In this document: positions 1-64,000 of the stretch, in pieces
Numbering within the stretch: the stretch's first letter is position 1
How the letters are laid out: every line of letters starts with the position of its first letter
DNA from: Eledone cirrhosa
Taxonomy: Eukaryota
Direction: 5' to 3'
Length of the DNA: 64,000 nt
Assembly: GCA_964016885.1 (NCBI GenBank)
Contig: OZ024741.1
Coordinates: forward strand, 41,044,001-41,108,000
Position numbers and translations under genes: made by a program
The notes under the pieces: generated by a model
Told to the model about the DNA's origin: nothing
Database searches by the model: none
The model's input: only the letters and a program-made list of their open reading frames with translations

Positions 1-20
1 TGTACGTATACATACATACT

Positions 21-63
<43 letters not shown>

Positions 64-329
64 GAAGTAATTCCGTCGGAAAAGTCCAGGAAAAAAGAGT
101 GCTCTATGTAGGTAACAGAGCTTAATAGTTATGTAATAAACAACATAAGGTAATTATTCCATTTACCAGTGGTTTCTTAAAAGCAAAAAATTTTGCTTTC
201 AATCCTCAAAATGAAAAAAATCCTGGTCTGTTTATTGAATTTGGATTTCAAAAACAAAAATACAATCTATATGAAAGTGAGGCTGGAGAAAGACGAAGGA
301 AACGAAAAATAAAATAAAACCACACATGC

Positions 330-369
330 AAAAACACAAACACACGCACACACACACAAAAGCATACAT

Positions 370-425
<56 letters not shown>

Positions 426-588
426 ACACTCATACATACACACACACATATACACATATATATGTGTATATAAATACACATATACACATACATACATACC
501 CACATAAATATCAACACATCCATACATACACATATACAACCACACACACATATATACACACATATATATATATATAGAAATATAAATA

Positions 589-620
<32 letters not shown>

Positions 621-1364
621 CATATACATGCATACACATACATAGCCATACACACATACATTTACATACATACATACATGCACACAATCATACCTATATA
701 CACACGTACATACATACACATACATAAATGCGTACATATGCATGTACAAAATTAGAAAAATATACACACCTCTACATATTCACACACGCAAATAAATAAA
801 AGAAAAATATATATAAAAAATAAACTCTATTATATAGTTGACAGCGATACAGCGACGAGTAGATGAACAGACACGCGTAGTAAGCAATACACACAAATGC
901 ACGTACACATACGTACGAAAAGGTAAATACATACACACACTCTCACACATAAATATACATATACAAATACATAAACACATACATACACATACACAAATAC
1001 ATACACAAACACACACATATACACACACACACATATATATATATACACATACACACACACATACATACATAGCTATACAATTATACAAATACAAATACGT
1101 ACATATCACAAACACGCACAACCAAATACAAACACACACACACATACACATATATATATATATATATACACATATATATATGTGTGTGTGTAAAACTCAA
1201 TCTTAGATAATTCATGAGCCTTATATATACATATATATAGTAGTAATGTAATAAACAACATAAGGCAATTATTCCATTCATCAGTGGTTTCTTAAAAGCA
1301 AACAAATTTTGCCTTCAATCCTCAGAATGAAAAAAACCTGGTCTATCTACATATACATATATAT

Positions 1365-1461
<97 letters not shown>

Positions 1462-1470
1462 CATACATTC
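330..1470. repeat. (TA)n/(CA)n/(TACA)n low-complexity region with short embedded unique fragments
   Basis: Dinucleotide runs visible directly; they generate the spurious YIYI/VCVC ORFs. A ~105-bp fragment at ~130-232 recurs at ~1243-1345. Confidence 0.9.
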
Positions 1471-1691
1471 ACGTACAATTTGGTATGTGAAGGGTAAGGC
1501 AAAAAGAATATATTGGGGGGGGGGGGAGGCATAGGAACAGGTGAAATATAAGGGGAGATAAGGGAGAAGAAAATACAAGAGTACAGAACGTGGATTCATC
1601 AAATAAAAAAAAACTGTAGCAGAAGTAAAGAGCAGAAAAGGAGTTCAAGGCGGTTGATTTATCATAGGAGTGTCAATCCAGTTACAGATCA

Positions 1692-1830
1692 GTTATAATA
1701 AGCGCCGCTAAACTGATACGTGCATATATGTATGTGTACCTGTATGTACGTATACATGCATACTTACATTTAAGTAAGTGCCATACTAAGAGTGAGAAAT
1801 GAAATTTCGTTTTCATTTTGTTTCAATTTA
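1692..1830 (+). mobile_element. Fragment of the non-coding hammerhead-bearing repeat family at 32471-33727
   Basis: gctaaactgat.cgtgcatatatg...catactaagagtgagaaatgaaatttcgttttcatt matches 33547-33585 and 33215-33260. Confidence 0.8.
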
Positions 1831-1839
1831 TATATATAC

Positions 1840-1872
<33 letters not shown>

Positions 1873-1946
1873 TACACATATATATATGTATATATACATA
1901 TATATGTATATATACATATATATATATGTATATATACATATATATG

Positions 1947-1994
<48 letters not shown>

Positions 1995-2019
1995 TATGTA
2001 TATATATATGTATATATAC

Positions 2020-2076
<57 letters not shown>

Positions 2077-2117
2077 AATATATACATATATATATATATA
2101 TATATAAGTATATATAC

Positions 2118-2183
<66 letters not shown>

Positions 2184-2230
2184 GTATACATATATATATA
2201 TACATATATATATACATATATATATATATA
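1828..2230. repeat. Long (TA)n microsatellite
   Basis: Direct. Confidence 0.95.
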
Positions 2231-2447
2231 AAGGTTATCATATACATAAAGTTAAAGATATATATATGTTGCAACTGTTCACTTTTAAGCTCTATGAAGA
2301 ATTGATAAATTAAAATCAAAAATCAGAGCATTATATCATAAATCATGTCTTTAGAATCATCAGATATTAAAATATATACTATTTCTTCTTCTAATTAACA
2401 TAATTAACCATAAACAATAATATCTGATGATTCTTAAGACATGATTT

Positions 2448-2500
<53 letters not shown>

Positions 2501-2753
2501 CGGCGATGAATTAGTTTTGCGAGGTTTTTTATATGAAATCGTGTGTCGAAACAAATATTGTTATACTTGGGGAGGATCATATTTGTGTAATAATATTGCC
2601 AGAATTAATAACAGAACACACTCACTGTTTGGTTGGTTTTCGCTTCTGTGTCTTTTATATCGGTTAATTTAATTTATTCGGTCCTCAATGTTGCCATTGA
2701 CTGACCGGCGGCCAAAAATAATACAGATACAATATAGACACAAACACATATAT

Positions 2754-2807
2754 ATAGTTTATCATAAATCTTTCGTTGCACATCTGCAACATCATCAGTG
2801 GTGCTAT
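2754..2807 (-). ncRNA. Type I hammerhead ribozyme motif in PLE pLTR (imperfect stem I)
   Basis: Reverse complement reads AUAGCACCA-CUGAUGA-U-GUUGCA(GAUG)UGCAAC-GAAA-GAUU-UA-UGAUAAACUAU. Confidence 0.65.
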
Positions 2808-3049
2808 CGTTTCCTCCTTTTGTATTGTATGTCTACGCCATTTTTATTCAGTCTGTCTATATATTTAGTTATTTATTTGATTGTTTGTTTATTTTATTTT
2901 GTCTTCTTTGCGCATGCGTTTGCGTGTGTGTATAGTGTTTTGTTTGCTGTGTGATGGGTGACTAGTGTGTGTTTATGTGCTTGTTGTTATTGTGCTTGTG
3001 TATGTATTTATTTATACTTCTCTTAGGTCAGTGTTGTTTGTTTGGGTGT

Positions 3050-4605
3050 TGTTGTTATTCCATTCATTCTTTCTGTTTAGTCTTGGTCCTCTAATTTCTA
3101 TTTCACTCGCCTCTCTGCTGGGTCATTTCTATGTTTAGATATTATTCTAATTTCTATGTTGTCTATGTTACCGTCATGTTGTTGTCTAGCATGTTCGTAT
3201 AGTACTGACCCGTTTTTTCGTCCTTTATTTCCCCCAGTGTTGGTCTATCCTTTCACCTATGTATGTTGTTGTCATGTTTCTGCAAGTACCCTCTGTACAT
3301 CTTATGCTATAGACTACGTTTCTAGTTTTACAGTTTATCCGGGGGTTTACCTTACATATGATACATTTCCTATTGGTACAGTGGGTTTTCTTAAAAGGGT
3401 AGGTTTTGCTGATCAGGGATTTTATGGTGGTTCCTGGCTTTTCTACCACCTTAATTTTTAAGTGGGTCTTTCTACACTGGCTAGCTAATTTCCCTCCAGG
3501 GGTAGCATCCACAAACATGACACTCTGGTATCTCTGGTTGTCGTACCATGAGGTGGCTTTCCCTATCTTATGTCTAGCCCTATCTAAGCTATTCCATGAT
3601 TTGCTCCTGTATAATGGGCAAATTCCTTTCATGTCCAGTTCTATGAGGGTCTTATACTTCTCCATGGCTCCTTCGTATACTCTGACTCTGTCTCTTTGGT
3701 TGTAGCCAGAGAACTGCATGCGGTTGATGAAGTGTTGGATGTGTCTTTCCATTTCTGTTGGGTCGCACATGCGGGACACATTCTTCATCACTCGTACCAA
3801 ATCTGCGATCAGAATATTAAACTTAGCACTACTGGACATTGCTGAGTTTTTGAGTATCAGGTATTTGGAGGCCATGGGTTTAGCATAGTGTGAGTGGAGA
3901 ATTTGGGCTCTCTCGTCTATAGTGTTAATCCAGAGTTCTGTGTCTAATACAGGTAGTCTATTGTTAGGGTGTTTGGAAGGGAAGTCGATAGTTACAGTTA
4001 TACTCTGGTGTATGGAATTAGCTATCTGCTGGATGCTTTCCATCATGCTACGTTCTAAATCAAACTTGTTAGTGCTCTCTAGTGGGGGTGTTCTTATAAC
4101 TATATTGATATCGTCTACATAACGAGAGTACATGATGAGGTCTATGGAGCTCTCATTAAGGAGATCTTTAAGTCTCCTTTCCCACCATACCATGAAAAGG
4201 TTGGCAACATCACCAGCTATGCTGACGCCAATGGCTGCTCCCTCATTTTGGGTGTAGATCTTCTCGTTGAACTTAAATATGTGGCCCTTTAGGGTAGTTT
4301 TGATACTAGCCCCTATTGCATGTGCGACCATTTTTCTTTTTTTTTTATTACCTGATCATTGTTTTGGGGGGTCCGTATAGCTTTGGTCCACCCAATCCAC
4401 CTTCCCATGGGAGTCTTTTTTGCCATTGAGGTTATGGTGGGGGGTCTACCTCTTATAGGTCTACTAGGGCAGAAACGTCTAAGGTCATGGGTGTCTAGGT
4501 AGTCAGTGTCGTAGGTAAGTCTAAGTAGGAGGCCCAGTTCGTCTCTGTCGACGTCGCAGAACTCCACCTCACTCTCAATGATCATCTCCACACATCTTTT
4601 CACAG
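3050..4605 (-). pseudogene. PLE reverse transcriptase + GIY-YIG endonuclease, disrupted
   Basis: ORF 3225..4331 has YTQNEGAAIG, YSRYVDD, LPVLD, a Cys linker CTNRKCIIC, then NVVYSIRC...TYIGE. Frameshift in the T-run near 4330-4348 and near 3228. Confidence 0.9.
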
Positions 4606-5230
4606 CAATAGGAAATGTATCATATGTAAGGTAAACCCCCGGATAAACTGTAAAACTAGAAACGTAGTCTATAGCATAAGATGTACAGAGGGTACTTGCA
4701 GAAACATGACAACAACATACATAGGTGAAAGGATAGACCAACACTGGGGGGAACTAAAAGGACGAAAAAACGGGTCAGTACTATACGAACATGCTAGATA
4801 ACAACATGACGGTAACATAGACAACATAGAAATTAGAATAATATCTAAACATAGAAATGACCCAGCAGATAGGCAAATCAGAGAGGCGAGTGAAATAGAA
4901 ATTAGAAGACCAAGACTAAACAGAAAGAATGAATGGAATAACAACAACACCCAAACAAACAACACTGACCTAAGAGAAGTATAAATAAGTAAATAAAATA
5001 AAATAAATAAATAAATAAATAAATAAATAAATACATACACAAGCACAATAACAACAAGCACATAAACACACACTAGTCACCCATCACACAGCAGACAAAA
5101 CACTATACACACACGCAAACGCATGCGCAAAGAAGACAAAATAAAATAAACAAACAAGCAAATAAATAAATAAATATATAGACAGACTGAATAAAAATGG
5201 CGTAGACATACAATACAACAGGAGGAAACG

Positions 5231-5284
5231 ATAGCACCACTGACGATGTTGCAGATGTGCAACGAAAGATTTATGATAAACTAT
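5231..5284 (+). ncRNA. Type I hammerhead ribozyme motif, inverted pLTR copy
   Basis: CUGACGA-U-GUUGCA(GAUG)UGCAAC-GAAA-GAUU-UA. The core differs from the other copy only at the freely variable N7 position. Confidence 0.65.
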
Positions 5285-5477
5285 ATATATGTGTTTGTGT
5301 CTATATTGTATCTGTATTATTTTTGACCGTCGGTCAGTCAATGGCAACATTGAGGACCGAGTAAGTTAGATTACCGATATAAAAGACACAGAAGCGAGAA
5401 GCGAAAACCAACCAAACAGTGAGTGTGTTCTGTTATTAATTCTGGCAATATTACACAAATATGACCCTCCCAAAGTA

Positions 5478-5554
<77 letters not shown>

Positions 5555-5671
5555 ATAATAATAAATTTGCCAGCGAACGTTTCCACGAACCAAAGTATCG
5601 TCTTCCTGTCTTCCTCCGACTGCAACGTTTTTTGAAATATTCACTTCTGCGTTCACAGATTGACTTTGTTA

Positions 5672-5720
5672 GTTTCTGAAGATCCTGTTAAGGGTGAAAG
5701 CAGCAATTCTTTGCTTAAAC
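5672..5720 (+). ncRNA. Type I hammerhead ribozyme motif in a ~190-bp non-coding insert (5551-5745) between (TA)n tracts
   Basis: GUUU-CUGAAGA-UCCUGUUAAGGGU-GAAA-GCA(GCAAUUCUU)UGC-UU-AAAC; stem I GUUU/AAAC, stem III AGCA/UGCU. Confidence 0.65.
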
Positions 5721-5884
5721 CTTAATCTGTTATTTTAATAAATATATATATATATATATGTGTATATATACACACACACATATATATATATATATACACA
5801 CATATATATATATATATGTATATATACACACATATATATGTATATATACACACATATATGTATATATATATATATATTTATCAA

Positions 5885-6580
5885 TCATGCTCCCACATGT
5901 GGTGCAGTTAGTTGTTGGGCTGCCACACTAGATGCTTTAGTAGTCAGCCATCTCCTCTGGTCTCTATTCTCCATCATGTGTAGAAGGGTCTTGGTGTTGT
6001 GTCCAGTCTTTGATGTTGTCACACTAGGATCTCCTTTGTCTGCCTCATCTTTTTCGACAGTGTCCTTCGACTGTGCCCTAAAGGATGGTTTTGGACAAAG
6101 AGTTGTGGCGGGAAACACAACCATACCTGGCAACCTTCTGTCTTTTCACTATCGCAAGCAGTGATTTCTGTATGCAAGTATATTTGTTAACTTACTGCTT
6201 AACAAAGCTATTTGTTTCGTGCTATATGTAAGGGATGGATTGGAAATTTCTGAAGCATTTTTGCTTGAATGACTCGATTCTTCATTCCAAGTTAGCTGTG
6301 AGAGTTCAACTTTCACACCTATACAAAAGGATTGAAGACACCAAGGACTTGTATAGCTTCAGTTTTGTTGGAAAATTGATGGAATTGTTTTTCCATATGA
6401 CAGCTTTACCATGCCAGAAGGGACCAAGGTGAGTCTTGCCAGTATCTCCTTTTGAGATCTGCCATCTTTGGTCTAGGTGTATTCTAGGTATTTGAAAGTG
6501 TCCACTTCTTCAAGTCTTCCTCCATTCAGCACGATTTTGGTTGCTATATTCTGATTATTACTATTAACTAGAATCTTAAA
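5885..6580 (-). mobile_element. Degenerate RTE-clade LINE 3' fragment
   Basis: Manual translation gives [47 protein letters not shown], with stops and frameshifts. Confidence 0.8.
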
Positions 6581-6620
6581 GTATATGAGGGGTTATACAG
6601 TGAGAACAGCTCTCTCTCCT

Positions 6621-6651
<31 letters not shown>

Positions 6652-6687
6652 CTTCCTGTCTGTCTCTCTATCTATCTATCTAACTAA

Positions 6688-6740
<53 letters not shown>

Positions 6741-6812
6741 ATGCTAGCATGGAAAATGGATATTAAATGATGATATATATACATATATATATCTTCTATC
6801 TATCTACACACT

Positions 6813-6847
<35 letters not shown>

Positions 6848-7314
6848 GTTTCTTGGTCCAACACAAACTTCAACATACTCTCCTCCATTCGGCAGCAGCA
6901 AGTCATACATATTTTGGTTACTGGCCAAACTTAGTTTGTCCGTGGCATTCCCAGCCAGGCATTTCCATTCCAATTTATTGTTAACGCTAATCTTGATGAA
7001 TCCAATAAATCTCTTTTCGTCTTTCCTCTCCACTAAACACTTCCATTACCCAGCCAGAGTTCTCTCTTTATGGGATACCAAGAACTAAAACTCTCAGAAT
7101 TTTGACAAATCCAGAAAACCTGATAAAATTCTCACTGCTCAATAAGTAGCACATATATATAAACTGTGCTTTTAATATGATTATTTCATTTGGTTGCTTT
7201 AGGTAACCTACACATGCACGCATACATACATATACATACATACAAAGAGATGCACCCATATACCTAGACATTCACACACTCACATATATATGTATGTATA
7301 TATGTATGTTGCTG

Positions 7315-7800
7315 TTCACTCCTTGGAGTTGAAGACAACGATAACTTCAATGTCATGTGGTGGATGTTTAGCTGTGGGTCTGGAGGTGATGGGTGAAACC
7401 ATCCTAGGCCTGGAATCTATACCCACATGAGGGGCACATGTGGAGGAGTGTTGCAGTGGAAGTGGATGTACCATGCATTGAGCCTCTGTGATAAGCCTGA
7501 CTCCCTGAAAGATTTTGCTTAGACAAGATGGGTAATCTAAGGCAAGCAATTCCCAGCTATTGGGTTTTATGTTAAGGTTTTTCAGGGGCACTTTTAAATT
7601 GTCTTTGAAATGTTTCTTCTGTCCACTGAATGACTGCTTGGCCTGGAACAGCCCTCCATACAGTAGCTGTTCCAATAGTCACCTGTCAAACCTCCTGATA
7701 ACCTGACCTGTCTATCTGACTTGGATCTTCTGTAGTAGGGTGTGGATACTATGGATGCAGACCTGTTTCAGAACCTCAGGAAACAGAAATGTGACAATCC
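7315..7800 (-). mobile_element. Degenerate RTE-clade LINE 3' fragment (different family)
   Basis: QLLYGGLFQAKQSFSGQKKHFKDNLK...WELLALD is the typical RTE C-terminal motif. Confidence 0.8.
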
Positions 7801-8143
7801 AGTTAAATGGGACCTAAACACTGCTGTAAATTTCTGTTTTAACACTTTGAGAGTTGGTGCCATTTTTCTTTTGTATTTTACATGCTGATGTTTTCATTAT
7901 CTTTCTTTTTTAATTATTAAAAGTAAAAAAAAAGATATATTTATACAAATATATCTTTGGAACACAAGCAATTAAAGGTAAAAGAAGTACCAGTATGGTT
8001 TTGGTAGTCAACAAATTAATAATGACATGCTTTGTGATGAAAACAATGTTACATTAGACATCATCTCTCACTCAGAGAAACACCAATAAACTGCTGACAC
8101 ACAAAAATAGATTAAAATGGAAAATAAAGAAAACATGACTCAC

Positions 8144-8290
8144 CAATTCGGATAAGAAAGTTGTACATTATACTTCTTCAAATGAACGGCATTCATTCCT
8201 GGGACTTCAAATTTCCAGATTGATCGAACATATAGGATTAGTCTGTTTGTGCCACCAACCCCAGACAGGAAGATCTTGCTGGTAATATCC
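8144..8290 (-). CDS. Candidate 147-nt internal exon of an unidentified gene
   Basis: Pyrimidine-rich ...tttttcag acceptor, gtgagt donor, length divisible by 3, open frame DITSKIFLSGVGGTNRLILYVRSIWKFEVPGMNAVHLKKYNVQLSYPN. Confidence 0.45.
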
Positions 8291-8698
8291 CTGAAAAAGG
8301 GAAATAGAAATACACAAATATAAATAAATGTACATGTGTGTGTGTGTGTGTGTATTAAGTAAAAAACATGAAAAAAACAAAACTGTACCAGAACGAGACA
8401 TTATAATAATAGTATATTAGTTTAAATCTTAAAAAAAGTAATAAAAGTGTCTTGACGGTTTGGGCACTGGTCCTTCATTGAAAAAGACACACAAAGAAAA
8501 GAAGATAATTTAGAAAAGAAAAAAAGTTTGTTGGTCACTTGTTAACCAACTAAGAAAAAAAAAGCAATGTGTGAGTATGTATATATAAGATTTTTCCCCA
8601 TTGCTGTCATTGATAGTATTTGACTGTTCTAGAGATGAGTTTTCTAATTTTTATATGAATTCATATATACTCTCGCTTCATCTCGATCAGAGACAACA

Positions 8699-8744
<46 letters not shown>

Positions 8745-8900
8745 AAAAGAAAAAAACGCATTGGATATGTGATGTGTATGGAAGATAGCTGCAGAGAAAT
8801 CCCAGTGGCTGGAACCTGTGAAAAGGCAGTCCCAGAAAGACTTGGGACAAGGTAGTGAAGAACGACCATAAGGAACTGAACCTCACAACTAAGATGATAA
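8745..8900 (+). mobile_element. Old RTE 3' fragment
   Basis: ggatatgtgatgtgtatggaagat...ccagaaagacttgggacaaggtagtgaagaacgac resembles the RTE ends at 40480-40630. Confidence 0.6.
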
Positions 8901-9373
8901 ATAATATTGATTATATTGCCTGGTGATCACTCAAAGGTAAATCACTTGTGAAAAGAACCAGTCAGAGTATTCACATAGCAGTTAATATCACAGAGACAAA
9001 TGTATCCAAGACCATGTGTAGATATACAGATATAAAAGGTATAAGAAAAGTGAGATGGATAGCAATGAACTTACATGAAGATGGTAGATAAAACCTATAC
9101 AGATTAGTTTCAAACAAATGATGCAGATTACCATAATTAGATAAAATGCATCAAGATGTTTGGCTTTCCTCAGTAGGCATTATTATCCACACATAGCTCC
9201 AGCCATCAGCCATGCAGTCAAATCACAAACTGAGAAAGCACATGCATTATATCAACTAAGCAGAAAGATACAGGCAGGCCAACAGGAATGCTAAAAATAT
9301 CTCTTTATTAGGCCCATAAGTCAGCTCAACTAAAATTATAAAATTCACCTGCATGTGTATACACACATGCACA

Positions 9374-9442
<69 letters not shown>

Positions 9443-10139
9443 TGAAATACAATAAAAATAGTATAAATTTATTTCACCAAGTTTATATTTATATTTATTT
9501 CATTATATGAATATTTTTAAAGACTTAAAATAATAGCTACTTGCTGTAGTCTTATTTAGTGCAAATTGCTTGCAGTTCAAAGAGAAATTTTCATTCTCAA
9601 AATCTGTACAAAGTTATTTTGGCACATGAGTAGATTTTCTTTTTGGTAATAATACTCTCTTATATATTTTTAAAATTCTTTTGCCAGCAAACTTAATGTA
9701 ATTTTGCTTCATCTCTTCTAGCCTCATGAGGATGGAAAGCTTTTGAGCAAAGATAAGCCTAAAACTAGTAAGACGAGAGAGTGTGATTTAATTACATTGG
9801 GTTGGCAATTCAGAACTGTATTATGTAAGGGTTTTCAATGAGAAAAAGTCAGCCATGCAGACATGAGAAGGATAATGAGGACTGCATAAAAAAAGTGCTG
9901 GAAAATGAAATGTTGGTAAATGATAGCTGATGCAAATAGGAAACGTAAAAGAAAAGAAAAAACAAATAAATTCAGGATTGGTTAGATTAAATTGAATGAA
10001 TTATGAAAAAGTTTATTATAGGCATAGTGTATGGCTGAATGGTTAAGGAGTTTACTTTTCATCCACATGGTCTTGACTTCACTCTCAGTGTGTAATATCT
10101 TAGGCAAGTATCTTCTACTATACTGTGTGTGTCTGTGTG

Positions 10140-10250
10140 TATATCATGACTCATATACTGCTCATTTTCCTGACATTTGTACATTATTCTATGTACTATA
10201 CATGCACCTTTGATGAGCTGTAGAGCACCTGAGCACTGTACACAATAATT
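10140..10250 (+). mobile_element. CR1-type LINE 3' tail fragment
   Basis: Reverse complement of 49447-49558, which continues into a CR1 C-terminal coding motif. Confidence 0.7.
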
Positions 10251-11700
10251 TTTTGCTGTTCCCAGCAAGCATGCCTTTTGAAGTGTTCCAAAAAGCGGGG
10301 CCGGGCTAATCTTCTTTAACCATCCTTGGAAACTCTTTGAGATAGTACCTAGTGCGCCTATGACAATCTGGATGACCTTGATTTCATGGCAGTTCCAAAT
10401 CCTTTTTAACTCCCACTTTAAATCCTGGTATCGGTTAATTTTCTCCCTCTCCTTTTCTTGCACTCTCATGTAAAATGGGCAGGCTTCATCTACAATCAAG
10501 CACAATCTTTTTTCCTTGTCCAAAACCACCAGGTCAGGTCTATTGTGTTCTAATTTCTTGTTCGTCTGAATCCTAAAATCCCATAGCACCTTCACCTGAT
10601 CGTTTTCTATCACCGACTCTGACTTATGCTCATACCACTTCTCAGAATGTGGGAAATTGTTTACTTTACATAGATGCCAGTGGATCACCCTGCCTATCAC
10701 ATCATGTCTCCAGCCTTTATAGTGAGTCTGGGATAGGTGTTTACACTCGGATACAATGTGAGCCACAGTCTCCTCTCTCTCTCCACAGATCCTACACAGT
10801 GAGCTAGCCTCCTCCTTGTCAATATGGTTTTTCACCCACTTCGTTTTGAGGGCCTGCTCTTGCACAGCCATTAGCATCCCTTCTGTAGCTTTTTTAAGGT
10901 CTGCTCTTTTTAACCAGTTCCATGTCTGTGGATCTCTAAATTCCATTTTCTCAAAGAAGGTGCTATGAAGGGATTTTTCATGAAGGTTGCTCTTCCTCCA
11001 AAGTTGTTATTTCCTCCTTGGACATCCCCTGGTCTATTGTCTTCTCCTTCAGTACAATTTTGAGCCTTGACTCCCTACTGTCAGTCACGTATTTGTGTAG
11101 GTTGTTTTTCTCCATCTGAACACAGTCCTCTATGTTGATAAGACCTCTTCCACCTTCAGATCTCCTTAAGTAGAGTATATCAACATCACTCTTGTGGAAC
11201 ATGTTGTAGATAGTTAATAGCTTCCTAGTCTTCCTATCCATTTCTTTTTGTTCAGCAACATTCCATTTCAGAATTCCCGCACTGTACCTAATAATAGACA
11301 CAGCTTGGGAATTTACTGCACTTATGAGATTCCTACTATTTAGATGTGATATTAATACGCTCCTTACTCTCCTAATGTACTCAGATCTTATCAATTCCTT
11401 CATTATTTTTTATCTTGATGTCATCTGCCTCCAGAACACCTAAATATTTGTATCCTTCTTCAGTGTCAATTTCCTTCATCATCTCATCTGTTGGTACCTG
11501 GATTCTGTTGCTTCTGCTCAATTTACCCCTCTTCATCACTAGGACTCCACACTTATTAATACCAAATTCCATACATATATCATTGCTGAAAATATGGACA
11601 GTATCAACAAGTACATCCAACTCCTTCTCACTCTTCCCAAAGAGTTTAAGATCGTCCATGAAGAGGAGGTAGCTGATGGTAAGCTCTCCTTTTCCCAATT
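10250..11700 (-). mobile_element. R4/Dong-like non-LTR retrotransposon (RT C-terminus, CCHC knuckle, restriction-like endonuclease), 5'-truncated and frameshifted
   Basis: LLFMDDLKL, YKYLGV, CRICGEREETVAHIVSEC, RHD, NRPDLVVLDK, KINRY, IGALG across three ORFs. Abuts a (TAA)n-like tract at ~11700. Confidence 0.9.
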
Positions 11701-11828
11701 ATTATTATTTTCATTATTATAATTATTATTATTATAGCCTTGTGCTGACCAATATCTTACAAGTGAAATTTGGCAGATGGGAAATTTAGAAACCCATCAT
11801 GTGTCTGCATGCATACATATGTGTGAGG

Positions 11829-11874
<46 letters not shown>

Positions 11875-12175
11875 ATCTGTGTGTTTGTGTTTATGTCCTG
11901 TCACCAAGCAGTTCAACAACAAGAGATTGACAAAATATGTACCAAATTTGAAAAAAAGGGATGGAGTAATGGGGTAGATATGATCAGATAAAATCCCTTT
12001 AAGGGGATGCTCCAGTATGGCCAAAGTATGATTACTAAAACCAACAAGAGAATAAATCAGTAAGAGAGTGTTGTGAAATGTTAGTTGAGGAGAATATGAG
12101 GTGAAGGAGGAGGAGGAGACTGGGATTGGTCTGATTACATTCAATGAATTAAAATAGTGGGTATGTGAATAATAG

Positions 12176-12750
12176 ATGGTGATGGTAATGATAATTATGA
12201 TGGTGGTGGTGGTGATGGTGGTAATGATGATGATGATGGTGGTAGTGATGGTGGTAGTGATGGTGGTGGTGGTGGTGGTGGTGATGATGATGGTGGTAGT
12301 GGTGATGATGATGGTAGTAGTGGTGATGGTGGTAGTGGTGATGATGATGGTGGTAGTGGTGATGATGATGATAGTAGTGGTGATGGTGGTAGTGGTGATG
12401 ATGGTGGTGGTAGTGGTGATGATGATGGTAGTAGTGGTGATGGTGGTAGTGGTGATGATGGTGGTAGTGGTGATGATGGTGGTAGTGGTGATGATGATGG
12501 TAGTAGTGGTGATGGTGGTAGTGGTGATGATGGTGGTAGTGGTGATGGTGGTAGTGGTGATGGTGGTAGTGGTGATGATGGTGGTAGTGGTGATGATGAT
12601 GGTCGTAGTGGTGATGGTGGTAGTGGTGATGGTGGTAGTGGTGATGATGGTGGTAGTGGTGATGGTGGTAGTGGTGATGGTGGTAGTGGTGATGATGGTG
12701 GTAGTGGTGATGATGGTGGTAGTGGTGATGATGGTGGTAGTGGTGATGAT
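12176..12750. repeat. Compound (GTG/ATG/GTA)n trinucleotide repeat
   Basis: Direct. Confidence 0.95.
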
Positions 12751-12807
12751 AAGTCTATATATATTTCAAGAAATACAGACATGGAGAACATTTACACAAA
12801 TAGTGAA

Positions 12808-12990
12808 TTGGCAGTATCGGTAGAGGGTCAGACACCATGCTTTGACGCATAGAGTTACAGCCCTTGCCTTCTGAGTTCAAATCCCGCCGAGGTTAACTTT
12901 GCCTTTCATCCTTACGGGGGTCGATAAAATAAAGTACCAGTAATGTACTGCGTAATTGCTGGCCTTGTGCCAAAAGTAGAAACAATTATT
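12808..12990 (+). mobile_element. tRNA-derived SINE with Meta-domain-like body
   Basis: ggcagtatcggtagag (A box), gagttcaaatccc (B box), actttgcctttcatcctt.cggggtcgataaaataaagtaccag, (ATT) tail. At least 12 copies in the window. Confidence 0.85.
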
Positions 12991-15286
12991 AGTATAATGT
13001 TTGTGGGAAAAGGAAAGAGAATGTCTTCAATGTATCACATGGTTCACCATTGTCACTTATATAAATTATGTACTGAGACTACAAAGGGAACTTTCACAAA
13101 AGAAAGAAATATCAAGAATCTAATTTTATCGATGAAAACTTCATGACCATATTTCTAATGAAGGAATTTGACTACCTTGAGGGATGAATGCAAGAGAAAA
13201 GGGCCAAGATGCGCTTCCTAATGCATATATTTATTTTTAAAAAACTATCATAGACCCTTTCTTAAGTTGTTTCAAACACCAGCATAAAGCCTTTAATATG
13301 AGACCAACTGAAACTACACCTAGTTGACACAAAGTTGTATATTTTAAAGTGTTCAAATTTCTATAGAATCCTTCTATCATAATTTTATGTAAGAACCTAT
13401 TTCAAACACTAGATAAATATAAAAAATTAGTCATACTACTAAATCCCTCCAAATTCTTGATTACTTTAAAAGTTATTTGAAAATCATATGCAGTGTTTTA
13501 CATTAGAAACATGATAACAAAAAGGTTAAATATAAACATTTAAAGTTTTCTATATCATCATAACACTAGAAAGAGGTTTAGAGTATCAATAGAGTTAAGA
13601 TAAAGACAAAGCAAAGTTAAACTTTTCTCATAAAGATATCTAGGTAGAGAGAGAAGAAAGCTCATCATAGAATGTATCTCTAGAGACTAGATAAAGAGGA
13701 TATTGATGCAGGCACCACAGACTAGTATTTGTTGAAGGGGAGGGGGGGTAGAAGAAGATGAAGAACAACACCATCAACAAAAACAGCAAGAAGGAAAAGA
13801 AGATGAAGAAATGAAGAAAATATATGAAAGAATAAAGTTTAAAAGACCGCTGATAGCCTATACATGGTTGATAATGGTATGCCTTTTCATTAGACACTAA
13901 ACATGTTTTACACCAAGGATATTGACTCTATTTAATATACTTTTACTTCAAACTAAACCGAAGATAATAGGAAATGGAATTATTTTGGGTGTAAAACTTT
14001 ACAACTTTCATATCTGTGCTATAAAAAAATATAACTCATTCATATTCAAAGAACTGAAAAAAAAAGCTGACATTTAATATAGACATATGGGAGGGCGTGT
14101 GTTTGCGTATTTGTATTCTATAAGAAATTGCTCAGCATTTGTGAGAAAAATATAATTTATTTCTTTATTTTGTTATTTAACAGCTATTTTACTTCAGTTG
14201 CATTGGTGACTTTTCCTGTTCAAGCAATTGCTTTCATAGCTGGATGCTTTTCCTATTTTAAACTAGACGAGAAATTTGAAATGTGTTGTTCAGACCAACT
14301 GGAACTAGAGTTTGTTTTAATCAAGTACAGTGAGCTTGCATCTTACACAGTTTTAAATAATGTGGTTTGGTGAGCTTACATCTTATACAGTTTTAAATAA
14401 TGTGGTTTGGTGAGCTTGCATCTTACACAGTTTTAAATAATGTGGTTTGGTGAGCTTGCATCTTATACAGTTTTAAATAATGTCGTTTTCGTGAGCTTGC
14501 ATCTTATACAGTTTTAAATAGTGTGGTTTGGTGAGCTTGCATCTTACACAGTTTTAAATAATGTGGTTTTGTGAGCTTGTATCTTATACAGTTTTAAATA
14601 GTGTGGTTTGGTGAGCTTGCATCTTATACAGTTTTAAATAATGTCGTTTTCTTACACAGTTTTAAATAGTGTGGTTTGGTGAGCTTGCATCTTACACAGT
14701 TTTAAATAATGTGGTTTGGTGAGCTTGTATCTTATACAGTTTTAAATAATGTGGTTTGGTGAGCTTGTATCTTATACAGTTTTAAATAATGTGGTTTTGT
14801 GAGCTTGCATCTTACACAGTTTTAAATAATGTGGTTTGGTGAGCTTGCATCTTACACAGTTTTAAATAATGTGGTTTTGTGAGCTTGCATCTTATACAGT
14901 TTTAAATAATGTCGTTTTCGTGAGCTTGCATCTTATACAGTTTTAAATAGTGTGGTTTGGTGAGCTTGCATCTTACACAGTTTTAAATAATGTGGTTTTG
15001 TGAGCTTGCATCTTATACAGTTTTAAATAATGTCGTTTTCGTGAGCTTGCATCTTACACAGTTTTAAATAATGTGGTTTGGTGAGCTTGCATCTTACACA
15101 GTTTTAAATATACAGTTTTAAATAATGTGGTTTTGTGAGCTTGTATCTTATACAGTTTTAAATAGTGTGGTTTGGTGAGCTTGCATCTTACACAGTTTTA
15201 AATAATGTCGTTTTCGTGAGCTTGCATCTTACACAGTTTTAAATAGTGTGGTTTGGTGAGCTTGCATCTTACACAGTTTTAAATAA

Positions 15287-15468
15287 TTGTTTCTACTTTT
15301 GGCACAAGGCCAGCAATTACCCAGTGCATTACTGGTACTTTATTTTATCGACCCCGTAAGGATGAAAGGCAAAGTCAACCTCGGCGGGATTTGAACTCAG
15401 ATCGTAAAGGGACGTAACTATGCTGGAAAGCAGGGCGTCCGACCCTCTACTGATACTGCCAATCCACC
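15287..15468 (-). mobile_element. Meta-like SINE inside satellite
   Basis: Reverse complement of the 12808 family. Confidence 0.9.
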
Positions 15469-16052
15469 TGCATCTTACACAGTATTAAATAATGTGGTTT
15501 GGTGAGCTTACATCTTACACAGTTTTAAATAATGTGGTTTGGTGAGCTTGTATCTTATACAGTTTTAAATAATGTGGTTTGGTGAGCTTACATCTTACAC
15601 AGTTTTAAATAATGTGGTTTGGTGAGCTTGTATCGTACACAGTTTTAAATAATGTGGTTTTGTGAGCTTACATCTTATACAGTTTTAAATAATGTGGTTT
15701 GGTGAGCTTGCATCTTACACAGTTTTAAATAATGTGGTTTTGTGAGCTTACATCTTATACAGTTTTAAATAATGTGGTTTGGTGAGCTTGCATCTTACAC
15801 AGTATTAAATAATGTGGTTTGGTGAGCTTACATCTTACACAGTTTTAAATAATGTGGTTTGGTGAGCTTGTATCTTATACAGTTTTAAATAATGTGGTTT
15901 GGTGAGCTTACATCTTACACAGTTTTAAATAATGTGGTTTGGTGAGCTTGCATCGTACACAGTTTTAAATAATGTGGTTTTGTGAGCTTACATCTTATAC
16001 AGTTTTAAATAATGTGGTTTGGTGAGCTTGTATCTTATACAGTTTTAAATAA

Positions 16053-16238
16053 TTGTTTCTACTTTAGGCACAAGGCCAGCAATTACCCAGTGCATTACTG
16101 GTACTTTATTTTATCGACCCCGTAAGGATGAAAGGCAAAGTCAACCTCGGCGGGATTTGAACTCAGATCGTAAAGGGACGTAACTATGCTGGAAAGCATG
16201 GCGTCCGACCCTCTACCGATACTGCCAATCCACCGCCC
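16053..16238 (-). mobile_element. Meta-like SINE inside satellite, with target-site duplication
   Basis: Near-identical to the 15287 copy; flanked by ttttaaataat on both sides. Confidence 0.9.
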
Positions 16239-16699
16239 TTTTAAATAATGTTTTAAATAATGTGGTTTTCATGAGCTTGCATCTTACACAGTTGTAAATA
16301 ATGTGGTTTTGTGAGCTTGTATCTTATACAGTTTTAAAGAATGTGGTTTTGTGAGCTTGCATCTTACACAGTTTTAAATAATGTGGTTTTGTGAGCTTGC
16401 ATCTTACACAGTTTTAAATAATGTGGTTTTGTGAGCTTGCATCTTACACAGTTTTAAATAATGTGGTTTTGAATATACTTGGTTGGAAATTATTTCAAAA
16501 ACAATCAAAGAAGGCTATAAAATTATTAATGTTCTGTTCCACCTAAAACTGCATTACCTAATCTAATAGAAAAAACTCTACCACTACTCTTATCCTTTTC
16601 CAGAATTTGTTCAGCCTCTAGAGAACCTGATATTATGTTTCCTCCAAAACATTGACATACACAGGCACTTTTATATAACGGCTGTGTATATAAAGAGTA

Positions 16700-17037
16700 A
16701 TGGGTAAAGACCTTTCATCAGAAGTGACCATGGGATTTCCACCAAGAAAATTGCCCTCTGAGGTACAAGTCCAGGCTAGGTTGTTTGTGGAAGACCAGCT
16801 GTCGCCCATGCATAGCAGTCTCCTCCTCTCCACTCCCCCAATGTAGTCAATGGGAAAGGCCAAGGCTGATACAGCTTGGCACCAGTGACGTCACAACTCA
16901 TTTCTACTGCTGAGTAAACTGGAACAATGTGAAATAAAGTATCTTGCTCAAGGACAAAACGCATCACCCAGTCTGGGACTCAAACTCACAACCTCATGAT
17001 TGTATCCTGATATTCTAACTACTAAGTCATGTGCCTT
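16700..17037 (-). mobile_element. tRNA-derived SINE with CORE-like segment
   Basis: Reverse complement: ggcacatgacttagtagttag...gtccttgagcaagatactttatttcacattgttccagtttactcagc. Confidence 0.8.
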
Positions 17038-17059
17038 CTGTGTATATACATATTTTAAT

Positions 17060-17870
17060 AATTGTTTCTAGTTTAGGCACAAGGCCAGAAATTACCCAGT
17101 GCATTACTGGTACTTTATTTTATCGACCCCGTAAGGATGAAAGACAAAGTCAACCTCGGCGGGATTTGAACTCATATTTTAATAATGCAGTAAGTTAGAG
17201 AACCAATTGGCCATGTAAGATGCAAGGCTTACTGTATTATTAAATATTTTCTTCTTATATAAAAATGGAAAAGATCTGAAAGGAAACGGCATATATTAAA
17301 CATGATATATATTTACACATCAACATCTAAATGTTTGACTTTCCTATCAAACTTTTCAGTGAAATCCCTCAAGTGATTGGCATACTTTAATGTTGTTAAC
17401 AATAATAACAGCATTCATAACCAAATCAATTTTGTTCAGTATTACTGGTCATATTGATATCTCTGTTATTGTTCATAAATATATAGTATCAACAGCTTAT
17501 GGATTAATAATGCCTTGACAAAGTAATATTTGTTTCTACTTTTAGCACAAGACCAGCAATTTGATTTTAAATAACAGCATTCATAACTAAATCAATTTTA
17601 TAAAATGAAATGAAATGAAATGATTTCTGGTCATATTGATTGATATCTCTGTTATTGTTAATAAATATATAGTGTTAACTGCTTATGAATTAATAATGTT
17701 TTCTACTTTTGGCACAAGGCCAACAAATACCCAGTGCATTACTGGTACTTTATTTTATCGACCCCGTAAGGATGAAAGGCAACGTTAACCTCGGCGGGAT
17801 TTGAACTCAGATCGTAAAGGGACGTAACTATGCTAGAAAGCATGTCTGACCCTCTACCAATACTGCCAAA
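17060..17870 (-). mobile_element. Two further Meta-like SINE copies (17060-17173 partial, 17696-17870)
   Basis: Same family sequence; a local duplication of taacagcattcataac..ctggtcatattgat lies between them. Confidence 0.8.
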
Positions 17871-17974
17871 TGCCTTGACAAAGTAATAATAACAATTGAT
17901 ATTGTAAACCAAAATAATGTTGATTAACTATTTTGTTAATATATTTCTAATGAATGAGTTGCTAATAGAATAGT

Positions 17975-19820
17975 GATGAAGATAGACTGTTGCTAATAGT
18001 GGACTGTCAATAGATAGACTGTTGCTAACAGCGGAGTGTTGATAGATAGACCGTTGCTAACAGTGAAGTGTCAATAGATAGACTGTTGCTAACAGTGGAC
18101 TGTCGATAGATAGACTGTTGCTAACAGTGGACTGTCAATAGATAGACTGTTGCTAACAGTGGAGTGTCATAGATAGACTGTTGCTAACAGTGGACTGTCG
18201 ATAGATAGACTGTTGCTAACAGTGGACTGTCAATAGATAGACTGTTGCTAACAGTGGAGTGTCAATAGATAGAGTGTTGCTAACAGTGGAGTGTCAATAG
18301 ATAGAGTGTTGCTAACAGTGGAGTGTCAATAGATAGACTGTTGCTAACAGTGGACTGTCGATAGATAGACTGTTGCTAACAGTGGACTGTCAATAGATAG
18401 ACTGTTGCTAACAGTGGAGTGTCAATAGATAGAGTGTTGCTAACAGTGGAGTGTCAATAGATAGAGTGTTGCTAACAGTGGAGTGTCAATAGATAGAGTG
18501 TTGCTAACAGTGGAGTGTCAATAGATAGACTGTTGCTAACAGTGGAGTGTCAATAGATAGACTGTTGCTAACAGTGGAGTGTCAATAGATAGACTGTTAC
18601 TAACAGTCGACTGTCAATAGATAGACTGTTGCTAACAGTGGAGTGTCAATAGATAGAGTGTTGCTAACAGTGGAGTGTCAATAGATAGAGTGTTGCTAAC
18701 AGTGGAGTGTCAATAGATAGAGTGTTGCTAACAGTGGAGTGTCAATAGATAGAGTGTTGCTAACAGTGGAGTGTCAATAGATAGACTGTTGCTAACAGTG
18801 GACTGTCGATAGATAGACTGTTGCTAACAGTGGACTGTCAATAGATAGACTGTTGCTAACAGTGGAGTGTCAATAGATAGAGTGTTGCTAACAGTGGAGT
18901 GTCAATAGATAGAGTGTTGCTAACAGCGGAGTGTCAATAGATAGAGTGTTGCTAACAGTGGAGTGTCAATAGATAGACTGTTGCTAACAGCGGAGTGTTG
19001 ATAGATAGACCGTTGCTAACAGTGAAGTGTCAATAGATAGACTGTTGCTAACAGTGGACTGTCGATAGATAGACTGTTGCTAACAGTGGAGTGTCAATAG
19101 ATAGAGTGTTGCTAACAGTGGAGTGTCAATAGATAGAGTGTTGCTAACAGTGGAGTGTCAATAGATAGAGTGTTGCTAACAGTGGAGTGTCAATAGATAG
19201 ACTGTTGCTAACAGTGGACTGTCGATAGATAGACTGTTGCTAACAGTGGACTGTCAATAGATAGACTGTTGCTAACAGTGGAGTGTCAATAGATAGAGTG
19301 TTGCTAACAGTGGAGTGTCAATAGATAGAGTGTTGCTAACAGTGGAGTGTCAATAGATAGAGTGTTGCTAACAGTGGAGTGTCAATAGATAGACTGTTGC
19401 TAACAGTGGAGTGTCAATAGATAGACTGTTGCTAACAGTGGAGTGTCAATAGATAGACTGTTACTAACAGTCGACTGTCGATAGATAGAGTGTTGCTAAC
19501 AATGGACTGTCAATAGATAGACTGTTGCTAACAGTGGAGTGTCAATAGATAGAGTGTTGCTAAGAGTGGGCTGTTGATAGATAGACTGTTGCTAACAGTG
19601 GAGTGTCAATAGATAGACTGTTACTAACAGTCGACTGTCGATAGATAGACTGTTGCTAACACTGGACTGTCAATAGATAGACTGTTGCTAACAGTGGAGT
19701 GTCAATATATAGATTGTTGCTAAGAGTGGGCTATTGATAGATAGACTGTTGCTAACAGTGGACTGTTGATAGAGAGACTGTTGCTAATAGAAGAGTGTTG
19801 AATAAAGACTGTGGCTAACA
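17975..19820. repeat. 32-bp tandem satellite
   Basis: Unit atagatagactgttgctaacagtggagtgtca, period 32. Confidence 0.97.
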
Positions 19821-20033
19821 AAAATGTTCAAATGTATAGAAAAACTAAAACAAAGATCTGAAGTTGCAAACTAGTGATGACAAAACAAAAATGTCCATTA
19901 AGATTTATTATATTTTCTTGTTTGTATGTCTGTGTTTTTCTAATTGTGTTGGTGTCTGTTGTATGGCATCTGTCAAACAAACTAACTTATTTTGATATAT
20001 TTCAAACAATCTTTGCTTTGCCTCCTGCCTTAA

Positions 20034-20243
20034 CCCTTTAGCATTTACATTACTCTATATTTATTATAATATTTTCATGTTAAAGGCTTTACCACACATA
20101 ATTATCATACATAATATTGAATCTATGAGATTTTAATATTATTTATTTTGAGAACATCAGTATGAGTGACTGGTTACAGCTGGTTTGAACAGAAGGAGGT
20201 GAGAGAATTCTGACCAGATTTGGCCAGTTTAAATGCTAAAGGG
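20034..20243. mobile_element. piggyBac-type MITE
   Basis: TTAA|CCCTTTAGCATTTA...TAAATGCTAAAGGG|TTAA: 14-bp TIR and TTAA target duplication. Confidence 0.85.
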
Positions 20244-20784
20244 TTAAATGTGACTCAAACCAACTGATACTCTGTTAATTCTTGTCCATTTTGAAATTCA
20301 GTCCTGCTTCTCACAACACCAGTCAATTTATCTTTCTTTTTTCATATTTCCATCATTGTATGACTTCTTTTTCATTTGTAATGTCTGCTTTTTTATTCTT
20401 TTATATATGCTTTGTGATATTGTAAAACTACTATGATTGGAAATTAACCAATTGGATTAAAATACAGTATTTAGACTGATTTCTTCCTTCTTCAACTAAT
20501 AGACAACCATTTCATTCAATTTCTCTTCAGGACATTCACCACTGGCTCTATTCCCATCATCTTCTGCATTTCATTGTTTCTTATCCTTCCTATCAGTAAT
20601 ACTCCATTCATCAACTGAGTTATTCTCATTTTGTTCTTTCCAGACTTCTCTACTGCTCTGCATTCATTACCCATGTCTCCTTCTCATAAATCATGGTACT
20701 TCACACACACACATTTTTCCCTTCTGTTCTTTCCAGCTTTTCCTGCTGCTCCAAGTTTATCACCCATGTTTCACCCCCCCCCCA

Positions 20785-21430
20785 CTCATAAACCATGAAA
20801 CTTCACACACATGTAGCATATATCTTTCCCTTCAATTCTATCCATCTCCACATTCACCACCATGTATCACTCCTTTAAACCATGGAACTTCTCACACATG
20901 TAGCATACATCTTTCCCTTCAATTCTATCCAGCTCCACATTCACCACCCATGTCTCATTCCTATAAACCATGGAACTTCTCACACATGTAGCATACATCT
21001 TTCTCCTCAATTCTATCCATCTCCACATTCACCACCCATGTCTCACTCCTATAAACCATGGAACTTCTCACACATGTAGCATATATCTTTCCCTTCAATT
21101 CTATCCATCTCCACATTCACCACCATGTCTCACTCCTATAAACCATGGAACTTCTCACACATGTAGCATATATCTTTCCCTTCAATTCTATCCATCTCCA
21201 CATTCACCACCATGTCTCACTCCTTTAAACCATGGAACTTCTCACACATGTAGCATACATCTTTCCCTTCAATTCTATCCATCTCCACATTCACCACCCA
21301 TGTCTCACTCCTATAAACCATGGAACTTCTCACATATGTAGCATACATCTTTCCCTTCAATTCTATCCATCTCCACATTCACCACCATGTCTCAATCCCA
21401 TAAACCATGGAACTTCTCACACATGCAGTA
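20785..21430. repeat. 87-88-bp tandem minisatellite (~7 copies, degenerate flanking units)
   Basis: Unit aaaccatggaacttctcacacatgtagcata...cacattcaccacccatgtctcactcctat. Confidence 0.95.
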
Positions 21431-21756
21431 TACACCTTTAACTTACATTCTTTCCACCTTCTCTCTGTTGCTCCACATTCATCAACCATGTCTAGCTCCT
21501 ATAAACATCTAACATACGTTTTCCCAGTAGGTTTACATTTTTGTCTTTTGTTTTTTAAAGAAGAAATCTGTGTCACCCAAGAACTGCCAACCTTTATTAT
21601 TTATATGATAAATAATTGAAAGTGTTAAAACAATAAAATCACAACTGAATTAAATTACAAATAAATTCTCCATGTAAAATATCCTAGAGGAATATAAGCC
21701 TGTTGGAGAAATGTCTTATTGAGTAGTGCATTGCCCAAAGTCTGTCTATCTCACTC

Positions 21757-21809
<53 letters not shown>

Positions 21810-23422
21810 ATAAAGAAATAGAAATGATAATTTCATTGGAACAAATCTGCTTATAAGATTATTTTTGGAGTTTATGTGAAGAACTGGTTGGTTAAGACAC
21901 ATTTCGTCTTTTATATATCTAAAAATTATTATCCTGAGGTAAAATATTTGTAAGGCTTTGTGAATTTCTTAAAATCAAATAATTTAGAATAGAAATTTGA
22001 AGAGTGCTTCACAGTTAATCCATGGCTGATGAAACTGGTACTTCTTGCTGATAAAACTTTCTAAATTAGATTTAATATATCTATTATTACAAGTAAGGTA
22101 TAAAATTGGCAGGGTCCATATAATAGTTTCTGGTAGTCATTTTCACTATCTGTGTTCTGAGTTCAAATCCTGCAGAAATGAACTTTGCTTTTTATAATTT
22201 TGAGGTTGAATAAATATTGTACTAGTCCAGTACTGGGGACAATTATTCCTCTATCTCTTTTTCTCATTCACTCAACCACACTCTCTCTCTCATTCACTGA
22301 AAGGAATCAACTGTATTCAGACATGGAAAGAGATGGACTTTGCCAGGCTTAAATGCTCAATATGGTGTGTCATGATGACACCCATACATTAGAAGTTAAG
22401 GATGGAGAGATGGAGAGATTGATGGATGGCTTGATAATTACAAATAACAAAAAAATTGTTGTTTTCTGTTTTATATAACAAAAATTCAGGATTCAGGAAG
22501 AAATTGTAAATTTGGTCTTCTATAACAACAAATATTTTAAAGCCATTTTTCCTGCTAAAGCAGGTGTTAGCCATGCATGACAAGTTTCTCCATTTTGCCT
22601 TATCCTCTACATTACCCCTCATCAATTCTATTACATTTATTTCCTTGTTCGTCATATTTAGCAGGAATCTATACAAACTTCTTGAAAAAAAGAACATTTT
22701 TTTGGCTGAATATTGGATGGAAATACCTGTAGCTAAATGTAAGTGGAAGCTGTTGCTTCCTATTTTAAACAAAATATTACTGTGATGGTGGCTTTTTGTA
22801 TAATATAGCTTAAAAGAAAGAAATTCCAAAACACACTGAATGATTTTGTTGATTCAATTGTAAATGTTTCCCTAGATATTAAATAATTTTTTAATTGTTT
22901 TACAATAGAGTTATCACTTCCAGGCTATGTGAGTTAACCATAAAAGAATACAGTAAACAGTATTACTCTAAAAAATAATTTGTAATTCAGAAACACACAT
23001 ATAAAAAAAAATAAAACAAAATAAATACAACATACATTTAACTCATTAAAATATGAAACTATATATTTAAGAAAAACTTTTTAAAAATAAAATCCCCCCT
23101 TCCCACCAAATATTTAAGTTATATATTTCGGATATTCGTTTTATTTTATTATTTTATGAAATACATCTCTCTTTTTAAATTTGGTTAAACATTTTGAAAA
23201 TTATATACTTCAAATACATGAAAGTAAGGAATTGATAGAAGAGTTGTAGTTTATTTTGAGAATATTTCAAGAAATGTTTCAATGTCTTACAGAAAAAAAT
23301 ATTTGGAGAAATACTGTAAAATACATAGATTTAAAAAGAGATAATAATAAGTTAATGTCTGTCTCAAGGTTAGAGGCACATTAGGCTGGAGTTAATCTCA
23401 GTTTTCATTGGTGTTAATACTT

Positions 23423-23633
23423 TTGCATTCACATTACTCTATATGTACTATTGTATTTTCACAGAAAAGGCTTTATCTCACATATTATAAAATCTATCTA
23501 TAAGATTTTGATGTTATTTATTTTGAGAACAATACCTTAACATCAGTTTGAGCAGCTGGTTATGACTAGTTTGAACAAAAAGAGGTGAGAGAATTCTGGC
23601 CAGATATGGCCAGTTTAAATGCTAAAGGATTAA
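23423..23633. mobile_element. Degenerate copy of the piggyBac-type MITE
   Basis: Shares cattactctatat...gaggtgagagaattctg...taaatgctaaagg.ttaa with 20034-20243. Confidence 0.75.
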
Positions 23634-24310
23634 GCAACTGACATTTCTAGAGTTATCTTATATGGTCAATTGACATTCTCATTAGGTGTCCAAACCAATC
23701 TACATGTTGAGCTGTTAACTGGATGATAGTTATGGTACAAACTATTTGCTTAACTCTTAACATCTTTCAATAATTTAACAGAAAATATCTAAAAACTAGT
23801 TTGTTAATTCAAATATTTATTATATATCATATTTAAAATCGTAACATACTCCCATGGTATTCAAGAGATTGGTTCAATTCCTCATCGGTACCTCTGTTTA
23901 CCTTGTTCCTGTCTCTAAGGGTAATTTACCTAATTTTTCCAACTATCATCTATATTGATTGACTTATTACAATTATTTTCTGTGTATGGGACTCTCACAT
24001 TTTGAAATTTCAAACACTCCCAGCACTTTGATAATTCATAAGGTATATATAGTATGTTTATTAGTTAACATATCATAGTATTATTAAAGTAACAGCTTTA
24101 CATTTTAATATAGTATTGTTTTGCACTTTTCAAGAATGTCTTTCTAATGTGGTTTCATGCAGTACCAGATGTTAAGAGTTCATGTCTTTATTTCTGAATC
24201 AGCACCATCTTCTAACTGGAGACATCTCATGCCATATATTGTGAGTTTTCAACCAGGGTTAGTAAGTTTTTAAAAGAAAATATTTTCTCATTTTTGTTTT
24301 TACTTGTTAG

Positions 24311-24378
24311 GTTTGAGGATTTGGCAGTGATTTTTGAGATGTGCAAGATTAATGCTGATATTTTCTGCTTCAACCATA
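24311..24378 (+). other. Possible short exon (coding or lncRNA)
   Basis: Strong polypyrimidine tract plus ag, gtgagt donor, open frame FEDLAVIFEMCKINADIFCFNH. No independent support. Confidence 0.25.
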
Positions 24379-26267
24379 GTGAGTTGCCACCTGTATAAAA
24401 GACGTGATCGTCTGGGTGGGCAGGAAGGACTGGGAGAAGAGATTAGTCTGGAAACTGGAGTATTGGACACAACATTGGTAATGAGAAAAGATGAAGATCA
24501 GGAGTGCCAGAGTGGGTGTGGCATAAGACCAGCCAGAGAGCATAAAATTGCAGATGGTATTGTAGTAGTAAAGAGAAAAAACAGTAAATCTGTGGGTCAG
24601 AGGCTGGAGTGTCTGTGAGTGTGACTTTATACCAATTAGTCAAGTGAGAGAAGACAGGAGATTTGTTAGCCAAAGACTGGAGCATGTTTGTGTTGTGAAA
24701 GTGAAAGACAATAATCTATTGACCAGAAGCTGGAGTGTGTATGTGTGTGTGTGTGTGTGTGCACGCGTGCAACCTTATGCCATTTACTCAAGTGACTGTT
24801 CTCTGGATCCTTATGGAAAGAAAACTTAATGAGCACAATGTAACAATAATACATCCTTGAGATTCTCTTCAGCATCAACAAGAAGAAGCATTTTAAGGCC
24901 TATTCCTTGCTAGAGCAATGGTTAGCCTTGCAGGTTCCATAATAGACTTTATACACATCATGGGGTTCTTTTAGAGCCAATAATTTACAGCTATATGCTC
25001 TTCCTGACACCAAACATTTTACACATCTGTTGCTACAGCAAGCAGAGATACAGTGTACATATTCTAAATGAGATACACACATTTCATTATCATCATCGTT
25101 TTATGTCCACTTTATTATGCTGGCACGGGTTGGCAGTGAATATGGTAATTAACTTTGAGCAAGGATAAATTGAAGTAAAAATGGTAAAGTACTTTGTCAA
25201 AGGAAGCAGAATGTTAATGGACAGAACACTGTTTTGGAATCAGTACAGCTTTAAACTTTATTCAATGCACTTCAACTTTTAATTTATCTAATTTGAAGCA
25301 CAAACACACTCAAACATATAGACACATGCACACATATATACATGCACACACATACAGACACATGCACACATATAGATACAAACACATACAGACACATGCA
25401 CACATATAGACACATGCACACACATATAGACATATGAACAATGGAAATTATTTGATGGACATTTCCATTGGAATAAATTATATAATCAATTTTGTGATTA
25501 GTATTGATTCTGAAACCAATTTAGAAGATTATATTGATAAAAAAATTAACAACAACAACAAAAGACAACAAACAAAATCTGTACCAGGAAACCTTTAAAA
25601 TGAATAATGATAACATAAACTGATTGATGATGCTTTTTCAATCAGAACCAATTTTGGATGATTGATTTCAGCAGATATTTTGAAGGTGGTGGCCACAGGT
25701 CTGATGTTCAAAATACAATATATGCACCAATGTGAACTTAACAGGAAATATAACCTTGGATTTGTAACAGGGAATTGAAAGAGCATTAAATAAATAAATA
25801 AACAAATAAATAAAGATAAAATGAGATAATATAATTTTAAAAAATCAATAGAATTCCTTGAAAACAACATTTAACATAATGATTCCAGCATTTAATAAGC
25901 TAATATTTCTCTAACTTCGATGGGCAGATCATCAAAAGAGTTGTGAAGTAGCTAATAATGGTACATTAGAACAACAGGAGGAGAAGATGATGATGATAAT
26001 AGATGGAAGAGAAAAGATATAAGTTGTTGTTGTATTAAGAGAGTTTAGGGGTAATAAAGTAATTTACCAAAAATTACAGGCAGTTAGGAGAATTGATCCT
26101 CCAAACTGTCCAAATCTGAAGATTAGAGAACAGTATCAAAAGAGCTGAAGATTCTTACTGATGTGGATCAGGAAGAATAATTATAACTTTTAAGGTTAAG
26201 AAGGAATCACGAAGAAAAATATCAAAGAAACTTCAGAGTGTGATTATTTACTTTTGTTTTTTTTATG

Positions 26268-27482
26268 CATGGCTGTGTAGTTAAGAAGATTGTTTTACAG
26301 CCACGTAGGCTTGAGCTGTACTGTACTGTATAGTAATTTAGGTTAGTATCTGCTGCAATAGCCTAACCAATGATATGTGAGTAAATTTGGTAGATAGAAA
26401 CTGTTAAGAAGGATATTGTGTAAATATGTTGTGTGTATTCCAGTTTATTTAATAGGTACATAGTATCCATGTCTGTTGTAAGAGGAGACTAAAAGGGTTG
26501 GTGGCAGGAACGGCATCAGGGTGCAAAACATTCTCTCAAGCAATGTCAGCATGGAAAATTGGATGTAAAAATGATGATGTTGATGATAATACATACTCAC
26601 ACATGATGATACATACACACACACACACACACATATCATATATATATGGCTATGTGGTTAAGGAGTTAAAGAGTATGGCTGTTAAAAAGTTTGCAAAACA
26701 ATCATGAAGTCTAGGGTTCAATCCAGCTGTGTGATAACTTGGGCATAGGTCTGCTATAGCCACAGATTAACCAATGATTTGTGATTAACTTTGGTAGTCA
26801 GAAACACACTCACACGCACACATGCATGCACACACATACATATGTACATATATGCATGTTGTTGTTGTTGTTACAGCTCACACCTATGCAGGTTTACCTG
26901 GCCTCCTCCAAGGTATATCTCGTTGGAGGTGTTTTGAGTGATTTAATAATAGGGACCCCAGTCCTATCATCTCATTTCTACAGCTGAGTAAACTGGAGCA
27001 ACGTGAAATAAAGTGTCTTGCTCAAGGAAACAACACATCACCCGGTCTGAGAATTGAACTCACAACCTTTCAATTGGAAGCCCAATGCTCTAACCCCTAA
27101 GCCATGTGCCTTCACATACATGCATGCCTATGAATTAAAGAAATTTGATATAACATACACATTTTGGGGGTTTTATTTCACTACATGGCAGTTTGGACAA
27201 GTAGATTTTACTAATTCTTCTGGCCAACCATTGCTTTGCAAATGAAATTTTGGAGCTGGAAGCTGTAGAAGCTCATCATGTGTATATATGTATGAATCTT
27301 TGTGATTCCATTTTTGATGGTCTGTGTTTATGTTCCCTATCTTAGCAGTCAAACATGAGATTGATAAAATATGTACAAAACTTGGAAATAAAACAAGTAC
27401 AAGGATCAATATAATCAATTAAACCCCTCAAAAGTAGTGCCCCAGCCTGGCCAGAGTCTAATGATTGAAACTAGTAAAAGAA
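26268..27482. mobile_element. Cluster of degenerate tRNA-SINEs (26268-26430 +, 26645-26805 +, 26870-27112 -, 27125-27482 +)
   Basis: A/B-box-like heads and family bodies matching other copies in the window. Confidence 0.7.
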
Positions 27483-27491
27483 TATATATAT

Positions 27492-27981
27492 AATCCTGGC
27501 ACCTAATCACCCAACAATCACCAAACATATCCATCATATGTCTATAACAGCATTATATTCTAGCTGCTCTTATGCTGAATTTTTCTCTTAGCTCATCCAT
27601 GCTTCATCATTCATGCACATTAACATTACACATCCAACAATCTAGAGGGAGTGTTTGAGGACTCTGCTCCCATGACCCTCTCAGGAATAGGTGGAAGAAG
27701 AAGAGAAGAAGAACAATGTATTTTCTTTCTATGATATAACATAGAAAGAAAATAGATTGTTCTTCTTCTCTTCTTCTTCCACCTATTCCTGAGAGGGTCA
27801 TGGGAGCAGAGTCCTCAAACACTCCCTCTAGATTGTTGGATGTGTAATGTTAATGTGCATGAATGATGAAGCATGGATGAGCTAAGAGAAAAATTCAGCA
27901 TAAGAGCAGCTAGAATATAGTGCTGTTATAGACATATGATGGATATGTTTGGTGATTGTTGGGTGATTAGGTGCCAGGATT
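27492..27981. repeat. 490-bp near-perfect palindrome
   Basis: Arms of 245 bp centred at 27736/27737; about three mismatches seen by eye; essentially no spacer. Confidence 0.97.
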
Positions 27982-28155
27982 GAAAGGAAGCCATGAAAGG
28001 TAGTAAAAGCTAATCTCAGGAAGATTATTCACACAAAAGACATGGCAAAAGAAAGAAACAAATGGAGAGATTTTCTACTGGAGAGGACTCATTTAACCAA
28101 TGCAAACAAGGAAGAATGAATGTAAAAACATTGATGATAATGATAATGATAATGA
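27830..28155 (+). mobile_element. Old RTE 3' fragment with (GAT)n tail
   Basis: tggatgtgtaatgttaatgtgcatgaa...gagctaagagaaaaattc = WMCNVNVHE..ELREK, matching RTE C-termini in the window. Confidence 0.7.
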
Positions 28156-28501
28156 TGATGATGGTGATGATGACATACAATGAAGATATCATATCAAGAA
28201 CTTTCTGAGATTTCTATTCTCTACTTTCTATTTATTTATTTATTTATTTTTATTCCCCACCCCCTCCTCTAATTACATCTTTGCTTTCTGTGTAAACTAA
28301 TACAGATGAGACCTGGTGGTGACTGGTGTCAATAAATTTTAGCTGGACAATTCGATTCGTAATGCACAGCTCGGAAGACACATATATATATATTATATTA
28401 CTTCGAAATTGCAGAATTACAAAAGAAAATTGCTTTTCTCCTTAACTGAGCAATCAAGTAATTATTGCTACATCATAAGATGAGATACATATATATATAT
28501 A

Positions 28502-28847
28502 TCACCCCGTCCCACCACCCCCACCCCATCCACACCACCCCCTTCTATGTAAAGTTATGTTGGTGCCACACCATCCAGGCCGAAACAAATGAGATCGTGT
28601 AGGTGTCACGACAAAAAAACACACAGTCCACGCTGTAATGTGGCCGTGTAGGCAACACAGTAAAAACCTCCCAGACCCACACTGTAAATGTGGTTGGTGT
28701 TAGGAAGGGCATCCAACTGTAGAAAACCTGCCAGACAGTCCTATGCGAGCAAGACAATCACTCTTGCCTCAAGTGGGAATACCCCCGTCCAAACCCATGC
28801 AAGCGTGGAACACGGACGTTAAACGTTGATGATGATGATGATGATGA

Positions 28848-28851
<4 letters not shown>
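28502..28851 (+). mobile_element. RTE subfamily B 3' UTR with (GAT)n tail
   Basis: Reverse complement of 50875-51170. Confidence 0.85.
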
Positions 28852-28884
<33 letters not shown>

Positions 28885-28935
28885 TATATAGATAAATATA
28901 TAAATATATAAATATATATATATAAATATATATAA

Positions 28936-28998
<63 letters not shown>

Positions 28999-29014
28999 TA
29001 TATATAAATATACT

Positions 29015-29317
29015 GAAGATGAAAAACTCAGAGCTGTACGGGAGCCTCCCAAAAGTCAGCTCAAAAGTGGCACAGAGGAAAGTGAGGTTAGCTGGACATG
29101 CTCACCGACATCCAGAGTTGAGATTGCACTCAGTGCTCCTTTGGGAGTCCCTACATGGACACACTGGAAGAGGAAGACCAAGGTTAATGTATGTTGGTGC
29201 CCTAAGGACAGACACTGTTGGAGACGCAGGACATGGCAAGGATAATGAGGGACAGAGACCGCTGGAGAGAACTCGTCCATGGATCTCGGGACTTTTACCC
29301 GCCCTAGATAGATAGAT
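29015..29317 (+). mobile_element. LINE (RTE-like) 3' fragment with (TAGA)n tail
   Basis: [14 protein letters not shown]...LLWESLHGHTGRGRP motif. Confidence 0.75.
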
Positions 29318-29401
29318 AAATATATATATATATAAGTATATATATATATATGTGTATATATATAACATAAACACAGAGCTGGCATATCTAAGAACTGACT
29401 A

Positions 29402-29457
29402 ACTGCCTGATGAGGTCATAGCCATTCAATGGCTATCATTGAAATATATATAGCAGT
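29402..29457 (+). ncRNA. Type I hammerhead ribozyme motif in non-coding insert 29365-29505
   Basis: ACUGC-CUGAUGA-GGUCAUAGCCAU(UCA)AUGGCUAUCAUU-GAAA-UAUAUA-UA-GCAGU; palindromic stem III. Confidence 0.85.
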
Positions 29458-29550
29458 AAATAAAGGATTATGAGTTCATGCAATTGACTTATGTTTCGTC
29501 ACTATATAAATATATAACTATATATAACTATATAACTATATAAATATATG

Positions 29551-29646
<96 letters not shown>

Positions 29647-29651
29647 TATAT

Positions 29652-30044
29652 ATCATCATCATCATCATCATCATTTTACGTCCGCTTTTCCCTGCTTGCA
29701 AGGGTGGGACGGGAACTGATTCTGGCTTCATTTCTACAGCTGGATGCCCTTCCTAACACCAACCTCATTTACAGTGAGTGCTGGGTGGTTTTTTTCCATG
29801 GTGCCTACACGTCCACTTTACAGTGTGGGCTGGGTGCTTTTTTTGCCGTGGCACCTCCACGACCACTTTGCAGTGGAATGATAGGGACCCCAGTCCTATC
29901 ATCTCATTTCTACAGCTGAGTAAACTGGAGCAATGTGAAATGAAGTATCTTGCTCAAGGAAACAACACATCACCCGGTCTGAGAATTGAACTCACAACCT
30001 TTCGATTGCAAGCCCAATGCTCTAACCACTAAGCCATGTGCCTC
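29652..30044 (-). mobile_element. Full tRNA/CORE-like SINE with RTE-derived 3' half
   Basis: Head ggcacatggcttagtggttagagc...gagttcaattctc; tail matches the RTE 3' ends; (GAT)n. Confidence 0.85.
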
Positions 30045-30049
30045 CATAT

Positions 30050-32398
30050 ATCATCATCACCGTTTTACGTCCGTTCTTCCACGCTAGCATGGGTTAGACG
30101 GGTTGTCCTGTTGTGGGCAGTGTCTGGTCGGCTGACCATGCCTTGCTCATACAGGAACTGATCTGGCTTGATTTCTAAAGCTGGATGCCCTTCCTAACAC
30201 CAACCTCATTTACAGTGAGTGCTGGTTGCTTTTTCGTGGCGCCTACACGTCCACTTTACAGTGTGGGCTGGGTGCTTTTTTGCCGTTGCACCTCCACGAC
30301 CACCTTGCGGTGGGGGGGGGGGGGCATATTGTTTATATGCTTCAGCATGTACCCATGGGAGGTCGGGTACCCTGTATTACTGCGTGACGCCAGAAGTCAC
30401 GGTCGTGTGTCATTGACTTTGAGAGGTGTAGTTGGGTAAGGTCGGCTTTTATCACCTCATCCCAAGTCATCTTGGGTCTCCCCACTCCGCGGTTTCCATC
30501 AACTTCTAGTGCTCTGCACCTTTTTATGCAGCTGTCATCCTTCATACGCATCACATGTCCATACCAGTGTAACCGCCTCTCCTGCACGCAGCATTTGATT
30601 CCTCTTATGCTCAGTCTCTCTCTCAATTCATTTATGCTTTGTCGTTCACGTATATTACTGTTACACATCCATCGGAGCATGCAGGCTTCGTTTCTCTCTA
30701 ATCTACGTAAGTCTTCCACCTTCAGCGCCCAGGTCTCACTACCATGCAACATCGCTGTTCGGATACACGCATCATACAGTCTGCCTTTCATTCTGAGGGA
30801 GAAGCCTTTTGCAGCTAGCAGTGGTAGTAGTTCCCTAAACTTCTTCCATCCCGTTCTTACCCTAGTTATTGTACTTTCTGAGCACCCACCTCCGTTGCTA
30901 ATTCGGTCACCTAGGTAGCAGAAGCTGTCTACTGTTTCTACAGGGCCCTCCCAGAGATTGGTGGTACTTGTTTCCTGTGGCTGTTTGCTTGCTGTTTCAG
31001 CACAGCTGCTGCATGTGAATCCTACATTCTTAATTAAGCTTCCTGAGATCCCGCTACATCTCTTGTGTACCCATTGTTTGCATTTGGGGCAGAGAATGGA
31101 GTTCCTACCTACACCTTTCCTACATACTGAGCAAGGCCATTTCCCTGAGGGGATCTGGGTTCTGTTTTCTCGTCTACTTATAAGGACCTTAGTCTTTGTC
31201 ATGTTGACTTTGAGGCCCTTTCTCTCTAGTCCCTGCTTCCAGGTTTGGAATTTATTCTCTAGTTCTACCATAGATTCAGCTATGAGTGCGAGGTCATCAG
31301 CATACAGGAGTTCCCATGGGCATCCGGTCTTAAACTCCTCCGTTATTGCCTGCAGGACTATGATGAACAGGAGAGGGCTAAGAACAGAGCCCTGGTGGAC
31401 CCCAACCTGTACGCTAAATTCCTCGCTATACTCATTGCCAATCCTAACTTTGCTGACTGCTCCCCTATACATGGCTTGTACCGCTTTCACAAGCCATTCA
31501 TCTACTCCTAGTTTTCTAAGAGCCCACCAGATTACTGCACGTGGAACTCTGTCAAAGGCTTTCTCAAGGTCGACAAATGCCAAGTAGAGTGGCTTACTTT
31601 TAGCTAGGTACTTTTCCTGTAATTGCCTCACAAGGAAGAGGGCATCAGTGGTGCCTTTCCCTGGTACAAACCCAAATTGCATCTCGTCTATATTCACCCG
31701 GTCCCTAATCAGCTGTGCTATAACTCTTTCTGTTACTTTCATGACCTGGTCCATCAACTTTATACCTCTATAGTTTCCTCTATCTAGTGCATCGCCTTTA
31801 CCTTTGTAGCAGTTGACAATGATGCTACTGCACCAATCTTTTGGTATGGCCCCCTCTAGTATTACCTGGTTAACGATACGTGTGGTTATAGTGTGACCTA
31901 CAGACCCAGATGCCTTCAGCATCTCGGCAGCTATACCCGATGGACCGGTTGCCTTCCCTATCTTCATATCTCTGATTGCCTTACTTACTACGCTGCCACT
32001 GACTTGTACTGCTGGTCCCTCTATAGGGTCTACGTGGGGTAGGGTCTCTTCTTCCCATGCATTCTCCTCATTTAGTAATCTATCATAATGACTCTTCCAT
32101 GCATCTTTCTTCTCAGCACTTGTGAGGGCAAGCTCACCTTTATCATTCCGGATACACTTCTCTCCAATGACATCACAACTATCTCTGACACACTGCCTCG
32201 CAATCTTGAATACCTCCTGTTTCTGGTCCTCACGTTGTAAAACATGCTTGAATTTTCTATCCTCTGCTTCCCTCCTAGCTAAGTATATTTGTGGCCTAGC
32301 TTCCCTCTTGGTCTCTATGTAATGTACCCTGCTCCCCCCGTTCTTCCATTCTTTCCATGCCTGTGTCTTGGCCTTGACTGCTTCATCTACCTTATTGT
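30050..32398 (-). mobile_element. RTE subfamily A, 5'-truncated young copy (ORF 30342..31967)
   Basis: FVDLEKAFD, GVHQGSVLSPLLF, YADD. Nearly identical to 54141-56500. Confidence 0.97.
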
Positions 32399-32434
32399 TT
32401 ATATATATATATATAAATATATATATATATAAAT

Positions 32435-32469
<35 letters not shown>

Positions 32470-32779
32470 AATAAGTTGAAAAAAATGAAAACGAAATTTC
32501 ATTTCTCACTCTTAGTATGGCACTTACTTAAATGTAAGTATGTATTTATACGTACATACATATATGTATACAGACGTACAGTAGCGTGCATATATATATA
32601 TATATATATACACATATGCATACAGGTACACATACATATATGCACGCATCAGTTTAGCCGACGTTTATTATAATGCCGGCCGCTTTGTTCGTTTGTTTGT
32701 CAACAAACCGAACAGCCTGAATTTATGCCATACGGTGTTAAGGCAACCACGTCACCTTTTTGTTCAACACTGACACAGG

Positions 32780-32824
32780 AACGATGTACTAGTTTCAAGC
32801 TTGTTAGCTATCATCAGCACCGTT
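32780..32824 (-). ncRNA. Minimal type I hammerhead ribozyme
   Basis: Reverse complement of 33381-33425. Confidence 0.85.
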
Positions 32825-33058
32825 TACCCATCTGCCAGATAGTTGAACGTTCGAAAGTATATACTTTCCTTATGAAAATTAACGGCTGAGCAGCCTAATT
32901 TGCATATTGAGTGAGTTAAATCGGTCAGGCATACCGAAAACGATAAGTTGAAAAAACTGAAAATGAAATTTCATTTCTCACTCTTAGTATGGCACTTACT
33001 TAAATGTAAGTATGCATGTATACGTACATACATATATGTATACAGACGTACAGTAGCA

Positions 33059-33127
<69 letters not shown>

Positions 33128-33380
33128 GCATACAGGTACACATACATATATGCACGCATCAGTTTAGCCGACGTTTATTATAACGCCGGCCGCTTTGTTC
33201 GTTTGTTTGTCAACATACTAAGAGTGAGAAATGAAATTTCGTTTTCATTTTTTTCAACTTATCGTTTTCGGTATGCCTGACCGATTTAACTCACTCAATA
33301 TGCAAATTAGGCTGCTCAGCCGTTAATTTTCATAAGGAAAGTATATACTTTCGAACGTTCAACTATCTGGCAGATGGGTA

Positions 33381-33425
33381 AACGGTGCTGATGATAGCTA
33401 ACAAGCTTGAAACTAGTACATCGTT
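33381..33425 (+). ncRNA. Minimal type I hammerhead ribozyme
   Basis: AACGGUG-CUGAUGA-UAGCU(AACA)AGCUU-GAAA-CUAG-UA-CAUCGUU; 7-bp stem I, palindromic ACUAGU stem III, GUA site. Confidence 0.85.
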
Positions 33426-33600
33426 CCTGTGTCAATGTTGAACAAAAAGGTGACATGGTTGCCTTAACACTGTATGGCATAAATTCAGGCTGTTCGGTTT
33501 GTTGATAAACAAACGAACAAAGCGGCCGGCGTTATAATAAACGTCGGCTAAACTGATGCGTGCATATATGTATGTGTACCTGTATGCATATGTGTATATA

Positions 33601-33676
<76 letters not shown>

Positions 33677-33755
33677 TGCTACTGTACGTCTGTATACATA
33701 TATGTATGTACGTATACATACATACTTATATATAAATATATATATATATATAAAT

Positions 33756-35205
33756 ATTTCTCTTTTACTCTTTTACCTGTTCCAGCCATCCGGCCGAGGC
33801 CATGCTGGGGCACCGCCTTTGTTGCTACACATTTCATCTCCAGCCTGTATTGGTTGGCCACTGGTGTAAGAGGGAGTTTGTTGCTGCTGCCCTTAGGTTT
33901 CCCTCATGCCTTGCTGTGGGCTCATCTGGGATCCTGAATAGCAAGGTGTTGAGATGTTTCTTGAAGACATCCACCTCCACACCATGCAGATCTCTCAGAT
34001 CCCTCGGCAGTTTGTTGAAGAGTTGAGGGCCCTTGAATCCCAGGCTATTGCAATATCTGCTCCTTATTCTAAATGTGGAAGACGGGACCTTTGGCGCCAC
34101 ACAGTGATGTCCTGTTCGATGGTTGGTCCAGCCCCCTATGCCAAAGTTTGGTGCTAGTCCCTCCAGGATTTTCCACATGTAGATCACTGTGTATCTCTCC
34201 TGTCTTCGTTCCAAAGAGAAGAGGTTCAGTTCTTTTAGCCTCTCCCAGTAGCTTATCTCCTTCATCGTGGCAATCTTCCTGGTGTAGCTTCGCTGGATTG
34301 CCTCAAGCTCCATGGTTAGTTTGACACTATGGGGTGACCACAACTGGGAGCAATAGTCCAGGTGGCTTAGGACAAATGTCCTCCATAGTGTCAACATGGT
34401 GTCTCGGTCTATTGTCCAGAAAGTCCTGAAGATCCAGCCAGCGAGTCGTCTGCACATTGTCGCCACTTTCATAATGTGTGGGGAAAAAGATGCATCATCG
34501 CTCATGTCTATACCTAGATCTCGTATTGATTTTGACATGGGGATATCGGTCCCTCCTGGTCCTGCGTAACTGTGTTGTACTGTATTTGTGTTTGCAAGTT
34601 TGTATTGTAGGGCTTGGAATTTGCCAGCATTAAACTGCATGTTGTTTTCTTCTGCCCATTTGTATATGGCATCCAGATCTTGTTGTAAAAGGGCAGTGTC
34701 AGCCGGGGTTTTGATTGCCTGTGCTACCTTAGTGTCATCAGCATAGCTAGTGAGGGATGTTATTGTATGTACTACAGAGGGCATGTCTGAGAGAGCCACC
34801 AAAAACAGTAGTGGTCCCAGGACTGTCCCTTGGGGCACCCCACTTGTTATTGATGTTTCCTTTGAGAAGGCCCCGTTTGCTGCAACTGTCTGGCTTCTCT
34901 CCTTTAAGAAGTCGTGCAGCCACTCACCTACTTTTCCAGTTATGCCGAGTCTGTGTAGTTTGTGACATATCATTCCGTGGTCGACCTTGTCAAAGGCCTT
35001 CGCAAAATCAAGATATATCACGTCCACATGTGAGCTGTCTAGCAGTTGTTTCAGTAACCAGTCGTAGTGATGTAGCAGCTGTGTAAGGCAGCTTCTTCCT
35101 GGGCGGAAGCCATGCTGGGTGCTAGTCAGGCGGCATTTTTTTCAGGGAAAGTCATCAGTTTCTTTCTGACGACTCGCTCCATGACTTTACTGATATGTCA
35201 TGTCA
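33756..35205 (-). mobile_element. CR1-group LINE, 5'-truncated (RT ORF 33834..35027)
   Basis: DVIYLDFAKAFDKVDH, SGVPQGTVLGPLLF, YADDTK, LDYCSQLWSP, LFSLERR; (GTAAAAGA)n tail. Confidence 0.93.
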
Positions 35206-35222
35206 TATATATATATAAATAT

Positions 35223-35297
<75 letters not shown>

Positions 35298-35298
<1 letters not shown>

Positions 35299-35925
35299 CA
35301 TCATCATCATCATCATCATCATCATTTAACGTCCATATTCCACGCTTGCATGGGTTTGGACGGGAGTTCTCCCACTTGAGGCAAGAGTGGTTGTCTTGCT
35401 CGCATAGGACTGTCTGGCGGGTTTTCTACGGCTGGATGCCCTTCCTAACACCAACCACATTTACAGTGTGGAACTGGTAGGTTTTTACCGTGTTACCTAC
35501 ATGGCCACATTACAGCGTGGACTGTGTGTTTTTTTGTTGTGACACCTACACGACCTCATTTGTTTCGGGCTGGATGTTGTGGTACCAACATAACTTTACA
35601 TTGAAAGGGGTGGTGTGGATGGGGTGGGGGTAGTGGGACGGGGTGTATTTTGTTAGAGGTGCCTACTGACTGTAGTAGGTTTCACTTTGTACTTAGGTAA
35701 GGCGGGTCTTCTCTATTACTGTGTAGCGCCAAAGATCTCGGTCCAGTGACATTGTCTTGGAGAGGTGTAAGTGTGTGAGGTCGGAATTTATCAAGCCGTC
35801 CCAGGTTTTTCTGGGGCTGCCTACTCCGTGGCTACCGTCTATTTTTATTGCCCTGCACTTTTTTATACAGCTGTCGTCTTTCATGCGCATCACGTGACCA
35901 TACCAACGTAGTCTTCTCTCGAGTA
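35298..35925 (-). mobile_element. RTE subfamily B 3' fragment
   Basis: MKDDSCIKKCRAIKIDGSHGVGSPRKTWD; parallels 50875-51460. Confidence 0.9.
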
Positions 35926-36096
35926 AATATATATATATATATATATTTAGATTTTGATTTATGTTGGTTGTATACCAACCCCTCAGTATGCAGGCTGGAG
36001 CACTCGACGAAGTGCGCAGGTTGGTTTGGTTACTCCGGAGCAGTGTAAAATAAAGTTAAATAAAAGTCAAATGATTAAAATTTAGCTTCGTTTATT

Positions 36097-36151
36097 ACTG
36101 CTATATATATTTCAGTGACAGCCATCTTTGGCTGTGACCTCTTCAGGCATT
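36097..36151 (-). ncRNA. Type I hammerhead ribozyme motif
   Basis: Reverse complement: AAUGC-CUGAAGA-GGUCACAGCCA(AAGA)UGGCUGUCACU-GAAA-UAUAUA-UA-GCAGU. Confidence 0.8.
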
Positions 36152-36347
36152 TTGAATTAGTATGGTATAGACAAGTACATATGTTGTTTAGGTGTATAAT
36201 ATTGTCAATACTCTGATATGCCCAGTTCCTTGTTGGGTTGTTAATTCACTGAGGAACTGGAGTAATATGACTCCAGTTCCTCAGTGAATATTGACAATAT
36301 TATACACCTAAACAACATATGTACTTGTCTATACCATACTAATTCAA

Positions 36348-36402
36348 ACTGCCCGAAGAGGTCACAGCCAAAGATGGCTGTCACTGAAATATATATAGCA
36401 GT
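36348..36402 (+). ncRNA. Type I hammerhead motif with U4>C core variant
   Basis: ACUGC-CCGAAGA-stem II-GAAA-UAUAUA-UA-GCAGU. Confidence 0.7.
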
Positions 36403-36464
36403 AATAAACGAAGCTAAATTTTAATCATTTGACTTTTATTTAACTTTATTTTATATATATATTT

Positions 36465-36517
<53 letters not shown>

Positions 36518-36550
36518 AATATAAATATATATATAAATATAAATATATAA

Positions 36551-36673
<123 letters not shown>

Positions 36674-36698
36674 TAAATATATATATAAATATAAATAT

Positions 36699-36745
<47 letters not shown>

Positions 36746-36759
36746 TATAAATATATATA

Positions 36760-37558
36760 CAGAAGGACAATGTAGAAACAAAAATATAGTGTACATAGGT
36801 GAGACAGCTCGTAGTATAGGGGAACGAATAAATGAACACTGGCGAGACCTCCAAGATAATAAAGAATCATCTGTGCTCTACCAACATGCTAGGATAGAAC
36901 ACAGGGGTAGACTAGAGAACATAGAAATAAAAATAGAATCCACACACAGAAAAGACGCAATGTTTAGACAAATTACAGAGGCAGTAAGCATAAAAGAATT
37001 AAAACCAAAATTAAATAGAAAATATGAGTGGAACAGCAACATCACAACTTACAATTACGGACAAAATGAAAACACACACAGGACAAAATGAAAACACACA
37101 CACACATAGAACAAACAACCTACAATTAAGGACAAAATGAAAACACACACAGGACAAAATGAAAACACACACACACACATAGAACAAACAACCAACCAAC
37201 AATAAATAAATAAATAAATAAACAAATAGATAAATGCACACAAACACACACAGACATCCGGATGTGGCGCATGCGCAAACTGAGCACACAACACACACAC
37301 AGAAACAAAATGGCGTAGGAAAGGAAAGGCACAGAAACAAAGGAAAGGAATCCCCAGTCACTGAAGAGGTCACAGAGTGTGTGACGAAAGGACTATGACT
37401 ATATATAAACAACTATCTGGTTGTGGAACCAACCAACCAACCAGAAATTTATAAGTTTGTAAATTTGTAAATTTATAAATTTATAAATATATAATAAATT
37501 GAAGTGAAAGCAACTGGTGCGTGTGTTTCTTACTGGCAACATGACCCTCCCAAAATAT

Positions 37559-37563
<5 letters not shown>
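36760..37563 (+). mobile_element. Penelope-like element 3' end (GIY-YIG C-terminus + pLTR)
   Basis: [16 protein letters not shown]...SVLYQHA...RQITEAVSI...PKLNRKYEW; UTR layout parallels 4700-5481. Confidence 0.9.
37356..37400 (+). ncRNA. Minimal type I hammerhead ribozyme in PLE pLTR
   Basis: AGUCA-CUGAAGA-G-GUCACA(GAGUG)UGUGAC-GAAA-GGAC-UA-UGACU. Confidence 0.88.
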
Positions 37564-37629
<66 letters not shown>

Positions 37630-37722
37630 TATATATAAATATAAATATATATATAAATATATATATAAATATATATATATATATAAATGTATATATATAT
37701 ATAAATATATATATAAATGTAT

Positions 37723-37759
<37 letters not shown>

Positions 37760-37778
37760 AATATATATATATATAAAT

Positions 37779-37813
<35 letters not shown>

Positions 37814-37816
37814 AAT

Positions 37817-37889
<73 letters not shown>

Positions 37890-37892
<3 letters not shown>

Positions 37893-38512
37893 TCATCATC
37901 ATCATCATCAACGTTTAACGTCCGTGTTCCACGCTTGCATGGGTTTGGACGGGGGTAGTCCCACTTGAGGCAAGAGTGATTGTCTTGCTCGCATAGGACT
38001 GTCTGGCAGGTTTTCTACAGTTGGATGCCCTTCCTAACACCAACCACATTTACAGTGTGGGTCTGGGAGGTTTTTACCGTGTTGCCTACACGGCCACATT
38101 ACAGCGTGGACTGTGTTTTTTTTGTCGTGACACCTACACGATCTCATTTGTTATAAATATATATATATATAAATATATATAAACCTACTACAGTCAGTAG
38201 GCACCTCTAACAAAATACACCCCCGTCCCACTACCCTCACCCCATCGACACCACTCCTTTCAATGTAAAGTTATGTTGGTACAACAACATCCAGTCCGAA
38301 ACAAATGAGGCTGTAATGTGGCCGTGTAGGTAACACAGTAAAAACCTCCCAGTCCACACTGTAAACGTGGTTGGTGTTAGGAAGGGCATCCAGCCGTAGA
38401 AAACCCGCCAGACAGTCCTATGCGAGCAAGACAACCACTCTTGCCTCAAGTGGGAAAACTCCCGTCCAAACCCATGCAAGCGTGGAATATGGACGTTAAA
38501 CGATGATGATGA
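37890..38512. mobile_element. Two RTE-B 3' UTR fragments in opposite orientation separated by TA-rich sequence
   Basis: 37890-38151 (-) matches 50875-51128; 38181-38512 (+) is the reverse complement of 35320-35683. Confidence 0.85.
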
Positions 38513-38526
38513 TATATATATATATA

Positions 38527-40710
38527 TATATATATAAATATATATAAGAGATAGAATTTGACATACAGGACGGTGTGGAGTAGAAAGGTCTGGAAGCTAA
38601 AAGACTTTTCACTAAAATACAAATTTAATTAAGCCCTTCAAGATGAGTCGTATGACATAGATAATAACTGGAATTTCCTACGTGATAACTTACTGCAGGC
38701 TACTGATGAAACTTGTGGCGAGAGCAGAGCTCCAGCCAGTCAGAGAGTGACCTGGTGGTGGAACAGCACAGTAGATAGGGCCATTAGAGACAAAAGACTA
38801 GCATGGAGGGCTTGTAAAAAGGGTGGGAGTAGAGAAGGATATACAGCCGCTAAGAGAGAAGCTAGACGTCAGGTGTACTTAGCACACAGGGAGGCTGAGA
38901 GTAGGATGTTTGCCAATGTTCTGCGATGGGAAGATCAGAGGTGTGCGGTGTTCCACATTGCAAGGCAGTGTGTCAATGCAAATCAGGATGTTGCTGGAGA
39001 TAAATGTGTCCAGAATGATGCCGGAGTATTATGAGAGACTGATGAATGTGGAGAACAAATGGGAGAGAGAGAAATTACCCTCAGTAGATCCGACAGAGGG
39101 ACCAGCTATTGAGATTGACGAATATAGGGTCCAAGAGGCGATTAAGGAAATGAAAAATGGTAAGGCTGCTGGATAGTTGCTGAGATGCTAAAGGCATCAG
39201 GCGACATAGGCACTAAACTGGTTGCATGCATCGTCAATCATTCTATATATGGTGGTGTCATACCCAAAGACTGGTGCAGCAATATTTTCATAAATTGCTA
39301 CAAAGGTAAAGGGGAGGCTCTGGAGAGGAGCAATTATAGGGGTATAAAACTGATGAATTAGGTTATGAAAGTGGCAGAAAGGATATTAGCACAACTAATT
39401 AGAGAAAGGGTCAAACTAAATGAGATGCAGTTTGGTTTTGTGCCTGGGAAAAGTACAACAGATGCCCTCTTCTTGGTGAGACAATTACAAGAGAGGTTCT
39501 TAGAGAAGAATAAGCCACTATACTTAGCCTTTGTTGACCTAGAGAAGGCCTTTGATAGGGTACCCCGATCTATCATCTGGTGGTCCCTAAGGAAACTAGG
39601 TGTTGAGGAATGGCTTGTGAGGACAGTGCAAACTTTGTACAGAGGTGCTGTCAGTAAAGTCAGTAAATTCCATATACAAGTAGGAGTGCATCAAGGTTCG
39701 GTCCTCAGCCCGCTCTTGTTCATTATAGTCCTCCAAGCCAATACAGAGGAGTTTAAGACTGGCTGTCCATGGGAACTTCTCTATGCTGACAATCTGGTTC
39801 TTATAGCAGAATCAGTAAAGAAGCTAGAGAATATATTCTGGCTAAGACAAAAGTGTTGATGAGTAGAAAAGAGGATAAAACTCTGATTCCGTCAGGGAAA
39901 TGGCCATGTTTGATATGCAGAAAAGGAACTGGCATAAATTCTATAAAATGCACACAATGCAGATCCTGGGTACACAAGAGATGTAGTGGGATAGCAGGTA
40001 AAGTAACAGGTAGGGAGAAATACATATGCAGTAGATGTACAGGGAAATTAGACAGCAGAAGTTGCATTGATAAACATATTTTTCAAATGCAGGCAGGTGC
40101 TATAGAAGTGGTGGATAGCTTTCGGTACTTAGGAGATCAGATTAGCATGGGAGGGTGTGTTCCGAGGCCATAGTATCTAGAATAAGGACGGGTTAGAAGA
40201 AGTTTAGGGAGCTGATTCCTCTGTTGACGAAGAATGGTTTCTCCCTGCGTACGAAAGGCCGGTTATATGATGCCTGTGTGAGGAGCGTGATGCTGCATGG
40301 AAGTGAGACATGGGCAGCAACTGCAGAGAATATGCGATGGCTGGAGATAAATGAGGCAAGCATGCTCCATTGGATGTCCAATGTCAATGTGCGTGAATGA
40401 GCCAGCCTGGATGTGTTGAGAGAGAAACTGTGTTTGAGAGGGATAGAATGTAGTGTGCAAGAGAGGAGATTGCGCTGGTATGGACATGTGATGCGCATGG
40501 AGGATGACCGATGGCTGAAGAAGTGCCAGGAAATGCCAGTTGAAGGAAGTCGTGGTAGAGGTAGACCACGAAAAACATGGGCGGAGGTGGTAAGAACAGA
40601 CCTCAGATTGCTGAAGCTCATGGTGGAGATGACGAAGGACCATGGCAAGTCGAGAGATGCTGTGCTGCAAGCAAGGAAAAGCGGATGTAAAATGATGATG
40701 ATGATGATAA
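38527..40710 (+). mobile_element. RTE subfamily C, degenerate (stops, deletions)
   Basis: TWWWN, MQFGFVPGKSTTDALF, FVDLEKAFD, YADN, PHD-like Cys motif, GRPRKTW. Confidence 0.93.
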
Positions 40711-40740
40711 ATATATATATATATATAAATATATATATAT

Positions 40741-41074
40741 AGGCACATGGCTTAGTGGTTAGAGCATTGGCCTTGCAATCGAAAGGTTGTGAGTTCAATT
40801 CTCAGACAGGGTGATGTGTTGTTTCCTTGAGCAAGACACTTTATTTCACATTGCTCCAGTTTACTCAGCTGTAGAAATGAGATGATAGGGACTGGGGTCC
40901 ATATCATTCCACTGCAAAGTGGTTGTGTAGGTGCCACGGCAAAAAAGCACCCAGCACTCACTGTAAATGAGGTTGGTGTTAGGAAGGGCATCCAGCTGTA
41001 GAAATCAAGCTAGAATCAGTTCCCGTCCCACCCTTGCAAGCAGGGAAAAAGCGGACGTAAAGTGAAATGATGAT
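40741..41074 (+). mobile_element. Full tRNA/CORE-like SINE with RTE-derived tail
   Basis: Same family as 29652-30044. Confidence 0.85.
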
Positions 41075-42179
41075 ATATATATATATTAATTAATAAGCAA
41101 AAGGAAATAATGAAAAAAAAATTATAATAAAATAATACAAATAAAGATATCAAGGAAATAATAGTAAAATAAAAACAAAAAAAATAAATGTAAAGAAAAA
41201 AAGGAAAACACAAATAAAAGAGTAAAAATAACAAACAAACATGAAGAAAAGAAAACTTAATAATAGAAACGATATTAAAGATTGAACGAAGTGATGAGAT
41301 AGATATGTCTGATGTAATATTAGGGTAATGTTAAAATTGGATGGTTACATCAGAACGTGAAGAACTAAAAGAAACATGAATTGACAATCAATTGTTATTA
41401 GAACCTATCAATATATATGTGTGTGTGTGTGTGTATATATGTATATATATATATATGCACATATACAAACATATGTGTGTACATATACATATATATGTGT
41501 GTTGTGTGTGTGTATATATATATATGTCTGGTGTGTGTATGTTATGTATGTGTATATATATACATACACACATCTATATTTATATATTCATACATACATA
41601 TATTTCTATGTGTATTTATAAACTACATGTATAAATATATATATATATTATATGTATAAATATATATACAGTATATGCATAAATATATATACAGTATATG
41701 CATAATTATATACATGTGTACCAAAAATATATATATACATACATGCATACAAACAAACATACACACATATACACTAAACACTCATAGACACAAGCATACA
41801 TACATACACACAACACTACAAGATAGAGAAAAGAAACATGTTCTTATGTTCTTTCTGTCAGAGAGTTCCGTCTATTTGGAAGATGAAGGAAGTCAATATT
41901 GGATATTTTAATTTCATGTTTCTTATTTACTTCTACTGTTCTGTTATTAGAATGAAGCTTCATGATTGTGAAGATATTTTTAGTGAGAGAATGGTGATGG
42001 TGGTTAGAGTAGAGCAGGGGAGGCATTAGCTGTAGTTTGAACAGTTTTTTTTAACTCTAGCTAGTACAATTTTGTGTCTATCTACATCAGGCTCTAGCTA
42101 ACACAGTCTGTGTCTATCTCTATCTAGAAGAGTCTCTAGCTGGCATAGACTTCAACTTCTAATTTACCATGCTTTCAGA

Positions 42180-42802
42180 CACTTAACACCAACCAATAAA
42201 ACTGAAATATGCTGTGACTTGATGATCCTCTGTACTTGAGACAGATCTTGACATTAACTCCCTATGCTCTTAGTCATTTAATACCAATGAAACTGTGATA
42301 AGTCTGCTAGCCTAATGAGCCCCTGTGCCTGTGACAAACCATAATTTTAACTTATTATACTGTCATTTAACCCCAAGGAAACTGAGATAAGCTCCAATCT
42401 GATGAGCCTTTTGGCCTGGGACATATTTGAATCAACTTTTAACATATTACTCTTTTAGTTGCTTAATGCTAATGGAACTAGATAAGCTCCACTCTCTTGA
42501 GCTTCTGTACCTGGGACAGACATAAATTTTAACATTACTTTCTCAGTTGCTTAACACCAATGAATGAAACTGGAATAAGTTCTGGCCTAATGATTCTCTA
42601 AGCTTGGGACAGATCTTAACTTTAACTTACTATACTTTCAGTTGAGATCAATGGGACTAGGATAAGTGCCACCTGGTTAAGCTTCTGGGTTTGAGACAAA
42701 CTTTTAACTTACTATTCTCTCAGTCACTTAAAACCAACAAAACTGGGATAACCTCAACCTTGATGAGCCTTGGGACAGACTTAAAAGTTTAACTTACTAT
42801 GA
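42180..42802. repeat. Degenerate ~90-bp tandem repeat (~7 units)
   Basis: Recurring taac.ccaa.gaaactg.gataag...tgatgagcc...tgggacaga...ttaacttactat. Confidence 0.75.
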
Positions 42803-43143
42803 ATTAATGAAATCAAAATAAAATTTAATTGTTGCTGGAATGCTACCTGATAAAATAAAATTTCGCTGGGGGGGTTGAAAAAAAATTAAAAAATTAAATA
42901 AGAGTGTGGGGTGGGGACGATTATTCGAGACCCGACAGTATATGATCTAATAACCAACTCCTCTTCAGAACCATTGAAAACACCAATAAAATGTTTGTCT
43001 AATATTCGTCTTAACTTGGGTCAAAAGTAAAGAAATTACCAATGGAAAAAGAAAGATGAATGTGTTTATGTGTGTATATACGCATATGTGTGTGTTAATA
43101 AAACATATAATTTACTATCATATATTATACACACAGACACAGG

Positions 43144-43175
<32 letters not shown>

Positions 43176-43184
43176 AATAAATAT

Positions 43185-43470
43185 CTAAAAAGTCTAAAGT
43201 CTATCCTAAGCCAGAAGGCTCATTATGCCGGTGCTTATTCCAGTTTTATGGAGAGCAGCAACTGAGAGTACAATACTTCCCCCTGGACACGACGCCAGTC
43301 CATCGCAGGGTTAAAGCCCCAGCTATTGCTGGTAGTCATTTTCAGCTGAATATACTGGAGCAACATGAAATGAAGTGTTTTGCTCAAGAACACAACACGC
43401 AACTTGGGAATCAAACCCACAACATGATGGTCATAAGTCCAACACCATTACCACTAGACCACATGCCTCC
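43185..43470 (-). mobile_element. tRNA/CORE-like SINE
   Basis: Reverse complement ggcatgtggtctagtggtaa...gtgttcttgagcaaaacacttcatttcatgttgctccag; (TTTAGAC) tail. Confidence 0.8.
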
Positions 43471-43476
43471 ACTATA

Positions 43477-43508
<32 letters not shown>

Positions 43509-43572
43509 CATATACCCATGCTAGCGTAGAAAATGGACGTTAAACGAAGATGATGATGATATATACACTTAG

Positions 43573-43639
<67 letters not shown>

Positions 43640-43642
<3 letters not shown>

Positions 43643-44499
43643 GGTGCGGACGATATTTGTTTGCAATTTTCAACTGCTAATTTTATGCAAATTTTTTTAC
43701 TTCTGTTGTCACTCTTGTCTTCATAAAAACAGTGACTATATTTCCATTATTTATTTTCAGAATAATTGATTATGAATAATTTTGAACCTCTAAATTTGTG
43801 GAAGAGACACGGAGTTCTTCTTGAAATCCGCGCTGGAATCAACTTCCAGGACAACAGGTGGCTCGCTGTCTCATCCAAAGACGTGCCCAGAGTCATACAG
43901 ACAAAGTTTCCAGCGACAACATTGGTCTTAGGTGTCGTCAGCAGTCGAGGTGGCATCATGCCACCTCACTTCTTCCCTGAGGGCCTCAAGCTGAACACCG
44001 ATGGCTACATCCGCGTTCTGAGCAAGGTAGTAAAGTCCTGGATCGACCAGGTAGCTGCAGGTAGGCTGTATGTGTGGCAGCAAGACTCAGTGCCCTGCCA
44101 TACCAGCCGAAAGACCCAAGCCTGGCTGTCAGAGAACTTCATCGACCACACTTCATCTGACATTTGGCCTCCCAGCTCGCCTGACTACAACCACCTCGAC
44201 TTCTTTGTGTGGGGCGCAGCGGAACGAGACACCAACAGATCTAGCTGCAATACGAAAGATGATCTGAAGACCAGGATCACAAGTGCCTTTAAGGGCCTAA
44301 GTCGGGGGACAGTGACAAAGGCCTGTAGCCGATTTCGAGGCCGCCTTGAGGCCGAATGGCAGGTTTATTGAGTGAGATCGAAAGAACAAGTCATGAAGAC
44401 AAACTGACCCAAGTTTGATAAATATATCTTAAAAAATAAAACTACTGTGTTATTTTTTCCTAGACAGTAATCTTGCGAACAGATGTTGTCCGCAACCTG
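43640..44499 (+). mobile_element. Internally deleted Tc1/mariner element, DD37D (maT) family
   Basis: Imperfect TIRs cagggtgcggacgatatttgtttgcaa / ttgcgaacagatgttgtccgcaacctg in TA. ORF 43766..44371 has WQQD...WPPSSPDYNHLD with 37 residues between the 2nd and 3rd Asp; N-terminal domain missing. Confidence 0.9.
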
Positions 44500-44553
44500 T
44501 ATATATATATATATATACACAATTAGCTTTATCTGTCAATATCAATACATACC

Positions 44554-44587
<34 letters not shown>

Positions 44588-44895
44588 CACACACACATAT
44601 ATATCTAGGTATGCATTGATATTGACAGATAAAGCTAATTGAATTTCAGTTAAAAAGACGGAAATCTCCACCCTTGCTGTTTTCAACAATGTATTGGAGC
44701 AGACAGACAGACACACACACACATACATAGAGTTATGCACAAACATACAGAGAACAAAAATACAGAAGACCAAAAACAAAACACTCCCTAGCAATCAGTT
44801 CTCGTTTAGGAGACTCGAGCAAAATGTCAGCAGAGGCCTGAAGAGATGTGAAATATTTTAGACTTCCCAATGTGAAGATTATGTATATATATACT

Positions 44896-44944
<49 letters not shown>

Positions 44945-44974
44945 TTAGATATATATACTTATATATATATATAC

Positions 44975-45006
<32 letters not shown>

Positions 45007-45061
45007 TTATATATAGAGAGCGATACAAACACACACACATATATATATATACACACACACA

Positions 45062-45137
45062 CAGGGTGTCCCAAAAATGTATACACACATCAACATCACT
45101 CTAATAAATATATGTATACATTGTTTTGGACACCCTG
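45062..45137. mobile_element. Tiny mariner-type MITE relic
   Basis: cagggtgtcccaaaaatgtatac...gtatacattgttttggacaccctg inverted ends. Confidence 0.6.
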
Positions 45138-45139
45138 AT

Positions 45140-45170
<31 letters not shown>

Positions 45171-45282
45171 GTGTATATATGTAGATGTATACACACAACA
45201 TATATACATAAATACTATTATAATTCTTCTTTACCCAGACAACAATAATTCTTTATATATAAAATACATTATTTATACCACA

Positions 45283-47352
45283 TAGAGGGTCGGACGCCAT
45301 GCTTTGACGCAAAGAGTTACGGCCTTTTCCATTATGAGTTCAAATCCCGCCGAGGTTAACTTTACTTTTCATCCTTACGGGGTCGATAAAATAAAGTACC
45401 AGTAATACACTGGGTAATTGCTGGCCTTGTGCCAAAAGTAGAAACAATTATTTATACCACATCCCAAGTACTAGACCATTCAGACGGTTCCTTTCGTGTT
45501 GACATACACCAACAAAAACTGCATTTTTTTATTTTGTTTATTTAGCTATATACATGTGTCTGTGTGTATGTGTATAAGTATGTGTGTGCTGTGTGTGTAA
45601 GTATGTATGTATATGTGTGCTGTGTGTAGGTATGTATGTTTGTATGTAAGTGTGCTGTGTGTATGTATGAATGTATGTATGTACATGTGTGTGTATGTGG
45701 ATATATATGTATGTATGTGTGTGTATGTGTGTATGCATGTTTCTCTCTTAATTTTGTGTACATTTTTGACCAGCCATCTTCCTGGTGACAATGTTGTAAA
45801 AGAAAAGAAATTGTCATCCCATGAATCGCAAGAATATTTTGCAAATTTTGAAGGTGCCAGTTAACACAGCCATTTGTAGTCTATGAATTACGGAGCTGGG
45901 CTCTTTGTCCACAAATCTAAGTTCAGTTATACTTTGGTCCAAGCGGGCTGGTATATAACCTGTCGCTCCAATAATGAGGGGTATGAAGCTAAAGGTGTAT
46001 CTTGGATAATGGATCTGCAAACTCCTCATCAATGGTCCATAGATGTCCTCCTCCTCTTGTATTTTTCTTACAACTGATCTCTACAACAGATCACATTCTC
46101 AATGTGTGGTCCCAAATAATGATATCAGGCCGGTTGTGCTTTAATTTGGTTGCAGTTTTTATTTTCAGGTTCCACCAGTATTCTTTAGTGCCACCTATCT
46201 CAACATATTCCTCCTCATTGGGTTTTTAATTTTGTTTTCCCAAGTGCACTCCAAATGGTTCTAGCTATCACATCGTGTCTCATAGGGAGAACATTGAATA
46301 GGATCTTCCAATTTCCCTGGGAGAGAGATTTATATCAGGCCTTATTCCATATCTCTCCTCCAGATCAGTTGCTATCTTAATGATATTATTTCTTTGAGGA
46401 GAGTCGGACGCCATGCTTTCTAGCATAGTTACGTTTCTTTACATTCTGAGTTCAAATCTCGCCGAGGTTAACTTTGCCTTTCAACCTTAAGGGGTCGATA
46501 AAATAAAGTACCAGTAATGCACTGGGATAATTGCTGGCCTTGTGCCAAAAGTAGAAACAATTATTTCCTTCATGCTGATAGACCTGTATGTATTTATGTA
46601 TGTATGTGTGTGTATATATGCGTGTATGTATATGTATGTATGCATGCAGGTATATATGTGCATGTATGTATGTATGTGTGTGTTTGTGTGTGAGCATGTA
46701 TATATTTTTGATATTTTCCAGTTCTTTTCAACAGTTTGGTATCTTCTAAATGGAATCAATATCTTTCTCTCTTTATTCATTTTCCTCTATGTCTTTTCTC
46801 CCTTCATCTATTATTAATATTATTATTATTATTATTATTATAGCAGTATTGATAGAGCGTCAGACAACATGCTTTGCAGCATAGAGTTATGGCCCTTTAC
46901 GTTCTGAGTTCAAACCTCACAGGTTAACTTTGCCTTTCATCCTTACAGGGTCGATAAAATAAAGCACCAGTAATGCACTGGGATAATTGGTGGCCTTGTG
47001 CCAAAAGTTGAAACAATTATTATTATTAAATTGATTTTGTTGTGTATTTTCAGTCAATTTATTGTAATACCCTCCCCCCACTCAATGTCCCTTTCTTTTT
47101 TATTGTTCTCTATAAGTTGGCCCTGGTGGCTTGAAATCATTATTTTGGCAGTATCGGTAGAGGGTCGGACGCCATGCTTTCTAGCATAGTTACGTCCCTT
47201 TATAATCTGAGTTCAAATCCCGTCAAGGTTAACTTTGCCTTTAATCATTACGGGGTCGATAAAATAAAGTACCAGTAATGCACTGGGGTCGATTTAATCA
47301 ACTTCCCCTACCCCAAAATTGCTGGCCTTGTGACTATATAAGAAATCATTAT
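45283..47352 (+). mobile_element. Four Meta-like SINE copies (45283-45452, 46400-46565, 46843-47020, 47147-47352)
   Basis: Family body sequence as at 12808. Confidence 0.85.
45790..46290 (-). mobile_element. Degenerate RLE-type non-LTR retrotransposon 3' end
   Basis: Manual translation: RHDVIARTIW, KHNRPDIIIWD, FIPLIIGATGYIP. Confidence 0.75.
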
Positions 47353-47364
47353 TATTAATTTCCA

Positions 47365-47796
<432 letters not shown>

Positions 47797-48008
47797 ATTC
47801 AGCAGTGGCTGTTTGGAATAGTAAGGTTCAGGTCAACAATGATTTTCATAAATCTTGCCAAAAACTTATGACTACCAAGTTACACAGGTTACAAAGAAAA
47901 ACAGAACAAAACAAAAAACTTTGCAATCTAAAGTAAAAGATATACCAAGGTGTGTACATGTATGTATGTGTATATATTTCTCTCTCTCTCTCTATATATA
48001 TATATATA

Positions 48009-48892
48009 GAAAAGAGGACAATACTCTGAGTAGAAAAGAGGACAATACTCTGATTCCGCCAGGGAAATGGCCATGTTTGATATGCAGAAAAGGAACTGGC
48101 ATAAATTCTATAAAATGCACACAATGCAGATCCTGGGTACACACGAGATGTAGCGGGATAGCAGGCAAACTAACAGGTAGGGAGAAATACGTATGCAGTA
48201 GATGTACAGGGAAATTAGACAGTAGAAGTCGCATTGATAGACACATTTTTCAGATGCAGGAGAGCGCTATAGAAGTGGTGGATAGCTTCCGGTACCTAGG
48301 AGATCAGATTAGCATGGGAGGAGGGTGTTCCGAGGCCATAGTATCTACAATAAGGACGGGTTGGAAGAAGTTTAGGGAGCTGCTTCCTCTGCAGATGAAG
48401 AAGGGTTTCTCCCTGCGTACGAAAGGCTGGTTATATGATGCCTGTGTGAGGAGTGCGATGCTGCATGGTAGTGAGACATGGGCAGCAACTGCAGAGGATA
48501 TGCGACGGCTGGAGAGAAATGAGGCAAGCATGCTCCGTTGGATGTGCAGTGTAAATGTGCGTGAACGACCCAGCATAAATGTGTTGAGAGAGAAACTGTC
48601 TGAGAGGGATAGAATGTAGTGTACGGGGGAGGAGACTGAGGTGGTATGGTCATGTGATGCGCATGGAGGATGACCGATGGGTGAAGAAGTGCCAGGAATT
48701 GCCAGTTGAAGGAAGACGTGGTAGAGGTAAACCATGAAAAACATGGGCGGAGGTGGTGATAACAGACCTCAGATCATTGAAGCTCACGGTGGAGATGACG
48801 AAGGACCGTGACGAGTGGAGAGATGCTGTGCTGAATAAGACCCGTCCCACCCTTGCAAGCAGGGAAAAGCAGACGTAAAATGATGATGATGA
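48009..48892 (+). mobile_element. RTE subfamily C 3' fragment
   Basis: PHD-like Cys motif, FRYLGD, MLHGSETWA; (GAT)n tail. Confidence 0.92.
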
Positions 48893-48898
48893 TATATA

Positions 48899-49198
48899 TC
48901 ACGCAGTAATACAGAGTACCCGACCTCCCATGGGTACAAGCTGAAGCATATAGACAATATGCCCCCACACCCTCCCACTGCAAAGTGGTCGTGGAGGTGC
49001 CACGGCAAAAAAGCACCCAGCACTCACTATAAATGAGGTTGGTGTTAGGAAGGGAATCCAGCTGTAGAAATCAAGCCAAAATCAGTTCCTGTATGAGCAA
49101 GGCATGGTCAGCCGACCAGACACTGCCCACAACAGGAAAACCCGTCTAACCCATGATAGCATGGAAGAACGGACGTAAAACGGTGATGATGATGATGA

Positions 49199-49200
<2 letters not shown>
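48899..49200 (+). mobile_element. RTE subfamily A 3' end
   Basis: Reverse complement of 54150-54490 with one internal repeat unit fewer. Confidence 0.85.
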
Positions 49201-49233
<33 letters not shown>

Positions 49234-49247
49234 TGTATAATAATAAT

Positions 49248-49425
49248 AATTGTTTCTACTTTAGGCACAAGGCCAGCAATTACCCAGTACATTACTGGTA
49301 CTTTATTTTATCGACCCCGTAAGGATGAAAGGCAAAGTTAACCTAGAACTCAGACTGTAAAGGGACGTAACTATGCTAGAAAACATGGCGTCCAACCCTC
49401 TACCGATACTGCCAATTCACCGCCC
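49248..49425 (-). mobile_element. Meta-like SINE
   Basis: Family sequence. Confidence 0.85.
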
Positions 49426-49444
49426 TAGGTATAATAATAATAAT

Positions 49445-49680
49445 GAAATTATTTTGTACAGTGCTCAGGTGCACTACAACTCATCAAAGGTGCATATATA
49501 GTACATAGAATAATATACAAATGTCAGGGAAGTGAAAAGTGTATGAGTCATGATATACATGTGTGCGTGTGTATGGAGGGGGAATATTAGGTGTAGTGTT
49601 GACGAATCCCAGGAAGCATGGAGGTTTTAAAGGATGCAGTGTCTCGACAGCTAACAACTGATGCAGGTAGTTTGTTCCAT
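49445..49680 (-). mobile_element. CR1-type LINE extreme 3' end
   Basis: Reverse complement translates [18 protein letters not shown], a typical CR1 C-terminus. Confidence 0.8.
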
Positions 49681-49754
49681 ATATATATATATATATATAT
49701 TTTTTTTTGGCTGTATTACATTACAGTCAAGCAAACAATCACAGAGTTTTAGTA

Positions 49755-49830
<76 letters not shown>

Positions 49831-50384
49831 TAAAACTCTGTGATTGTTTGCTTGACTGTAATGTAATACAGCCAATAAGGCGCATAAAGGGGAAAATACT
49901 TTGAAAAGAAGTTGCCCCTGAAATGGGAATACAATGGTATAAAACAAGTCTTGTGTAAATCAAAGCACGGGTTCCCGAGATACGGGGTTTTCTGGATAAC
50001 TTCATAAAGAGAGAGAGAGAGAGAAGGATAGAGAGAAAGATATAAATAAGATATATATATGTAAGTGTGTGTGCATATATATATGTGTGTGTGTCTATGA
50101 CCAGTGTATATAGATCCCAGACACCCACATATATATACACATACACACATATATATGTATACAAACACACACATCTATAATATATATATATATATACATA
50201 CACATACGTATATATATATGAGCCTTCCAGTTTCATTTCACATTTTATACATGTCTGTGTATATCTTAATTATTTAAAAATTATTTTTAAGTGAACGTAA
50301 CCCAACATGTCACAAGTGGTCTAGTATATATATTTGTGTGGAAGATGGATGTTAAATGATGATGATATATATATATATATATAT

Positions 50385-50840
50385 AAGCAAGAAAGTAAGT
50401 GTTGGTAAAATCCAGTACTTCAGTATGCGGATAGGGAGCACTCAACGAAGATATAAGTTCCGGAGTTATAATAGTGACGAAACATAAGTCAATTGCATGA
50501 ACTCATAATCCTTTATTTACTGCTATATATATTTCGATGATAGCCATTGAATGGCTATGACCTCATCAGGCAGTTAGTCAGTTCTTAGATATGCCAGCTA
50601 TCTGTTTATAGTGTTGATGGTATCAGAGCCTTGGGACATATGAGCTTGTTAGGAATAATTTAATGTTGTCAGCAGAAATAGTCTTAATTCTCATTGGTCA
50701 GGTTGTAGATGCTGTGGTATTTGACCTCAAAGAGGCAGGTGGTGTTGTAAAGTTCAGACCGTCATATGGAACTATTGTCATCTTGCCTGACGGTTTGAAC
50801 TTTACCACACCACCTGTTCATGCAATTGACTTAGGTTTCG

Positions 50841-50846
<6 letters not shown>
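50385..50846 (-). mobile_element. PLE-pLTR-like unit with internal inversions
   Basis: 50470-50600 is the reverse complement of 29376-29505; hairpin at 50735-50815; 50817-50846 inverts 50470-50501. Confidence 0.75.
50519..50574 (-). ncRNA. Type I hammerhead ribozyme motif
   Basis: Same as the 29402 copy but with a canonical G10.1-C11.1 pair (…AUC-GAAA). Confidence 0.88.
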
Positions 50847-50873
<27 letters not shown>

Positions 50874-50877
<4 letters not shown>

Positions 50878-52706
50878 TCATCATCAACGTTTAACGTCCG
50901 TGTTCCACGCTTGCATGGGTTTGGACGGGGGTAGTCCCACTTGAGGCAAGAGTGATTGTCTTGCTCGCATAGGACTGTCTGGCAGGTTTTCTACAGTTGG
51001 ATGCCCTTCCTAACACCAACCACATTTACAGTGTGGGTCTGGGAGGTTTTTACCGTGTTACCTACACGGCCACATTACAGCGTGGACTGTGTGTTTTTTG
51101 TCGTGACACCTACACGATCTCATTTGTTTCGGCCTCGATGGCGCGGCACCAACATAACTTTACATAGAACGGGGTGGTGTATTTTGTTAGAGATGCCTAC
51201 TGGCTGGAGTAGGTTTTACTATATATTTAGGTAAGGCGGGTCTTCTCTGTTACTGAGTACCGCCAAAGGTCTCGGTCCAGTGACATTGTCTTGGAGAGGT
51301 GTAAGTGTGTGATGTCGGAGTTTATCAGCTCGTCCCAGGTTTTTCTAGGTCTGCCTATTCCGTGACTACCGTCTATCTTTATTGCCCTGCACTTTGTTAT
51401 ACAGATATCGACTTTCATGCGCATCATGTGTCCATACCAACGTAGCCTTCTCTCGAGTAAACAACATCTGATCCCTCTTATCTTTAATTTTTTCCTTAGT
51501 TCGTTTATGCTTTGCCGTTCACGTATATTACTGTTACACATCCAGCGGAGCATGCAAGCTTCGTTCCTCTCTAGTCTGCGTATATCCTCTGCACACAATG
51601 CCCAGGTCTCACTGCCATGCAGCATTGCTGTTCGTATGCAGGCATCGTACAACCTGCCTTTCATTTTTAGGGAGAACCCTTTAGCAGCTAATAGTGGTAT
51701 AAGCTCTCTGAACTTTTTCCAACCAGTTCTGACTCTAGCTACAGTACTTTCGGAGCACCCTCCCCCACTGCTGATTTTATCGCCCAGGTAACGGAAGCTG
51801 TCCACTATTTCTATAGAACCCTCTGCGCAGTTGAAAGAGCTAGTATTTTGTGGGCACTTGCTGCTACTTATTGCACCAGAACACCGGCCACATGTAAAAT
51901 CTATGTTCTTAGTTAGCTTACCTGTGATCCCACTACATCTTTTATGCACCCATACTTTGCATTTAGGACATAAAATGGAGTTTCTACCTACGCCTTTCCT
52001 ACACACCGAGCACGGCCATTTCCCAGAAGGGACCGCCGCCTTGTTTTCTTTCCTACAAACTAGAACTTTGGTCTTAGCCAGGTTAATTTTAAGTCCTTTT
52101 GACTCTAGGCCGTGCTTCCATGTTTGGAATTTCTTCTCTAGCTCGGCCATTGATTCCGCTATGAGTGTCAGGTCGTCTGCGTATAGGAGTTCCCATGGGC
52201 AGCCGGTCTTGAACTCCTCTGTTATAGCCTGAAGGGCAATAATAAATAGTAGGGGGCTGAGAACAGAGCCCTGATGGACGCCAACTTTTACGCTAAACTC
52301 TTCACTATATTCGTTGTTAATTCTAACCTTGCTGACTGTTTCTTTATACATGGCTTGTATAGACCTCACAAGCCATTCGTCAACGCCTAGTTTTCTAAGA
52401 GCCCACCAGATAATGGAGCGGGGGACTCTGTCGAAGGCTTTCTCCAAGTCGACAAAAGCTAAGTAGAGGGGTTTACCTTTAGCTAGGTACTTCTCCCGTA
52501 GTTGTCGTACTATGAAAAGAGCGTCTGTGGTACTTTTGCCTGACACAAACCCGAACTGCATTTCATCTAGGTCAATTCTCTCTCTGATTAGTTGCGCTAT
52601 TACTTTTTCCATGACCTTCATGACCTGGTCGAATAATTTAATGCCTCTATAGTTACTCCTATCTAGGGCGTCTCCTTTACCCTTATAACAGTTAACGATG
52701 ATGCTG

Positions 52707-52708
<2 letters not shown>
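50874..52708 (-). mobile_element. RTE subfamily B, 5'-truncated (ORF 51227..52621)
   Basis: Uninterrupted RT + PHD-like insert + C-terminus; YADD. Confidence 0.96.
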
Positions 52709-52737
<29 letters not shown>

Positions 52738-52740
<3 letters not shown>

Positions 52741-53017
52741 GTATAGTGGTAGCTAAGGTGCTTCCGTAGGCGGTATGCCAAAATTAGCACTTGATATTCA
52801 TCAGAGTAGAGTGTAGATAGTATCAAGAAAACGAAAAATCAGTGATGCATCTGGACTTAGTTTATTTCGTGTTACAAATGTTTCGCCAGCATGTAGCTCA
52901 AGTCATGGTCCTTGTATGGATCTCGCTGATTCTACTTCTGCGGGTTCTTTCAGATACGTCTGTTATGTCCGGAGCAACTAAGTCCAGATGCATCACTGAT
53001 TTTTCGTTTTCTTGATA
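52738..53017. mobile_element. Diverged copy of the 57501-57990 non-coding family with terminal inversion
   Basis: Shares gaaaaatcagtgatgcatctggact and gcggtatgccaaaattagcac; 52978-53016 inverts 52821-52860. Confidence 0.8.
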
Positions 53018-53024
53018 ATATATT

Positions 53025-53055
<31 letters not shown>

Positions 53056-53449
53056 TTATATATATATACTATAAATAATATTTCATACACTTAAACATGT
53101 ATGTGCGACCATTGGTTTCTGGGTCCTGTTATGGCCACCACTGCATAGTGGAGGAGGCTCTTCCAACCTGGCAAGGGACCAAGTTGGAAGAGCCTCTTTG
53201 TATTTTTGTCTGCATGCCCAAGGGACCCCAGTTCTGTCAAAGACATGACAACCTCTCCTGTGCACTCGGTAGAATGTGAGACCATACATAAGCGAGACAG
53301 CAGATCACTGGCCTGTCTAAGAGATCAGAAGATCCCCCTTCAGTATTGACAAAGTTTATGTAGACCTGACCAACCCTATCTAGCAGTTAATATCTTGTCA
53401 GATATTAACTATTAAATTAAATACTTCCATACAAACATACATAAATAAT

Positions 53450-53892
53450 ATATGTAGGTAACACGGTAAAAAGTTCCCAGTCCACACTGTAAATGTGGTT
53501 GGTGTTAGGAAGGGGATCCAGCCGTAGAAAACCTGTCAGAATCAGTTCCCGTCCCACCCTTGCAAGCAGGGAAAAGCAGACGTAAAATGAAATGATGATG
53601 ATGAAAATGATGATATACACACATACATACAATATATACTGCCTAGCCCACATTGAAAAGTGGTCGTGTAGGTGTCATGACAAAAAGCACCTATTCCACA
53701 CTGTAAAGTGGTTATGTATGTGACATGGCAAAAAGCACCCAGCACACTCTGTAAATGTAGTTTGTGTTAGGAAGGGGATCCAGCAATGAAAACCAAACCA
53801 AAACTAGTCTTACCTGACTTGTCTCACAACAGGGTAACCCGCCAAACCGATGCTAGCGTGGAAAATGGATTTTGAATGATAATGATGATGAT
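53450..53892 (+). mobile_element. Two RTE-tail/SINE 3' fragments
   Basis: tgttaggaagggg.atccagc motif and (GAT)n tails. Confidence 0.7.
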
Positions 53893-54140
53893 ATATATAC
53901 ATACAAATAATCATACACACATAATATATATATATCGAAATAGCCAGAGTTCAGCCATCGGGGTCCTGACTCTTTTCTTATTACCCACTCTACTACCCTA
54001 AGTATTGAGTACTCTGGTGCATTATGGTCCACCTGGTATCTTACCACACCCTTTTTGTTATATATATATATAATCATCATCATTACTTCTTAACCATACA
54101 GCCATAACTATACAAACACACACACACACACACACACACA

Positions 54141-57100
54141 TATCATCATCATCATCATCATCACCGTTTTACGTCCGTTCTTCCACGCTAGCATGGGTTA
54201 GACGGGTTGTCCTGTTGTGGGCAGTGTCTGGTCGGCTGACCATGCCTTGCTCATACAGGAACTGATCTGGCTTGATTTCTACAGCTGGATGCCCTTCCTA
54301 ACACCAACCTCATTTACAGTGAGTGCTGGGTGCTTTTTCGTGGCGCCTACACGTCCACTTTACAGTGTGGGCTGGGTGCTTTTTTGCCGTGGCACCTCCA
54401 CGACCACCTTGCGGTGGGGGGGGGGGGGCATATTGTTTATATGCTTCAGCATGTACCCATGGGAGGTCGGGTACCCTGTATTACTGCGTGACGCCAGAAG
54501 TCACGGTCGTGTGTCATTGACTTTGAGAGGTGTAGTTGGGTAAGGTCGGCTTTTATCACCTCATCCCAAGTCATCTTGGGTCTCCCCACTCCGCGGTTTC
54601 CATCAACTTCTAGTGCTCTGCACCTTTTTATGCAGCTGTCATCCTTCATACGCATCACATGTCCATACCAGTGTAACCGCCTCTCCTGCACGCAGCATTT
54701 GATTCCTCTTATGCTCAGTCTCTCTCTCAATTCATTTATGCTTTGTCGTTCACGTATATTACTGTTACACATCCATCGGAGCATGCAGGCTTCGTTTCTC
54801 TCTAATCTACGTAAGTCTTCCACCTTCAGCGCCCAGGTCTCACTACCATGCAACATCGCTGTTCGGATACACGCATCATACAGTCTGCCTTTCATTCTGA
54901 GGGAGAAGCCTTTTGCAGCTAGCAGTGGTAGTAGTTCCCTAAACTTCTTCCATCCCGTTCTTACCCTAGTTATTGTACTTTCTGAGCACCCACCTCCGTT
55001 GCTAATTCGGTCACCTAGGTAGCAGAAGCTGTCTACTGTTTCTACAGGGCCCTCCCAGAGATTGGTGGTACTTGTTTCCTGTGGCTGTTTGCTTGCTGTT
55101 TCAGCACAGCTGCTGCATGTGAATCCTACATTCTTAATTAAGCTTCCTGAGATCCCGCTACATCTCTTGTGTACCCATTGTTTGCATTTGGGGCAAAGAA
55201 TGGAGTTCCTACCTACACCTTTCCTACATACTGAGCAAGGCCATTTCCCTGAGGGGATCTGGGTTCTGTTTTCTCGTCTACTTATAAGGACCTTAGTCTT
55301 TGTCATGTTGACTTTGAGGCCCTTTCTCTCTAGTCCCTGCTTCCAGGTTTGGAATTTATTCTCTAGTTCTACCATAGATTCAGCTATGAGTGCGAGGTCA
55401 TCAGCATACAGGAGTTCCCATGGGCATCCGGTCTTAAACTCCTCCGTTATTGCCTGCAGGACTATGATGAACAGGAGAGGGCTAAGAACAGAGCCCTGGT
55501 GGACCCCAACCTGTACGCTAAATTCCTCGCTATACTCATTGCCAATCCTAACTTTGCTGACTGCTCCCCTATACATGGCTTGTACCGCTTTCACAAGCCA
55601 TTCATCTACTCCTAGTTTTCTAAGAGCCCACCAGATTACTGCACGTGGAACTCTGTCAAAGGCTTTCTCAAGGTCGACAAATGCCAAGTAGAGTGGCTTA
55701 CTTTTAGCTAGGTACTTTTCCTGTAATTGCCTCACAAGGAAGAGCGCATCAGTGGTGCCTTTCCCTGGAACAAACCCAAATTGCATCTCGTCTATATTCA
55801 CCCGGTCCCTAATCAGCTGTGCTATAACTCTTTCTGTTACTTTCATGACCTGGTCCATCAACTTTATACCTCTATAGTTTCCTCTATCTAGTGCATCGCC
55901 TTTACCTTTGTAGCAGTTGACAATGATGCTACTGCACCAATCTTTTGGTATGGCCCCCTCTAGTATTACCTGGTTAACGATACGTGTGGTTATAGTGTGA
56001 CCTACAGACCCAGATGCCTTCAGCATCTCGGCAGCTATACCCGATGGACCGGTTGCCTTCCCTATCTTCATATCTCTGATTGCCTTACTTACTACGCTGC
56101 CGCTGACTTGTACTGCTGGTCCCTCTATAGGGTCTACGTGGGGTAGGGTCTCTTCTTCCCATGCATTCTCCTCATTTAGTAATCTATCATAATGACTCTT
56201 CCATGCATCTTTCTTCTCAGCACTTGTGAGGGCAAGCTCACCTTTATCATTCCGGATACACTTCTCTCCAATGACATCACAACTATCTCTGACACACTGC
56301 CTCGCAATCTTGAATACCTCCTGTTTCTGGTCCTCACGTTGTAAAACATGCTTGAATTTTCTATCCTCTGCTTCCCTCCTAGCTAAGTATACTTGTCGCC
56401 TAGCTTCCCTCTTGGTCTCTATGTAATGTACCCTGCTCCCCCCGTTCTTCCATTCTTTCCATGCCTGTCTCTTGGCCTTGACTGCTTCATCTACCTTATT
56501 GTTCCACCACCAAGTCACTCTCCTCCTGCTTGAGGTCTTACTCCAGCCACAAACCTCATCCGTCGCCTCTAGTAAGTTATTTTTTAGGAACTCCCAGTTC
56601 TCTTCTACGTTAAATGTCTCTATCTGTTCTTCTTTACTGTCGTAGGCGTTGAGTAAAATATCTTTAAATCTGTTACTGGTTGAGGGGACTTTCAGCTTCC
56701 AGATCTTTCTTCTCCAGGTTGGCCTCTGTTTCAGGGCTCGTCTAGTTCTGACCGTGAGGTCGCTGACAACTAAGCTATGTTGGGATGTACATTCCTCACT
56801 AGGGAAGGCTTTTGTGTTTACGACCGTCCATCTGTCACGTCCTCTGATGAGGATAAAATCTAACTGACTAGAGTGCTCCCCTGATCTATAGGTGATCAGG
56901 TGGTTGTCGGGTTTTTTAAAGTTTGTGTTACATATCGACATGTCATTGGCGTCGCAGAATTCTAGAAGTCTGAATCCTTCCTCATTCCTTGTGCCAACTC
57001 CATGGCCTCCATGTACTCTATTGAAGCCGTCGCAGTGTTTACCTACGTGTCCGTTAAAATCTCCTGCAATGATTAGGAAGTCCTTGTCGTCTGTTAGAGC

Positions 57101-57460
57101 AGTAGTGTGTATTAGGGACTCGTAAAACCTATCCTTAAGTTCGTCTGGCAGCCCCGATTGGGGTGCGTAAGCTGATATTATTGTGGTAATTGTCTTATTC
57201 AGGACTAGTCTGAGTTTAATGATTCTTGCATTTACCCTGTACACTGAGATTACTTTATCTACCCACTTGTCAGCTAATAGTATACCTACACCACCCATCC
57301 CATCGTCATTTCCCACCCAGAAAAATTTGTAGCACTGGCTTTTTCCTACAAGGACTCTAGCAGACCCTCCTCTCCATCTAGTCTCTTGCACACAGCATAC
57401 ATCAACTTCCTTTCGCTCTAGCATTTCTACGATTTCTCCTGCTCTTCCTTTCATTGAGCC
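54141..57460 (-). mobile_element. Near full-length RTE subfamily A LINE
   Basis: (GAT)n tail, 3' UTR, single 1002-aa ORF; truncated at (TA)n just inside the endonuclease N-terminus. Confidence 0.97.
54446..57454 (-). CDS. APE endonuclease - reverse transcriptase - PHD finger polyprotein (first residues missing)
   Basis: CVQETRW, SAYAPQ, GDFNGHVG, LDFIL, SQH (EN); FVDLEKAFD, QGSVLSP, YADD (RT); C4HC3 motif; no stops. Confidence 0.93.
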   Translation of the reverse strand: MKGRAGEIVEMLERKEVDVCCVQETRWRGGSARVLVGKSQCYKFFWVGNDDGMGGVGILLADKWVDKVISVYRVNARIIKLRLVLNKTITTIISAYAPQSGLPDELKDRFYESLIHTTALTDDKDFLIIAGDFNGHVGKHCDGFNRVHGGHGVGTRNEEGFRLLEFCDANDMSICNTNFKKPDNHLITYRSGEHSSQLDFILIRGRDRWTVVNTKAFPSEECTSQHSLVVSDLTVRTRRALKQRPTWRRKIWKLKVPSTSNRFKDILLNAYDSKEEQIETFNVEENWEFLKNNLLEATDEVCGWSKTSSRRRVTWWWNNKVDEAVKAKRQAWKEWKNGGSRVHYIETKREARRQVYLARREAEDRKFKHVLQREDQKQEVFKIARQCVRDSCDVIGEKCIRNDKGELALTSAEKKDAWKSHYDRLLNEENAWEEETLPHVDPIEGPAVQVSGSVVSKAIRDMKIGKATGPSGIAAEMLKASGSVGHTITTRIVNQVILEGAIPKDWCSSIIVNCYKGKGDALDRGNYRGIKLMDQVMKVTERVIAQLIRDRVNIDEMQFGFVPGKGTTDALFLVRQLQEKYLAKSKPLYLAFVDLEKAFDRVPRAVIWWALRKLGVDEWLVKAVQAMYRGAVSKVRIGNEYSEEFSVQVGVHQGSVLSPLLFIIVLQAITEEFKTGCPWELLYADDLALIAESMVELENKFQTWKQGLERKGLKVNMTKTKVLISRRENRTQIPSGKWPCSVCRKGVGRNSILCPKCKQWVHKRCSGISGSLIKNVGFTCSSCAETASKQPQETSTTNLWEGPVETVDSFCYLGDRISNGGGCSESTITRVRTGWKKFRELLPLLAAKGFSLRMKGRLYDACIRTAMLHGSETWALKVEDLRRLERNEACMLRWMCNSNIRERQSINELRERLSIRGIKCCVQERRLHWYGHVMRMKDDSCIKRCRALEVDGNRGVGRPKMTWDEVIKADLTQLHLSKSMTHDRDFWRHAVIQGTRPPMGTC

Positions 57461-57500
57461 TATATATATTCATTGAGCCTATATATATATATATATATAT

Positions 57501-57990
57501 ATAGTATAAAAAACCGAAAAATCAGTGATGCATCTGGACTCAATTTATTGAGTGTTACAATTGTTTCGCCGGCAGGTAGCTCGAGACATGATCACTGTAT
57601 GGATCTGGCTGATTCTACGGCTGCAGGTTCCTTCGGACACGGGCAGTTCGTTTGGAGCAAATTTTCTCACACTGGCTGATTCTACGGCTGCAGGTTCCTT
57701 CGGACACGGGCAGTTTATTTGGAGCAAATTTTCTCACAGTGAGAAAATTTGCTCCGAACGAACTGCCCGTGTCCGAAGGAACCTGCAGCCGTAGAATCAG
57801 CCAGATCCATACAGTGATCATGTCTCGAGCTACCTGCCGGCGAAACAATTGTAACACTCAATAAATTGAGTCCAGGTGCATCACTGATTTTTAGTTTTTT
57901 TATACTATCCACACTCTGCTCTGTATGAATATTGAGTGCTAATTTTGGCATACCGCCTATGGAAGCACCATAGCTACCATTATACACACG
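57501..57990. mobile_element. Non-coding foldback unit (PLE-pLTR-like) with an internal ~68-bp tandem duplication
   Basis: 57501-57669 is the reverse complement of 57739-57908; 57672-57737 duplicates 57605-57669. Confidence 0.85.
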
Positions 57991-58199
57991 TATATATATA
58001 TATATATATGTGTGTAAAACTAATTCTTCTTCATGTAGAATATGATATAGTTGTTTAGAGGATAACAAGAAGAGGAATAATTTAACATTAAAAGAACTAT
58101 AGATGTCAAACATAGATGGAAGCTAAAATATTTCTACATGGAAACTGATAACATATTAACTATTAAATAAAATACTTTCAACATGCACACATTATTAAA

Positions 58200-58207
58200 T
58201 GCACTAC

Positions 58208-58249
<42 letters not shown>

Positions 58250-58530
58250 ATATGTGTGTATGTGTGTATGTATGTGTTAGTGAGTCTGTGTTGGTGTGTG
58301 TGTGTGTATGTGTGCATGCATGTGTGTGTCTGCCTGTGCATGTGTGTATGTCGGTGTGTCTCTGTGTGTGTGTGTCTTTGTGCATGTATGTGTGTGCGTG
58401 TGCATGTCTGTGTGTGTGAGTGTGTCTCAATGTGTGAGTGTGTGCGTGTCTGTGTTTGTGTGTGTGTGTCTGTGCATGTCTCAATGGGTGACTGTGTGCA
58501 TGTCTGTGTGTGAGTGTGTGTGTGCACATG
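58200..58530. repeat. (TG)n-rich low-complexity repeat
   Basis: Direct. Confidence 0.9.
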
Positions 58531-58905
58531 CAGAAAAGGGTAGATGGAATTTTACAGGGAATGTTTAAATGTGCTTTTAAGAAATTAGCAATTCTAGAAG
58601 TTGCCAAAATATTCATTATTCTTTTATAATTTGGCAGAGAACCAATATATTTGGGTAGTAAATGTACAGTTTTCTTAAGTAACTCCCAGAATATGACTGT
58701 TACTTATTTAACTAACCCTAGTAAGGTCCACCATCAAAATTGATGCTACCAAGTTCCTGGCACATGCTACTAAATCTTGAATCAATCTTGGAGTCTTAAT
58801 AACCTAATGAAGTAATACCTAAAATTATACTGTTGTGGAACTTTTCAAAATCTGTTCCAAGCATAGATGCTCATCAGGCCAGACTGTATCCTAGTTTTGT
58901 TGATA

Positions 58906-59088
58906 TTAACCCTTTCTGTTCAAGCTGGCTGTAACTGGCCACTCATACTGACGTTAAGGTATTGTTCTCGAAATAAATAATATCAAAATCTCATAGATTC
59001 AGTATTATGTGAAATAATTATGTGAGTTAAAGCCTTTACCATAAAAATATAATAGTAAATATAGAGTAATGTAAATGCTAAAGGGTTA
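58906..59088. mobile_element. piggyBac-type MITE copy (partial duplicate at 59185-59233)
   Basis: ttaaccctt...gtaaatgctaaagggttaa; reverse of the 20034 copy. Confidence 0.8.
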
Positions 59089-59627
59089 ATAAAGAGAACA
59101 CACTTTTGTGAAATCCCTTGGAATTCATATTTTCATAATTCATTGAAACACATAGGCAGTGTATTTCATTAGAACTGTGGCATTTACTGTGAAAATATAA
59201 TAGTAAATATAGAGTAATGTAAATGAAGGGTTTAGGGACTTTGAGTACAAGACTTTCCCCATTCGACAGGAGGTTAATCTGTCATAATGCTTGTCCCTTG
59301 CTACTGCTGGTACTAATTCTTTTCCAAGCAGAATGTACTGAAGCACTGTAAAATAAATTGTCATTCTAATGAACCCAATACTCCACTTATTCTGGGAATT
59401 GCTTTCATGACCATACAATGGTGAGCCCAATATTCTAAACCTGTAACTATATTTTACAAACAGTCCCCAGATCCCACTAATTTTAATAGAACAATAAATT
59501 GAATTTTAAAATAATGCTATAGATAAAATACACACACACACACACATATATATCCCAAGCTGATAGATATCGAGATAGTTGTAATATGAAATAAAGTTTC
59601 ATAACAAGCTGCAAATCTGACTTCTTA

Positions 59628-59689
<62 letters not shown>

Positions 59690-59691
<2 letters not shown>

Positions 59692-60047
59692 TTGGGGAGG
59701 GTCCTATTTGTGTAATATTGCCAGAATTAATCACAGAACACACTCACTGTTTGGTTGGTTTGCGCTTCTCGCTTCTGTGTCTTTTATATCGGTAATCTAA
59801 CTTACTCGGTCCTCAATGTTGCCATTGACTGACCGATGGTCAAAAATAATACAGATACAATATAGACATTGAGGACCGAGTAAGTTAGATTACCGATATA
59901 AAAGACACAGAAGTGAGAAGCGAAAACCAACCAAACAGTGAGTGTCTTCTGTTATTAATTCTGGCAATATTACACAAATATGACCCTCCCCAAGTATAAC
60001 AATATTTGTTTTGACACACGATTTCATATAAAAAACCTCGCAAAACT
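59690..60047. mobile_element. Two inverted terminal pLTR fragments of the 2500-5481 Penelope family
   Basis: 59690-59866 matches 2565-2740; 59867-60047 is the opposite orientation. Confidence 0.9.
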
Positions 60048-60052
60048 ATATA

Positions 60053-60093
<41 letters not shown>

Positions 60094-60193
60094 ATAATAT
60101 TAATAAATGGAAACTATCTTTTGCTATTCAAACAGAACTTAAAACGATAGGTTCTTGTTCTTGAATATGTCATTATCTATAAAACAACTTTTG

Positions 60194-60256
60194 TATTTTA
60201 TCTGATGAGAGCGTACCAAAAGATTTTGGTACCCTTGAAATATATATAATCAAATA
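60194..60256 (+). ncRNA. Type I hammerhead ribozyme motif in non-coding unit 60090-60560
   Basis: UAUUUUAU-CUGAUGA-GAGCGUACCAAAA(GA)UUUUGGUACCCUU-GAAA-UAUAUA-UA-AUCAAAUA. Confidence 0.8.
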
Positions 60257-60383
60257 TGGTTTTATAAAGATAGTTTCCATTTATTAATATTATTGATATT
60301 ATACCCCAGAAGAATCGTGTAGAGTGCTTCGAATCTGTTATAAATAAATTTGTTGAATTACCAACAAATTAAATAACTCTTTG

Positions 60384-60479
<96 letters not shown>

Positions 60480-60584
60480 CAAAGAGATATTTAATTTGTT
60501 GGTAATTCAACAAATTTATTTATAACAGATTTGAAGCACTCAACAGTTTACCTGGAGTATAATATCAATGATATATATATATAT

Positions 60585-60695
<111 letters not shown>

Positions 60696-60718
60696 CATAC
60701 ATATACATATACATACAA

Positions 60719-60757
<39 letters not shown>

Positions 60758-61196
60758 TATATAAACAGAATACATTTTTATTAAATTCTTATATATTTCA
60801 GAAACCACTTTTCTTGTTCTTTCCTGTCACATTTTAGTATTTGTAGTAGGAATGGCAGTGGTAGTAGTAGTATTTCATAATACTTTGTAAGTATTGATTT
60901 CATCTTGTATATTATATAATATATATTTTTACTTCTTTCTTTTCCTTTCCCTACTCTAAGATGGAATTATACAGTAAGATCATAGGAAGGAAAACCACTG
61001 AAAACTAACCACAAATTAGGAAATTTAGCACAGTTTCTTATATAATCTTGCTATAATTTCTCAAATAATCACATTCTGTAATGTATGACTTTGATCTTGC
61101 AAAGATGGTAAGCATTTGAGTATCTTATGTTATCAGACGAACAATCATTAATCTGTCATCTTACAAGACACTTCATCATTCTACTAATTGGTTTCT

Positions 61197-61281
61197 GTGA
61201 TGATGATGATGGTGGTGGCAGCGATGGTGGTGGTGGCGGCAGTGGCAGTTGTGGTGATGATGATGATGGTGGTGGCGGCGG

Positions 61282-61318
<37 letters not shown>
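61197..61318. repeat. (GAT/GGT/GGC)n trinucleotide repeat
   Basis: Direct. Confidence 0.9.
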
Positions 61319-61319
<1 letters not shown>

Positions 61320-62568
61320 CACCCACCACAGATCATACATGGTTTATAGAAAGGTAAATGGATCTCCATCAGTTTCGTGGATGAGTGGTCCAGTTGTTCA
61401 AAAGACAAACAGAACAGCCTACTTAGGAAATTACTCTTGTGATAGTCACCTCAAAGGTGAAAATATTTTAGAATTTGAAGTTGGTGAAAATCAGAAAAAT
61501 ATTGATCTTACTTTACCATTGATTATTTTTGTCAAATATTTCTCGACTGGCTTGGAGTGGGTTGGTATCAAAAAGACTAAATGACATACACTGGAGACTT
61601 CTGTTGGTTTAGATCAGGGTTTCCAACTTTTTTGGCATCATCACCCACTTTCACATGGAACAATGTTTCACCACTCACCTGTATAGTATTTATTCAAAAG
61701 CATACTAAATTGTTTGGTAAAAGTTTGTTACTGGTTCATTGTTTCCATTTAGCCTCCTGTTGTTCTTTTTTTAAATACAGGTTTTTTTTGGTGGGTAGCA
61801 TATGTTGAAATGCCTTCTTAATACTCAAAATCCTATATCCTCCACCAAAATTTCCAATTGTCCACCATTTTCTGTTCAGTTGCTCATTGCTCACCGAACA
61901 GTTGAAATCACCCAGGTTAGGAAACCCTGCTTTAGATGATGAGTGATCCACTTATTTGATTATTGAAACAGCCTACTCATGATCTGAGAAAGTATTAAGT
62001 CTTTGTCCATCTTAGAAGAGTCATGTGTCATCCTTCATCACCCTATTTACTCATTGGTTTCAGTGATAAATCTTCATACAGCACAAATCACTAAATAGTT
62101 TATAAAAAGTAAATGGACCTGTTGGTTTCAACAGTTGGTGTTCCAGTTGTTTCATCAATGGAATGGCCTCCTGCTTGTGAATTTAATATACAAGTGATTG
62201 AGCATTCCACAAACAGTTGAACCCATAATGTAATTCTCACAGAGCTCCAGAAATTGTCCACATAGCCTTGAGGATGCATAGAATCCAGTTAAAGAACAAC
62301 TGCTCCATATTAATAAAACTATACATTGTACACCTAGCTATATAGTACACCTGGTTTCACATATTTTTAAGCTAATAAACAGCAAATATTGTCTCATACT
62401 ATACATTATGCAGTTCACATTAAGGTAAATAGATAGATAGGTATGGAAGTGGTTAGATAAATGTGAAAGAAGAAAATATGGCAATACTTGAAACAGAAAT
62501 AGTCAGTTAAATAGCTTTCTATCTACATAGATACATTTGGGACTTACACTACCATCCTCACCATCACA

Positions 62569-62782
62569 ACCCTTTAGCATTGAAACTGGCCAGAATTCTA
62601 TCACCTCTTTCTGTTCAAACCGGCTTTAACTGGCCACTCATACTGATGTTAAGGTATTGTTCTCAAAATAAATAAAATAAAAATCTCATGATTCAATATT
62701 ATGTGAGATAATTATGTGAAGTAAAGTCTTTAGTGTGAAAATATAATAGTAAATATAGAATTATGTAAATAGTAAAAGGTTA
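62569..62782. mobile_element. Degenerate piggyBac-type MITE copy
   Basis: accctttagcatt...tgtaaatagtaaaaggtta with the family body. Confidence 0.75.
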
Positions 62783-63489
62783 TAGGGAACAATGTGTATA
62801 TATACTTGGATACATACTACATGCATGTGGGTGAGAGAGAGAGAGATGCTGAGGGATGGAAAGAGTGGGATATATATATATATATAAATATCATTCTTTT
62901 CCATTTATATATATATACAGAGAGAGAGAGATACTGAGGGATGGAAAGAGTGGGAGAGATTGAGAAGGATACAAAGAGCGAGAGAGAGAACTAATAGTTT
63001 CTTTTCAGAAACAATTGCACTTTCAGGCCTTTTTTTTTCATTATATCCATGACTTAAACTGGAGAGTTCTGTTTAAAGTACACACATCACAACAACAACA
63101 ACAATAATAATAAAGACAGTGAATGATATATGACATGATTCAAATATCAAAGGTTACTACTGGCAATGTTGGATTTTATTTCAACAGGTTGGAGTCAGTT
63201 TCTTTATATCTAAGACATAGATTCTTTCTCCTTCAGTAGAAACTGTTGAAATAAAATTTTGGCATCGTGAAAAGTGAAAAAAAAAAAAAAAAAAAAGAAT
63301 TTGAAAAAATTCTTGTTCTTACAGATTTCTTTGGTTAAGAAAAGAAAAGTGAAGAAAAAATATAAAAAAAATCATATTTAGTTAGTCATGCAGAATTTCC
63401 ACTTGATTAAAAACAAATTATATCATCACCATCATCATAATGAATTTGTAACTATAGTTGTAATTTCTACTGTATGCTCAACACCAGCA

Positions 63490-63905
63490 CTTTTTGGAGG
63501 GGAGGGAAAGTCGATTAAATTAACCTCAGTGCATTACAGGTACTTTATTTTATCGACCCTGTTAGGATGAAAAGCAAATTACTACCTCGGCGAGATTTGA
63601 ACTCAGAATCTAAAGGGACATAACTATGTCACAAATCCTGATGTCCGACACTCTACCAATACTGCCAATACCCTATCTATAGTAATAAGATTCTTTTCTA
63701 ACAGAAGTGAAAGGCCAGAAATTTGAGAACAAGAAGTAATGAAAAGAGATTGACACCAGTATTTGACTGGTACTATATTTTATTGAAACTAGAAGGGTGA
63801 AAAGCTAAGCTGACCTCAGCATGATTTGAACTCAGAATATAAAGAACCTGAAAAAATACCTCAAAGGATTTTCTTTGAGTTTTTGACAATTCTGCCAATT
63901 CACAT
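63490..63905 (-). mobile_element. Two degenerate Meta-like SINEs
   Basis: gtactttattttatcgaccc...gatttgaactcagaat. Confidence 0.75.
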
Positions 63906-64000
63906 GATCATAATAAAATGAAATTTCTAATATAAGTACAAAGCCAGAAATTTTTTGTTGTGTAGGAGAGAAATGGAAGGAGCTTAATTGATGAAATTGA

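Follow-up and report, generated by a model that had tools for sequence, protein, structure and literature searches.

We analyzed a window of 64,000 nt from the Eledone cirrhosa genome (contig OZ024741.1, positions 41,044,001 to 41,108,000), which holds two arms of a repeat joined head to head within a (TA)n microsatellite. The left arm has its ribozyme sense on the minus strand and consists of a full unit of 472 nt (32471..32942), whose 3' end at 32471 represents the "long" end described below, and of a second, 5'-truncated unit without ribozyme (32943..33215, minus strand), whose internal (TA)n is expanded at 33062-33120. The right arm (33214..33728, plus strand) comprises about one unit, with its "short" end near 33728. 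Both arms meet 5' to 5' with an overlap of 2 nt (33214..33215), and the target microsatellite borders the block on the left (32400..32470) and on the right (33729..33757). A tail of ~58 nt, of the type found in Penelope-type elements (PLEs) and corresponding to the stretch between the short and the long 3' end sites, is present at the end of the left arm (32471..32528, minus strand) and absent from that of the right arm. Each arm carries one type I hammerhead, located at 32780..32824 on the minus strand (predicted cut after 32787) and at 33381..33425 on the plus strand (cut after 33418 as predicted by the descriptor), and the two 45-nt sequences are identical. Since each arm, and thus each strand, has one hammerhead only, the locus cannot itself release a monomer. 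In addition, an 8-bp long-range stem is predicted within the left unit (32515..32733, minus strand; 32726-32733 with 32515-32522), with its 3' strand just beyond the short end site.

A preliminary description of this DNA had noted that the unit start recurs 472 nt apart (32471 and 32943), that the inverted arm reads across the unit junction (at 33261/33262), that (TA)n bounds the block on both sides and that the monomer has no real ORF. All of this was confirmed, the longest ATG frame comprising 62 aa of microsatellite-derived sequence. The proposed tandem of 472-nt monomers has to be narrowed: the repeat is real, but the direct tandem extends over ~1.5 units and its second unit stops before the ribozyme; similarly, 472 nt is the length of the copy at this locus, whereas family units range from 454 to 538 nt in arrays owing to the internal (TA)n. 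The diverged fragment reported at ~1690-1830 is a separate short insertion of another subfamily (1690..1830, plus strand), internally deleted and with its long end against (TA)n.

Further elements are found in the surroundings of the block. An RTE-type LINE fragment lies on its left and another LINE fragment on its right. Two copies of a young RTE-type LINE (54446-57469 and 30342-32399 (-)), with a 1,007-aa frame for RT plus a PHD finger, are ~99% identical over the 400 nt compared. A tRNA-like stretch at 29979-30036 on the minus strand (Rfam, 31.2 bits) is probably the head of a SINE, minisatellites with units of 40, 32 and 87 nt occupy 14330-16471, 17980-19820 and 20788-21439, respectively, and a 201-aa frame (43766-44371, plus strand) resembles, by its putative motifs, a fragment of a Tc1/mariner-type transposase.

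The hammerhead of the repeat has a helix I of 7 bp, a helix II of 4 bp above a U-U pair at its base and a helix III formed by a perfect 6-nt palindrome (33412-33417, A15.1 to U16.1). It had been described as one well-formed hammerhead per monomer; the motif is present, but the U-U pair and helix III, which would need a 2-nt loop in the monomer (pair probability ~2e-6), do not fit that wording. Between two molecules, the same palindrome forms a duplex of -4.8 kcal/mol. Metazoan motifs with a palindromic helix III were reported to be poor monomers that fold and are active as dimers (PMC4209133), and our fold predictions suggest that cleavage likely needs two ribozymes pairing in this way. An Rfam search gave no match to the hammerhead at gathering level; the best sub-threshold match was HH9 (18.9 bits, E 0.15), and matches to miRNA families were rejected as artefacts of the TA repeats. 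Besides that, the window contains an unrelated type I hammerhead in two copies (29398-29460, plus strand, and near 50569, minus strand), in which helix II is long and helix III reads TATATA, and which resembles other PLE-end ribozymes of the genome. A further tandem hammerhead family of the genome shows a spacing of ~310 nt and a CGCG helix III (loci L039, L186 and L222).

Pairing was compared across 12 units of related families, representing about four lineages. With the structure derived from the same alignment, 13/48 pairs were changed on both sides and 98.4% of the cells pair, compared to 24–49% in slid controls. Three of the both-side changes fall into helix I and three into helix II, and 3/8 pairs of the long-range stem beside the short end site were also changed on both sides. 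This covariation is supportive of the predicted hammerhead and stem, short of statistical proof. Diverged families preserve the catalytic core, the palindrome of helix III and the pairing of helices I and II. Folded as circles, seven units were 64–71% paired (z -3.9 to -11.6, 25 shuffles each), with the monomer ends held together by an extended helix I; their longest ATG frames comprise 30–74 aa. Taken by itself, the ribozyme region of 101 nt shows no unusual stability (z -0.9), and the z of -8.3 for the whole-unit fold is partly due to a TA hairpin.

The genome of 3.0 Gb contains 10,032 exact matches to the 41-nt ribozyme core compared to none for the reversed control; recurrence of the hammerhead is therefore not due to chance. 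The best full-length matches to the unit are 98–99% identical. Further related cores amount to 11,341 (9 control matches), and among the matches listed most of them belong to an older family and to families of 466–469 nt. The relatives include a sister family of 422 nt (4,071 motif matches) and the older family (913 matches); the latter was considered as the pLTR of an autonomous element, as it is mostly single-copy, and was rejected as an older ORF-less sister family among the copies listed. The ORF-less families with units of 422, 434 and 466–469 nt share the fold and the end rule described below (L140-L156, L224-L297). One arm of these related families, at C1:5.74 Mb, comprises ~30 units. 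At the level of sequence, the family shows every feature by which the available text of PMC7229834 and 10.64898/2026.07.22.740005 characterizes non-LTR retrozymes, and on this basis the block belongs to a young non-LTR retrozyme family with an ORF-less unit of ~470 nt and a type I hammerhead. For active copies, at least two consecutive intact hammerheads are demanded (10.64898/2026.07.22.740005). Two or more per arm occur in 23/90 sampled arms, the locus itself having one per strand.

The ends of copies were mapped in 49 sequence windows holding the first 100 matches on contig C1, which yielded 90 arms; positions are given in S, the ribozyme-sense unit (reverse complement of 32471-32942). The long class (S460-472) accounts for 45 of these arms and the short class (S405-419) for 34; the remaining 11 end at other points, eight of them at the internal TA tract. 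Thus, 79/90 arms have their 3' end at one of two fixed sites 58 nt apart. Circular permutation of the copy ends, which the preliminary description had expected, is not supported by these fixed 3' ends; scatter is confined to the 5' truncations. One of the 90 5' ends lies no more than 10 nt from the cut site, where four were expected. Genome-wide, 187 copies lack the A preceding the cut compared to 161 at a control site, which is no pile-up; 54 of the 187 sit in one array, and by eye true junctions were seen in 2/20 inspected copies. These counts replace a read-through count of 60/60, which was set aside as biased by the selection of intact ribozymes. Because 5' ends do not accumulate at the cut site, linear monomers produced by the cut do not usually serve as the template.

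Head-to-head pairs follow a rule. Wherever both ends could be classed, one was long and the other short, in 24/24, 20/20 and 17/17 pairs according to three parsers run on the same 49 windows, with 9 and 11 further pairs having an unclassed end in the first and second of these counts, respectively (20/20, binomial p 1.9e-6 against 0.5). A second sample, which includes the locus in the window, gave 9/10 pairs with L037 as the single exception, and two sister families gave 4/4 and 5/5. The same rule applies to two autonomous PLE families of this genome, PLE-A (5/5) and PLE-B (10/10). Tails of the repeat measure ~58 nt, those of the sisters 56 and 68 nt, of PLE-A 45 and 59 nt and of PLE-B 89 nt; a further recurrent end type has a tail of ~80 nt. 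At nearly all classed ends the 3' flank consists of (TA)n or (CA)n-(TA)n; L100 is an exception.

This architecture matches that of PLE integration. Features listed for PLE insertions are incomplete tandems, a 5'-truncated copy in inverted orientation and a tail on one side (PMC8557442). In vitro, AT-rich DNA is cut by a PLE protein on both strands, each of which is then extended, and reverse transcription starts at two internal sites of the RNA, the tail being the stretch between them (PMC11167929). The family shows the inverted 5'-truncated arm, the tail at one end only and the microsatellite or AT-rich target, and the mapped arms thus support the earlier proposal of PLE-style inverted 5' arms on a dispersed, tandem, ORF-less hammerhead family. 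By analogy, the two fixed ends with a one-sided tail are best read as the PLE footprint of internal reverse-transcription starts. As the mapped ends fit the two-site starts of PMC11167929, PLE-type integration is the firm part of our model. From the long/short rule we infer that the two DNA ends use different RNA start sites. By comparison, it is very improbable, and largely refuted, that the repeat is a satellite at the DNA level or a MITE-like element whose hammerhead-like motif is incidental. The DNA duplications seen in arrays and the lack of a gathering-level Rfam match would suit such an origin, but 3' ends at fixed sites together with random truncation of the 5' side, the targeting of (TA)n, a pairing rule as in PLEs, compensatory changes in the ribozyme helices and the excess of related cores over control matches speak against it.

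The enzyme might be supplied by one of the PLE families of the genome. PLE-A comprises 32,233 candidates with frames of up to 1,217-1,218 aa and 96–99% identity to the copy in the window, which is broken (3015-4981, minus strand) and includes an inverted arm (4604-4981); the PLE-A frame carries a long Asn-rich insert, and PLE-A is missed by Pfam. Tail length in PLE-A/A2 matches that of the repeat. As a source of the pLTR, PLE-A was rejected because its pLTR shows no similarity to the unit. PLE-B is young (L204-L223) and comprises 2,365 candidates with frames of 821 aa, a hammerhead of its own and an 89-nt tail. By motif only (RW, DKT, CxCX5C; PMC8557442) it appears Hydra-clade-like, and a protein search gave 23 relatives with 31–42% identity. 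The PLE-B pLTR does not match the unit either. In two chimeric blocks (L094:4682-6160, L097:2200-5815) an arm of the repeat is fused without TA to PLE-B coding sequence, the long/short rule being kept. As an indication of PLE-B being the partner via template switching, these fusions are a weak lead: fusions to RTE and PLE-C occur too, and a later insertion plus deletion explains the PLE-B fusions equally well.

It is improbable that the units are solo or tandem pseudo-LTRs of an autonomous PLE whose ORF-bearing copies were missed. Such an origin would account for an end architecture identical to that of autonomous PLEs and has a parallel in frog retrozymes, which are often homologous to pLTRs (10.64898/2026.07.22.740005); moreover, the genome was read in part. 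In the 49 windows with the first 100 matches, however, no copy is placed as a regular pLTR on an RT ORF, no ORF junction recurs and no LTR layout is seen; consistent attachment to an RT ORF had been named in the preliminary description as grounds for refutation. No element with an ORF and a homologous pLTR was found among the loci examined. Unlike autonomous PLEs, the repeat has no ORF for RT plus GIY-YIG between pLTRs. In every array read, the end of one unit is followed immediately by the start of the next. Direct fusions to an ORF are few and involve unrelated elements at unrelated points, neither the PLE-A nor the PLE-B pLTR resembles the unit, and four related families are ORF-less too.

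The arms run on across unit junctions as well as across cut sites, which means that a multimeric or circular template was copied. To this extent the earlier proposal of copying from a multimeric or circular RNA stands, but long tandems alone are no proof of a rolling circle. By eye, a single microsatellite signature, different from one insertion to the next, is usually common to the units of an insertion in both of its arms, and 13/31 multi-unit insertions have a private fixed variant, as predicted by a monomer bottleneck. The dimer-type ribozyme and the predicted fold that brings the monomer ends together likewise favor a circular monomer as template. Variant patterns with periods of 2 and 4 also occur inside arrays, and one insertion (C1:69.5 Mb) has a mixed unit pattern common to both arms, as would be expected from duplication at the DNA level or from a multimeric template of mixed units. 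A test of distances within and between insertions did not discriminate: the two overlap, the nearest neighbour lying inside the insertion for 28/130 units with 78 ties.

Long, uncut linear transcripts of arrays could also have served a non-autonomous PLE, with circles not being the template, long arrays growing mainly by unequal DNA exchange and the ribozyme being kept for RNA folding or occasional processing. We consider this a serious possibility, held with less than even confidence. All end-site results fit it equally well, and it accounts for the higher-order duplications and for the mixed pattern across arms. It also suits the largest array, which has 99 units and begins with a short inverted arm (G000:C239:91000-141000; L134, L131, L045, L132, L133, L135), as well as a 52-kb stretch (G000:C3:12272037-12324199) in which 54 units have a G at the position before the cut site; this likely gives GUG and predicted inactivity, which suggests a ribozyme-dead array grown as DNA. 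In the only reconstituted PLE, uncut RNA is the main substrate and hammerhead mutants had no effect on insertion in vitro (PMC11167929). Of nine predicted frog retrozyme dimers, only one was cut in vitro (10.64898/2026.07.22.740005), which speaks against the circular reading. On the other side, core, palindrome and helix I/II pairing are kept in diverged families, and the tendency of new variants to be uniform across the units of an insertion needs a monomer bottleneck. Moreover, circles are known for non-LTR retrozymes in coral, mussel and axolotl (PMC7229834).

Altogether, we favor an ORF-less hammerhead repeat that was inserted into (TA)n by a borrowed PLE enzyme from a probably circular monomer RNA, a reading to which we assign a probability of about 0.57. 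Tandem copies would be transcribed and adjacent hammerheads would pair by the palindromic helix III, releasing monomers; ligated to circles, these would resist re-cutting with their one ribozyme each. The PLE enzyme would then cut both (TA)n strands, the two DNA ends would prime at different sites of the RNA, one at the short and one at the long site, and both cDNAs would extend over variable lengths before being joined 5' to 5'. Some arrays may later have been enlarged by DNA duplication. Priming and joining of the PLE type are well supported and very probable, whereas dimer cleavage with circle formation has less support and is somewhat more probable than not. More tentatively, and in our view rather unlikely, a clan of circular ribozymes with more than 25,000 copies in several families and no sequence-matched parent might hijack PLE enzymes by RNA structure alone, one complex priming both ends of a (TA)n break at two different fixed sites on a single circle and rolling round it.

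The class of retrozymes is known. In common with metazoan non-LTR retrozymes (PMC7229834), the repeat has short ORF-less tandems whose units each carry a single type I hammerhead, a GC content below 50%, dispersed copies in the thousands, a structured predicted circle and PLEs in the same genome, and the basal U-U pair of helix II recurs in axolotl HHR_Amex2. It differs by its ~470 nt, compared to 150–450 bp, and by the internal (TA)n, the strict (TA)n targeting and the lack of a visible TSD. Neither inverted arms nor fixed, paired 3' ends are described in the available part of PMC7229834, which demonstrates circles and cleavage, whereas here both are predicted. Vertebrate retrozymes likewise occur as monomers, dimers and multimers, with units of 51–972 bp, a range that includes the present unit, and a link to PLEs has been proposed (10.64898/2026.07.22.740005). 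There, the link is co-occurrence and pLTR homology, whereas here it is a PLE-specific footprint without pLTR homology; the words "tail" and "initiation" are absent from the main text of that source as available.

Autonomous EN+ PLEs such as Poseidon PAc (PMC11167929; PMC8557442) resemble the family in several respects: their tandems are partial, one arm is inverted and truncated at its 5' side, a tail is present at one end only, the targets are AT or (TA)n, and the repeat contains a hammerhead. In contrast, the present repeat has no ORF, and its tail of 58 nt exceeds the 30–40 bp quoted; autonomous PLE families of the Eledone genome have tails of ~45–90 nt. Non-autonomous Chlamys elements, for example MRC1 (PMC8557442), are also ORF-less, mobilised by PLEs and multicopy in head-to-tail order. 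As described in that source, however, these algal elements in general have 3' sequence in common with autonomous families, and a canonical hammerhead is missing from most Chlamys. In the literature searched, with subscription papers mostly outside its scope, we found no report of this repeat family or of PLE tails or paired ends in retrozymes.

PLEs have been considered "a strong candidate" for moving animal retrozymes (PMC7229834), and the mechanism of mobilisation was stated to remain to be elucidated (10.64898/2026.07.22.740005). The insertions described here carry a PLE-specific two-site tail and a near-strict long/short rule shared with autonomous PLEs of the same genome. As genomic evidence for the mobilisation of a retrozyme by PLEs this appears unusually direct; it is mechanistic support for such mobilisation and not a new kind of element. 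From the long/short rule it follows that the two cut strands are primed asymmetrically; in vitro, by contrast, no difference between strands was reported for PAc in the available text of PMC11167929. Since this genome combines young, long-frame PLE copies with a mapped RNA substrate of ~470 nt, the question is directly testable. If true, the priming of circles at two fixed sites would be direct genomic proof of rolling-circle retrotransposition and would explain the one-sided tail of PLEs.
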